Origin: Escherichia coli
Lineage (GTDB): Bacteria; Pseudomonadota; Gammaproteobacteria; Enterobacterales; Enterobacteriaceae
Reading direction: 5' to 3' (one strand)
Length of the DNA stretch: 64,000 nucleotides
Assembly: GCF_009931435.1 (NCBI RefSeq)
Contig: NZ_CP043414.1
Part shown: in pieces, positions 1 to 64,000 of the stretch
How positions within the stretch are numbered: the first letter of the stretch is position 1
Layout: each line of letters begins with the position of its first letter
The notes under the pieces: generated by a model
Database searches by the model: none
Seen by the model: only the letters and a program-made list of their open reading frames with translations
Told to the model about the DNA's origin: nothing
Translations under genes and position numbers: made by a program

Positions 1-406
1 GGCGCGCCAGCATTCGCAGTACCAGCATCAGCTGTCGGCGTCGTTGATGCCGCCGCACCGCTTTGATCGCCGCTGGTTGATTGCGCCGCTGCACCACCGC
101 TGCTGAGGCTATCGATCTGCAACAGGATCTGCTTTTGCCGCTCCACGACCTGATTCAGTTGATACTGATTTTCCTGAATCTGACCACGCAGGGAATCAAT
201 ATCGGATTGATTATCAGAGAGTTGTTGCTGGAGTTGGGTTAAAAGCTGGCTGTGAGCATTAGAAATACGCTCAAGTTGAGTGACGCGGTCTTCGACCGAG
301 CCTGAGCCGACACTACTGATTGGTGCCTGAGCAAAAGCGGCCCAGGGGGCCGCTATACCAACCAGTAACGACAGACTCAATAGTTGATGTCTGAAGTTAC
401 TGCTCA
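1..406 (-). CDS. cpoB: CpoB (YbgF) periplasmic cell-division coordinator; 5' part only, truncated by window edge
   Basis: Reverse-strand translation from the ATG at 404-406 gives MSSNFRHQLLSLSLLVGIAAPWAAFAQAP... with a signal peptide and Gln-rich coiled coil; sits directly downstream of pal as in the tol-pal operon. Confidence 0.85.
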
Positions 407-416
407 TGCAATTCTC

Positions 417-962
<546 letters not shown>

Positions 963-972
963 TTAATTATTA

Positions 973-2268
973 TCACAGATACGGCGACCAGGCAGGGAAT
1001 TTGACCTGTCCATCAGTTGCCGGAAGACGCGCTTTGAAACGCCCATCTGTAGAAACCAAATTCAGCACGGATCCCATCCCCTGAGAAGAGCTGTAGATTA
1101 CCATAGTGCCGTTAGGTGCCAGACTTGGCGTTTCATCCAGGAACGTGGACGACAGAACTTGTACGCCTCCCGTTGCCAGATCTTGTTTGGCAATGTGCTG
1201 CTGCCCACCATTGGAGCTGACCATTACCATAAATTTACCGTCGCTGCTGACATCCGCATCCTGGTTCTGCGAACCTTCCCAGGTAATACGTTGTGGCGCA
1301 CCGCCGTTGATATTCACTTTATAAACCTGCGGACGACCGGCCTGGTCAGAAGTAAATGCCAGGTTCTGGCTGTCCGGGAACCAGGTCGGTTCGGTATTGT
1401 TACTGCGACCATCAGTCACCTGGCGGATCTGACCAGAAGCCAAATCCATTACGTACAGGTTCAGGCTACCGGTTTTCGACAAGGCGAATGCCAGTTTGCT
1501 GCCGTCTGGCGAGAATGCTGGTGCACCGTTGTGACGCGGGAATGAAGCCACCTGACGTACAGCACCATTTGCCAGCGTTTGAATAACCAGCGCTGAACGA
1601 CCGCTCTCGAAAGTCACATAGGCCAGTTTAGAACCATCCGGTGACCATGCCGGAGACATCAGCGGCTGCGGAGAACGGTGAACGACAAACTGGTTGTAAC
1701 CGTCATAGTCAGATACGCGCAGTTCATACGGGAACTGACCGCCATTGGTCTGAACAACGTAGGCAATACGGGTACGGAACGCACCTTTAATGCCGGTCAG
1801 TTTTTCAAACACTTCATCACTGGCGGTATGACCAGCATAACGCAGCCACTGCTTGTTCACTTTGTACGAGTTCTGAGCAAGTACAGTACCCGGTGCGCCG
1901 CCAGTGTCAACCAGCTGATAAGCAACATTGTAAGAGCCGTCCGGATTCGGAGTGACCTGGCCGACAACCACAGCGTCAATGCCCAGCGCAGACCATGCTG
2001 CTGGTTGTACTTCCTGTGCACTACCCGGCTGCTGTGGCAGACGAGCGCGATCTAATGGATTAAATTTACCGCTGTTACGCAAGTCAGCAGCAACGATGCC
2101 GCCAATATCTTCAGGTGCTGCACCAGGACCCGCCCACTGGAAAGGAACAACGCCAATAGGACGACCGGAATCTACACCGCTGTCGATCACAATGCGGACT
2201 TCAGCATGCAGAACTGATGCCCACAGTATGAGAAAACCAAATGCTACTCGTAATGCCTGCTTCATCAT
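973..2268 (-). CDS. tolB: Tol-Pal system beta-propeller protein TolB
   Basis: 431-aa [34 protein letters not shown]...; start may be the second Met (2265); upstream of pal. Confidence 0.95.
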
Positions 2269-2397
2269 ATCTCCCTTATCTGGACCGATGGCCCACGATA
2301 ATTTAGCAGAATGTTAACAAACTAAAATACACAAAACTACCAGAACCCCGTGGCAACCGGTGTCTGATGTTGACCGTCGGAACAGTCAGCATCGCGA

Positions 2398-3663
2398 TTA
2401 CGGTTTGAAGTCCAATGGCGCGTTTTTGAACACTTCATATACTGCCTGGCTTGGTGGTTTCGGGATCTTCGCAAGTTTAGCTGCTGCCAACGCAGCCTGA
2501 CAAAGTGCGGGATCGCCACCTTCAGGTTTGATATCCAGTAACATACCATCGGGTGCCAGTTTTATGCGCAGCGTACAGGTCTTGCCTGCATAGGACGATG
2601 CGTCATAGAACTTACTTTCGATAGCAGATTTAATCTGCCCGGCATAGTTATTGATATCGGCCCCTGATGCGCCATTGTTTTTAGTATTACCACTCCCGGC
2701 AGGCGAAGCATTGTTCCCTTTCGCCCCTCCCCCCGTTTTCGGTGCATTCTTACCAGAGCTTAGCTCACCGAAAATATCATCTGCCTCTGCGGCCGCTTTT
2801 GCTGCAGCGGCTTTTTCAGCTGCAGCTTTTGCCGCTGCCGCTTTTTTGTCTGCGGCGGCTTTTTCTGCCGCTGCTTTCTTATCAGCTGCTGCCTTTTCAG
2901 CAGCCGCTTTTTCTGCTGCTTTTTTGTCGGCTGCAGCTTTCTCTGCCGCTGCTTTCTTATCAGCTGCTGCCTTTTCAGCAGCCGCTTTCTTCTCAGCTTC
3001 TGCCTTGGTTTTTTCAGCAGCTTCAGTTGCCGCTTTTTTTCTTGCTTCAGCTGCAGCTGCTTCTGCCGCTTCCGCTTTCTTCTTCAGCGCCGCAGCGGCT
3101 GCTTCGGCTTTTTTCTGCGCTTCGGCTGCGGCTTTGGCTGCTTCTGCTTCTGCTTTTTTCTTCGCGTCTGCAGCCGCTTTCTTCGCTGCTTCTTCCGCAG
3201 CTTTTGCATCCGCTTCAGCCTTCGCTTTAGCATCTGCAGCCGCTTTCGCTGCCGCCTCTTCCGCTTGCTTCTGCTTTAACTCGGCCTGTTTTGCGGCTTC
3301 TTCAGCCTGCTTTTTCTGCTCCTGAGCCGCTAACCGCTCTTTCTCAAGTTGCTTCAGGCGTTCCTGTTCAGCCGCTTGTTTCTCACGCAGTTCTTCCGCA
3401 GCCTGCTGTTCCTTCATCTTGCGCTGCTCATCAGAACGCTTCGCGCTTGATTCCTGGCTTTGCATGCGTTTGTACTGCTCAACTACCGCACCTGAATCAA
3501 CCATTACAGCGTCGATGGACGAACCACCGCCGCCTCCGGCTGAAGCTTCTATATTCTCATCGAACGAACTCCAGATCAGCGCCGCAAATAAGATGACATG
3601 CAGCACTGCTGAAATAATTATCGCCCGCTTGAGCTTGTCGTTTTGTTCGGTTGCCTTTGACAC
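2398..3663 (-). CDS. tolA: Tol-Pal system protein TolA
   Basis: 421-aa ORF with N-terminal TM helix, long Ala/Lys/Glu-rich helical domain (KAAAEKAAADKK repeats) and C-terminal domain; between tolR and tolB. Confidence 0.95.
   Translation of the reverse strand: MSKATEQNDKLKRAIIISAVLHVILFAALIWSSFDENIEASAGGGGGSSIDAVMVDSGAVVEQYKRMQSQESSAKRSDEQRKMKEQQAAEELREKQAAEQERLKQLEKERLAAQEQKKQAEEAAKQAELKQKQAEEAAAKAAADAKAKAEADAKAAEEAAKKAAADAKKKAEAEAAKAAAEAQKKAEAAAAALKKKAEAAEAAAAEARKKAATEAAEKTKAEAEKKAAAEKAAADKKAAAEKAAADKKAAEKAAAEKAAADKKAAAEKAAADKKAAAAKAAAEKAAAAKAAAEADDIFGELSSGKNAPKTGGGAKGNNASPAGSGNTKNNGASGADINNYAGQIKSAIESKFYDASSYAGKTCTLRIKLAPDGMLLDIKPEGGDPALCQAALAAAKLAKIPKPPSQAVYEVFKNAPLDFKP
2760..3300. repeat. 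In-frame tandem repeats encoding the TolA domain II Ala/Lys/Glu-rich helix
   Basis: Reiterated gctgcagc / gcggcttt / ttctgc units visible in the DNA; protein shows repeated AAEKAAADKKAA. Confidence 0.8.
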
Positions 3664-3727
3664 TCTCGGTTTCCAAAAACTGTTCGCCTGTTACCCGCTC
3701 TCTTTCAAGCAAGGGAAACGCAGATGT

Positions 3728-4156
3728 TTAGATAGGCTGCGTCATTAAACCAACCGATTTCACACCCGCACTATGTAACAAGTTCAGTGCTTTAATTATT
3801 TCATCGTAAGGCACATCTTTTGCGCCACCGATCAGAAAGACCGTTTTCGGGTTGGCCTTGAAACGGCTGGACACTTCCGCCACCACCTGCTCTGGTGGTA
3901 AACGCTCCAGGCGATCTTTCTCAACCACCACGGTGTACTGACCAATACCAGACACTTCAACAATCACTGGCGGATTATCGTTACTGCTCACCGCCTGTGA
4001 TTCAGTAGCGTCTGGCAGATCGACCTCCACGCTCTGGGTGATGATGGGCGCTGTCGCCATAAAGATCAGCAACAGCACCAGCAGTACGTCCAGCAACGGT
4101 ACAATGTTGATTTCGGACTTGAGATCGCGACGACCTCGTCCACGCGCTCTGGCCAT
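3728..4156 (-). CDS. tolR: Tol-Pal system protein TolR
   Basis: 142-aa ExbD/TolR-family ORF (MARARGRGRRDLKSEINIVPLLDVLLVLLLIF...). Confidence 0.95.
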   Translation of the reverse strand: MARARGRGRRDLKSEINIVPLLDVLLVLLLIFMATAPIITQSVEVDLPDATESQAVSSNDNPPVIVEVSGIGQYTVVVEKDRLERLPPEQVVAEVSSRFKANPKTVFLIGGAKDVPYDEIIKALNLLHSAGVKSVGLMTQPI

Positions 4157-4159
4157 GGC

Positions 4160-5253
<1,094 letters not shown>

Positions 5254-5356
5254 TTTACATCCCGGTAATGCAACAAAAGTTAGAGCTTTTAAACGCTGCT
5301 ACTATACGCGCGCGATTGAGGTTTGGGAATGAGGGCAAGTTAAGGGAGCGTAAAAA

Positions 5357-5388
5357 TTTATGGGCCTGAAGCGGCCCATAAATTTTTA
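5357..5388 (-). terminator. Rho-independent terminator downstream of ybgE (cydAB-cydX-ybgE operon); bidirectional hairpin
   Basis: tttatgggcc-tgaagc-ggcccataaa stem-loop flanked by an A-run on + and a T-run on the - strand. Confidence 0.6.
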
Positions 5389-5402
5389 AAGAGAATTCTG
5401 AT

Positions 5403-5696
5403 TTAAAAGAAGAAGAAAATCAGCCCGACAATGAGAACAATATCGGCAAGCAAAGGGCAAAAAATCCCTTGCCAGAGAACCTTCTGCGGACGAAAGCCCA
5501 CGCCGTGAATAACACCAGCACAGACGGCCCACATCAGCAATAAACCATGCCAGATTTCCAGTTCACTGGTCTTCGCGGCGAAACGTGACGGGTCCCAAAA
5601 CATACATCCTGCTAACAGAAGCGCCATCACGAAGGAAAGCGCCCGCAGGGGGCGCTTGTCCATTACCGCATACAAGGTTGCGATAATCTTACTCAT
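5403..5696 (-). CDS. ybgE: Small inner-membrane protein YbgE (cyd operon)
   Basis: 97-aa hydrophobic ORF immediately downstream of cydX; its start codon overlaps the cydX stop. Confidence 0.85.
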   Translation of the reverse strand: MSKIIATLYAVMDKRPLRALSFVMALLLAGCMFWDPSRFAAKTSELEIWHGLLLMWAVCAGVIHGVGFRPQKVLWQGIFCPLLADIVLIVGLIFFFF

Positions 5697-5809
5697 CAGA
5701 TGTCTTCTTGACCGGCTTTGCCTGATTCGACGTGCTCAAGCGCCAGCGCGGTGATTACCCCAAACGAACAGGCAAGAAGCGTTCCCAGAATCCATGCGAA
5801 ATACCACAT
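5696..5809 (-). CDS. cydX: Cytochrome bd-I accessory small subunit CydX (37 aa)
   Basis: Manual reverse-strand translation: MWYFAWILGTLLACSFGVITALALEHVESGKAGQEDI*; not in the ORF track because it is shorter than the track cutoff; sits between cydB and ybgE. Confidence 0.85.
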   Translation of the reverse strand: MWYFAWILGTLLACSFGVITALALEHVESGKAGQEDI

Positions 5810-5823
5810 TTTTAGCTCCTTAC

Positions 5824-6963
5824 TTAGTACAGAGAGTGGGTGTTACGTTCAATATCTTCTTTGGTGATACGACCGAACATTTTCCAGTAGCACCAGGCGG
5901 TGTAGAGCAGAATGATCGGTACCAGAACCACCGCAACCCAGGTCATGACGTTAAGCGTCAGCTGGCTGGAAGTTGCATCCCACATTGTCAGACTTGCGTT
6001 CATCATGGTGCTGGACGGCATCACAAACGGGAACATTGCAATACCGGCAGTCAGGATGATGCAGGCCAGCGTCAGGGAGGAGAACACAAACGCCCACGCC
6101 GCTTTATCCATACGTGCAGTCAGAATGGTCAGCAGAGGCAGAACCACACCCAGTACCGGAATAGCCCACAGAATCGGCGTATTGTTGAAGTTCACCAACC
6201 ATGCGCCAGCTTCACGAACCACTTCTTTATTCAGCGGGTTAGATGCCGCGTAATGGTCCATTGTTGATTTCACAACATAACCATCGATACCGTACATCAC
6301 CCATACGCCAGCCAGTGCGAAGCAGACCAGTGTCACCAGTGCCGCCACCTGAGCCGTTGCACGGGTACGCAGGTGCAGTTCGCCCACGGTACGCATCTGC
6401 AGATAGGTTGCGCCCTGAGTAATGATCATCCCTACGCTCACCACGCCAGCCAGCAGGCCGAACGGGTTAAGCAGCTGGAAGAAGTTACCGGTGTAGTACA
6501 GACGCAGATATTCATCCACGTTGAACGGTACGCCCTGCAACAGGTTACCAAACGCCACGCCAATCACCAGCGGCGGAACGAAGCTACCAATGAAGATGCC
6601 CCAGTCCCACATGTTACGCCAGCGGGTTTCTTCAATCTTGGAGCGGTAGTCAAAACCGACCGGACGGAAGAACAGAGACGCCAGCACGAGGATCATCGCC
6701 ACATAGAAGCCGGAGAACGCAGCGGCATAGACCATCGGCCAGGCAGCAAACAGAGCGCCACCCGCAGTGATCAGCCATACCTGGTTACCGTCCCAGTGTG
6801 GTGCGATGGAGTTAATCATAATTCGACGCTCGGTGTCGTTACGACCGAGGAAACGGGTGAGCATGCCCACCCCCATGTCGAAACCGTCAGTGACTGCAAA
6901 ACCAATCAGCAGAACGCCAACCAGCAGCCACCAGATAAAACGCAATACTTCATAATCGATCAT
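5824..6963 (-). CDS. cydB: Cytochrome bd-I ubiquinol oxidase subunit II
   Basis: 379-aa polytopic membrane ORF (MIDYEVLRFIWWLLVGVLLIGFAVTDGFDMGVG...). Confidence 0.95.
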   Translation of the reverse strand: MIDYEVLRFIWWLLVGVLLIGFAVTDGFDMGVGMLTRFLGRNDTERRIMINSIAPHWDGNQVWLITAGGALFAAWPMVYAAAFSGFYVAMILVLASLFFRPVGFDYRSKIEETRWRNMWDWGIFIGSFVPPLVIGVAFGNLLQGVPFNVDEYLRLYYTGNFFQLLNPFGLLAGVVSVGMIITQGATYLQMRTVGELHLRTRATAQVAALVTLVCFALAGVWVMYGIDGYVVKSTMDHYAASNPLNKEVVREAGAWLVNFNNTPILWAIPVLGVVLPLLTILTARMDKAAWAFVFSSLTLACIILTAGIAMFPFVMPSSTMMNASLTMWDATSSQLTLNVMTWVAVVLVPIILLYTAWCYWKMFGRITKEDIERNTHSLY

Positions 6964-6978
6964 TTGACGACTCCTGTC

Positions 6979-8547
6979 TTAGCGTGCCGGCTGAGTAGTC
7001 GTGGAAGACTGCTCAAAGTGATAGCGACCGGTTTTCAGGCTGCTTGGGCCGAGGCGTGCAAACTTGAACATCAAGAACAATTCTGCCACCAGGAACAGGG
7101 TATACAGGCCACAAATCAGCACCATCGAGAAGATGAGGTCGCCTGCGGTCAGTGACGAGTTCGCTACAGCTGTCGGCAGCACTTCACCGATAGCCCAAGG
7201 TTGGCGACCATATTCAGCCACGAACCAGCCCGCTTCTACAGCAATCCACGGCAACGGAATACCGTACAATGCAGCGCGCAGCAGCCATTTTTTCTCGCCA
7301 ATACGGTTGCGGATGACACTCCAGAAAGAGAGCGCGATGATTGCCAGCAGCAGGAAGCCACACGCCACCATGATACGGAACGCGAAGTACAGCGGCGCTA
7401 CACGTGGAATGGAGTCTTTGGTTGCCTGTTGAATCTGCGCTTCAGTCGCATCCGCCACGTTTGGCGTGTAGCGTTTCAGCAACAGACCGTAACCGAGGTC
7501 TTTCTTCATGCTATTGAACTGGTCACGAACCGCCTGGTCAGTAGAACCAGAACGCAGTTGCTCGAGCAGAGAGTACGCCTTCATCCCGTTACGGATGCGT
7601 TCTTCATGCTGCACCATCAGCTCTTTCAGGCCGATAACCGGGGTATCCACGGAACGCGTTGCAATGATGCCCAGCGCGTAAGGGATCTGGATCGCAAATT
7701 TGTTCGTCTCCTCTTCCTGATCAGGAATGCCGAACAGAGTAAAGGCAGCAGGTGCAGGTTGCGTTTCCCACTCGGCTTCAATAGCAGCCAGTTTGGTTTT
7801 CTGCACGTCGCCCATTTCATAACCGGATTCATCACCCAGAACAATAACAGACAGAACGGCAGCCATACCGAAGCTGGCAGCGATAGCAAAGGAGCGTTTA
7901 GCAAAGGCGAAGTCACGACCTTTCAGCATATACCATGCGCTGATACCGAGGATGAACATCGCGCCAGTCACATAACCAGACGCTACCGTGTGAACGAATT
8001 TCACCTGAGCAACCGGGTTAAGCACCAGCTCGGAGAAGCTCACCATCTCCATACGCATAGTTTCAAAGTTGAAATCGGATGCGATTGGGTTTTGCATCCA
8101 GCCGTTCGCAACCAGAATCCACAGTGCGGACAGGTTTGAACCAAGCGCCACCAGCCAGGTGACACACATATGCTGAACTTTACCCAGACGATCCCAACCG
8201 AAGAAGAACAGACCTACAAAGGTGGATTCGAGGAAGAAGGCCATCAGACCTTCGATTGCCAGCGGCGCGCCGAAAATATCCCCTACATAGTGGGAATAGT
8301 AAGACCAGTTAGTCCCGAACTGGAACTCCATGGTCAGACCGGTTGCCACACCCAGAGCGAAGTTGATACCAAACAACTTGCCCCAGAACTTGGTCATATC
8401 TTTATAAATCTGTTTGCCGGAAAGGACGTAGACCGTTTCCATAATGGCCAGCAGGAACGCCATACCGAGCGTCAGTGGCACAAAAAGGAAGTGGTACATC
8501 GCGGTCAAGGCAAACTGTAAGCGCGACAGTTCGACTATATCTAACAT
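6979..8547 (-). CDS. cydA: Cytochrome bd-I ubiquinol oxidase subunit I
   Basis: 522/523-aa ORF (M)[31 protein letters not shown]... with the Q-loop region. Confidence 0.95.
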
Positions 8548-9272
8548 CATGACTCCTTGCTCATCGCATGAAGACTCCGAGAGTGAACCCCGTTAGAAAG
8601 GGTCACACGCATGCCCCAATACAAAATTATTTGCTCGCCTCTATCGCTGCCTTTTCCTCAAAAGTGGAAAAGACAATGATAAAAAGTTACAAATATGTTA
8701 ATGAATAAACCAAATTGATCCCGTAATTATATTACGCCGCAAAATCCTTACAATAAACAGGTTTTTATTGAGCAAATTTGCATTTTTCGACAGTGATCAA
8801 TTTATAGCGAAATTGTCACGACCTCACCAATTTGATCTACGACAATTTATCGTGTTTTGCAGATTTTTTTCAAGAATTAAAAATTGATTTATATCAAAAC
8901 CAATCAAATATGTTAATTATGTATAAACCATAGACCATTGGTAATTTTATTGTTAATTTATTGTGAAATATTTATGTAACACAATTATTACAATAAAAAG
9001 ACATAGATAAAAAACCAGTGTTTTATTTAACAGAATCGCCTTATCAACTTTTTATAATACCAATTGATTAGAGTAGCCAATTTGTTGCTATTTTACATAA
9101 CATATTTTTATCAAAGTTAATTGATTGTTGCCTTTATGAGCATCGCCGTAAGACCGCCATGTTATTGTTTCATTTGTAATAATCACCAATAAGTATCGAT
9201 GAGAGAGATATCGCTTAACAGAGGCGACTGTGTCTGCATGAACACAGGCAACTTTCGCCTGATAAACGAAAA
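8548..9272. promoter_or_regulatory. Long AT-rich cydA upstream control region, shared divergently with the 9273 ORF; includes a perfect FNR-type box TTGATttatATCAA at 8884..8897
   Basis: Match to the TTGAT-N4-ATCAA FNR consensus seen directly; cydAB is known to be Fnr/ArcA controlled through a long multi-promoter region. Confidence 0.5.
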
Positions 9273-10295
9273 ATGAGCGATTTTTGCAAGTTAGTTTTTC
9301 TATTGCCGGGTACGCTGAGCGCCTCGCTTGATTACAATGAGGTTGCTGCCATGGGTCTTGATAATATAGGTTCTGTTGTCAATCGCTTCTCTGGTTGGCC
9401 ATCAAATGATCCTCTAAAAACAGATAACGAATCAATGACATCACCCGTGACTGTGCAGGTAATAAAGTTGATTGCCGCCATCCTTGACCCACATCGGATA
9501 GTCGTTGGTATCGATACACTTTATACAACGCAGCGCAAAACATTTACCTCAGAGGGTCAACAACTCATTGAATCAGCATTGAAAACACTTAATGTGATGA
9601 ATTTAAATAACCTGGAAACAGATCGTGATGAGGAGGGTAACTATCTGGCTTTTGGATATAACGTTGACACTCCTGACAGAATAACCGTTTCTGCTTATAA
9701 TGAAAAAAAACCTTTCTGTTATGGCCAATGTCTTTTAATACAGGATGAAGAACCAGATTTATTTAACCTGGTAAAAATTAAAACCTTTGAAGCCAGGCAT
9801 AATTATGTTTCTAAATTGATGAGCGATCCGGAATTTATGTTTAAATTCAGTTATAGCGCCCAACAAAATAGATTAGAACCTCATCTTCTGGTTCCCACTT
9901 ATTTCCCTCTGAAAACAAACCAACCGGTTACGCTAGAGGATGTACTGATACTTTATCGTTTCTTTAAAATGAATGGCGATTTTAATATATTAACATCAGA
10001 TGAATACATGAGTATCATGACACCTCTGATGAAGTGTGAGCGTAGTATCCACGACCATAACAGGTATGTGACGGGCAAAGATGCTCTTCTTCTGGACAAT
10101 CCTCCGTCTGGTAACCAGATATATTTCCATATTTCCCCTGACGAATCAGCAACACTTGTCCTTTATTTTTCAGACAATAACCTTGAATCCTTCGTCTTTG
10201 AAAATGATATTCCGAGCCAGTATCGACATTTCAAAATGTTTACCAATTTAGCACTAGTTATTGATCAGTTAACCGACGCCAATCAAATACTTTAA
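9273..10295 (+). CDS. Hypothetical protein (340 aa), AT-rich, no recognisable domain
   Basis: Long uninterrupted ORF in a strongly AT-rich stretch unlike the flanking core genes; alternative start at 9351 (MGLDNIG...). Confidence 0.5.
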   Translation: MSDFCKLVFLLPGTLSASLDYNEVAAMGLDNIGSVVNRFSGWPSNDPLKTDNESMTSPVTVQVIKLIAAILDPHRIVVGIDTLYTTQRKTFTSEGQQLIESALKTLNVMNLNNLETDRDEEGNYLAFGYNVDTPDRITVSAYNEKKPFCYGQCLLIQDEEPDLFNLVKIKTFEARHNYVSKLMSDPEFMFKFSYSAQQNRLEPHLLVPTYFPLKTNQPVTLEDVLILYRFFKMNGDFNILTSDEYMSIMTPLMKCERSIHDHNRYVTGKDALLLDNPPSGNQIYFHISPDESATLVLYFSDNNLESFVFENDIPSQYRHFKMFTNLALVIDQLTDANQIL

Positions 10296-10374
10296 TTTTC
10301 TATACAGCCCTGTGTAAAATATTGCTAAACAGTGCCCGGGGTTGATTTTTATTCCTCACGGTGATATTTAAATC

Positions 10375-10797
10375 ATGACACCATCTCAGCTCTCTTTTAA
10401 TACTCTTCCTGTCAATGCAACATGCACTTCAGAGATAACAGTAAACACACAAAAATTCTCTGACATCCTCTACTCAGTGGGGTATTCCCTAAAGGATCTG
10501 GCTTATCTGAGCAGATGTCTGGCATCATTACACCCGACACTCGCCAAAAACATTTATGAAACGGAAAATCTCAGCGATCAAAAATTACTTTATATAGATT
10601 GCCGTAGTACAAATGAAATCAAGATAAATATCTTTTTGGGTCAAAAAAGAGAAGAATTAATCGAAATTAGTTCTGATACAGTCATTTTTTCGATACTGTC
10701 TTCATTGATTGACTCAGTTATTTCTGAACATCGACATCAAATCCCCGTTAACGATTCAAATAATTCTGAACTATTTTATGAGGATTATACTGATTAA
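10375..10797 (+). CDS. Hypothetical protein (140 aa), AT-rich, acidic C-terminus
   Basis: ORF immediately downstream of and co-directional with the 340-aa ORF; no recognisable motif. Confidence 0.45.
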   Translation: MTPSQLSFNTLPVNATCTSEITVNTQKFSDILYSVGYSLKDLAYLSRCLASLHPTLAKNIYETENLSDQKLLYIDCRSTNEIKINIFLGQKREELIEISSDTVIFSILSSLIDSVISEHRHQIPVNDSNNSELFYEDYTD

Positions 10798-11341
10798 ATC
10801 CACTCTGTACGAACCTGTCCTGCATTTATGCCAGAAGTATTAGAATCTTTGCTTAACGTTACTCATACAGTAGCACCTTCATGTGCCTCTCTTTTTTACG
10901 AAAAATCAAAAGAGCTAACAAAAGTCATTCTTCGCATGAATCATTAATTATTTGTTATTTTCAACATTATTTTTACATTAAGCATATATGAATTGCAGTG
11001 AAATTCGACTTAACTTTTATGAAATGCATTTACTCATGGCTAAAGCCACGTCACAAAAATGCAAATTAGAAGTTGATCACAATTATCTCAATCCATCAAA
11101 TCAAGTTAATTTTAAAAATTTAACATCCATGACATTAGTTGACATAACACGCTGAATTAAAATGAGAATTTAAAAAAACACTTTAAACAATCATTTCCCG
11201 AAAGACATTTTGAAAATAGATCAATTGCAACATTACGGTCAGATAAAGACACTCCTCTGATATTAAACCTGTGCCGTTATGAACGGCCATAAATACGACG
11301 TGTGTAACTTAATTTACTCTCTGTCTTACAAAGGATTACCC

Positions 11342-11791
11342 ATGAAGAAAGCAACACTTGTGATTGGCGTTATTGGCGCGGACTGCCATGCAGTAGGCAA
11401 TAAAGTTCTGGACCGCGTTTTTAGCAACCATGACTTCAGAGTCATTAATCTGGGCGTAATGGTCAGCCAGGACGAATATATTGATGCTGCCATTGAAACT
11501 GGCGCTGACGCGATTGTCGTCTCCTCTATCTATGGGCATGGCGATATCGATTGTCTGGGCATGCGCGAACGCTGCATCGAGCGTGGGCTGGGTAACATCC
11601 TGCTCTATGTGGGCGGTAACCTGGTGGTCGGAAAACATGACTTCGCTGACGTGGAAACCAAGTTCAAAGAGATGGGATTTGATCGCGTCTTTTCCCCAAG
11701 TCATGACTTAGAAGATGTTTGTCAGCTGATGGCCCACGATATCAACCAACGTCATGACGTTGATACTCGCATTCTTGAAGAGGCAATCTGA
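11342..11791 (+). CDS. glmS: Glutamate mutase sigma (S) subunit, B12-binding (methylaspartate mutase small subunit)
   Basis: [24 protein letters not shown]... carries the DxHxxG cobalamin-binding motif and aligns by eye with clostridial GlmS/MutS; start at 11342 chosen over the track's 11279 because of the RBS. Confidence 0.85.
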
Positions 11792-13179
11792 TGCAAATCG
11801 TCTCTGTCGATATTGGATCGACGTGGACCAAAGCAGCCCTCTTCACCCGGGAGGGGGACGCGTTAACGTTGGTTAACCACGTTCTGACCCCAACCACCAC
11901 CCATCATCTGGCGAAGGGGTTTTTCTCCAGCCTGGACCAGGTGTTAAACGTAGATGATGCCCTCCCCCTGTTAAACAGTGGTGAGGTTGCATTGAAGTAT
12001 TCCTCCTCTGCCAAAGGTGGGCTGGCGGTTGCCGCAATGGGAATAGTGCCTTCTATCACTCTGGAAACCGCGAAAGTAACCGCTCACTCTGCGGGTGCTA
12101 AAATTGCGCAATATTACGCCTACAAGCTGAACCGCCGTGATATCCAGGCACTGGAAGAAACGCAGCCCGATATTCTCTTGTTCACCGGCGGCACCGACGG
12201 CGGAGAAGAAAGCTACGGACTGAATAACGCCCGTGTGCTGGCAGAATCCAAACTCGACTGCGCCATTATTTATGCCGGAAACCGGGATATTCAGGACAAG
12301 GTGCAGGAGATCCTCGGGCATAAAGACCTGACCATCGTCGACAACGTTCTGCCCGATCTTGACCATCCGAACCCTTTAGCTGCACGCCAGGCTATCTGCG
12401 ACATATTCCTTAAACGCATCGTTAAAGGGAAAGGGCTGGATGTCATTGTTGATAAAACAGGCGAAGAACCAATGCCGACACCATGGACGGTCTTTGAACT
12501 GGTTAAGGCAATCAGTAACGTCGATCACAGCTGGAAAGAGTTCATGCTGATCGACATGGGCGGCGCAACCACCGATGTCTATTCCGCCTGTGCCAACACG
12601 CTCTCGCCCGACACTGTTTTACATGGCGTACCGGAACCCTTCGTAAAACGGACGGTGGAAGGCGATCTGGGAATGCGCGTCTCGGCAATGGTGGTTGGTG
12701 AAAGTGCGAAAGAGTTAGTCAGTGTGAATTTTGCTCAGCAACCCGCACAGTTGGACGCTTTTTATCATTACCTCCGTCATCTAGTCGCTCATCCCGACTA
12801 CTTACCCGCGAATGCAGATGAAAAATATTTCGATACCGTCCTGGCCGGACTGTGTGTGGGTTATGCCACCGAAAGACATGCGGGCACCAAAAAAGAGGTC
12901 TGCACCTGCGTCGGCAATGTCGATTTACAGATGGGACGTGACCTGACAACCGTGCGTAAAGTCGTGGGTTCCGGCGGATGGCTCTCGCGTGCCAGTCAGT
13001 TCGATATGCATCACTGGTTGAAATACCGCGAGTTAAACGACGACGGTAAACGCATTCTCTTACCGACCGAATTTGAATATTACCGCGATTCCCGGGGGCT
13101 ATTACCACTGCTGGCAAACGTCGCCAGAGTCGATCCGCTGGCCGCCGCGCGCACCAGTATTCAATGCTTAACCCTATAA
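11791..13179 (+). CDS. glmL: Glutamate mutase accessory protein GlmL/MutL (putative reactivating chaperone)
   Basis: 462-aa ORF sitting between the S and E subunit genes, as in clostridial mutS-mutL-mutE operons. Confidence 0.7.
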   Translation: MQIVSVDIGSTWTKAALFTREGDALTLVNHVLTPTTTHHLAKGFFSSLDQVLNVDDALPLLNSGEVALKYSSSAKGGLAVAAMGIVPSITLETAKVTAHSAGAKIAQYYAYKLNRRDIQALEETQPDILLFTGGTDGGEESYGLNNARVLAESKLDCAIIYAGNRDIQDKVQEILGHKDLTIVDNVLPDLDHPNPLAARQAICDIFLKRIVKGKGLDVIVDKTGEEPMPTPWTVFELVKAISNVDHSWKEFMLIDMGGATTDVYSACANTLSPDTVLHGVPEPFVKRTVEGDLGMRVSAMVVGESAKELVSVNFAQQPAQLDAFYHYLRHLVAHPDYLPANADEKYFDTVLAGLCVGYATERHAGTKKEVCTCVGNVDLQMGRDLTTVRKVVGSGGWLSRASQFDMHHWLKYRELNDDGKRILLPTEFEYYRDSRGLLPLLANVARVDPLAAARTSIQCLTL

Positions 13180-13197
13180 CAATTAAGGCTGCAATCA

Positions 13198-14643
13198 ATG
13201 GAACTTCGAAATAAGAAATTAACCCATGACGAATTCATGACCGAGCGGCAACAGGTATTGAAAACCTGGGAAACCGGCAAGGATGTTGAAAACTTTGAAG
13301 ATGGCGTTAAATACCAACAAACCATTCCTGAGCATAAACGCTTCTCTCTTGCCCTGCTGAAAGCAGACAAGGAAGGTAAAACCCTTAGCCAACCGCGCGC
13401 AGGCGTGGCGCTGATGGACGAACACATCGAACTACTGAAAACACTACAAGAAGAGTGCGATCTGCTGCCGAGCACTATCGATGCATATACCCGTCTGAAT
13501 CGGTACGAAGAAGCTGCTGTAGGGATTAAAAAATCCATCGAAGCCGGAACCTCTAAACTGAACGGTTTACCGGTAGTTAACCACGGCGTCGCAGCTTGCC
13601 GTCGCCTCACCGAAACTCTGCAAAAACCGCTACAGATCCGCCACGGCACGCCAGATGCGCGTCTGCTGGCTGAAATCTCGATGGCCAGCGGCTTTACCAG
13701 TTATGAAGGCGGCGGCATTTCCTACAATATTCCGTATGCCAAGCGCGTAACGCTGGAAAAATCGATCCGCGACTGGCAGTACTGCGATCGTTTAATGGGG
13801 ATGTACGAAGAACACGGGATCCGCATCAACCGCGAACCGTTTGGCCCACTAACGGGTACGCTGATCCCGCCGTTTATCTCGCACTCTATCGCAATAATCG
13901 AAGGCTTGCTGGCACTGGAACAGGGTGTGAAGTCTATCACCGTTGGTTATGGTCAGGTCGGTAGCCTGACGCAGGATGTTGCGGCGATCCAGTCTCTGCG
14001 GGAACTTGCACACGAATATTTTCAGAGCTATGGCTATACCGACTACGAATTAAGTACCGTGTTTCACCAGTGGATGGGAGGCTTTCCGGAGGACGAATCG
14101 AAAGCGTTCGCCATTATCTCCTGGGGTGCTGCAGTCGCGGGGATGTCTGGTGCTACCAAAGTCATCACCAAAAGTCCGCACGAAGCCTGGGGCATCCCGA
14201 CTGCTGCTGCCAACATTCAGGGGCTAAAAGCCTCCCGCCAGATGCTCAACATGGTCAACGAGCAGAAATTCCCGCCGTGCCCGGCGGTTGAACTAGAAAT
14301 TGAACTGATTAAGAGCGAGGTTCGCGCTGTACTGAACAAAGTGTTCGAACTGGGTAATGGTGATATTGCGCGCGGTACGGTGCTGGCATTTGAAGCGGGC
14401 GTACTGGATGTGCCGTTTGCACCAGCCGCCTGCAACGCGGGCAAAATTCTTCCGGTCCGTGACAACACCGGCGCGATACGCGTACTGGAAGCCGGAGCCG
14501 TTCCATTGCCAAAAGATATTCTCGACCTCCACCACGATTACGTTGCGGAACGCGCGCGCTTTGAAGGACGCCAACCGACATTCCAGATGGTTGTAGATGA
14601 CATCAATGCTGTATCCCACAGTAAATTAATAGGAAGACCATAA
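13198..14643 (+). CDS. glmE: Glutamate mutase epsilon (E) catalytic subunit
   Basis: 481 aa; MELRNKK...QPRAGVALMDEHIELL...PSTIDAYTR...GGGISYNIPYAK matches recalled Clostridium GlmE along its length. Confidence 0.9.
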   Translation: MELRNKKLTHDEFMTERQQVLKTWETGKDVENFEDGVKYQQTIPEHKRFSLALLKADKEGKTLSQPRAGVALMDEHIELLKTLQEECDLLPSTIDAYTRLNRYEEAAVGIKKSIEAGTSKLNGLPVVNHGVAACRRLTETLQKPLQIRHGTPDARLLAEISMASGFTSYEGGGISYNIPYAKRVTLEKSIRDWQYCDRLMGMYEEHGIRINREPFGPLTGTLIPPFISHSIAIIEGLLALEQGVKSITVGYGQVGSLTQDVAAIQSLRELAHEYFQSYGYTDYELSTVFHQWMGGFPEDESKAFAIISWGAAVAGMSGATKVITKSPHEAWGIPTAAANIQGLKASRQMLNMVNEQKFPPCPAVELEIELIKSEVRAVLNKVFELGNGDIARGTVLAFEAGVLDVPFAPAACNAGKILPVRDNTGAIRVLEAGAVPLPKDILDLHHDYVAERARFEGRQPTFQMVVDDINAVSHSKLIGRP

Positions 14644-15884
14644 TGAAAATAAAACAGGCCCTTTTTACCGCTGGCTACTCCTCATTCTATTTCGATGATC
14701 AGCAGGCGATAAAAAACGGAGCGGGTCACGACGGCTTTTTCTACACCGGAGAGCCGGTAACACAGGGGTTTAACGCCGTACGTCAGGCCGGGGAGTGCGT
14801 TTCGGTTCAGTTGATTCTGGAAAACGGTGCGGTCGCCGTAGGTGACTGTGCTGCCGTACAGTATTCCGGGGCAGGCGGTCGCGATCCACTGTTCCTCGCA
14901 GAGCACTTTATTCCGTTCCTCAACGACCATATCAAGCCATTACTGGTAGGCCGCGATGTGGATGCTTTCCTGCCGAATGCCCGTTTCTTCGACAAATTGC
15001 GTATTGACGGCAACTTGCTGCATACCGCCGTACGTTACGGATTATCACAGGCGCTGCTTGATGCTACCGCGCTGGCAACCGGCCGTCTGAAAACTGAAGT
15101 GGTCTGTGATGAATGGCAGTTGCCACGCGTGGCGGAATCCATTCCATTATTTGGTCAGAGCGGCGACGATCGATATATCGCCGTCGATAAGATGATCCTT
15201 AAGGGCATCGACGTGCTGCCCCATGCGCTGATTAATAACGTCGAAGAGAAACTGGGCTTTAAAGGTGAAAAACTGCGCGAATATGTCCGCTGGTTGTCAG
15301 ATCGCATTCTGAGCAAGCGCACCAGCGCACGCTACCACCCTACCCTGCACATCGATGTATACGGCACTATCGGTCTGATCTTCGATATGGATCCGCTTCG
15401 CTGTGCGCAATACATCGCCAGTCTGGAAAAAGAGGCGCAAGGCCTGCCGCTCTACATTGAGGGGCCGGTCGATGCCGGTAACAAGCCCGATCAAATCCGC
15501 CTGCTGACCGCGATTACCAAAGAGCTGACGCGCCTCGGTTCCGGCGTGAAAATCGTGGCCGATGAATGGTGTAACACCTACCAGGATATTGTTGATTTCA
15601 CTGATGCCGCCAGTTGCCACATGGTGCAAATCAAAACCCCGGATCTGGGCAGTATTCACAACATCGTCGATGCAGTTCTTTATTGCAACAGCCACAGCAT
15701 GGAAGCGTACCAGGGCGGCACCTGCAATGAAACTGATGTCAGTGCCCGCACCTGTGTCCACGTCGCCCTTGCTGCTCGCCCCATGCGTATGCTGGTAAAA
15801 CCAGGGATGGGCTTTGACGAAGGCCTCGATATCGTCTTCAACGAAATGAATCGTACTATCGCGCTGTTGCAGGCTAAGGATTAA
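14643..15884 (+). CDS. mal: 3-Methylaspartate ammonia-lyase (methylaspartase)
   Basis: 413-aa enolase-superfamily ORF (MKIKQALFTAGYSSFYFDDQ...), same length as clostridial MAL; start overlaps the glmE stop. Confidence 0.85.
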   Translation: MKIKQALFTAGYSSFYFDDQQAIKNGAGHDGFFYTGEPVTQGFNAVRQAGECVSVQLILENGAVAVGDCAAVQYSGAGGRDPLFLAEHFIPFLNDHIKPLLVGRDVDAFLPNARFFDKLRIDGNLLHTAVRYGLSQALLDATALATGRLKTEVVCDEWQLPRVAESIPLFGQSGDDRYIAVDKMILKGIDVLPHALINNVEEKLGFKGEKLREYVRWLSDRILSKRTSARYHPTLHIDVYGTIGLIFDMDPLRCAQYIASLEKEAQGLPLYIEGPVDAGNKPDQIRLLTAITKELTRLGSGVKIVADEWCNTYQDIVDFTDAASCHMVQIKTPDLGSIHNIVDAVLYCNSHSMEAYQGGTCNETDVSARTCVHVALAARPMRMLVKPGMGFDEGLDIVFNEMNRTIALLQAKD

Positions 15885-15887
15885 CAA

Positions 15888-17258
15888 ATGGCTCGTTCTT
15901 TTAAAGTCTTATCGCCAACGGCAATCCTCGGGTATGGATTCCCGGAAGAGAGCTTCCGCAAAGCGATGGCAGAATCGCCCGATCTGATCGCCGTTGATGC
16001 AGGCTCTTCCGATCCTGGCCCCCACTACCTCGGGGCGGGCAAACCGTTTACCGATCGCGCAGGGGTCAAGCGCGATCTGCGCTATATGATCACCGCAGGC
16101 GTGCAAAATAATATACCGGTGGTGATCGGAACGGCCGGCGGTTCTGGTGCCGCTCCACACCTGGAGTGGTGCCGAGAAATAATTCATGAGATTGCCCGGG
16201 AAGAGCACCTCGCGTTCTCGATGGCGCTGATCCCGGCAGACGTTGACAAAGCCATCGTCCACCAGGCGCTGGATAACGGCAAAATCACAGCGCTGGATTT
16301 TGTCCCGCCGTTAACCCACGACGCGATTGACGAAAGTACGTATATCGTCGCGCAAATGGGCATCGAACCCTTCCAGCAGGCGCTGAAAGAAGGCGCGCAA
16401 GTGGTGCTGGGCGGGCGCGCTTACGACCCGGCCTGCTTTGCTGCGCTACCGATCATGCAAGGCTTTGATGAAGGTCTGGCGCTGCATTGTGGGAAAATCC
16501 TTGAATGCGCGGCAATCGCCGCAACGCCCGGCTCAGGCTCTGACTGTGCGATGGGCATCATTGATGACAACGGCTTTACGCTGAAGACATTTAATCCGAA
16601 GCGTAAATTTACCGAAACGTCAGCGGCTGCACACACACTGTATGAGAAATCCGATCCCTACTTCCTGCCAGGACCTGGCGGCGTGTTGAACCTGAAAGGC
16701 TGCACATTTAAAGCGGTCAATGACGGCGAAGTGTACGTCAGCGGTTCTAAGCATGAAGAAACGCCGTATGCCCTGAAACTGGAAGGTGCGCGGCGGGTGG
16801 GCTTCCGCTGTCTGACCATCGCAGGAACGCGCGACCCGATCATGATCGCCGGGATCGATAAAATCATCGATGAAGTCAAAACCAGCGTTTCGCGTAACCT
16901 GTCGCTCGACGATGACAGCATTCGCATCAATTTCCACCTGTACGGCAAAAACGGGGTGATGGGCGACCATGAACCGATGCAAACTGCCGGGCATGAGCTG
17001 GGGATTGTCCTTGATGTAGTTGCACCGACCCAGGATATTGCCAATAGCGTTTGCTCGCTGGTGCGCTCTACCATGCTGCACTACGGCTATGAAAACCGCA
17101 TCGCTACCGCAGGCAACCTGGCGTTCCCGTTCTCCCCTTCTGATATCCAGGGCGGGCCGGTATACGAATTTTCCATATATCACCTGATTGAAGCCAACGA
17201 CGCTCTGCGTTTTGATTTCCATATTGAACAGGTGACGCCAGAAGGAGTTCAGGCATGA
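15888..17258 (+). CDS. DUF1446 (AtuA-like) family protein, function unknown
   Basis: 456-aa ORF tightly linked downstream of mal; sequence resembles the acyclic-terpene-utilisation AtuA-like family as recalled. Confidence 0.6.
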   Translation: MARSFKVLSPTAILGYGFPEESFRKAMAESPDLIAVDAGSSDPGPHYLGAGKPFTDRAGVKRDLRYMITAGVQNNIPVVIGTAGGSGAAPHLEWCREIIHEIAREEHLAFSMALIPADVDKAIVHQALDNGKITALDFVPPLTHDAIDESTYIVAQMGIEPFQQALKEGAQVVLGGRAYDPACFAALPIMQGFDEGLALHCGKILECAAIAATPGSGSDCAMGIIDDNGFTLKTFNPKRKFTETSAAAHTLYEKSDPYFLPGPGGVLNLKGCTFKAVNDGEVYVSGSKHEETPYALKLEGARRVGFRCLTIAGTRDPIMIAGIDKIIDEVKTSVSRNLSLDDDSIRINFHLYGKNGVMGDHEPMQTAGHELGIVLDVVAPTQDIANSVCSLVRSTMLHYGYENRIATAGNLAFPFSPSDIQGGPVYEFSIYHLIEANDALRFDFHIEQVTPEGVQA

Positions 17259-17572
17259 AACAGTCAATTGTCTCACTGGCGCAAGTCATTCGTTCGAAAA
17301 ATGCCGGACCTTACGAACTGGTTTTAGATATTTTATTTAAAACGAAAGAAAACTATGAGCGAGTAAAATCATCAGGGCAATTAACCCCAGAACTGATTGC
17401 GCGCTTATATCATGTTGAACCTGACTTTATTCATCGTATTGTCTGGTTTGATCCTTCTAACGCAGTAAAAATTGTCATGCCACGAGATATTATCTCCGGG
17501 AATGTAGGTGACAATGATGTCTATGGCGCACAGCAACATGCACCTTTATTAAATATGAGTTTCGATTTGTAA
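17255..17572 (+). CDS. DUF4387-family small protein (partner of DUF1446 proteins)
   Basis: 105-aa ORF overlapping the previous stop by 4 nt (translational coupling). Confidence 0.55.
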   Translation: MKQSIVSLAQVIRSKNAGPYELVLDILFKTKENYERVKSSGQLTPELIARLYHVEPDFIHRIVWFDPSNAVKIVMPRDIISGNVGDNDVYGAQQHAPLLNMSFDL

Positions 17573-17732
17573 AAATCCGAACACTTTTAGCCAACTGACA
17601 TCCCGTCACTTATTGCAGCTCAACACTTCAGCTATTTGTAAGGTTGTTATAGCAGGTAGATGCCTGAATCTCTATTCAGGCATCCACTTCTCCTGATTCT
17701 GATTTATCGCCGTGCACCTGATGGAGGAAAAA

Positions 17733-19013
17733 ATGAAGAAAATAAGTTTAACCACGATGATTCTTTTGGCGCTGGTACTTGGAATGATTATCGGCGTAGT
17801 GCTCAATAACACTGCTTCACCGGAAACAGCAAAACTCTATGCGCAAGAAATATCGATATTCACGACGATTTTCTTACGACTGATAAAAATGATTATCGCT
17901 CCGTTAGTGGTCTCTACCCTGGTGGTAGGTATTGCTAAAATGGGCGATGCCAAAGCCCTTGGTCGTATTTTTTCTAAAACACTCTTTTTATTTATTTGCG
18001 CCTCATTGCTGTCAATTGCCTTAGGCTTGATAACGGTAAATTTCTTCATGCCAGGCACAGGAATTAATTTTGTTGCACACGGTGCCGAAACCACCGGAGT
18101 GGTCGCGTCAGAACCCTTTACACTAAAAGTATTTATTTCGCATGCTTTCCCCACCAGCATTGTCGATGCCATGGCGCACAATGAAATTTTGCAAATCGTG
18201 GTGTTCTCAATTTTCCTCGGCTGTAGCCTGACGGCGATTGGTGAGAAAGGCAGCGCCATCGTTCACGCCTTAGATTCGCTGGCACATGCCATGTTAAAGC
18301 TCACTGGCTACGTCATGCTCTTCGCTCCCCTGACCGTATTCGCCGCTATTTCAGCATTGATTGCTGAACGAGGACTGGCAGTTATGGTGAGCGCCGGGAT
18401 CTTTATGGGTGAATTTTATTTCACCATGTTATTACTTTGGGTGCTGCTTATCGGTCTGGCCATCGTTTATGTCGGCCCCTGCATCAGACGCCTGACCCGC
18501 GCCCTTTCAGAACCCGCCCTGCTGGCATTTACCACATCCAGTTCTGAAGCTGCTTTTCCGGGAACGCTTGAAAAACTGGAGCAATTTGGCGTTTCCCCCA
18601 AAATTGCCAGCTTTGTCTTACCCATTGGCTACTCATTTAATCTCGTTGGATCAATGGCCTACTGCTCCTTCGCCACAGTTTTCATCGCCCAGGCCTGCAA
18701 TATCCATTTATCCATCGGTGAGCAAATCACCATGCTGTTGATCCTGATGTTGACCTCGAAAGGAATGGCTGGCGTACCACGCGCCTCAATGGTGGTTATC
18801 GCCGCCACGCTCAACCAGTTCAATATTCCGGAAGCGGGGCTGATCTTGCTGATGGGCGTTGATCCGTTCCTTGATATGGGGCGTTCCGCGACAAACGTCA
18901 TGAGCAACGCAATGGGCGCTGCGATGGTGAGTCGGTGGGAAGGCGAACATTTCGGCGAGGGCTGTCGGGGTAAAGCATTAAAACCCAATGAATCGAACGT
19001 TGCTCTGCCCTGA
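17733..19013 (+). CDS. Dicarboxylate/amino acid:cation symporter (DAACS, GltP-like); putative glutamate or C4/C5-dicarboxylate uptake
   Basis: About 426-aa polytopic membrane protein with DAACS-like sequence; GGAGG upstream of the ATG at 17733 (track ORF starts at 17712). Confidence 0.75.
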   Translation: MKKISLTTMILLALVLGMIIGVVLNNTASPETAKLYAQEISIFTTIFLRLIKMIIAPLVVSTLVVGIAKMGDAKALGRIFSKTLFLFICASLLSIALGLITVNFFMPGTGINFVAHGAETTGVVASEPFTLKVFISHAFPTSIVDAMAHNEILQIVVFSIFLGCSLTAIGEKGSAIVHALDSLAHAMLKLTGYVMLFAPLTVFAAISALIAERGLAVMVSAGIFMGEFYFTMLLLWVLLIGLAIVYVGPCIRRLTRALSEPALLAFTTSSSEAAFPGTLEKLEQFGVSPKIASFVLPIGYSFNLVGSMAYCSFATVFIAQACNIHLSIGEQITMLLILMLTSKGMAGVPRASMVVIAATLNQFNIPEAGLILLMGVDPFLDMGRSATNVMSNAMGAAMVSRWEGEHFGEGCRGKALKPNESNVALP

Positions 19014-19120
19014 GGGGGATCTTAAGCAATCAGAAGCCAATGACTACGCATTTTTATAAGCCGGATCATGAAGTTAGACGGCAATTAAGTAACACTAACG
19101 TTTAAGGTGAAAAGTGAAAT

Positions 19121-20773
19121 ATGTCCAAACCATTTATCTGGCAAGAACCGTTTCTACAAAATAAAGACGGTACAGAATATACATTAATTAGCGATCAACA
19201 TATTACAGTAACGGAATTAGACGGCGAAGAAGTAATAAAAATCGCTCCTGAAGCATTAACGCTGCTTGCCCGGCAGGCATTTTATGAAGCCTCTTTTTTC
19301 TTACGTTCCGCTCATTTGCAACAGGTCGCCAGCATTCTTAACGATCCGCAGGCCAGCAGTAATGATAAATACGTTGCGTTGCAGTTATTACGTAATGCTG
19401 AAGTCTCAGCAAAAGGGGTATTACCCAACTGTCAGGATACCGGCACCGCAACTATTGTTGCCAGTAAAGGGCAACAGATATGGACGGGAGGTAACGACGC
19501 TGAAGCCTTAAGCAAAGGCATTTACAGTACTTTCCAGGAAAATAATCTGCGCTTTTCACAAAATGCGCCGCTGGATATGTATACCGAAGTCAATACGCAA
19601 ACCAATCTTCCGGCGCAGATTGATATCAGCGCTGTCGCTGGTAATGAGTACCATTTTCTCTGTGTTAATAAAGGGGGCGGCTCCGCCAATAAAGCCGCAC
19701 TTTATCAGGAAACCAAATCCTTATTGCAACCAGAAAAACTGACCGCATTTTTAATCGACAAAATGAAATCGTTGGGCACGGCCGCCTGCCCGCCCTACCA
19801 CATCGCCTTTGTCGTCGGAGGGCTTTCAGCCGATCAAACCTTAAAAGTTGCCAAGCTGGCCTCTACGAAATATTACGACAATTTGCCCACCAGCGGAAAC
19901 GAGCAGGGACAAGCATTCCGTGATATTGAGCTGGAAAAAGCGTTGCTCGAGGCCAGTCAGCAATTTGGTATTGGTGCGCAATTTGGGGGTAAATATTTCG
20001 CTCATGATATTCGCGTCATTCGTCTGCCGCGTCACGGTGGCTCTTGCCCGATAGCTATGGCGCTCTCCTGTTCTGCCGATCGCAATATCAAAGCAAAAAT
20101 TAACAAGCATGGTATCTGGCTGGAAAAACTCGAACACAATCCGGGGCAATATATTCCAGCCTCACTGCGGGAAGAAAATCACGCGCAACATGTACAGCTG
20201 GATCTAAACCGTCCGTTGCGTGACGTGATGCAGGATCTCGCCAGATTACCGGTAGGTACCCGCGTGTCGTTAAGTGGTCCCATCGTAGTGGCGCGCGATA
20301 TCGCCCACGCAAAAATAAAAGCGCGGCTGGATAGCGGCGAATCGATGCCGGATTACCTGAAGCATCATATTGTCTATTACGCTGGCCCGGCGAAAACACC
20401 GGAGAACATGGCCTGCGGTTCACTGGGTCCAACCACGGGCGGTCGAATGGACGGTTATGTCGAAACCTTCCAGGCGGCTGGCGGCAGTCTGGTAATGTTA
20501 TCGAAAGGTAACCGCAGCCAGCAGGTCACCGATGCCTGTCACAAACATGCAGGCTTCAATCTGGGAAGTATTGGCGGTGCAGCTGCGTTACTGGCGCAAG
20601 AATATGTCAAAAGTCTGCGTTGCCTGGAATACCCGGAGCTGGGTATGGAGGCGGTGTGGATGATGGAAGTGGAAAATCTGCCCGCATTCATCCTGGTTGA
20701 TGATAAAGGCAATAATTTCTTTAGCCAGTTTGAGCAGCAACACCGCTGCGCCAGTTGCCCTGCGGGACATTAA
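19121..20773 (+). CDS. fumD: Class I (Fe-S) fumarate hydratase family; probable mesaconase/fumarase
   Basis: 550-aa FumA/FumB-like ORF (..[10 protein letters not shown]..); its position in a glutamate mutase/methylaspartase cluster suggests mesaconate hydratase. Confidence 0.8.
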
Positions 20774-20782
20774 GGAAAATGA

Positions 20783-21385
20783 ATGGAAGCGCGAATTTCA
20801 ACTGAACGGCATGTGCAGCGCCAACAGAAATTGAAGGAACAGGTCGATACGCGCGTCGCGGCGGCGATAGAGAAAAAAGGGATCTTGATTGTTTTCACCG
20901 GCAACGGCAAAGGGAAATCCACTGCCGCGTTTGGTACTGTGACGCGCGCGGTGGGTCATGGCAAAACGGTGGGGGTTGCGCAGTACATCAAGGGGCAATG
21001 GGACAACGGCGAATACAACCTTCTCCAGCCGCTGGGGGTTGAGTTTCATATTATGGGAACCGGTTTTACCTGGGAGACTCAGAACCGGCAAGCGGATATC
21101 GACGCGGCGAAAGAGGTCTGGTCGGAAAGCAAACGGATGCTGGCTGACAAGCGTTACGACTTAGTGGTGCTTGATGAGCTGACCTATATGCTGGCTTACC
21201 ATTATCTGGACACCGAAGAAGTGATCACTTCTCTGCAAAACCGCCCGGCACAACAAAGTGTCATTGTCACCGGACGCAGTTGCCACAGTCAGATATTAAA
21301 AATGGCGGATACGGTCAGCGAAATCCGCCCCGTCAAACATGCTTTTGATAACGGCATTCAGGCGCAGCCGGGTATCGACTGGTAA
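20783..21385 (+). CDS. Cob(I)yrinic acid a,c-diamide / corrinoid adenosyltransferase (CobA/BtuR/CobO family)
   Basis: 200-aa ORF with P-loop GNGKGKSTAAFG; would supply adenosylcobalamin for glutamate mutase. Confidence 0.8.
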   Translation: MEARISTERHVQRQQKLKEQVDTRVAAAIEKKGILIVFTGNGKGKSTAAFGTVTRAVGHGKTVGVAQYIKGQWDNGEYNLLQPLGVEFHIMGTGFTWETQNRQADIDAAKEVWSESKRMLADKRYDLVVLDELTYMLAYHYLDTEEVITSLQNRPAQQSVIVTGRSCHSQILKMADTVSEIRPVKHAFDNGIQAQPGIDW

Positions 21386-21418
21386 TAACTGCGCCTGGCA
21401 TCCAGCCAGGCGCAGGTT

Positions 21419-22324
21419 TTACATCTCCTGCGGTACGACCGATTTCGCCAGCAACCATTCACGAAATTGCTGCAAGTGCGGCGAGTCAGACTTCTCTTCC
21501 TGCCACGTCATAATAAAACGATTACCGGTACGAATAGGCACATCACAGGGAATCACCATATCGCCACTATCCAAATCATGTTGAATAGCGAACCGTGGTA
21601 ACAGCGCCACGCCGAGATTAGAGCGCACGGCGGCAATCAGCATTGAAAGCAAATCGAAACGTGGTCCGTTATTGACCAGCGGACTGCTAACGCCAGATAA
21701 AGCAAACCACTCTTCCCAGCCAGTAATACGGGTGCTTTGATGCAGAAGTGGTAACTCAGTAAGCAGTTCTGCCACTGACAGTTTTTGATCGGACATTGCA
21801 AGCAAACTGCCGCTGCATACCGGCAAAATCTCCTCTTCAAAGAGATATTCTACTTCCGCCCAGGGCGCGCAAAAATTTTCGCGCATAATGACAGCATCGT
21901 ACTCCCGATTAAGAAAATCGCCGTTATTAGCTAAAGAATGAATATTAACAATAATATCGGGATGTAACTTTGTGAATTCATGTAAATTTGGGATTAACCA
22001 GTGGGTACTAAACGTAGGATTAACGGCAAGTTCAATAACCTGAACCGTAGGCTGCCAGGTCATAATCGTATTGGTATCGCGCTCCAATTTATTTAATGTT
22101 TCTTTTACTATCCCCAGGTAATACTTCCCTGCATCATTAAGAAAAATGCGTTTTTTAGAGTGTGAAAATAACGGAGTATGTAAAAATTCCTCCAACGCAC
22201 TTACTTGTCTGAATACTGCACTTTGGGTTAACGCTAACTCCTCTGCCGCTCTGGTATAACTTTCATGACGTGCGACGACCTCAAAAGTCACCAGCAGCTC
22301 CGTTTTAGGTATTTTTCCTCGCAT
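21419..22324 (-). CDS. LysR-family transcriptional regulator
   Basis: 301 aa; N-terminal HTH (LLVTFEVVARHESYTRAAEELALTQSAVFRQVSALE) plus substrate-binding domain. Confidence 0.85.
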   Translation of the reverse strand: MRGKIPKTELLVTFEVVARHESYTRAAEELALTQSAVFRQVSALEEFLHTPLFSHSKKRIFLNDAGKYYLGIVKETLNKLERDTNTIMTWQPTVQVIELAVNPTFSTHWLIPNLHEFTKLHPDIIVNIHSLANNGDFLNREYDAVIMRENFCAPWAEVEYLFEEEILPVCSGSLLAMSDQKLSVAELLTELPLLHQSTRITGWEEWFALSGVSSPLVNNGPRFDLLSMLIAAVRSNLGVALLPRFAIQHDLDSGDMVIPCDVPIRTGNRFIMTWQEEKSDSPHLQQFREWLLAKSVVPQEM

Positions 22325-22471
22325 AATGCCGTCCCTTAAAAATAGTTTAAACCATCAAAAATACATTACTTATTACGAAGTAATGGTAACCAAAGCAGCA
22401 ATAAATAATTTATAAGAATCATGATTAACATTTATAACCCAGTAAGCCTGGCGTGACAATTATCTTAATCA

Positions 22472-22509
22472 GATAATAATAATCCGAAAAGCACAGCACC
22501 TTTCGGATT
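22472..22509 (-). terminator. Hairpin downstream of the hut-like operon (candidate terminator)
   Basis: atccgaaa-N-tttcggat inverted repeat in the AT-rich spacer between the HAL-like gene and the LysR gene. Confidence 0.4.
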
Positions 22510-22594
22510 ATCAGGAATTACATTAAGTGAAAATTATTAAATTGATATCATTTATCATATCTGTGGATATAATGATAAACAATCAACATAGATT

Positions 22595-24265
22595 TTATTT
22601 TTGATTTATAGCATATCCCTCTAAGAATTTTTGCGATGCTTCAATATCCGGGGTAAAGACCCGATCCTGACTGACAAATGGCACGACTTGACGATAAGCG
22701 GTGAACATCGCTTTTGTTGATTTGCCTAACGCCAGCTGTGGATCGGCTTGCAAGCGCAAATCAATCGCCTGGGCAGAATGCATCAGTTCAATGCCATAAA
22801 TGACATTCAAATTATCAACAACCTGTTTCAATCTTCTCGCCGCGTGGTCGTTATTGGCACCCGTATCTTCAATGCCTCCGGCTACCGGTTGAATATCGAA
22901 AGAAACCGGGTTAGCGAGATCGACATTTTCCGCATGCAGCGCAACAAACGGGATATGTAATGAACCGAAGCCATGACCTTTATTACCTGCTGCCGACAGG
23001 AAGCGTGACAAACCGGTAAAGTGATCATCTTCAAGATGCAGCGAGCGGCGCATACTGTTATGTGAAACATGCACTAACGCCACGGTCAGACGCTGGGTGG
23101 CAAGCGCAACCGGTAACGATTCGAAATTCGCCGTCGGGAAGATCCCACCGCTGATTGCCCCATCTTTAACAAAATATTGCGCGACCTGACTGGAGTCCTG
23201 ATACGCTTTGTCTGCATTCAGCACGGTTGCCGGGTTGTCATCGGAACTGTTGATCTGCACGGTAATGGTATCTTCAGCATCGCGCAACGCGCGCATTGCC
23301 TCAGAAATGGTATACACCGTCGTTCTGAACGATAACGGATCCTGCAATGCACGTTTGTCATCCTTATGCCATAAATAAGAACCACTTAACGCATCGCGAA
23401 TCTCTTTAGCGGAATCAGCCAACTGCGGGAAAGGACGCACGGCGATCGACTGCGGCAGTACCGGCGCGACATTGCCATTCAACGCTTCGAGGCTCATGGC
23501 GAAAACCACCGGACTGACATTCAGCACCTGGCGTGCCGACCGTACCGCTTCAATTGCATATGCTGTTCCGACACTGTTGTTCGACAAAATCGCCAGCATA
23601 TCTTTACCCTGCGGGACCAGTGGTTTAAGCCCCACTTTCACCAGCGCATCGCCACCACTCATTTCCACGCCATTAACCCGCGCTTTCCACTCGCCCATCA
23701 TCACCAGACCAACGTGTGAAGCGAGCATAATATCCGCTGCGCCGATACTTCCCCGCGCCGGAATTAACGGCGTAACGCCTCGATTAATAAACTCGGCATA
23801 CAACTCGGCAATATAAGGCTGCGCGCCGGTTTGCCCATGCAACATAGTATTTAAACGTAACACCATTGAGAGACGGGCAAGATAATCCGGCAACATCGGA
23901 CCGACGCCCGCAGAATGGGCGCGCAGCGCGGCAGCATTAAATTTTTTCGATGCGTCAATCACCTCAGGCGTTAAATTTCCTTTGGCATCAAATATGGGCT
24001 GATCTTTATTTAGCCCCACGCCCACGGTTAAGCCATAAACAGGCGTACCTGAATGCGCGGCAGTCATCACCAGATCATAACTTTTTTCCATGCGCTCCAT
24101 GGCGTTCGACGCGATTTTGACGCCGTTATCACCTAATGCAATTGACCAGGCCTGGTCAATAGAGAGATGTTCGCCATCCAGCGTAATGGTTGATTTTGCC
24201 ATCGCGATGGAGCAAACGCTCCAGAGCACAACGGTGACAGTGACTCTGCGTATCAATCCTTTCAT
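22595..24265 (-). CDS. Histidine ammonia-lyase-like protein (aromatic amino acid lyase fold) with N-terminal signal peptide and no Ala-Ser-Gly MIO triad
   Basis: 556 aa; MKGLIRRVTVTVVLWSVCSIAMA|KS signal-like N-terminus; region aligning to the HAL GSxGASGDLAPL motif reads GSIGAADIMLASH. Confidence 0.7.
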   Translation of the reverse strand: MKGLIRRVTVTVVLWSVCSIAMAKSTITLDGEHLSIDQAWSIALGDNGVKIASNAMERMEKSYDLVMTAAHSGTPVYGLTVGVGLNKDQPIFDAKGNLTPEVIDASKKFNAAALRAHSAGVGPMLPDYLARLSMVLRLNTMLHGQTGAQPYIAELYAEFINRGVTPLIPARGSIGAADIMLASHVGLVMMGEWKARVNGVEMSGGDALVKVGLKPLVPQGKDMLAILSNNSVGTAYAIEAVRSARQVLNVSPVVFAMSLEALNGNVAPVLPQSIAVRPFPQLADSAKEIRDALSGSYLWHKDDKRALQDPLSFRTTVYTISEAMRALRDAEDTITVQINSSDDNPATVLNADKAYQDSSQVAQYFVKDGAISGGIFPTANFESLPVALATQRLTVALVHVSHNSMRRSLHLEDDHFTGLSRFLSAAGNKGHGFGSLHIPFVALHAENVDLANPVSFDIQPVAGGIEDTGANNDHAARRLKQVVDNLNVIYGIELMHSAQAIDLRLQADPQLALGKSTKAMFTAYRQVVPFVSQDRVFTPDIEASQKFLEGYAINQK

Positions 24266-24315
24266 TGTGTTTCCTTATTTTGATGAGTTTAACAACGGAT
24301 TACTGCAACAACCTC

Positions 24316-25266
24316 TTAATTTGTTTTATCTGTTTTTCCTCGACGGACAATAGTGGCAGCCAGGCGAGCGGCAACCTTCGCGGTCAAATTATCGCGGTCC
24401 AAATCTGGGTTCAGTTCGGCAATATCCGCAGCAATCAACTTCTCGCTACCGGCAATTAAATTCACAATAGCCTCAGCAATATTTAATGGCACGCCTAACG
24501 GCGAAGGCGCAGAAACGCCAGGAGCCTGATAACCCGGTAAGACATCAAGACAAATCGTTAAATAAATGGCGTCACACGCCTGAATATCTGCCGAGAGCGC
24601 ATTAACAATCTCATGCAAACCACGTTCAAATTGCAGAGATTCATCCAGCCAATAACGCACACCAGGACAATCAGCACGATCAAATAACGCCTGAGTGTTG
24701 GCATAACGGCTTATTCCCAGCACGCGATAATGAAACGGTTTGCCATGCTGCGCATTCCACTCCTGCATCTGCCGAAACGGCGTACCCGAATTGGCCTTTT
24801 CCGCCATCCGCAAATCAAAATGCGCGTCAAGGTTGACTATCAGCAGTCGCCGAATATCCGGACGCGACTGCATAATCCCCTGAAATGTTCCCCATGCCAC
24901 TTCATGACCGCCGCCCAGAACGACCGGCAAACTGCCGCGCGCAATTGCCATAGCCACGTTTTCCGCCAGACGGTTTTGTGCGGGTTCCAGCGCGTGGTCT
25001 TCGCTTTGCACGTCACCCATGTCAAAAATAGCGCCTTCATGGAGCACTGGCATATTGCCCAACATGCTGCGTAATGCGCCCGGTCCGCCTGCTGCGCCCG
25101 CTCGCCCACCGTTACGTTGCACCCCGTCATCGACGGCAAAACCAATCAGCGTACTGCCTCCATGACTTTGTTCGGTAAACGGTTTTACATGCTGATGCCA
25201 GCGGGTGCTGACGCCAGTTTCCTGCGAGTCAACACGTCCACTCCATGCCATAAATGTTTGCTTCAT
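24316..25266 (-). CDS. hutG: Formimidoylglutamase (arginase-family HutG)
   Basis: Arginase/ureohydrolase-like ORF; start placed at MKQTFMAWSG so the ATG overlaps the hutI stop. Confidence 0.75.
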   Translation of the reverse strand: MKQTFMAWSGRVDSQETGVSTRWHQHVKPFTEQSHGGSTLIGFAVDDGVQRNGGRAGAAGGPGALRSMLGNMPVLHEGAIFDMGDVQSEDHALEPAQNRLAENVAMAIARGSLPVVLGGGHEVAWGTFQGIMQSRPDIRRLLIVNLDAHFDLRMAEKANSGTPFRQMQEWNAQHGKPFHYRVLGISRYANTQALFDRADCPGVRYWLDESLQFERGLHEIVNALSADIQACDAIYLTICLDVLPGYQAPGVSAPSPLGVPLNIAEAIVNLIAGSEKLIAADIAELNPDLDRDNLTAKVAARLAATIVRRGKTDKTN

Positions 25267-26477
25267 TACCAACTCCTTTTTCCGCCGACAATCAGCCCCA
25301 GACAAGGCTGATGTCCAAACCAGTAAGCCAGCTCACGCGGATGATTAAGATCCCAAACAGCCATATCCGCCCGTAGTCCCGGCGCAAGTTCACCCCGATC
25401 AACAAGTCCAAGCGCTTTTGCCGCATGACGTGTAACGCCCTGAACGGCTTCCAGCGGGGTCATGTGAAACAGCGTACAGGCCATATTGATCATCAACTGC
25501 AATGACATGTTGGGAGACGTTCCGGGGTTATGATCCGTGGAGATGGCAATCGGCACACCTGCGGCCCGCAGAGCGACAATCGGCGGCAGATGGGTTTCGC
25601 GCAGGAAGTAATAAGCACCGGGAAGCAAAACCGCCACTGTTCCAGCCGCTTTCATGGCGGCGATCCCCGACTCGCTCAGGTACTCCAGATGATCGCAGGA
25701 GAGTGCAGAAAACGCCGCTGCCAGCGCCGCGCCTTGCTGGTCAGAAAGCTGTTCGGCATGCAGTTTTACAGGTAATCCATAGCTTTGCGCTTTACTGAAA
25801 ACGCGCCGTACCTGCTCTGGAGTAAAGGCGATGTTTTCACAAAAAGCATCAACTGCATCAATCAGCCCCTGTTCATGCAACACGCACATCCAGTCGCAAA
25901 GCGCCGTAATGTAATCATCACTGCGCCCGGCAAACTCTGGCGGCAGGCTGTGCGCCCCGAGAAACGTAGACTGAATATGTAACCCGGTAGATTGCTGCAA
26001 GCGGCGGATCACGCGTAAACAACGCGCTTCATCTTCCAGCGTTAAGCCATAACCCGATTTGATTTCAAGCGTACTGACGCCTTCACGTTGCCAGTTTCGC
26101 AGTCGCTGCGCCGCCAGTTCAAACAGCTGTGTTTCGCTGGCTGCCCGCGTGGCATTAACCGTAGATAAGATCCCGCCGCCCGCTCTGGCGATATCTTCAT
26201 AAGCCACGCCTTGCAACCGCATCTCAAACTCGTTCGCCCTCTGGCCGCCATACACCAGATGTGTATGACAATCTACCAGACCGGGTGTCAGCAACTTACC
26301 CTGTAGATCGTGTTCTTCTGTAATATCAGCCGTCAGTTCACGGGGGATCTGCGTGGCCTTCCCAAGCCAGACAATCGAGTCACCGCGGCTGATTAATGCA
26401 CCGTTTTCAATCACCCCCCAATCATTAGCCGAAAGCGTCGTCAGGGTGGTATTTCGCCAGAGCGTAAATGCACTCAT
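25266..26477 (-). CDS. hutI: Imidazolonepropionase
   Basis: Amidohydrolase ORF with DCHTHLVYGG metal-binding motif; start at MSAFTLW overlapping the hutD stop. Confidence 0.85.
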   Translation of the reverse strand: MSAFTLWRNTTLTTLSANDWGVIENGALISRGDSIVWLGKATQIPRELTADITEEHDLQGKLLTPGLVDCHTHLVYGGQRANEFEMRLQGVAYEDIARAGGGILSTVNATRAASETQLFELAAQRLRNWQREGVSTLEIKSGYGLTLEDEARCLRVIRRLQQSTGLHIQSTFLGAHSLPPEFAGRSDDYITALCDWMCVLHEQGLIDAVDAFCENIAFTPEQVRRVFSKAQSYGLPVKLHAEQLSDQQGAALAAAFSALSCDHLEYLSESGIAAMKAAGTVAVLLPGAYYFLRETHLPPIVALRAAGVPIAISTDHNPGTSPNMSLQLMINMACTLFHMTPLEAVQGVTRHAAKALGLVDRGELAPGLRADMAVWDLNHPRELAYWFGHQPCLGLIVGGKRSW

Positions 26478-27064
26478 AAGGATTTTTCCCCTCGTAGATA
26501 ATAAATCCACCAACCCGCCAGCTCGCCGACGGAGACTTTTTGCTGTGGTACGAAACGCCAGGAGTTGCCATCAGGCGCAAACCGCCATAACAACGTATTC
26601 GCCGTTACAAACACCCTGTTCTCGCCGCTTATCCACTCCCCTTCACACAGCGTGAACAGCCCCGCTTGCGCATGCGCCGGAGGGAGCCAGTCAATGACGC
26701 TTTGCACACGACGCATCCCCGCATCGCCTTCCCGCGCCATAATATTCAGATCGCGAACCCCGCCGCCCAGCAGCTGACAATCAGGCATTGCTTCTCCAGG
26801 GAAAATTAAGGCGGGATCGTGACGTTGCAGGTTGATGATCGAATCGGCAAACGTTAGCTTCACCCCTTCCCCGTCGAGGATCGCGAGGCCACGAACCACG
26901 CCAGGCCACGCTGAAAAAGGGCCATCCTGACTGACATTCGCCATACTGATGCGCAACAACCAGTTTTCATCATCGGGCCAGGCAAGCAGCTGTCGGGTAA
27001 ACCCCCCGCCGTTGCGCCACGGTTGCAGCGGCTTATCCATTGCAGAAATCAGCATCGGTTCCAT
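26474..27064 (-). CDS. hutD: HutD-family protein
   Basis: 196-aa ORF (..PWRNGGGFTRQL..) resembling HutD; embedded in the hut cluster. Confidence 0.65.
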   Translation of the reverse strand: MEPMLISAMDKPLQPWRNGGGFTRQLLAWPDDENWLLRISMANVSQDGPFSAWPGVVRGLAILDGEGVKLTFADSIINLQRHDPALIFPGEAMPDCQLLGGGVRDLNIMAREGDAGMRRVQSVIDWLPPAHAQAGLFTLCEGEWISGENRVFVTANTLLWRFAPDGNSWRFVPQQKVSVGELAGWWIYYLRGEKSL

Positions 27065-27065
27065 A

Positions 27066-28475
27066 TTAAGACTCGGGATAAATCGTATAAGCAGGAACGC
27101 AGGTGGTGCGTTTGGCCCACGGGTAATAGATAACGGCGGTAATTAACAAGCCGACAATCCAGGAGATATCCGCCCCATCCATCAGGACAGAAATGGGTCC
27201 CTGATACAGTTTTTGATTCAGGAAGGGGATCTGCACCAACACGCCTACGCCATAGCACGTCAAAGCGGTTTTGTTATACGCGCCATAACGCCCTTCCGGG
27301 GTATAAAGCGCTGGAATATCGGTTTTACCTTGTGAGATGAAGTAATAATCGATGAGATTAATGGCACTCCACGGAACAAATACCGTCAACAGTAGCAGAA
27401 CGAAGTTTTTGAAATTATTCAAAAAATCTGCGCTTGCCGCCAGCGCGACGACCATCGACAACAGCACGAACCCTACAACGTAGGCAGCACGAACACGCTG
27501 TGAAACCTGACTGCGATCATTAAAGGCGCTGACGGTCGCCAGAATCGACATAAAGCCACCGTAGGCATTCAAACAGTTCACCGTCAGTTTGCCGCAAACA
27601 ATCACCATATAAATCAGAATGGCGAAGGTGGGTCCGGCTAACTCGCCCATAAAACCAACCTGATCCTTCAGGAAGTTAGCACCACAGGCCGCAACAAGTA
27701 CGCCAAACGTCATGGCACATTGCGCACCAAGCGTGGTTCCCAGAAAGGTGGCAAAGAAGATTGATTTTGCTGGCGTATCAGAGGGTAAATAGCGGGAATA
27801 ATCAGAGGCGTAAGGGGCAAACGTTAATTGCCATCCGGCAGAGAGAGCAATCGTTAATAAAAAGACCGACAGACTAAATGGCTTTTGACCAAATGCCGCA
27901 GCCACATCGTAGTGACCGCTAAGTTGAGTGGCCAGGTAAATAAACCCCAGAATACTTAATATCCCTGCAACACGGCCAACGACGTGAATTAGTTTATAAC
28001 CGACCAATGCGATCATCGCGGTCAGCATGCCGAAAATAATAATTCCGGTCGATGCCGATTCGAAACCAAATATCCGGTTAATCGCCTGACCGGATAATAC
28101 TGTACCCGTCGCGGCAAATCCAAGGTACATAATAATCACCATCAGTAACGGTAGCGCCGCTCCTTTAACGCCAAAGCGGATACGACTGGAGATCATCTGG
28201 GGTAATCCCAGCTTTGCCCCCTGCGACGAGTGCAATGCCATTACTGCACCACCAATAATATTACCGATTAATAAACCAATTATTGCTGACATAGCTTCGG
28301 AGCCAAAAATAATCGCTAACGCGCCGTCCACCACTGCGGTAATTTGTAAGTTAGCACTTAGCCATAAAGTAAACTGACTAGATGGCGCGCCGTGGCGAGC
28401 AGACTCAGGAACGGCGTTAATCGTATTTGATTCTAATACTGGCTTTTTACTGCGGATAGGGCTGCTTGATTCCAT
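27066..28475 (-). CDS. NCS1-family (cytosine/purine/uracil/allantoin-type) permease; candidate histidine/urocanate/imidazole-compound importer
   Basis: Polytopic membrane ORF; start set at MESSSP with AGGAGA RBS (track ORF starts at 28520). Confidence 0.7.
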   Translation of the reverse strand: MESSSPIRSKKPVLESNTINAVPESARHGAPSSQFTLWLSANLQITAVVDGALAIIFGSEAMSAIIGLLIGNIIGGAVMALHSSQGAKLGLPQMISSRIRFGVKGAALPLLMVIIMYLGFAATGTVLSGQAINRIFGFESASTGIIIFGMLTAMIALVGYKLIHVVGRVAGILSILGFIYLATQLSGHYDVAAAFGQKPFSLSVFLLTIALSAGWQLTFAPYASDYSRYLPSDTPAKSIFFATFLGTTLGAQCAMTFGVLVAACGANFLKDQVGFMGELAGPTFAILIYMVIVCGKLTVNCLNAYGGFMSILATVSAFNDRSQVSQRVRAAYVVGFVLLSMVVALAASADFLNNFKNFVLLLLTVFVPWSAINLIDYYFISQGKTDIPALYTPEGRYGAYNKTALTCYGVGVLVQIPFLNQKLYQGPISVLMDGADISWIVGLLITAVIYYPWAKRTTCVPAYTIYPES

Positions 28476-28638
28476 GAAAAAGTCTCCTGCAAAATGAGAG
28501 GTCATTTTTTGAAACAGCAATAGAGGGTCGGGAGATATTTTTCTCGACGATGTAAAAATATTTTTTGATAATTATTGTTATACAGGCGAATTATTCTCCG
28601 CCTGTATTAGCGCAAATATTAAATGACGGCGTTAATAT

Positions 28639-30336
28639 TTAGCGAATCATCGGTAATTTCAGACCATAGTTTTTGGCACATTCAATTGCCGCTTCATAAC
28701 CCGCATCCGCATGACGCATAACCCCGGACGCACAGTCATTCACCAGCACACGCGCCAGACGTTTTTCGGCTTCTTCGCTACCATCGGCAACAATAACCAT
28801 CCCGGCGTGTTGTGAATACCCCATCCCGACGCCGCCGCCATGATGCAGGGATACCCACGTTGCTCCCCCTGCAGTGTTGAGCAAACCGTTGAGCAACGGC
28901 CAGTCAGAAACCGCATCACTGCCATCAAGCATGCTTTCGGTTTCGCGGTTCGGGCTGGCGACAGAACCGGTATCAAGATGATCGCGCCCAATCACAATCG
29001 GTGCTTTTAGTTCACCGTTGCGCACCATTTCGTTGAATGCCAGCCCCGCCAGGTGACGCTCACCAAGCCCCAGCCAGCAAATACGTGAAGGAAGTCCCTG
29101 GAAGGCAATGCGCTCGCGCGCCATATCCAGCCAGCGATGCGTCAGTACGTTATTGGGGAACAACTCTTTAATTTTGGCATCGGTTTTATAGATATCTTCC
29201 GGGTCGCCAGACAGCGCCACCCAACGGAATGGACCTTTGCCTTCACAAAACATTGGACGAATATAAGCCGGAACAAAGCCCGGGAAATCAAAGGCATTTT
29301 GCAGACCTTCGTTGAAGGCCACCTGGCGGATGTTGTTGCCATAATCGACAACCGGGATCCCCATCGCCTGGAAGTCCAGCATCCCCTGAACATGTGCGAC
29401 GCAGCTCTGTGCCGCTTCTTTTTGCAATCTGGCGTGTTGCTGTGGATCCTGCTGTGCAGCGCGCCATTGTTCTACGCTCCAGCCCATCGGTAGGTAGCCA
29501 TAAACCAGATCGTGAGCGGAAGTCTGGTCGGTTACCAGATCCGGCTTAATCGCCCCCTGATGCGCACGTTTCACCAGCTCAGGAACAATTTCCGCCGCAT
29601 TGCCCAACAGCGCGATTGAAACAGCGTCTTTGCGCTCGGTATGGTATTTAATCAGCGCCAGTGCATCATCAAGATCTTTCGCTTGTTTATCGACATAACG
29701 GGTACGCAGTCGGAAGTCGATGCTACTTTGCTGGCACTCGATATTTAATGAGCACGCCCCCGCCAGAGTCGCCGCCAGCGGTTGTGCGCCACCCATACCA
29801 CCGAGCCCCGCGGTCAGGATCCATTTTCCACTCAGCGAATTGTTGTAGTGCTGACGACCCGCTTCAACAAAGGTTTCGAACGTTCCCTGCACAATGCCCT
29901 GACTACCGATGTAGATCCACGAGCCAGCGGTCATCTGGCCGTACATGAACAGACCTTTACGATCCAGTTCATTGAAATGATCCCAGTTGGCCCATTGCGG
30001 TACCAGGTTAGAGTTGGCAATCAATACGCGCGGCGCATCGGTATGCGTTTTAAACACGCCTACGGGTTTACCGGACTGAACCAGCAGTGACTCATCAGCT
30101 TCCAGATTTTTCAGTGATTCAAGGATCTTGTCAAAACACTCCCAGTTACGTGCCGCACGACCAATACCACCATACACCACCAGATGCTGTGGATTTTCGG
30201 CAACGTCGGGATCAAGGTTGTTCTGCAACATCCGGTAGGCTGCTTCAATTTGCCAGTTTTTGCAGTGCAGCTGCGTACCGTGTGGCGCATGGATTACACG
30301 GCTGGTATCAATACGCGGGTCTGAAGGCTTACTCAT
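28639..30336 (-). CDS. hutU: Urocanate hydratase (urocanase)
   Basis: About 565 aa from [47 protein letters not shown]; AGGAGA RBS upstream; the track ORF extends to 30435. Confidence 0.9.
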
Positions 30337-30454
30337 GAATCTTCTCCTGTTACTTGATAAAATTAAACGCTGTAATCGGTCAGAAAAAACGAACGAATGA
30401 ATATAGAAACGGTTTCTATAATTCCCGTTTATCATTTTGTATTATTAATTCATT

Positions 30455-30487
30455 TAGTGAATATTGTTTGTCTTGGTATATTCACTA
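30455..30487. promoter_or_regulatory. Perfect 10-bp inverted repeat (TAGTGAATAT-N13-ATATTCACTA) in the hutU leader; candidate operator
   Basis: Seen directly, 20-50 bp upstream of the hutU start, in the divergent hutU / rtcB-like intergenic region. Confidence 0.4.
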
Positions 30488-31093
30488 TGAATATAAATTC
30501 AAAACCACCAACGCGTTGTATGCGAATTCAATATGCTTAATTTAACTTGTCGAAAAAGTGATATTGTTGGCAAAATATTTTCTAATTTGAACATATGAAT
30601 ATGATGAGATTGCAAGATGTCAGTAATTTAATTATCTAAGAAATGCGTTAATAACGACCAGATATTAGCGTAACAACAGGTGTTCCGACACCACACAGTG
30701 CGCATAACACAATGATATTTAAAATAAGATCTTCATTATTCGTCATAAAGACATGTTTTATTATCATTAATAATCCATTTGTTTTCATCCCACTTTTGAT
30801 AATTAAAAAACGGCAACAATGGCTAGTTACCCGACGTAAAAATAGGCGTAAAAATAAATCTTAAAATATATCCACTGGAAATTATCATTTTTCATATTTT
30901 ACAATCTGGCGTCGATAACTTACCCCTTTTATAACACCCCCGTTTGTTAATAGTCTTTTTTATCTTGTATTGATCGTCATTGCTGCATACACTACGCGCG
31001 TTTTCTTTCCCTTTTGCTGGCTGCTGACCGGAAAGACAAAATTACCCTCGCAATACAGGGGGTTGATTAACGTCTATATTTCAGGACAGCGTT

Positions 31094-32492
31094 ATGCATC
31101 ATCTTTCAAGGCTTGATAAAGCCTTTCTGCGCAAAGGGATCCAACTTTCCCGCGCCAACAATATTGTTTCATTATGTCGTCCATCAGGAGCCAGTGCCCG
31201 CGTACTGCTGCCGGACGAACTGCCGCTGGAAGAAAAAGCAGTGACACAACTGCTTGATTTTGCAGAAGTGAAGATACCAGGCCATCCAGGTTACGTACGC
31301 CAGACGTGCGCGACGCCAGATTTTCATCCCGGCAATGGCGTCCCCGTTGGCGCGGTGGTGGCCTCAACGCCGGATTTAGTCATTCCCGCCGCCATCGGCA
31401 CCGATATTTCTTGTGGCATGCGGCTGCTGACGACCGGATTAACCCTTGAGCAAGCCGAAGCGAATAAAGAAATAATCACTCAGCGGTTAACACAAGTGTT
31501 ACTGCAGAATGAGCGCGATGTTCCGTTATCCGCACGAGCGTTCACCGCGCTTTTTGATGGCGGACCGGCAGATTGCATGTCGGCCTTGCCATCAGCAGGT
31601 CTCTGGACACGTACAAATATCCCCCGGATGACGCAAGAGATTGACCGCTGCATTGGGCTTAACGAGCATAACAGTCATTCGCGTTATGCCCCCACCTGCC
31701 CTGCTGGCAACGGACCGCGCATTACTCCGCGATCCTTGTCTTGGTACGCCGGGTTCAGGTAATCATTTTATTGAACTTCAGGTCGTTGATAGCGTGGTTG
31801 ATCGCCATGTAGCCTGGCAACAAGGGCTGAAAACAGGCGATATTGTGGTGATGATCCACAGTGGATCGCGAGATGTTGGCTTTTACGTCGGAAGACGCTG
31901 GATGGATCGCGCCCGTGCTGAATGGCCCACCGGACATAAACATCCACAAAGCGGGTTATATGGTCTGGCAGGCGGACTGGCGGAGGAATATCTACAAGCG
32001 ATAGGAATGGCGGCGCGTTACGCGTGGTTAAATCGCGTGACAATTGCCGAAATGGTGCGCGTATGTCTTGCCAATCTCTTTCATCAGGACAATTCGCATC
32101 TGGTGGTGGATGTGCCACATAACATCATCCTTCGCGAGCATGAAATGAATATTCATCGCAAAGGCGCAACACCGGCACGAGTGGGCAATCTGGCGTTAAT
32201 CCCCGGTTCAATGGGCGATTATTCGTGGCTTGCGGTTGGTTGCGGCAACCCGGAGTGGCTGTGGTCATGCAGTCACGGAGCAGGACGCAGCCAGCGTCGG
32301 CAGGCCATGCGCTCACGCGCGACTGAAGAGTCAACGCTGCCGTGGCAATGCGTCACATTGCGCGAAGAACGACGTCTTGAAGAAGCGCCAGCGGCTTATA
32401 AAGATATTGGTCCGGTTATCGAAGCCCAACAAGAAGCCGGATTAATTCAGCCTGTGGTCAGATTTCGACCGTGGTTAACGTTTAAGGCATAA
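31094..32492 (+). pseudogene. RtcB-family RNA ligase-like gene split by a frameshift (or a sequencing error) near 31690
   Basis: Two overlapping ORFs in different frames (31094..31762 and 31641..32492) carry RtcB-like motifs (DISCGMRLL; GSGNHFIELQ; CSHGAGRS); C5 run at 31688-31692. Confidence 0.6.
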
Positions 32493-32493
32493 A

Positions 32494-32590
32494 AAAGGCC
32501 ATCATACGATGGCCAACCATGTCGAAACCGACAGCCCTTCGCCATTCCTGTAGAGGGAAGCGGCGAGGGCTATTTCTTATTACAGATATT
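32494..32590 (-). ncRNA. sdhX: sucD 3' UTR with intrinsic terminator; position corresponds to the 3'UTR-derived sRNA SdhX (RybD)
   Basis: ggccatc-atac-gatggcc hairpin followed by a T-run on the - strand right after the sucD stop; the sRNA identity is by position only. Confidence 0.4.
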
Positions 32591-33459
32591 TATTTCAGAA
32601 CAGTTTTCAGTGCTTCACCGATATCCGCCAGGCTGCGAACGGTTTTCACGCCTGCGGCTTCCAGAGCAGCGAATTTCTCATCCGCAGTCCCTTTCCCACC
32701 GGCAATGATGGCACCCGCGTGGCCCATACGTTTGCCTTTCGGCGCAGTTACACCAGCGATGTAACCTACAACTGGCTTGGTAACGTGCTCTTTGATGTAC
32801 GCAGCCGCTTCTTCTTCAGCGCTACCGCCGATCTCACCGATCATCACGATCGCTTCGGTCTGCGGATCTTTTTCGAACATTTCGAGGATGTCGATAAAGT
32901 TAGAGCCAGGGATCGGGTCGCCGCCGATACCGACACAGGTCGACTGACCGAAACCGTAATCCGTGGTCTGTTTAACCGCTTCATAGGTGAGTGTACCGGA
33001 ACGGGAAACGATACCCACTTTACCCGGTTTGTGAATGTGACCCGGCTGGATACCGATTTTGCATTCACCCGGAGTGATAACGCCCGGGCAGTTCGGGCCG
33101 ATCATACGAACGCCTGCTTCATCCAGTTTCACTTTCACGGTCAGCATATCCAGCGTCGGGATGCCTTCAGTGATGGTGATAATCAGTTTGATACCTGCGT
33201 CGATGGCTTCCAGAATGGAGTCTTTGCAGAACGGAGCCGGTACGTAGATAACAGAAGCGGTAGCGCCAGTGGCAGCAACGGCTTCACGCACGGTGTTGAA
33301 CACCGGCAGACCGAGGTGGGTAGTACCGCCTTTACCTGGGGTTACGCCGCCAACCATTTTAGTGCCGTATGCAATGGCCTGTTCAGAGTGGAAAGTCCCC
33401 TGGCTACCAGTAAAGCCCTGGCAGATAACCTTGGTGTTTTTATCAATTAAAATGGACAT
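32590..33459 (-). CDS. sucD: Succinyl-CoA synthetase alpha subunit
   Basis: 289 aa, [45 protein letters not shown]. Confidence 0.97.
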
Positions 33460-34625
33460 TATTTCCCCTCCACTGCGGCAACAACCTGCTGAGCTGCATC
33501 CGTCAGACCTTTTGCTGCAATAATATTCAGGCCGCTGTCAGCCAGTTTCTTCGCGCCGAGTTCGGCGTTGTTACCTTCCAGACGTACCACGACCGGTACG
33601 TTAACACCCACTTCCGCTACCGCGCCGATGATACCGTCAGCGATCAGGTCGCAACGAACGATACCACCGAAGATGTTAACCAGAACGGCTTTCACTTTGT
33701 CGTCAGAGAGGATGATTTTGAACGCTTCGGTTACACGTTCTTTGGTTGCGCCACCGCCAACGTCCAGGAAGTTAGCTGGTTCGCCACCGTGCAGTTTAAC
33801 GATGTCCATGGTACCCATCGCCAGACCTGCGCCGTTAACCATACAACCGATGTTACCGTCCAGCGCAACGTAGTTCAGTTCCCACTGTGCAGCCTGTGCT
33901 TCACGTGGATCTTCCTGCGACTGGTCGCGCATTTCGCGCAGATCAGGCTGGCGGAACAGTGCGTTGCCATCAGCACCCAGTTTACCGTCGAGGCAGATCA
34001 GATCGCCCTGTTTGGTGATGACCAGCGGGTTGATTTCGATCAACGCCAGGTCGCGCTCCAGGAAAATGGTCGCCAGGCCCATGAAGATTTTGGTGAACTG
34101 CTGAACCAGTTTACCTTCCAGACCCAGTTTGAACGCCAGCTCGCGTCCCTGATACGGCATCGGGCCAGTCAGCGGATCAAGCGCAACTTTGTGGATCAGG
34201 TGCGGAGTTTCTTCCGCCACTTTTTCGATTTCCACGCCGCCTTCGGTGGAGGCCATAAAGACCACGCGACGGGAACTACGGTCTACAACGGCACCAAGAT
34301 ACAGCTCTTTAGCGATATCGGTCGCTGCTTCAACCAGAATCTGGTTAACCGGTTGGCCATTAGCATCTGTTTGATACGTTACCAGACGCTTGCCCAGCCA
34401 GTTTTCTGCAAAAGCACGGATGTCTTCTTTGCTGTTTACAACTTTCACACCGCCCGCTTTACCGCGGCCACCAGCGTGAACCTGACATTTCACTACCCAC
34501 GGACCGGCACCGATTTTTGAAGCGGCTTCTTCTGCTTCGCGCGGAGTAGTACAGGCATAACCCACCGGTGCTGGTAAGCCATAGCGGGCAAACAGTTGTT
34601 TTGCCTGATATTCATGTAAGTTCAT
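33459..34625 (-). CDS. sucC: Succinyl-CoA synthetase beta subunit
   Basis: 388 aa, [39 protein letters not shown]; stop overlaps the sucD start. Confidence 0.97.
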
Positions 34626-34699
34626 GTGTTCTGTCCATCCTTCAGTAATCGTTATCTTTTAAACCGTAGACCGAATATTTCGTATCGCTTCCGGGTATT

Positions 34700-34760
34700 G
34701 TCGGTCACCCGTAGGCCTGATAAGACGCGTCAGCGTCGCATCAGGCTTCAATTGCCGGAG
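34700..34760. repeat. REP (repetitive extragenic palindrome) in the sucB-sucC spacer
   Basis: gcctgataagacgcgtcagcgtcgcatcaggc palindrome. Confidence 0.7.
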
Positions 34761-34809
34761 AAAGCGATAATGCCTCATCCGGTCTACAGTGCAGGTGAAA
34801 CTTAAACTA

Positions 34810-36027
34810 CTACACGTCCAGCAGCAGACGCGTCGGATCTTCCAGCAACTCTTTGATCGTTACCAGGAAACCCACGGACTCGCGACCATCGATCAGACGG
34901 TGATCGTAGGACAGCGCCAGGTACATCATCGGCAGGATCTCAACCTGACCATTCACTGCCATCGGACGATCTTTGATAGCGTGCATACCCAGAATTGCGC
35001 TCTGCGGCGGGTTGATGATAGGCGTAGACATCAGGGAACCGAACACACCACCGTTGGTGATGGTAAAGTTACCACCGGTCAGATCTTCAACCGTCAGCTT
35101 GCCGTCACGGCCTTTAACTGCCAGCTCTTTAATTTTCTTCTCGATGTCTGCCATGCCGAGGGTATCGACATCACGCAGAACCGGCGTCACCAGGCCACGC
35201 GGCGTAGATACCGCCATGCTGACGTCGAAATAGTTGTGGTAAACCACATCATCGCCGTCGATAGAAGCATTCACTTCCGGGTAACGTTTCAGGGCTTCAA
35301 CCACCGCTTTCACGTAGAAGGACATAAAGCCCAGACGGATGCCGTGACGTTTTTCAAACGCTTCACCATACTGCTTACGCAGATCCATAATCGGCTTCAT
35401 GTTGACTTCATTGAACGTGGTCAGCATGGCGGTGGAGTTTTTCGCTTCCAGCAGACGCTCTGCCACACGCTTACGCAGGCGAGTCATCGGAACACGTTTT
35501 TCGCTACGTGCAGCCAGAGCCGGTTGCGCCGCCGTAGCAGCTGCTGCCGGTGCAGACTCTTTCGCCGGGGCTTTCGCCAGATGTTTTTCCACATCTTCAC
35601 GGGTCAGACGACCACCTACACCGGTGCCTTTAATGGCGCTGGCATCAAGATTGTGTTCAGCCAAAAGGCGACGGATCGCAGGGCTTAACGCATCGTTGTT
35701 TTGCTCTTCCAGAGACGCCTGTTGGCGTTGTGCCGGAGTTGACGCTTTCTCTTCAGATTTGGCGCTGGTTTCTTTACCGGCGCTGTTGCCTTCACGCAGG
35801 CGACCAAGGATCTGACGAGACGTTACGGTTGTACCTTCATCTTCCAGAACCGCATCCAGAATGCCGTCTGCTGATGCCGGTACTTCCAGTACCACTTTGT
35901 CAGTTTCGATTTCTACCAGCACTTCATCACGTACGACTGCGTCGCCGGGTTTTTTATGCCAGGTTGCGACGGTGGCATCGGCTACGGATTCAGGCAGGTC
36001 AGGGACCAGAATATCTACGCTACTCAT
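34810..36027 (-). CDS. sucB: 2-Oxoglutarate dehydrogenase E2 (dihydrolipoyl succinyltransferase)
   Basis: 405 aa with lipoyl domain (..[14 protein letters not shown]..) and catalytic domain. Confidence 0.97.
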
Positions 36028-36041
36028 TGTGTATCCTTTAT

Positions 36042-38843
36042 TTATTCGACGTTCAGCGCGTCATTAACCAGATCTTGTTGCTGTTTCTGGTGAACGGACA
36101 TATACCCTACCGCCGGAGAGGCGGAGGCCGGGCGGCCTGCATAACGCAGAGAAGCCCCAAACGGAATCACTTCACGGAAATGATGCTGGCTGCAGTACCA
36201 TGCGCCCTGGTTGAGCGGCTCTTCCTGGCACCAGACAAAATCCTTGACGTGAGCAAACTGCTGCAACACTTCCTGCATCGCTTTATGCGGGAACGGGTAG
36301 AGTTGCTCGATACGCACAATGGCGACATCGTGTTGATTGTTCTTACGGCGTTGTTCCAACAGGTCGTAATAAACCTTACCAGAACACATCACTACGCGCT
36401 TCACACCCTTAGGATCAAGCTCGTCGATTTCACCAATGGCAGGCAGGAAGGTGCCGTTCGCCAGTTCTTCGAGGCTGGAAACCGCCAGCGGATGACGCAG
36501 CAGGGATTTCGGCGACATCACCACCAGCGGACGACGCATCCCGCGCAGCGCCTGACGACGCAGCATATGGTAAACCTGTGCCGGGGTAGACGGTACGCAC
36601 ACCTGCATGTTTTGTTCAGCACAAAGTTGCAGATAACGTTCCAGACGCGCGGAGGAGTGCTCCGGCCCCTGCCCTTCATACCCGTGCGGCAGCAGCATTA
36701 CCAGACCACACATCCGGCCCCATTTCTGTTCGCCAGAGGAGATGAACTGGTCGATAACCACCTGCGCACCGTTAGCGAAGTCACCAAACTGCGCTTCCCA
36801 GATGGTCAGCGTACGCGGCTCTGCGGTGGCATAACCGTATTCAAACGCCAGCACTGCTTCTTCAGACAGTACGGAGTCCCAGACGCGGAACGCGCCCTGG
36901 CCATTATGGATATGTTGCAGCGGCGTGTAAGTGGAACCGTTGGACTGGTTGTGGATCACCGCATGGCGATGGAAGAAGGTACCGCGACCGGAGTCTTCAC
37001 CCGACAGGCGGACCGGAATGCCTTCATCAACCAGCGTGGCGTAAGCGAGGTTTTCCGCGCCGCCCCAGTCGAACAGTTTCTCACCGGCAGCCATTGCCTG
37101 GCGATCGCCATAAATCTTGGCAACGCGAGACTGCATTTCAACCGCTTCCGGCACCGTACTGATACGTTTCGCCAGTTCCTGCAGGCGCTTCATCTCAACT
37201 TTGTTCGGGTACTCTTCGTCCCATTCGTGGTTGAGGTACGGCGACCAGGTGAAAGAGTGCATGTTCATCGGACGCCACTCTGCTACCACGCAATCGCCAG
37301 CATCCAGCGCATCGCGGTACAGGTTAACCATCTCGGTGGCATCTTCCAGCGTCGCGACTTTTTCCTGCTCCAGCTTGTCAGCGTAGATTTTGCGCGGCGT
37401 CGGATGTTTTTTGATTTTCTGATACATCAGCGGCTGAGTTGCACTCGGCTCGTCGGCTTCGTTGTGGCCGTGACGGCGGTAGCACACCAGGTCGATGAAG
37501 ACATCACGTTTAAAGGTGTTACGGAAATCGAGCGCCAGACGGGTCACAAAGGCAACGGCTTCCGGATCATCCGCATTAACGTGGAAAATCGGTGCCTGTA
37601 CCATCTTGCCGATATCAGTACAGTACGGCGTAGAACGGGCATCCAGCGGGTTAGAGGTAGTGAAACCGACCTGGTTGTTGATAACGATACGTACCGTACC
37701 GCCAACTTCATAACCACGCGCTTTCGACATGTTCAGGGTTTCCTGAACCACGCCCTGCCCGGTCACTGCGGCATCACCGTGGATGGTGATTGGCAGCACT
37801 TTGTTGCTGCTCGGCTCATCGAGTCTGTCCAGACGGGCGCGAACAGAACCGATAACTACCGGGCTTACAATCTCAAGGTGAGACGGGTTAAACGCCAGCG
37901 CCAGGTGAACCAGGCCGCCATCGGTCTGGAAGTCAGACGAGAAGCCCATGTGGTATTTCACGTCGCCCGTGCCGAGGTGTTCTTTATGTTTACCGGCAAA
38001 TTCGTCGAACAAATCTTGCGGTTTTTTACCCAGCACGTTAACCAGCACGTTCAGACGACCACGGTGCGCCATCCCAAGAACCACTTCACGGGTGCCGCTG
38101 TTGCCAGCATGGCGGATCATCTCTTTAAGCATCGGGATTAACGCATCACCGCCTTCCAGCGAGAAGCGTTTTGCGCCAGGGAATTTTGCGCCGAGGTAAC
38201 GTTCAAGGCCTTCAGCGGCGGTCAGTTCGCTTAAGAAGCGTTTTTTCTCTTCGCTATTGAAAGTCGCGCGACCAGACTCGATACGCTGTTGGATCCAGCG
38301 TTTTTCTTCGGTGCTGGTAATGTGCATGTACTCGGCACCAATCGGGCCGCAGTAGGTTTGCTTGAGGGCTTCCAGCAGCTCGCCGAGTTTCATGGTTTCT
38401 TTGCCGCTGGCAAATGAACCGACGTTGAAGGTCTCCTGGAAGTCTGCTTCGGTCAGATCGTGGAAAGACGGATCCAGATCGGCCACTTTATCTTGCTGCC
38501 ACAGTCCCAGCGGATCGAGATTCGCATGCTGGTGACCGCGGAAGCGGTATGCGTTAATGAGCTGCAGGACTTTAACCTGCTTCACATTGGTGTCAGGGTC
38601 GGAGATCGTTGAAGAGTAACGTGAAGCGTCTTTCGCCAGGCGGCGGAAATATTCACGCGTTTGAGAGTGGAATTGATCCGGTTTGACTCCCGTACCAGGT
38701 AACTGCTGGAACGTCGAACGCCAGTTAGCGTCAACCGAGTCAGGATCGGTTAAGAAGTCTTCATAGAGCTGTTCTATCCAGCTCTGGTTTGCGCCAGAGA
38801 GGTAAGAAGAGTCCAACCAGGCTTTCAAAGCGCTGTTCTGCAT
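36042..38843 (-). CDS. sucA: 2-Oxoglutarate dehydrogenase E1 component
   Basis: 933 aa, [38 protein letters not shown]. Confidence 0.97.
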
Positions 38844-39002
38844 CGTGATCCCTTAAGCATCTTTTTTATGCTTACTTCGCCGTGGATACTACCACGCACA
38901 GTGATGTGCGTGCCGGGGTTCACTTGCGAGCTCTTGTCTACGTAGTGGCTCGCGAAGGAACCTTTAAAAACTGTCTTAGTGTCAGGGGCAGTTTTTAAAG
39001 AT

Positions 39003-39285
39003 TTCCTGCATTTCTTTTGTAGGCCGGATAACGCATTCACGCTGCATCCGGCGCTGTTTGCCTGATGCGACGCTTGCGCGTCTTATCAGGCCTACGATTC
39101 CTGCATTTCTTTTGTAGGCCGGATAACGCATTCACGCCGCATCCGGCCCTGGTTGCCTGATGCGACGCTTGCGCGTCTTATCAAGCCTACGATTTCTGCA
39201 TTTCTTTTGTAGGCCGGATAAGGCGTTCACGCCGCATCCGGCACTGGTTGCCTGATGCGACGCTTGTGCGTCTTATCAGGCCTGG
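39003..39285. repeat. Cluster of three tandem BIME/REP units in the sdhB-sucA intergenic region
   Basis: Three near-identical ~95-bp units, each with two REP palindromes (taggccggataa...gcatccggc and gcctgatgcgacgcttgcgcgtcttatcaggcctac). Confidence 0.85.
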
Positions 39286-39287
39286 GT

Positions 39288-40004
39288 TTACGCATTACGC
39301 TGCAACAACATCGACTTGATATGGCCGATGGCGCGCGTCGGGTTCAGCCCCTTCGGACATACACTGACGCAGTTCATGATGCTGTGACAGCGGAATACGC
39401 TGAATGCATCGCTCAAACCGTCGAGGCGGCTGTCAGTCTCGGTATCACGGCTATCGATCAGGAAACGATATGCCGCTAACAAGCCTGCCGGGCCGATAAA
39501 CTTATCGGGATTCCACCAGAAAGACGGACAAGAGGTTGAACAACATGCGCAGAGAATACATTCATACAGCCCGTCGATTTTTTCGCGCTGCTCTGGCATC
39601 TGTAAATGCTCACGAGCTGGCGGATTTTGTCCATTATTCAACAGGTAAGGCTTAATTTTCTCATATTGCGCATAGAATTGTCCCATGTCTACCACCAAAT
39701 CGCGGATCACTGGTAAACCTGGCAGCGGGCGAATCACAATCTTCTTGCCCGGCTGGTTGAGTGCCGAAATCGGGGTAATACAGGCCAGACCATTCTTGCC
39801 GTTCATGTTCAGACCGTCGGAACCGCACACACCTTCACGGCAGGAGCGACGGAACGACAGGCTGGGATCTTTCTCTTTCAACTGGATAAGCGCATCCAGC
39901 AGCATCATGTCGCGACCTTCTTCCGCTTCCAGGGTGTAATCCTGCATACGCGGAGCATCATCAACATCCGGGTTATAGCGATAAATTGAAAACTCGAGTC
40001 TCAT
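39288..40004 (-). CDS. sdhB: Succinate dehydrogenase iron-sulfur subunit
   Basis: 238 aa, MRLEFSIYRYNPDVDDAPRMQDYTLEA.., Cys clusters. Confidence 0.97.
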   Translation of the reverse strand: MRLEFSIYRYNPDVDDAPRMQDYTLEAEEGRDMMLLDALIQLKEKDPSLSFRRSCREGVCGSDGLNMNGKNGLACITPISALNQPGKKIVIRPLPGLPVIRDLVVDMGQFYAQYEKIKPYLLNNGQNPPAREHLQMPEQREKIDGLYECILCACCSTSCPSFWWNPDKFIGPAGLLAAYRFLIDSRDTETDSRLDGLSDAFSVFRCHSIMNCVSVCPKGLNPTRAIGHIKSMLLQRNA

Positions 40005-40019
40005 TTTCCTGTCTCCGCA

Positions 40020-41786
40020 TTAGTAAGTACGAATCTTCGGCGGGAATGCCGGGCGCAGTTTCGGTTCCATGTTGACGCTTCGGCGCGTCATGGATTCCGA
40101 CTCTGGCAGATACAGGGAGTGGCACAGCCAGTTTTCATCATCACGATCCGGGAAGTCGAAGCGGCTATGCGCGCCACGGCTTTCGGTACGGAAGTTGGCA
40201 GAAACAGCCGTTGCATACGCCGTTTCCATCAGGTTATCCAGTTCCAGGCATTCAACGCGCTGGGTGTTGAACTCGCTGGAAGTGTCATCCAGACGGGCAT
40301 TTTTCAAACGCTCGCGGATCACTTTCAACTGCTCAAGCCCTTTTGCCATCGCATCACCTTCACGGAAGACCGAGAAGTTATGCTGCATACATTCTTGCAG
40401 TGCTTTACGAATCGCCACTGGATCTTCACCATTACGGTTGTTGTTCCAGCGATTCAGACGATCCAGAGACGCTTCAACATCAGACTCGCTGGCATCGCGC
40501 AGTGCGCCCTGCTCGGCAATAGACTCTTGCAGATGCAGGCCCGCTGCGCGACCAAAGACCACCAGGTCCAGCAGCGAGTTGCCGCCAAGACGGTTAGCGC
40601 CGTGTACCGATACACAAGCGATTTCACCTACCGCGAACAGCCCCGGAACAACCACATCTTCGCCTTTCTCGTTCACCGTCAGCGCCTGACCGGTCACTTT
40701 GGTCGGAATACCGCCCATCATGTAGTGACAGGTTGGGATAACCGGAATCGGCTCTTTCACCGGATCGACGTGTGCGAAGGTACGGGAGAGTTCAAGGATA
40801 CCCGGCAGACGGGATTCGAGAACTTCTTTACCCAGGTGGTCGAGTTTCAGTTTTGCATGTGGCCCCCATGGACCATCACAGCCGCGACCTTCACGGATTT
40901 CGATCATGATGGAACGCGCCACCACGTCACGGCCCGCCAGATCTTTGGCATTCGGCGCATAACGCTCCATAAAGCGTTCGCCATGTTTGTTCAGCAGATA
41001 ACCGCCTTCACCACGGCAACCTTCGGTGACCAGTACGCCCGCACCTGCTATACCGGTCGGGTGGAACTGCCACATTTCCATATCCTGCACCGGTACACCT
41101 GCACGGATAGCCATGCCGACGCCATCTCCGGTGTTAATGTGCGCGTTGGTGGTGGACTGATAAATACGCCCTGCCCCGCCGGTTGCCAGCACAGTCGCAC
41201 GGGCTTTGAAGTAAACCACTTCACCGGTTTCGATGCACAGTGCGGTACAACCAACTACCGCGCCATCCTGGTTCTTCACCAGATCCAGCGCATACCACTC
41301 GGAGAAAATGGTGGTGTGGTTTTTCAGGTTCTGCTGATAAAGCGTGTGCAACAGTGCGTGACCGGTACGGTCAGCTGCCGCCGCAGTACGTGCCGCTTGC
41401 TCGCCACCGAAGTTTTTCGACTGGCCGCCAAACGGACGTTGATAGATACGACCATCATCAAGGCGCGAGAACGGCAGGCCCATGTGTTCCAGTTCCAGAA
41501 TCGCTTCCGGCCCGGTTTTACACATATATTCAATCGCGTCCTGGTCACCGATATAGTCCGACCCTTTTACGGTGTCGTACATATGCCATTCCCAGTTATC
41601 TTCATGGGTATTACCCAGCGCAACGGTAATGCCGCCTTGCGCAGAAACGGTATGGGAACGGGTCGGGAAGACTTTGGAGAGCAGCGCACAGGTTTGGCCG
41701 CTCTGGGAAATTTGCAGCGCCGCGCGCATACCTGCGCCACCGGCACCAATCACAACTGCATCAAATTCTCTGACTGGCAATTTCAT
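40020..41786 (-). CDS. sdhA: Succinate dehydrogenase flavoprotein subunit
   Basis: [24 protein letters not shown] (FAD-binding); track ORF starts 4 codons earlier (to 41798); chosen start overlaps the sdhD stop. Confidence 0.97.
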
Positions 41787-42133
41787 CACACACCCCACAC
41801 CACAACGAATCCATAAATCACGTAAACCACCAGTGCAACGACAATCACCAGTTGCAGCATCAGGCGCAAAGCCAGTGGTTTAACGTAGTCGGTCAACACC
41901 TGCCACATGCCGATCCAGGCATGGATCAAGATAGAAAACAGCGCCAGCAGGGTGAACACTTTGGTGAACGCAGAGGCGAAGAAACCAATCCAGACTTCAT
42001 ATGTCAGCTCGCCAGTGGTAGCGAAAAAACCGACCATATAAATGATGTAAAGCGTCAGGACGATAGCGGTAGCGCGAACGAGGATGAAATCATGTACGCC
42101 ATTGCGTCCTAATGCGGAGGCGTTGCTTACCAT
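41786..42133 (-). CDS. sdhD: Succinate dehydrogenase membrane anchor subunit
   Basis: 115-aa hydrophobic ORF. Confidence 0.95.
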
Positions 42134-42516
42134 ACGAGGACTCCTGCGAGAAGTGAAAGCACGACAGTAATAACAAAGGAGATTTTGGCGGAGCGTTTAC
42201 CCGCTTCGAATGTTTCTTCCAGATAGCCAAAATCCATCATCATGTGGCGAATACCTACGACGACGTGATACGCCAGAGCGGTAAGGATGCCCCACATGAT
42301 AAATTTGACGAAGAAGCTGCCCATAATCGCGGAAGCTTGCTCGAAACCTTCAGGGGAAGAGAGGCTGGTACCCAGAAGCCACAGCAGGATGCCCACTGCA
42401 ACAAAGGTGATCACACCGGAAACGCGATGGAGAATGGACGCTATCGCCGTGACGGGGAACCGGATGGTCTGTAGGTCCAGATTAACAGGTCTTTGTTTTT
42501 TCACATTTCTTATCAT
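42127..42516 (-). CDS. sdhC: Succinate dehydrogenase cytochrome b556 subunit
   Basis: [21 protein letters not shown]...; track ORF starts 5 codons upstream (to 42531). Confidence 0.95.
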
Positions 42517-43224
42517 GAATAACGCCCACATGCTGTTCTTATTATTCCCTGGGGACTACGGGCACAGAGGTTAACTTTCTGTTACCTGGAGACGTCGGGA
42601 TTTCCTTCCTCCGGTCTGCTTGCGGGTCAGACAGCGTCCTTTCTATAACTGCGCGTCATGCAAAACACTGCTTCCAGATGCGAAAACGACACGTTACAAC
42701 GCTGGGTGGCTCGGGATTGCAGGGTGTTCCGGAGACCTGGCGGCAGTATAGGCCGTTCACAAAATCATTACAATTAACCTACATATAGTTTGTCGGGTTT
42801 TATCCCGAACAGTGATCTGGGTCACGATAACAACATTTATTTAATTTTTAATCATCTAATTTGACAATCATTCAACAAAGTTGTTACAAACATCACTAGG
42901 AAAAGCATATAATGCGTAAAAGTTATGAAGTCAGTATTTCACCTAAGATTAACTTATGTAACAGTGTGGAAGTATTGACCAATTCATTCGGGACAGTTAT
43001 TAGTGGTAGACAAGTTTAATAATTCGGATTGCTAAGTACTTGATTCGCCATTTATTCGTCATCAATGGATCCTTTACCTGCAAGCGCCCAGAGCTCTGTA
43101 CCCAGGTTTTCCCCTCTTTCACAGAGCGGCGAGCCAAATAACAAACGGGTAAAGCCAGGTTGATGTGCGAAGGCAAATTTAAGTTCCGGCAGTCTTACGC
43201 AATAAGGCGCTAAGGAGACCTTAA
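42517..43224. promoter_or_regulatory. Divergent gltA / sdhCDAB promoter-control region
   Basis: About 700-bp AT-rich intergenic region between divergently oriented gltA and sdhC. Confidence 0.6.
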
Positions 43225-44508
43225 ATGGCTGATACAAAAGCAAAACTCACCCTCAACGGGGATACAGCTGTTGAACTGGATGTGCTGAAAGGCACGCTGG
43301 GTCAAGATGTTATTGATATCCGTACTCTCGGTTCAAAAGGTGTGTTCACCTTTGACCCAGGCTTCACTTCAACCGCATCCTGCGAATCTAAAATTACTTT
43401 TATTGATGGTGATGAAGGTATTTTGCTGCACCGCGGTTTCCCGATCGATCAGCTGGCGACCGATTCTAACTACCTGGAAGTTTGTTACATCCTGCTGAAT
43501 GGTGAAAAACCAACTCAGGAACAGTATGACGAATTTAAAACGACGGTGACCCGTCATACCATGATCCACGAGCAGATTACCCGTCTGTTCCATGCTTTCC
43601 GTCGCGACTCGCATCCAATGGCAGTCATGTGTGGTATTACCGGCGCGCTGGCGGCGTTCTATCACGACTCGCTGGATGTTAACAATCCTCGTCATCGTGA
43701 AATTGCCGCGTTCCGCCTGCTGTCAAAAATGCCGACCATGGCCGCGATGTGTTACAAGTATTCCATTGGTCAGCCATTCGTTTACCCGCGCAACGATCTC
43801 TCCTATGCCGGTAACTTCCTGAATATGATGTTCTCCACGCCGTGCGAACCGTATGAAGTTAATCCGATTCTGGAACGCGCGATGGACCGTATTCTGATCC
43901 TGCACGCTGACCATGAACAGAACGCCTCTACCTCCACCGTGCGTACCGCTGGCTCTTCGGGGGCGAACCCGTTTGCCTGTATCGCAGCAGGTATTGCTTC
44001 ACTGTGGGGACCAGCGCACGGTGGTGCTAACGAAGCGGCTCTGAAAATGCTGGAAGAAATCAGCTCCGTTAAACACATTCCGGAATTTGTTCGTCGTGCG
44101 AAAGACAAGAATGACTCTTTCCGCCTGATGGGCTTCGGTCACCGCGTGTACAAAAACTACGACCCGCGCGCCACCGTCATGCGTGAAACCTGCCACGAAG
44201 TCCTGAAAGAGCTGGGCACGAAGGATGACCTGCTGGAAGTGGCTATGGAGCTGGAAAACATCGCGCTGAACGACCCGTACTTTATCGAGAAGAAACTGTA
44301 CCCGAACGTCGATTTCTACTCTGGTATCATCCTGAAAGCGATGGGTATTCCGTCTTCCATGTTCACCGTGATCTTCGCTATGGCACGTACAGTTGGCTGG
44401 ATCGCCCACTGGAGCGAAATGCACAGTGACGGCATGAAGATTGCCCGTCCACGTCAGCTGTATACCGGCTATGAAAAACGCGATTTTAAAAGCGACATCA
44501 AACGTTAA
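43225..44508 (+). CDS. gltA: Citrate synthase
   Basis: 427 aa, [78 protein letters not shown]. Confidence 0.97.
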
Positions 44509-44537
44509 CTGCTGATTCCTAAGCAGTAAATTCTGTT

Positions 44538-44568
44538 AACCCGCCTTTAAAAGGCGGGTTAATTTTTA
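44538..44568 (+). terminator. Rho-independent terminator of gltA
   Basis: aacccgcc-tttaaaa-ggcgggtt hairpin followed by aattttta. Confidence 0.75.
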
Positions 44569-44900
44569 TCTACCTAAACACAAAAAAATGTAAAAATAAA
44601 ATTAATTAACCGGCTGACATTAATATTGCAAAATAATAGAATTGTTCATTTTATCGGCAAAATAATAAATTTTAATTAAGGTATCTGCTTTTAGTTACAT
44701 TTATAACCTCATGAAAATGAGGTATATCTCTCTCATTCCCCCCGATAACATTCATTAAATTATTAATTCATCACATCAATTAGTTAACCTTGCATTTAAT
44801 ATAATTAATAATATTTTTAAGTAAAACTAAAAACATTCGACAATCAAATAAGATATTCTGATATCGCTATACTTTTTCTATTTCTGTAAAGGACTCAGTT

Positions 44901-45467
44901 ATGTTTAAAGGACAAAAAACATTGGCCGCATTGGCCGTATCTCTGTTATTCACTGCACCGGTTTATGCAGCTGATGAAGGTTCTGGTGAAATTCACTTTA
45001 AAGGTGAAGTTATAGAAGCACCATGTGAAATACATCATGATGATATTGATAAAGAAATTGAGCTAGGTCAGGTGACCACCAGCCACATTAATCAGTCTCA
45101 TCACAGCGATGCGGTTGCTGTCGACCTGCGTTTAATCAACTGCGACCTGGAAAACTCTAATAACGGTTCCGGTGGTAAGATTTCCAAAGTTGCGGTCACC
45201 TTCGATAGCTCAGCGAAAACTACTGGCGCAGATCCGATACTCAACAATACCAGCACTGGCGAAGCCACCGGTGTCGGCGTGCGTTTAATGAATAAGGATC
45301 AAAGCAATATCATTTTAGGCACTGCTTCTCCGGATATCGACCTCGCACCAACGTCCAGTGAACAAACACTGAACTTCTTTGCCTGGATGGAACAAATTGA
45401 TCAAGCGACACCAGTAACGGCAGGGGCTGTTACAGCGAATGCAACCTACGTACTGGATTATAAATAA
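44901..45467 (+). CDS. ybgD: Fimbrial major subunit-like protein (chaperone-usher fimbriae)
   Basis: 188 aa with signal peptide (..LFTAPVYAADEG) and fimbrial-subunit size and composition. Confidence 0.8.
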   Translation: MFKGQKTLAALAVSLLFTAPVYAADEGSGEIHFKGEVIEAPCEIHHDDIDKEIELGQVTTSHINQSHHSDAVAVDLRLINCDLENSNNGSGGKISKVAVTFDSSAKTTGADPILNNTSTGEATGVGVRLMNKDQSNIILGTASPDIDLAPTSSEQTLNFFAWMEQIDQATPVTAGAVTANATYVLDYK

Positions 45468-45516
45468 GCGTTATTGGGCGGCATCACTGCCGCCTTTCTT
45501 AAAATATTTATCTGGT

Positions 45517-47976
45517 ATGGACACCGTGAATATTTATCGACTCTCTTTTGTATCCTGCCTGGTCATGGCGATGCCTTCCGCCATGGCGGTTGAATTCAAC
45601 CTGAATGTCCTCGACAAATCGATGCGTGAGCGCATTGATATTTCATTATTAAAGGAAAAAGGTGTCATTGCTCCCGGTGAATATTTTGTCAGCATTGCGG
45701 TAAATAATAACCAAATCAGTAATGGGCAAAAAATTAACTGGCAAAAAAAGGGTGACAATACCATTCCGTGCATCAATGATTTATTGGTCGATAAATTTGG
45801 CTTAAAACCTGAAGTCCGTCAGTCGTTACCCCTGATTAATCAGTGCGTCGATTTTAGCTCCCGACCAGAAATGCTCTTCAATTTTGATCAGGCCAGTCAG
45901 CAACTGAATATCACCATCCCACAGGCCTGGCTGGCGTGGCACTCAGATAACTGGACTCCACCCTCCACATGGAAAGAAGGTGTCCCCGGTGTCCTGATGG
46001 ATTACAACTTGTTTGCCAGCAGCTACCGCCCACAGGATGGCAGCAGCAGCACTAATCTTAACGCCTACGGAACAGCCGGAATTAACGCGGGGGCATGGCG
46101 CTTACGCAGTGACTATCAGTTGAATCAAAATGATGGCGATGATAACCATGAGCAGTCAGGCGAAATATCACGTACCTATCTTTTTCGCCCGCTACCGCAA
46201 TTAGGTTCAAAATTAACCCTCGGCGAAACGGATTTTAGTTCCAATATTTTCGACGGTTTTTCTTATACCGGCGCGGCACTGGCGAGTGACGACCGGATGT
46301 TACCGTGGGAACTGCGCGGCTACGCTCCACAAATTAGCGGTATTGCACAAACCAATGCCACCGTCACCGTGAGTCACTCAGGGCGAGTTATTTACCAGAA
46401 AAAAGTCCCGCCAGGCCCGTTTATCATTGATGATCTGAATCAGTCCGTCCAGGGGACGCTGGATGTCAAAGTGACGGAAGAAGATGGTCGGGTGAACAAT
46501 TTCCAGGTTTCGGCAGCATCGACGCCTTTCCTTACGCGCCAGGGGCAGGTTCGCTATAAACTTGCTGCCGGTCAGCCGCGAACATCTATGTCTCATCAAA
46601 CTGAAAATGAAACCTTTTTTAGCAATGAAGTTTCCTGGGGGATGCTGTCAAATACCTCGCTGTACGGCGGCCTGCTGATTTCGGGTGACGACTACCATTC
46701 TGCCGCAATGGGTATCGGGCAAAATATGCTCTGGCTTGGTGCATTGTCGTTTGATGTCACCTGGGCCAGTAGTCAGTTTGATACTCAGCAGGACGAGCGG
46801 GGCTTAAGTTACCGCTTTAATTACAGCAAACAAGTGGATGCCACTAACAGCACGATTTCGCTCGCCGCTTATCGCTTCTCAGATCGTCATTTTCACAGCT
46901 ACGCCAACTATCTGGATCACAAATACAACGACAACGATGCGCAGGACGAAAAACAGACGATCAGCTTATCCGTGGGGCAACCAATTACCCCACTGAACCT
47001 CAATCTGTACGCCAACCTGCTGCATCAAACCTGGTGGAATGCAGACGCCTCCACGACCGCCAACATCACGGCGGGTTTTAATGTTGATATTGGTAACTGG
47101 AGAGATATCTCGATCTCGACGTCATTCAATACAACCCATTACGAAGATAAAGATCGCGACAACCAGATTTACCTGTCGATTTCGCTTCCCTTCGGTAACG
47201 GTGGTCGGGTCGGTTATGACATGCAAAACAGTAGCCACAGCACCACACACCGCATGTCGTGGAACGATACGCTGGATGAACGAAATAGCTGGGGGATGTC
47301 TGCTGGACTACAATCCGACCGTCCGGACAATGGAGCCCAGGTGAGCGGTAACTATCAGCACCTGAGTTCAGCGGGTGAGTGGGATCTTTCTGGTACTTAT
47401 GCTGCCAATGACTACAGTTCTGTTAGCAGCAGCTGGAGTGGTTCTTTCACGGCGACGCAATATGGTGCAGCCTTCCATCGCCGCAGCTCCACCAATGAAC
47501 CACGCCTGATGGTCAGCACCGATGGCGTGGCAGATATTCCGGTTCAGGGCAATCTCGACTACACCAACCATTTTGGCATTGCAGTGGTACCGCTGGTTTC
47601 CAGTTATCAACCTTCCACCGTGGCCGTGAACATGAACGACTTACCCGACGGCGTGACGGTGACAGAAAACGTCATCAAAGAAACGTGGATTGAAGGCGCA
47701 ATAGGTTACAAATCACTGGCATCCCGTTCCGGTAAAGACATTAACGTCATCATTCGCAACGCCAGCGGTCAGTTCCCTCCCCTCGGTGCGGATATCCGTC
47801 AGGATGGCAGCAGCATTAGCGTGGGGATGGTTGGCGAGGAAGGACACGCCTGGTTAAGCGGAGTCGCTGAGAATCAAAAGTTTACCGTGGTCTGGGGTGA
47901 TAGTCAGCGTTGCTCGATCCATCTTCCTGAACATATGGAAGACACCGCAAATCGCCTGATTTTACCTTGTCATTAA
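45517..47976 (+). CDS. ybgQ: Fimbrial outer-membrane usher
   Basis: About 819 aa from MDTVNIYRL with signal peptide; typical usher size; track ORF starts at 45439. Confidence 0.85.
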   Translation: MDTVNIYRLSFVSCLVMAMPSAMAVEFNLNVLDKSMRERIDISLLKEKGVIAPGEYFVSIAVNNNQISNGQKINWQKKGDNTIPCINDLLVDKFGLKPEVRQSLPLINQCVDFSSRPEMLFNFDQASQQLNITIPQAWLAWHSDNWTPPSTWKEGVPGVLMDYNLFASSYRPQDGSSSTNLNAYGTAGINAGAWRLRSDYQLNQNDGDDNHEQSGEISRTYLFRPLPQLGSKLTLGETDFSSNIFDGFSYTGAALASDDRMLPWELRGYAPQISGIAQTNATVTVSHSGRVIYQKKVPPGPFIIDDLNQSVQGTLDVKVTEEDGRVNNFQVSAASTPFLTRQGQVRYKLAAGQPRTSMSHQTENETFFSNEVSWGMLSNTSLYGGLLISGDDYHSAAMGIGQNMLWLGALSFDVTWASSQFDTQQDERGLSYRFNYSKQVDATNSTISLAAYRFSDRHFHSYANYLDHKYNDNDAQDEKQTISLSVGQPITPLNLNLYANLLHQTWWNADASTTANITAGFNVDIGNWRDISISTSFNTTHYEDKDRDNQIYLSISLPFGNGGRVGYDMQNSSHSTTHRMSWNDTLDERNSWGMSAGLQSDRPDNGAQVSGNYQHLSSAGEWDLSGTYAANDYSSVSSSWSGSFTATQYGAAFHRRSSTNEPRLMVSTDGVADIPVQGNLDYTNHFGIAVVPLVSSYQPSTVAVNMNDLPDGVTVTENVIKETWIEGAIGYKSLASRSGKDINVIIRNASGQFPPLGADIRQDGSSISVGMVGEEGHAWLSGVAENQKFTVVWGDSQRCSIHLPEHMEDTANRLILPCH

Positions 47977-47990
47977 TTAAGGAAATGAAA

Positions 47991-48722
47991 ATGACATTTA
48001 TGAAAGGACTTCCCCTTTTGTTGTTGGTTACCAGTCTGTGTAGCCACGCTGCACTACAACCCGATCGCACTCGCATTGTGTTTAACGCTAATGATAAAGC
48101 CACCAGCCTGCGAGTAGATAATCGTAGCGATAAACTCCCCTACCTCGCTTATTCCTGGCTCGAAAATGAAAAAGGGGAGAAAAGCGACGATCTTCTGGTC
48201 GCCCTGCCACCGATACAACGTCTGGAACCGAAAGCAACAACGCAGGTGCGGATAGTCAAGCAAGCCTCGACCGCGAAATTACCGGGCGATCGCGAAACGC
48301 TATTTTTCTACAATATGCGTGAAATTCCTCCCGCCCCGGAAAAAAACAGCGACCATGCCGTTCTGCAAGTCGCCATCCAGAGCCGTATCAAGGTGTTCTG
48401 GCGACCGTCTGCATTACGCAAGAAAGCAGGAGAAAAGGTCGAACTGCAGTTACAGGTCAGCCAGCAGGGCAATCAGCTTAGCTTAAAAAACCCTACTGGC
48501 TATTATCTGACCATCGCGTATCTTGGGCGAAATGAGCAAAGCGTTCTCCCGGGCTTCAAAACTGTGATGATTGCGCCTTTTAGTACAGTAAGCACAACCA
48601 CTGGAAATTATAGTGGCAGCCAGTTTTATCTCGGTTATATGGATGATTATGGCGCATTACGCATGACAACGCTCAACTGTAACGGGCAATGCCGTTTACA
48701 GGCTGTGGAGGCGAAGAAATGA
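47991..48722 (+). CDS. ybgP: Fimbrial periplasmic chaperone (PapD-like)
   Basis: About 243 aa with signal peptide; AAGGA RBS before 47991. Confidence 0.85.
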
Positions 48723-49780
48723 GTGCTGGCAAGGGATTGTTGCTCATCATCTGTCTGTTATTTCTACCGTTAAAATCTGCGCTTGCCCTGAACTGTTACT
48801 TTGGTTCATCCGGTGGTTCGGTAGAAAAATCGGAATCTATTCAACCATTTGCTGTACCAGGGAATGCCAAACCCGGCGATAAGATCTGGGAGTCTGACGA
48901 TATTAAAATTCCCGTCTATTGTGACAACAATACCAACGGCAACTTTGAGAGCGAGCATGTCTACGCCTGGGTAAACCCGTACCCGGGAATTCAGGATCGC
49001 TATTATCAACTCGGCGTAACTTACAATGGTGTTGATTATGATGCTAACCAGGGAAAAAGCCGCATCGACACTAACCAGTGCATCGACAGCAAAAACATTA
49101 ATATTTATACCCCTGAGCAGATCATCGCGATGGGATGGCAGAACAAAATTTGCTCTGGTGATCCCAATAATATTCATATGTCGCGTACGTTTCTCGCTCG
49201 CATGCGGTTATACGTCAAGATACGAGAGATACCGCCGCATGATTATCAAAGCACGCTCAGCGATTACATTGTGGTGCAATTTGATGGCGAAGGAAGCGTT
49301 AATGAGGACCCTACCGCCCAAAACCTGAAATATCATATTACCGGTCTGGAAAACATTCGGGTATTGGATTGCAGCGTCAATTTTTCTATTACCCCAGCCA
49401 ACCAGGTCATTGATTTTGGTAAATTTAATGTACTGGATATCCGGCGACACAACATGACAAAAACATTCGGTATTAAAACGACAAAATCACAAAACGATCA
49501 ATGTACCGACGGATTCAAAGTCAGCTCCTCGTTTTATACCGAAGAAACGTTGGTTGAAGAAGATAAAGCATTGCTGATTGGTAATGGTCTGAAGCTACGT
49601 TTACTGGATGAAAACGCCTCGCCCTATACCTTCAACAAATACAGCGAATATGCCGACTTCACCAGTGACATGCTGATCTACGAAAAAACCTATACGGCTG
49701 AACTTTCGTCTATTCCCGGCACTCCCATTGAGGCTGGCTCCTTCGATACCGTGGTGCTTTTTAAGATTAACTATAACTAA
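48719..49780 (+). CDS. ybgO: Fimbrial adhesin-like protein
   Basis: 353 aa from [23 protein letters not shown]; last gene of the fimbrial operon; start overlaps the chaperone stop. Confidence 0.75.
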
Positions 49781-49788
49781 TTTCCCAT

Positions 49789-49822
49789 GATGCCCTTTGC
49801 AACCGAAAGGGCATCTCTTTCA
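49789..49822 (+). terminator. Hairpin terminator after the fimbrial operon
   Basis: gatgcccttt-gcaaccg-aaagggcatc stem-loop followed by tctttc. Confidence 0.5.
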
Positions 49823-49930
49823 GAAAATTGCTGATTTTCCCCTTTTCCTTGATTGCTGTTATTTTTTCCTGGCCCGGCTTTCTTTATGCTGTATCGATAC
49901 ACCAAAGAGAAAATAATGAGGAAGCGAAGG

Positions 49931-50977
49931 ATGCCAGTTTTGCAGTGGGGAATGTTATGTGTGCTTTCACTTCTCCTTTCTATTGGCTTCCTCGCGGTAC
50001 ATCTTCCGGCGGCACTATTACTTGGGCCAATGATCGCCGGAATCATCTTTAGTATGCGCGGAATTACTCTGCAACTTCCCCGATCCGCTTTTCTCGCCGC
50101 CCAAGCCATTCTTGGTTGCATGATTGCGCAAAACCTCACTGGTTCGATTCTCACCACGCTAGCCGTTAACTGGCCGATTGTGCTAGCCATTTTACTCGTG
50201 ACGCTGCTTTCCAGTGCCATCGTGGGCTGGTTACTGGTGCGCTATAGCTCACTGCCTGGAAATACCGGTGCCTGGGGTTCTTCGCCAGGCGGCGCGGCTG
50301 CGATGGTTGCTATGGCACAGGATTACGGCGCAGATATTCGTCTGGTGGCGTTTATGCAATACCTACGAGTGCTGTTCGTCGCGGGGGCGGCGGTACTGGT
50401 TACGCGGATGATGTTGGGTGATAACGCTGAAGCGGTTAACCAGCAGATCGTCTGGTTCCCGCCAATGAGCATTAATCTCCTGCTTACGATTTTGCTCGCG
50501 GTCGTTGCCGGTACGGCGGGATGCTTGCTACGTCTTCCTTCCGGCACGATGCTCATCCCGATGCTGGCAGGCGCGCTGCTCCAGTCTGGTGAGTACATAA
50601 CCATCGAACTACCGGAATGGCTTCTGGCGATAGCCTATATGGCAATTGGCTGGCGGATTGGTCTTGGTTTCGATAAACAAATATTACTGCGAGCATTGCG
50701 TCCACTGCCACAAATCCTGCTGTCGATTTTTGCTCTGCTGGCTATTTGTGCGGGTATGGCGTGGGGGCTGACCCGGTTTATGCATATTGATTTTATGACT
50801 GCCTACCTCGCCACCAGTCCCGGCGGGCTTGATACCGTGGCGGTCATCGCCGCAGGGAGCAATGCCGATATGGCGCTTATTATGGCGATGCAAACCCTAC
50901 GCCTGTTCAGTATTTTGCTGACGGGGCCAGCCATTGCGCGGTTTATTTCAACCTATGCGCCGAAGCGGTCGGCCTAG
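49931..50977 (+). CDS. abrB: AbrB-family membrane protein (putative regulator of aidB)
   Basis: 348 aa from [14 protein letters not shown], polytopic; track ORF starts at 49853. Confidence 0.8.
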
Positions 50978-51765
50978 TGCTGGCAGCCTGGACACCAGTA
51001 AAACGGGCGCGAGGACAACGTGGTTTTCTCAATGATGCTGCCACAACGTTCGCACGGTTCGCCATCACGATGAAAAACCTTAAAGCGAAACAGCGCCCCA
51101 TGATGTTTATTCTCATCCACCTGCCCCCGCGTAGCGTAAGAAAGTCGAGGAATCTCCAGTAACGCGTGTGCGAGTGCATCCAGTTGCGCCGCATTGAGAT
51201 CTTTCGCTTTATGATTGCCGGTTAACCCCACCTGCCAGAGGATCTCCACCCGCAAATAATTGCCAAGCCCAGCCAGAAACGCCTGATCGAGTAGTAATCC
51301 AGCAAACTGACGGTTACGAAAGCGCGGCGACAATAACCGTTCTTTCACCATTTCCGGCGTCAGATTCGGGTCGAGTACATCGGGGCCAACGCGTTGTAAA
51401 AACGGATGCGTGGTCAGTTGTTCCGGAGTCAACATCTCAATATCCGAGGCGCTATAAAGTAGAATGGTTTTGTCGACAGTTTGCAGTTTTACCCGCAATA
51501 CTCGCGTGGTCTGCGGCTCTTCGCCGGTATCAACCACGCGCCAGACGCCGTAAAGCTGATTATGGCTGTAGAGCGTTAACCCGTTGGAAAAATGAGTTAA
51601 CAACGCCTTACCTCGCGTTTCCACATGGGTAACGTGTTGACCGATAAGTTGTGATTGATAAGGTTTTAACTGCGGGAAGGCAAACCAGACATCAGTTAGA
51701 GGTTTGCCTTTGATCGCCGCCTCCAGGTTATCCGCTGCACGGCGGATCTCCGGGCCTTCAGGCAT
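50974..51765 (-). CDS. nei: Endonuclease VIII (Fpg/Nei DNA glycosylase)
   Basis: 263 aa, [23 protein letters not shown].. (N-terminal PEGPEI) and C-terminal zinc finger [25 protein letters not shown]. Confidence 0.95.
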
Positions 51766-51800
51766 GGTGATATCCTTTTTTCATTCTTTATTAAGCGGGG

Positions 51801-52535
51801 TTATGCTGCGACAACAATCCCCTTTTCGGCAAATGTAGAGCGTAGTCGGCGGGCGAACGCCAGTGCGTGTTCTCCATCGCCATGCAGGCAGACCGTTTGC
51901 GCCGTGACCGTTGCCCATTCGCCGTTGATACTTTTGACTCTGCCGTGTTGCACCATCTCCAGCGTCTGCGCCAGCGCCTGTTCTTCGTTTTCAATCAACG
52001 CGCCAGGCTGACTTCGCGGTACCAGTGAGCCGTCAGCCTGATATCCGCGATCGGCAAATACTTCCTCGCGCGTTGTCAGGCCATATTGCTTGCCTGCACG
52101 AATCAGCTCGCTTCCCGCCAGCCCAACGAGAATCAACGCCGGATCGCAAGCGTAAACTGCTCTGGCAATGGCGTCTGCCAGTTGTGCCTCTTTCGCCGCC
52201 TGGTTGTATAACATGCCGTGCGGTTTGACGTGACGCATCACGCCGCCTTGCGCGCGAGCAATAGCGGCCAGCGCACCAATTTGATACAGCGTTTGGGCGT
52301 AAACGGTTTCCGGCGGCAATTGCATGGCGCTACGGCCAAAATGTTCCCTGTCCGGAAAGCTCGGGTGAGCGCCAATGGCGACACCATTTTGTATGGCGTC
52401 ACGCACACAAGCCTGCATGGTTTGTGCATCGCCTGCATGAAATCCACAGGCAATATTGGCAGAGGAAACCAGCGTTAATAGCTCTGCGTCGCTGGCACAG
52501 CCTTCGCCCAGATCGGCGTTCAGGTCAATTTTCAT
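51801..52535 (-). CDS. pxpA: 5-Oxoprolinase subunit A (LamB/YcsF family)
   Basis: 244 aa, [20 protein letters not shown]. Confidence 0.9.
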
Positions 52536-53457
52536 TGTGCAGCCGCCACGCTAATTGTTCGAAATAACGTTGCTGATCTTGCCGCGCTTTCAGTGCCTCT
52601 TCCAGTGAACACTGGACAAAATGAATCGGCTGACCGAGCGGAATTTGCGCCAGATGGTACATATCAGCCTCAATGATACAGGCAATACGCGGATAACCAC
52701 CGGTGGTCTGTGCGTCGTTCATCAATACAATCGGCTGGCCGTTATGCGGCACCTGCACCACGCCCGGCAACAAACCATGAGATAACAGTTCGCGATCGGT
52801 GGTGCGTTTTAAAATTTGCCCCTGTAAGCGATAGCCCATACGGTTACTTTGCGGACTAAGCTGCCACGGCGAACGCCAGAATGCATCCTGCGAGGCGCGA
52901 TCGAACTCATGATATTCCGGCCCCGGCAAGGCGCGAATGCGGTTGCCCCACAGCAGCTGTTTAACGCCCTGCGCTTCCATAAAATCACGCTTCGATTTAC
53001 CCATCGGGAGTCGGTCACCATCCTTCAGTAAACGGCCTTCCAGCCCACCAATCCCCACTTTGAGATCGGTACTGCATGACCCCATTACCGGCGGAACATC
53101 AATACCACCCGCGACCGCCAGATAACTGCGCATCCCGTGCTGCGGGCGTTTAAGCGTTAAACGCTGGCCTGCTTTCATCGGCAATCGCCAGCCAGTCCAG
53201 ACGGCATTATCATCCAGCCGCGCTTCGCAACCTGCCCCCGTCAGGGCAAACCAACCATCAGTTTCGAACTCTACCGTTAACTGACCGAGCGTTATCTCCA
53301 GCGCGGGGGCATTGGCGTCATTACCCACCAGCAGGTTAGCAATGCGTAACGCAGGCATATCCAGTGCGCCGCAGTGGCTGATACCCGACTGGCGAAAACC
53401 GTGACGACCGCCATCCTGCACAGTGGTATACATGCCCGCACGAATAATCTTCAGCAT
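52525..53457 (-). CDS. pxpC: 5-Oxoprolinase subunit C (allophanate hydrolase subunit 2-like)
   Basis: 310 aa; overlaps the pxpA start. Confidence 0.85.
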
Positions 53458-54107
53458 ACTCCCTCCTTCTGCGGTACAAAGCGCACGCTGTCTCCCGGAC
53501 GTAATAAGATGGGTTCGTCACGCGCCGGATCAAACAGGCTGAGTGAGGTATGACCAATCAACTGCCAGCCGCCCGGCGTTGCCAGCGGATAAACACCGGT
53601 CTGCGGCCCGCCGATCCCGACAGAACCTGCCGGAACGAGCAAGCGCGGTTCAGCGCGCCGTGGCGTGTGTAGTTGTTCCGGCAAACTCCCGAGATACGGG
53701 AAGCCCGGTTGAAAACCTAAAAACCAGACCACGTATTCCACAGAGGAGTGCAATTCAACAACCTGTTTTTCGCTCAATCCACAATGCGCCGCGACCACCG
53801 CCAAATCCGGTCCGCCTGCGCCACCGTAAACTACCGGAATTTCAATAAAACGAGACTCCGGCTCCAGCGCCTCACTCTCCTCCCACCAGCGTTGCAAACG
53901 CTCTATGGCATCCAGCGCCAGCGACTCAGGATTACGCAAAATCACCGTGATATTGTTCATGCCGGGAATGGCTTCAACCACATTCGGCATATCCACCAGA
54001 CGCTGCGCCAGTCGCCAGATCCGTTTCTGGCTAGCCAGCGTCACCGGCGGTTCCAGTTCCAGCACTACCGCCGTTTCACCTATCAGATAACAACGCGCTC
54101 GTTGCAC
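53451..54107 (-). CDS. pxpB: 5-Oxoprolinase subunit B (allophanate hydrolase subunit 1-like)
   Basis: 218 aa; overlaps the pxpC start. Confidence 0.85.
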
Positions 54108-54129
54108 TTTCGATCCCTCTGATTATTCG

Positions 54130-54873
54130 TTATGCAGGATTAGGAATATCAATAAAGGTCACATCAAGATCGGTATTTTCATTCAGCCACTCACTCAATG
54201 CGCGAATACCACCGCGTTCAGTGGCATGGTGACCCGCAGCATAAAAATGCAATCCCTGCTCGCGGGCTGAATGAATGGTCTGTTCAGAAACTTCGCCAGT
54301 AATAAAAGCATCCACGCCAAAACGCGCGGCGCTATCGATAAAACTTTGCCCGCCGCCCGTGCACCAGGCAACGCGCTGAATCACCTCAGGTCCGGTATCT
54401 CCACACCATAACGGCTTACGTCCCAGACGCGCTTCAATCCAGGAGGCTAGTTCCAGTCCCGGCACAGGCATGGTCAGCTCGCCCCACGGCACCAACGGCT
54501 CAATTTCGCCCATGACCGTGATCCCCAGTAACGCCGCCAGCTGTGCGTTATTGCCCAGCTCAGGATGTGCGTCAAGCGGCAAATGCCAGCCATACAGGTT
54601 GATATCATTCGCCAGCAAGGTTTTTAAACGGTTACGCTTCATGCCGCGAATGACCGGAGATTCGCCTTTCCAGAAGTAGCCATGATGCACAATGACCGCA
54701 TCCGCGCCCAGACGCACTGCCTCATCGAGCAAAGCCTGGCTGGCGGTGACACCGGTAACAATTTTTTGCACCGTCTCTTTGCCTTCCACCTGCAAACCAT
54801 TCGGCGCGTAATCACTAATCGCCGCGCTGTTCAGTTTTTCGTTAATCAGTTGTTCCAGTTCGGTGTTTTTCAT
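54130..54873 (-). CDS. ybgI: Nif3/YbgI-family metal-binding protein
   Basis: 247 aa; heads the ybgI-pxpBCA gene string. Confidence 0.85.
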   Translation of the reverse strand: MKNTELEQLINEKLNSAAISDYAPNGLQVEGKETVQKIVTGVTASQALLDEAVRLGADAVIVHHGYFWKGESPVIRGMKRNRLKTLLANDINLYGWHLPLDAHPELGNNAQLAALLGITVMGEIEPLVPWGELTMPVPGLELASWIEARLGRKPLWCGDTGPEVIQRVAWCTGGGQSFIDSAARFGVDAFITGEVSEQTIHSAREQGLHFYAAGHHATERGGIRALSEWLNENTDLDVTFIDIPNPA

Positions 54874-54960
54874 CTTCGCGCCTTCCGTATTCTGATAGCT
54901 ACACCGTTAACATAGCGTTACCTCGCCTGTTCGTCGATAGCCAATCTTTTGACATATTAA

Positions 54961-56625
<1,665 letters not shown>

Positions 56626-56640
56626 CAGGCCAGCACCGAT

Positions 56641-56673
56641 GCCTGATAAGACGCTTAATGCGTTTTATCAGGC
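56641..56673. repeat. REP-like palindrome between convergent dtpD and phr (probable bidirectional terminator)
   Basis: gcctgataagacgc-ttaatg-cgttttatcaggc. Confidence 0.6.
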
Positions 56674-58086
56674 ACCTTTCTTCGCTTCTTCATACGCTGC
56701 CAGCGTTCGCAGCCTTGCCTCTTTGTGGTCAACTATCGGTTGCGGATAATCCAGCTTCACACCTGCTTTCTCTGCCCACTTCCACGGTTCATGCACCGCT
56801 TTCCCTGGTACATCGCGCAACTCTGGTAGCCACCGGCGAATAAACTCGCCCTCGCGGTCAAATTTCTCGCCCTGGGTTGTCGGGTTGAAAATACGAAAAT
56901 ACGGCGCTGCATCAGTACCCGTAGAAGCCGCCCACTGCCAGCCACCGTTATTGGCTGCCAAATCACCATCAATCAGCTGCGACATGAAATACCGCTCGCC
57001 TTCGCGCCAGTCGATCAACAAATCTTTCACCAAAAAGCTTGCTGTAATCATCCGTAGCCGATTATGCATCCAGCCAGTGCTGTTAAGCTGACGCATGGCC
57101 GCATCAACAATCGGGTATCCCGTTTTGCCTTCCTGCCAGGCCTTTAAATGCGCGGGATTACTTTGCCACTGTACGCGATCGGTCCAGGCAATAAAGGGGC
57201 GATGCTTACACAGTGACGGGTGATACGTCATCAAATGACGGTAGAACTCGCGCCAGATCAGCTCATTAAGCCAGACGCTACCAGCCCCGCCATCCAGCGC
57301 ATGCGGCTGTTCCGCCAACAGGCGATGCAGACACTGGCGAGGCGATAACCTACCCGTTGCAAGGCTTGCAGACAAACGGCTGGTGCCTTCCACTGCCGGA
57401 AAATCACGCTGCTGATCGTACTGACTCGCACCGTTCTGGCAAAACTGGCGTAATTGCGCAATCGCCGCTTTTTCTTCCACCGGGAAATGCGCGGTATCGA
57501 ATGACTGACGAGGGTAATTCAGCGTAATAGATGGCGCGGGATCTAATGATCCGCTACTCCGAACTTTTGGCGCAGCGACGCACTCCGGCATCCCTTCCCG
57601 CAGCCGTTTCAGCCAGGCGTTTTTAAATGGCGTAAAGACTTTGTACATCTCATGATTGCCAGTCATCACCGCCCCCGGCGGCAGGATCACGCTGTCATCA
57701 AATCCTTCACACACCACGTTACGCAGCGTTCTCTCAACCTGCACATCCCGCGCCCGCTCATTCACCTCATACTGATAGTTATAAAACAGATGGGTAACAC
57801 GGTTTTCCGCGCACACCTGTTTAACTATTTCGACGCTGGCGGCAAAGTCATCCACTTCATGAAACAGCAAAGGAATGCCTTTTTCCGCCAGCGCGATTTG
57901 TAGCCCGTTCAGTTGTGCATTGATAAATTCAGCCTGACGCGGCGACATATTATGCGCCGCCCACTGGCGTGGTGTAGCGATATACAACGCCAGCACGCGT
58001 GCAGACGAATTGCGGCAGGCGGCAGCAAGCGCGAGATTGTCGTGCAGACGTAAATCCTGGCGAAACCAGACCAGATGGGTAGTCAT
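56668..58086 (-). CDS. phr: Deoxyribodipyrimidine photolyase
   Basis: 472 aa, MTTHLVWFRQDLRLHDNLALAAA.. plus FAD-binding C-terminal domain. Confidence 0.95.
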   Translation of the reverse strand: MTTHLVWFRQDLRLHDNLALAAACRNSSARVLALYIATPRQWAAHNMSPRQAEFINAQLNGLQIALAEKGIPLLFHEVDDFAASVEIVKQVCAENRVTHLFYNYQYEVNERARDVQVERTLRNVVCEGFDDSVILPPGAVMTGNHEMYKVFTPFKNAWLKRLREGMPECVAAPKVRSSGSLDPAPSITLNYPRQSFDTAHFPVEEKAAIAQLRQFCQNGASQYDQQRDFPAVEGTSRLSASLATGRLSPRQCLHRLLAEQPHALDGGAGSVWLNELIWREFYRHLMTYHPSLCKHRPFIAWTDRVQWQSNPAHLKAWQEGKTGYPIVDAAMRQLNSTGWMHNRLRMITASFLVKDLLIDWREGERYFMSQLIDGDLAANNGGWQWAASTGTDAAPYFRIFNPTTQGEKFDREGEFIRRWLPELRDVPGKAVHEPWKWAEKAGVKLDYPQPIVDHKEARLRTLAAYEEAKKGA

Positions 58087-58592
58087 AAAACTCCTGCATG
58101 GCGCAAGTTAATCACCCGCGGCCAAAGTTCGAAATAACGCTGCTCTGAAAGCCAGGCGTCAGGATAAAGCGCCATATAGTGTTTGATACGCATCAGCGGC
58201 GCAAGAAGCGGTTGCTCGCCACGGCGATAACTGTCGATAAGCGCCGCCAGCTGCTGGCGTTCTGTGGAATCAATATGTGGGCGAAAATAACCCTGAACGT
58301 GCATCAAAACGTTGGTGTGATCGCGCGGGTTGGCGGGATGAGAAAGCAAAACAATTACGCGTTGGCGGTACTGGTTGTAATAGTCACCCAGATTTTGCCA
58401 CTGGTGAATATCAGCCACAAACGGGCCAAGTTTGCGGTATTCCGGCTGGGAATGAGCCAGAAAGACGAGTTTATAGCGGCTGTGATAATCGAGAAGCGCC
58501 CCGCGCGTTAAGCCTCGCTCTTTAAGACGGTGTAACTCATGCAAAGCAAAAATGCGGATAAGGGTGCTGTCATCAAAAAGTTGTTGATTCAT
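58083..58592 (-). CDS. ybgA: DUF1722-family protein YbgA (co-transcribed with phr)
   Basis: 169-aa ORF whose stop overlaps the phr start. Confidence 0.85.
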   Translation of the reverse strand: MNQQLFDDSTLIRIFALHELHRLKERGLTRGALLDYHSRYKLVFLAHSQPEYRKLGPFVADIHQWQNLGDYYNQYRQRVIVLLSHPANPRDHTNVLMHVQGYFRPHIDSTERQQLAALIDSYRRGEQPLLAPLMRIKHYMALYPDAWLSEQRYFELWPRVINLRHAGVL

Positions 58593-58676
58593 TACTACTC
58601 CTGGGCGGTTTACAGGAGTAAGTGTAGACGGCGGTACTGAAAAAACGAAACGAATAAATGATAACAGTAAAAAAAT

Positions 58677-59126
58677 TCAATTATTCATAATAAATTTCAT
58701 GGTGGCAAGAAATAGTTTCTTTTCTTCATCACTCATGGCAGCAACGTTTAACATGTTGTCATCAAAATTATTGATGATATTTTTTAATTTCAGTAACTGC
58801 AAAGGAGAAAAATAGTCACTCCCGATGAGATTACTCAATACCAGCAATAGCTCCCCATCATATAAATAGCCCACCATAAGATTAATCTCTATCATCTCAA
58901 TTGCTTTTTGTACAGCAAGCGCCGGTAAGATATTCTGACGAAGCATTTTGGCAATATCATTTTCATCCAGTTCATCGGGTGTTTTATCTAATAAAGAATT
59001 ATACCAGTTTATTAAACCACTTTTGAAAGCGAACGAATCATATTGCAGGTGATAAATCTGTTTTAGGGTTTCTTTATTTTTCAATTTATAGTGCCTTTGT
59101 TTGCTATAATTTTTCTGAAATAACAT
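58677..59126 (-). CDS. Hypothetical protein (149 aa), AT-rich; candidate immunity protein
   Basis: ORF whose start overlaps the stop of the upstream 155-aa ORF (TGATG); low-GC composition. Confidence 0.45.
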   Translation of the reverse strand: MLFQKNYSKQRHYKLKNKETLKQIYHLQYDSFAFKSGLINWYNSLLDKTPDELDENDIAKMLRQNILPALAVQKAIEMIEINLMVGYLYDGELLLVLSNLIGSDYFSPLQLLKLKNIINNFDDNMLNVAAMSDEEKKLFLATMKFIMNN

Positions 59127-59593
59127 CAGCGAGTTTGCTCAGGTGCAGGGATGACCGAAATTGTCATGTATTTTTTCAGTCTGGCTTCTCGTTTCACACC
59201 TTTCGGATCTGAACCAAAAGGAAGCGTCAAGCATGGTGAGTCAACGGTTTGGATTGTCCAGAGAGAATCACCAATGAATCTGAAATTGATGCTATCCGCT
59301 GTAACGGATAATCCCTCAAAACTTCCCGTCGCATACTCATTACCCAAACGTACGGTCTCTTTAACTCCATCATTAACATCGATAAGGACAATTGTCAGTG
59401 ATTCCTCAAAAATAACGTCATCCGTCAGAAAAAGGATATAACGCTGGTCATTAACCTGAATTGCCGCTTCCAGTATTTGCCCTGGTACAATAATACCTGT
59501 GTTATTGCCATTGAGCACAACGTCAGACTGAGCCTGAGATAAATCAGTCGCTTTGTGAACCTTGACCAACGATATCGAATTAACCTGTTGCAT
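59126..59593 (-). CDS. Hypothetical protein (about 155 aa from MQQVNSISLVK)
   Basis: ORF 59126..59686 in the track; start at 59593 preferred because it lies 2 nt after the stop of the Gly-zipper micro-ORF. Confidence 0.4.
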   Translation of the reverse strand: MQQVNSISLVKVHKATDLSQAQSDVVLNGNNTGIIVPGQILEAAIQVNDQRYILFLTDDVIFEESLTIVLIDVNDGVKETVRLGNEYATGSFEGLSVTADSINFRFIGDSLWTIQTVDSPCLTLPFGSDPKGVKREARLKKYMTISVIPAPEQTR

Positions 59594-59595
59594 AA

Positions 59596-59736
59596 TCAAT
59601 TCCACAAGCGCCCCATTTCCCATGCGGCAAGTGCACCGCCGACAAAGCCGCCAATAAGTACGCAAACAGGTGCACCTGGACCACACACCAATCCTGCCAT
59701 CGCGCCGCCTGCGACAGCTCCGGCAATAATATTCAT
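59596..59736 (-). CDS. Possible 46-aa glycine-zipper membrane peptide (MNIIAGAVAGGAMAGLVCGPGAPVCVLIGGFVGGALAAWEMGRLWN)
   Basis: Manual reverse-strand translation; GxxxG-rich hydrophobic peptide; could instead be the remnant C-terminus of a deleted larger gene. Confidence 0.3.
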   Translation of the reverse strand: MNIIAGAVAGGAMAGLVCGPGAPVCVLIGGFVGGALAAWEMGRLWN

Positions 59737-59919
59737 CCGGGTACGACTGCCAGTGGTTTTAACAGATTTGCGCTCACCGTTACGTATCCTGCCACCACTC
59801 AGGTTGCAGACGCGGCAGTCACAGCCTTGACGGTGTTGAAACTAAAGTTCAGGTGATAGTCTGATGTTCATAGTTTGAGCATTATCCCCTGACAGAATCA
59901 AATCAAGCAGTGTCAATGA

Positions 59920-60177
59920 TCACGTGTATATATCATTTAAAGCATTATCAAGCCAATCTTCCATGTTTTTAATTTTAGCCCGCGCATATAAATCATTCAT
60001 AACATCCTCATAACTCTGTCCATCATTGACCATACAATTAGCTGTATGAGGCAGAACATGTATAAAATCAGACAATATAAAACAAGCCTTTGAATTTCCA
60101 GAGTTAGCTGCAATTCTGATATCAATCAATCCTCTGGCAATCAATTTAAGAATAACATCTTGCATTTTAATTTCCAT
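59920..60177 (-). CDS. Hypothetical small protein (85 aa), AT-rich
   Basis: ORF in the same orientation as its neighbours in the AT-rich array. Confidence 0.35.
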   Translation of the reverse strand: MEIKMQDVILKLIARGLIDIRIAANSGNSKACFILSDFIHVLPHTANCMVNDGQSYEDVMNDLYARAKIKNMEDWLDNALNDIYT

Positions 60178-60259
60178 ATCATTCAGTTAAATTTCAGTAG
60201 TAAATCGTCTATCAAAAAAAGATGAAATTAACATTCATAAATTTATTACAATATGAAAA

Positions 60260-60613
60260 TCAAAAATATACATCATCAGCTTCTACCGAAAACTCCATGG
60301 CTCCTAAGGCACCTAAATCAATACTAAATATAGTATCACTTTCCTTAGCACTCCCAACATAGATAAAATAGCCTAAATCTCCGTCTTGACCTATCAAAAA
60401 ATAGTCAGGTTCCACTTGTTGAATATCATATGTTTCATTTCTTTCAATAAGATCAGAATAGTTATATAAATATAATGTTTCGTGCTTCTTATTAGTTATT
60501 TCATAGGTCTCACTATCTTTAATTTCTTCTATCAAAAAACGTTTATACACTGGAGGAAACTTGATTGACATGTCAAATTCAATTTTATTTATATATTCTA
60601 TAATTTTATTCAT
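60260..60613 (-). CDS. SMI1/KNR4 (SUKH)-like protein; putative polymorphic-toxin immunity protein
   Basis: 117 aa; N-terminal FPPVYKRFLIEEI resembles the SUKH hallmark (lP.dYk.FL); AT-rich. Confidence 0.55.
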   Translation of the reverse strand: MNKIIEYINKIEFDMSIKFPPVYKRFLIEEIKDSETYEITNKKHETLYLYNYSDLIERNETYDIQQVEPDYFLIGQDGDLGYFIYVGSAKESDTIFSIDLGALGAMEFSVEADDVYF

Positions 60614-60844
60614 GTTAAGAATACCTGAAAGATTATTTATTGATTATCTTGATGAATATATCTTCACTTTTTATTTTCATTTACTCATCGCGGAAATACA
60701 CATTGCCTTGTAGACAAGCGCTAATAATACGTTATGAACCTGACTTCCGCCAGACAATCAATCAATGAATTCATTACGCCGTAGTGTTTTAGAAAGACAC
60801 TTTCTGACCAGATGGTGAACCATATACTACATCGCGCATTATAA

Positions 60845-60882
60845 AAAAACCGCCAGCGTTTCCACTAGCGGTTTTCAATGTT
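60845..60882 (-). terminator. Bidirectional intrinsic terminator downstream of ybfA
   Basis: aaaaaaaccgccagcg-tttccac-tagcggtttt hairpin with A-run and T-run flanks. Confidence 0.6.
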
Positions 60883-60897
60883 TTCAAAACTCAGCAA

Positions 60898-61104
60898 TCA
60901 GTAAAAATCACCGGTTGCCTTTTCGGCCTGATCCATCCACACCGGTTTATCGCTGGTTTTCGACCAGACGCGGTGCAGGTAGCTGTAAAAGCGGGCGCGG
61001 TCTTTCCAGAAAAGCATGAAAGGCAGCGCCAGAACGCCCGCTGCAACCGCATAAGTACGGCGTAAAAAGATAAGCCATGCAGGATATTCTCTGTAAAGTT
61101 CCAT
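60898..61104 (-). CDS. ybfA: DUF2517 small protein YbfA
   Basis: 68 aa, [47 protein letters not shown].. Confidence 0.85.
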
Positions 61105-61312
61105 ACTTTTCTCCCCCTTTTGTATCTACCCGGTGAATGGCACCGGAAAAATGAATTTGTTTATCTGATGAAAATAGTACCGCCTTTTGTGTAATTTTAC
61201 TACTCATCCGACCACTTATTTTTGCTTATTGATGGTTTATTTACATTCATCCCGTAATTAAGTTACATAAAAGTTAAATTAATACTAAACATTAGTTAAA
61301 TCATGGCTTTTG

Positions 61313-61342
61313 CCATTTTTATACTTTTTTTACACCCCGTCC
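61313..61342 (+). promoter_or_regulatory. KdpE response-regulator binding site in the kdpFABC promoter
   Basis: catttttatactttttttacaccccg matches the recalled KdpE box, upstream of kdpF. Confidence 0.7.
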
Positions 61343-61416
61343 GCAGATTTTTGCGAAATCTTTGCAGCCAGAATTCTACCCTTCCGGTATCACTTTTAGG
61401 CCACTGGAGGTGCACT

Positions 61417-61506
61417 GTGAGTGCAGGCGTGATAACCGGCGTATTGCTGGTGTTTTTATTACTGGGTTATCTGGTTTATGCCCTGATCAATGCGGAGGCG
61501 TTCTGA
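61417..61506 (+). CDS. kdpF: Kdp K+-ATPase small subunit KdpF (29 aa, GTG start)
   Basis: (M)[28 protein letters not shown]; GGAGG RBS; stop overlaps the kdpA ATG. Confidence 0.85.
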
Positions 61507-63179
61507 TGGCTGCGCAAGGGTTCTTACTGATTGCCACGTTTTTACTGGTGTTAATGGTGCTGGCGCGCCCTTTGGGCAGTGGGCTGGCGCGGCTGATTAA
61601 TGATATTCCTCTTCCTGGTACGACGGGCGTTGAGCGCGTACTCTTTCGTGTACTCGGCGTGTCTGACCGTGAGATGAACTGGAAGCAATATCTCTGTGCC
61701 ATTCTCGGCCTGAATATGCTGGGGCTGGCAGTGCTGTTTTTTATGTTACTCGGTCAGCACTATCTGCCGCTTAATCCGCAACAACTGCCGGGGCTGTCGT
61801 GGGATCTGGCGCTGAATACTGCCGTCAGCTTTGTCACCAATACCAACTGGCAATCTTATAGCGGTGAAACCACGTTGAGCTATTTCAGCCAGATGGCGGG
61901 CTTAACGGTACAAAACTTTCTTTCTGCCGCCAGCGGGATTGCGGTGATTTTTGCCCTCATCCGCGCGTTTACCCGCCAGAGCATGAGCACACTCGGCAAT
62001 GCCTGGGTCGATCTGCTACGCATCACGTTATGGGTGCTAGTCCCTGTGGCGTTGTTGATCGCACTGTTTTTTATTCAACAAGGTGCGCTGCAAAACTTTC
62101 TGCCCTATCAGGCGGTGAATACCGTTGAAGGAGCGCAACAGCTGTTACCCATGGGGCCTGTAGCTTCTCAGGAAGCGATCAAGATGCTCGGTACTAACGG
62201 CGGTGGCTTCTTTAATGCCAACTCGTCGCATCCGTTTGAAAACCCAACCGCACTGACCAACTTCGTGCAGATGCTGGCGATCTTCTTGATCCCAACAGCG
62301 CTGTGCTTTGCCTTTGGTGAAGTGGCAGGCGATCGCCGCCAGGGGCGCATGTTGCTGTGGGCGATGTCGGTGATTTTTGTCATCTGCGTAGGCGTGGTGA
62401 TGTGGGCAGAAGTTCAGGGTAATCCTCATCTGCTGACGCTGGGTGCGGACAGCAGCATCAATATGGAAGGTAAAGAAAGCCGTTTCGGCGTGCTGGTCAG
62501 TAGCCTGTTTGCGGTCGTGACTACGGCGGCTTCCTGTGGCGCGGTGATTGCGATGCATGATTCGTTTACCGCTCTCGGTGGCATGGTGCCGATGTGGCTG
62601 ATGCAAATTGGTGAAGTGGTATTCGGCGGTGTCGGTTCTGGTCTTTACGGCATGATGCTGTTTGTTCTGCTGGCGGTATTTATTGCCGGGCTGATGATTG
62701 GTCGTACGCCGGAATATCTGGGTAAAAAAATCGACGTACGCGAGATGAAACTGACCGCACTGGCGATTCTGGTCACCCCAACGCTGGTACTGATGGGCGC
62801 AGCACTGGCGATGATGACCGACGCCGGACGTAGCGCCATGCTCAATCCTGGCCCGCATGGTTTTAGCGAAGTGCTGTACGCCGTGTCGTCCGCCGCTAAC
62901 AACAACGGCAGCGCCTTTGCCGGATTAAGCGCCAACTCTCCGTTCTGGAACTGTTTACTGGCGTTCTGCATGTTTGTCGGTCGCTTCGGGGTGATTATCC
63001 CGGTGATGGCAATTGCCGGTTCGCTGGTGAGTAAAAAGAGCCAACCCGCCAGCTCCGGCACGCTGCCAACGCACGGCCCGCTGTTTGTAGGCCTGTTAAT
63101 CGGCACCGTGTTGCTGGTTGGCGCACTGACCTTTATCCCTGCCCTGGCGCTTGGTCCGGTGGCGGAATATCTCTCCTGA
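61506..63179 (+). CDS. kdpA: Potassium-transporting ATPase subunit A
   Basis: 557 aa from [38 protein letters not shown]; the track ORF is extended upstream in frame. Confidence 0.95.
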
Positions 63180-63201
63180 TGATATTGAGTGAGCACTGAA
63201 T

Positions 63202-64000
63202 ATGAGTCGTAAACAACTGGCGCTATTCGAACCAACACTTGTCGTTCAGGCGCTGAAAGAAGCGGTGAAAAAATTAAACCCGCAGGCGCAATGGCGTAAT
63301 CCAGTGATGTTTATCGTCTGGATCGGCAGTCTGTTAACCACCTTTATTAGCATTGCAATGGCAAGCGGCGCGATGCCTGGCAATGCGCTGTTTGGCGCGG
63401 CAATTAGCGCATGGCTGTGGGTCACCGTACTGTTCGCTAATTTCGCCGAGGCGCTGGCAGAAGGCCGCAGTAAAGCGCAGGCTAATAGTCTGAAAGGAGT
63501 GAAAAAAACCGCCTTTGCCCGCAAACTGCGCGAACCGAAATATGGCGCTGCGACAGACAAAGCTCCTGCCGATCAGCTGCGTAAAGGCGATATCGTGCTG
63601 GTAGAAGCGGGCGATATTATCCCCTGCGATGGCGAAGTCATTGAAGGGGGCGCATCGGTCGATGAAAGCGCCATCACCGGGGAATCGGCACCGGTGATCC
63701 GTGAATCCGGCGGCGATTTTGCCTCCGTCACCGGCGGCACGCGTATTCTTTCTGACTGGCTGGTGATTGAGTGTAGCGTTAACCCCGGCGAGACATTTCT
63801 GGATCGGATGATCGCGATGGTGGAAGGCGCGCAGCGACGTAAAACGCCGAACGAGATTGCCCTGACCATTCTGCTGATTGCCCTGACTATCGTCTTTTTA
63901 CTGGCAACCGCCACGCTGTGGCCGTTTTCCGCGTGGGGCGGTAATGCAGTCAGTGTAACGGTACTGGTGGCGCTGCTGGTCTGTCTGATTCCAACCACCA
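63202..64000 (+). CDS. kdpB: Potassium-transporting P-type ATPase subunit B (N-terminal part; truncated by window end)
   Basis: [47 protein letters not shown]..; open to the end of the window. Confidence 0.9.

Follow-up and report, generated by a model that had tools for sequence, protein, structure and literature searches.

Polyimmunity loci have already been defined (Zhang, Aravind et al. 2012, PMC3482391), and orphan modules of toxin tip and immunity gene are known to form arrays within Rhs elements (Poole et al. 2011, PMC3150448). For CDI, PDB entry 5J5V represents the CysK/CdiA-CT/CdiI complex of UPEC 536 (PMC11724271, PMC9086364), in which CdiI(EC536) blocks tRNA binding by the CysK-activated Ntox28 tRNase (PMC9086364, PMC11724271). 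Here we describe an island in a 64-kb stretch of Escherichia coli DNA (the window) that is probably a heterogeneous polyimmunity (“orphan immunity”) locus, with co-oriented immunity genes standing without their toxins at the RhsC site. An SUKH gene and a CdiI_3 gene, together with a presumed immunity gene that we call ORF-B, lie in tandem on the minus strand, and a stub of 43 codons is all that is left of a toxin gene.

The island is 2,210 bp long and is filled by five co-oriented ORFs, all on the minus strand, with intergenic gaps of 80–190 bp and no ORF longer than 186 aa. An initial annotation had described five small minus-strand ORFs in an AT-rich 2-kb stretch. All five are present as listed, but the AT-richness is not uniform: the GC content is 36.4% for the whole island versus 50.0% for the window, with 30–32% in the outer parts and 46% in a central 810-bp module (59119–59928). 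The features of the region are as follows.

58083–58592, minus strand: ybgA, flanking core gene (NCBIfam PRK10167, 9e-104; RefSeq annotation)
58631–60840, no strand assigned: the whole island, bounded by the ybfA terminator and the region upstream of ybgA (blastn comparison with K-12, short-form and empty-site loci)
58677–59126, minus strand: ORF-A, 149 aa, orphan immunity gene of the CdiI_3 family (Pfam CdiI_3; PDB 5j5v_C)
59119–59928, no strand assigned: the 810-bp module, which lies between ORF-C and ORF-A and is specific to the long island form (blastn against the short form, L002/L020)
59126–59593, minus strand: ORF-B, 155 aa from ATG 59593, conserved downstream partner of a 240-aa glycine-zipper protein
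59596–59736, minus strand: 46-aa glycine-zipper ORF, a Gly-rich 3′ stub (homologues P0001–P0041; tblastn; DNA alignment with an Enterobacter gene)
59920–60177, minus strand: ORF-C, 85 aa, restricted to Escherichia and without a family
60260–60613, minus strand: ORF-D, 117 aa, SUKH (SMI1/KNR4) orphan immunity gene (Pfam; PDB; context of relatives)
60846–60875, minus strand: ybfA terminator hairpin (inverted-repeat search; junction sequences)
60898–61104, minus strand: ybfA, flanking core gene (RefSeq annotation of matching loci)

In a repeat search, neither the island nor the 810-bp module proved to be flanked by a target-site duplication or by terminal inverted repeats, and a promoter/terminator scan of the island returned signals at chance level. 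Scans of all island ORFs against NCBIfam, PADLOC and PHROGs yielded nothing useful. The 64-kb window contains no toxin gene and no ORF of 1,000 aa or more; there are no matches to Rhs/CdiA motifs in or beside the island, and the few at other places in the window appear fortuitous. The earlier statement that no intact toxin gene is visible in the window thus holds.

The profile searches proposed with the initial annotation recovered immunity families, SUKH for ORF-D and CdiI_3 for ORF-A. For ORF-D, the Pfam matches to SMI1_KNR4 (E = 1.6e-4), SUKH_6 (E = 0.0087) and SUKH_5 (E = 0.015) are each weak and together consistent, and the protein also matches the Smi1/Knr4 chain 3d5p in the PDB (E = 1.6e-5); the N-terminal SUKH signature noticed earlier is therefore real, though weak. 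Some ORF-D alleles carry the RefSeq name “SMI1/KNR4 family protein.” Relatives with 52–57% identity, found in Ewingella, Xenorhabdus, Photorhabdus, Erwinia and Flavobacterium, follow, at a distance of 14–49 nt, genes for Rhs proteins that end in a Tox-SHH nuclease; four of these proteins are full length (1,469–1,537 aa), and several others are truncated Rhs C-termini. The C-terminus of the full-length Ewingella protein, the only one scanned, is Tox-SHH (E = 7e-38), and the others share the same conserved terminal sequence. ORF-D has no signal peptide or TM segment, and in the window it stands alone, with no toxin directly upstream. Judging from the genes that its relatives follow, the cognate toxin class of ORF-D would be an Rhs C-terminal Tox-SHH (HNH/EndoVII) nuclease.

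ORF-A matches Pfam CdiI_3 (PF18616) with E = 2.7e-17, and its sole sequence match in the PDB is 5j5v_C, the CdiI of UPEC 536 (E = 2e-6). This second recognisable immunity family had been missed by the initial annotation, and RefSeq already applies the label CDI immunity to one gene of the island. ORF-A shares 27% identity (E = 2e-9) with a Pectobacterium CdiI_3 gene that directly follows a Pyocin_S-Ntox28 toxin gene and lies 3.8 kb from a glycine-zipper/partner pair. Upstream of the CdiI_3 gene in the island cdiB and cdiA are absent, and no large ORF or VENN-containing CdiA occurs near the island. Since the window holds no toxin, and it is a distant family member in Pectobacterium that follows one, we regard ORF-A as an orphan member of CdiI_3. 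Two starts can be considered, ATG 59126 (149 aa) and TTG 59084 (135 aa), and comparison of start codons indicates that the CdiI_3 gene originally began with an ATG, which reads TTG in the long form. The TGA of ORF-B and the ATG of ORF-A overlap by one base (CGCTGATG, 59128–59124), in agreement with the coupling through overlapping stop and start codons described previously.

The 810-bp module comprises ORF-B, the toxin stub and a segment of 190 bp that has no match. It is also found in E. fergusonii, and in E. coli it occurs in 13 of 5,426 genomes, as does the long island form seen in the window. The 46-aa glycine-zipper peptide noted upstream of the coupled ORFs is present, but it is not a free-standing small gene: approximately 43 codons and a stop represent the 3′ end, or remnant, of a gene for a glycine-zipper membrane protein of ∼240 aa. 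The frame of the stub is open upstream to 59841, with homology beginning near 59727, and the stub diverges faster than the neighbouring ORFs. Because the homologues of the 46-aa ORF are the C-termini of 240-aa proteins, we dropped its reading as a class II microcin or Cdz-type small bacteriocin. A colicin pore domain was rejected for the glycine-zipper protein, which has no match to Pfam Colicin. Also rejected was the RefSeq label “IS630 transposase” at 59681–59800, which covers an open frame without an NCBIfam match; the labelled DNA has no second copy in E. coli even at “distant” sensitivity, and tblastn gave no match to an IS630-like gene in L013–L015.

The open frame of ORF-B is listed as 59126–59686, and its real start is ATG 59593. 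The protein is predicted to be soluble, all-beta, partially beta-propeller-like and cytoplasmic, and no hydrophobic segment, signal peptide or TM segment was detected in it (maximum KD19 1.63). Compared with Enterobacter, ORF-B has a dN/dS of 0.14, and the TGAttATG junction between stub and ORF-B is conserved from Enterobacter to Escherichia. ORF-B represents the invariably linked partner of the 240-aa glycine-zipper gene, which has repeatedly been lost while the partner gene stays intact. From gene linkage only, ORF-B is presumed to be an immunity or antidote gene. The adjacent ORF-C (85 aa in the window, 94 aa in the short-form island) has 29 homologues, all from E. coli, E. fergusonii or metagenome sequences, with no family match in Pfam, NCBIfam, PADLOC, PHROGs or the PDB and a dN/dS of 0.37 on 13 changes; it is, by position only, a candidate for a further immunity gene.

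Beyond Escherichia, the glycine-zipper/ORF-B family extends across Proteobacteria, with more than 870 proteins of the 240-aa type and, for the ∼155-aa ORF-B type, 477 representatives of clusters formed at 50% identity. The 240-aa protein is made of helices, those near the C-terminus being hydrophobic and of the glycine-zipper type, and it ends in an invariant C-GPGAPV-C glycine-zipper hairpin. We found no paper on the family. Neither ORF-B nor ORF-C matched Pfam, nor did a reconstructed glycine-zipper protein of 237 aa. Sequence and profile searches of the PDB with the two ORFs and with the glycine-zipper family returned nothing, or nothing better than chance, and the AF2 model of the 240-aa protein (pLDDT 58) is too poor for a fold search. 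We tentatively propose that the stub and ORF-B belong to an uncharacterised two-gene family that could comprise a new class of membrane-depolarising toxin and a cytoplasmic immunity protein of new fold, in which case the pair would be either a cargo effector of a secretion system or a new abortive-infection module. If so, the Escherichia island would be a natural indication that keeping the partner by itself pays.

A rather unlikely alternative, confined to the central module, is that the 240-aa protein and ORF-B form a self-contained intracellular toxin-antitoxin or abortive-infection (phage-defence) pair instead of an interbacterial effector and its immunity protein, with ORF-B as the leftover antitoxin or sensor and not as a shield against incoming toxins. 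Such a pair is consistent with the predicted cytoplasmic location of ORF-B, with the frequent presence of defence genes nearby (ThsB_TIR and caspase, McrBC, AbiEii, type I R-M), and with the fact that the two genes always form a stand-alone unit without conserved secretion genes; in nine contexts there was no conserved T6SS linkage, and a PAAR gene lay nearby only in Pectobacterium. However, neither protein matches PADLOC, and the family does not occur in phages and hardly at all in plasmids. In addition, the pair has a PAAR gene and an Ntox28 toxin gene as neighbours in Pectobacterium and sits within an immunity island in Escherichia, and that the first gene has been lost several times and the second kept fits retained immunity better than a lone antitoxin.

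Comparison of the ybfA–ybgA interval across 5,426 complete E. coli genomes, as suggested with the initial annotation, revealed a polymorphic site: the junction holds RhsC in 3,689 genomes (68%) and the island in 170 (3.1%), and the remaining alternative is that nothing is there. K-12 has a 9.56-kb RhsC element between ybfA and ybgA, as stated in the initial annotation, in the same orientation as the island. Blastn and the junction sequences place RhsC, the island and the empty site at one and the same junction, whose ybfA side, the T-run after the ybfA terminator hairpin, is common to all three states. The island of E. fergusonii is 99% identical to that of the window, compared to 90–98% in the flanks, from which we infer that homologous recombination in the conserved ybfA and ybgA flanks spreads the island as an allele.

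These comparisons also refine the earlier description of the locus as a reduced or replaced Rhs/CDI-type island. Replacement is supported, whereas reduction of an Rhs element is not shown, as there is neither a core remnant nor homology to K-12 RhsC; the relatives of ORF-D do follow Rhs toxins and ORF-A does belong to CdiI_3, but nothing ties the island to CDI machinery. It is improbable that the island is the in situ wreck of an Rhs element, in which deletions took the rhs core and toxin tips and left the immunity genes. This explanation can draw on the site and orientation shared with RhsC, on relatives of ORF-D that are Rhs immunity genes, and on the orphan tip/immunity arrays known in Rhs elements (PMC3150448), but the island lacks an Rhs core (YD repeats, PxxxxDPxGL) and a toxin tip and has no similarity to K-12 RhsC. 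Its 80–190 bp gaps are too small for tip remnants besides the glycine-zipper stub, which itself derives from a stand-alone 240-aa gene and not from an Rhs tip, and the island and the empty site have the same junctions.

The polyimmunity reading, which agrees with the orphan toxin/immunity cassettes first proposed for this locus, is supported by the HMM families, the Rhs-linked relatives, the stub and its partner, and the polymorphic interval. In the mechanism that we envisage, a neighbour would inject a toxin via a T6SS/Rhs, CDI or related route, and the cognate island product would bind and neutralise it, leaving the carrier protected without the cost of weapons. ORF-B would be the antidote of the glycine-zipper protein, kept after the toxin gene was cut down. 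The dN/dS is 0.05 for ORF-D (dS 0.23, against the short form) and 0.20 for ORF-A, and this purifying selection argues for function. It is very improbable that the ORFs are remnants without a present role in AT-rich DNA that was acquired horizontally and is probably silenced: the low GC of the outer parts, the promoter signal not above chance, the rarity of the island and an IS5 insertion within ORF-D in one strain would fit such remnants, but selection on ORF-D and ORF-A is strong over about 20% synonymous divergence, intact reading frames persist in E. fergusonii and in 170 E. coli genomes, and the stub, unlike them, diverges faster than its neighbours.

Several observations were counted against the polyimmunity reading, namely the chance-level promoter scan, the weakness of the SUKH Pfam match taken by itself, the lack of a TM segment or signal peptide in ORF-B, in contrast to the immunity proteins of the T6SS effector Ssp4, the change from ATG to TTG in the CdiI_3 gene, the lack of a family for ORF-C together with the 13 changes behind its dN/dS, and the lack of conserved secretion linkage for the glycine-zipper pair.

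The discovery is modest, since the concept of polyimmunity is established and one gene was already labelled CDI immunity by RefSeq; the less familiar part of the island is the glycine-zipper/ORF-B pair, which comes from a large uncharacterised family and for which the island offers a concrete and inexpensive experimental entry into unstudied toxin/partner biology. With its three states, RhsC as weapon, an island of immunity genes only, or no insert, ybfA–ybgA provides a clean natural system for asking when shields pay a lineage more than weapons. The putative shields comprise an RhsI orphan directed at Tox-SHH nucleases, a CdiI orphan directed at Ntox28 tRNases, and the retained partner of a lost membrane toxin, and the near-identity of the E. 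coli and E. fergusonii islands suggests that they move between species.

In its tandem, co-oriented and unrelated immunity families, its absence of toxin genes and its SUKH member, a frequent one in such loci, the island resembles the described polyimmunity loci (PMC3482391). It differs from them in its small size (3–5 genes), its toxin stub and its position at a defined polymorphic Rhs site in Escherichia, and the ORF-B family is not listed among the known Imm families. K-12 RhsC and its orphan rhs-CT/rhsI modules (PMC3150448) occupy the same junction in the same orientation, and the relatives of ORF-D are of the RhsI type, following Rhs tips; the island has none of the rhs core, orphan Rhs tips, H-rpt genes or sequence similarity of that element. 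ORF-A, a CdiI_3 protein, has CdiI(EC536) as its one PDB match, but the relationship is distant, and the window has neither cdiBA nor an Ntox28 toxin. In its helices, the 240-aa protein is similar to Ssp4, Ssp6 and Tse4, pore-forming T6SS effectors with glycine-zipper or TM helices, and ssp4-sip4, like the 240-aa gene and ORF-B, is a stand-alone pair away from secretion clusters; Sip4, however, is an integral membrane protein with four TM helices (PMC12669606), whereas the predicted soluble, all-beta ORF-B is placed in neither the membrane nor the periplasm. Finally, the orphan immunity and defence islands of gut Bacteroidales and Vibrio (bioRxiv 10.1101/2025.05.03.651265) are likewise effector-free, strain-variable and presumably directed against attack by neighbours; they differ in phylum, toxin classes and mobilisation, the island described here being an allele at a core-genome junction and not an integrative element.

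The interval between ybfA and ybgA holds a 2,210-bp island (58631-60840, limits set by comparison with K-12) that is probably a heterogeneous polyimmunity locus, an allele of the RhsC site with immunity genes alone, predicted to protect against three types of toxin. Its coordinates and composition (36.4% GC versus 50.0% for the window) bear out an AT-rich run of five small minus-strand ORFs, which on that strand follow the order ybfA, ORF-D, ORF-C, stub, ORF-B, ORF-A, ybgA:

60898-61104, minus strand, ybfA, flanking gene
60260-60613, minus strand, ORF-D, 117 aa
59920-60177, minus strand, ORF-C, 85 aa
59596-59736, minus strand, glycine-rich ORF (stub), 46 aa; upstream frame open to 59841
59126-59593, minus strand, ORF-B, 155 aa from the ATG at 59593 (in the mechanical ORF list it runs from a GTG at 59686)
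58677-59126, minus strand, ORF-A, 149 aa
58083-58592, minus strand, ybgA, flanking gene

The stub's stop lies 2 nt upstream of the ORF-B ATG (TGAttATG), and the ORF-A ATG overlaps the ORF-B stop (TGATG), which is the coupled pair described in the initial annotation. The island is composite: GC content is 30-32% in its outer parts and 46% in the 810-bp module at its centre (59119-59928). A repeat search found no repeats flanking either the island or the module. The 190-bp segment 5' of the stub (59737-59928, 51% GC) has no match beyond the corresponding locus of E. fergusonii and of 13 E. coli genomes. RefSeq already annotates part of the island. Its PGAP label of an "IS630 family transposase" pseudogene (59681-59800), given in 12 of the 13 long-form E. 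coli genomes, overlaps the stub; we reject it, as in our searches the stretch resembled no IS or transposase.

In K-12, as the initial annotation stated, the interval carries the 9.56-kb RhsC element (rhsC, ybfB, ybfO, ybfC and H-rpt genes) in the same orientation. Comparison of the interval across 5,426 complete E. coli genomes, which the initial annotation had proposed, placed a ybfA-rhsC junction in 3,689 and the island in 170, while in some the site is empty, with ybfA ∼100 bp from ybgA. All three states share one junction, 3' of the ybfA terminator T-run and 5' of GTCTACACTTACTCC. The short form of the island (157 genomes, ∼92% identity to the window) comprises the SUKH gene, a 94-aa ORF-C and the CdiI_3 gene; the long form, which is that of the window (13 genomes), adds the 810-bp module. 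The long form also occupies this site in E. fergusonii, whose identity to the window (99-100% inside the island versus 90-98% in flanking core genes) suggests that the allele was recently exchanged between the two species by recombination. One short-form locus (L002 4549-4787) has, between ybfA and the SUKH gene, what we take from the ERIC consensus to be an ERIC/IRU-like repeat, absent from the window, and in strain WP7-S17-ESBL-01 (L018 7960-8940) an IS5 is inserted in the SUKH gene of a short-form island.

Interest centres on the so far uncharacterised family in the central module. The 46-aa glycine-zipper ORF does lie just upstream of the coupled pair, as noted initially, but it does not stand as a small peptide, its homologues being C-terminal pieces of a ∼240-aa protein. 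This family has more than 870 members in Pantoea, Enterobacter, Kosakonia, Cronobacter, Pectobacterium, Serratia and Pseudomonas, and no Pfam domain was found in it. The protein is helical; after a hydrophobic helix comes a glycine-zipper hairpin that bears an invariant C-GPGAPV-C. The two cysteines sit at the hairpin turn (C212-C219 of the Pantoea agglomerans protein P0055, alignment A2), and a disulfide possibly staples the hairpin. DNA homology to the Enterobacter gene starts at ∼59727, so that only ∼43 codons survive in the window. Compared with E. fergusonii, the stub (window 59596-59800), which seems to be drifting, differs at 8 of 138 nt and the adjacent ORF-B at 4 of 465.

The ∼240-aa gene is also broken beside an intact partner in Enterobacter (frameshift in an A8 run, L003 ∼1155-1170, where A7 would restore the frame and the run could be a phase-variable switch), in Pantoea stewartii (in-frame TAA, L004 5941-5943) and in a metagenome (frameshift, L007 6632-6637). 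These three genomes are unrelated to one another. Many C-terminal fragments of 78-90 aa in the database suggest that breakage is common, and its recurrence with an intact partner is the pattern expected if an antidote outlives its toxin.

That partner, a gene of 153-162 aa, lies directly 3' of the glycine-zipper gene, intact or broken, in every locus examined (overlapping to 13 nt apart), and ORF-B is 75%, 54%, 39% and 33% identical to partners. The ORF-B family (477 representatives at 50% clustering, "uncharacterized" throughout AFDB) is modeled as an all-beta, partial-propeller-like fold (pLDDT 93.8), with no hydrophobic segment found. A few members (P0245, P0267, P0334; 312-351 aa) contain tandem duplications as two matched stretches, an arrangement that recalls polyimmunity proteins or would fit propeller completion. 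No secretion-system genes are conserved around the pair, which is missing from phages, almost never occurs on plasmids and is often close to defence or conflict genes; we therefore read it as either interbacterial toxin/immunity or intracellular toxin-antitoxin/abortive infection. For the central module alone, a toxin-antitoxin or defence origin is a tentative alternative, favoured by the neighbourhoods and weakened by the scarcity on mobile elements. In Serratia sp. FGI94 (L055 5910-9177) the pair lies directly 3' of ThsB-type TIR and caspase-like Peptidase_C14 genes, possibly a defence island context.

The polyimmunity reading draws on the outer genes as well. The immunity-family HMM search advocated at the outset matched ORF-A to CdiI_3 (2.7e-17) and ORF-D, for which a SUKH signature had been claimed, to SMI1_KNR4 (1.6e-4), SUKH_6 and SUKH_5; ORF-D also matches the Smi1/Knr4 structure 3d5p (1.6e-5). 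When one genome per species was scanned, 11 of the 23 ORF-D relatives found lay 14-49 nt 3' of an Rhs reading frame, including those of Ewingella, three Xenorhabdus, Photorhabdus, Erwinia, Mangrovibacter, Winslowiella and Flavobacterium. Four of these frames are full-length (1,469-1,537 aa), each with a conserved ∼135-aa tip domain after DPxGL carrying a "SHHPIQD" motif; the single tip scanned against Pfam, from Ewingella, is Tox-SHH, an HNH/EndoVII nuclease (E = 7e-38). The position of its relatives just after Rhs Tox-SHH tips marks ORF-D as a predicted orphan RhsI-type immunity gene. Of the earlier proposal of a reduced or replaced Rhs/CDI immunity island, replacement at the RhsC site holds and reduction is not supported: the island contains no Rhs core, cdiA, cdiB or K-12 RhsC similarity, and decay of an Rhs element in situ is unlikely. 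The claimed absence of an intact toxin gene from the window is confirmed. Between the long and short forms ORF-D shows 13 synonymous and 3 non-synonymous changes (dN/dS 0.05, dS 0.23), a clear sign of purifying selection, and inert DNA is a very improbable account of the island.

The sole PDB match of ORF-A (dN/dS 0.20) is chain C of 5j5v (2e-6), the CysK:CdiA-CT:CdiI complex of UPEC 536 (PMC11724271), whose toxin is an Ntox28 tRNase (PMC9086364). In Pectobacterium parmentieri a CdiI_3 gene (27% identity to ORF-A, E = 2e-9) comes after a Pyocin_S-Ntox28 toxin and a PAAR gene. An integrase-bounded region there (L014 10001-15360) holds these genes together with a glycine-zipper/partner pair and a 366-aa gene; sister strains L013 and L015 keep CdiI_3 with the toxin lost or truncated. 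The CdiI_3 start, ATG in the short form (L002 3585), is TTG in the long form (59084), where a new in-frame ATG (59126), placed 14 codons before it, overlaps the stop of ORF-B and the former ORF-C tail and stop (TAA to CAA) are read as an N-terminal extension of ORF-A. ORF-C (dN/dS 0.37, 13 changes) has no family or structure match and 29 homologues, all those with a named source being from E. coli or E. fergusonii and the rest from metagenomes or read archives; we infer from its position that it is a candidate immunity gene.

As a polyimmunity locus, the island would shield its carrier from Rhs Tox-SHH nucleases and from Ntox28 tRNases, as well as, presumably, from a membrane toxin of the glycine-zipper type, and it fits the definition of a heterogeneous polyimmunity locus given by Zhang et al. 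(PMC3482391).
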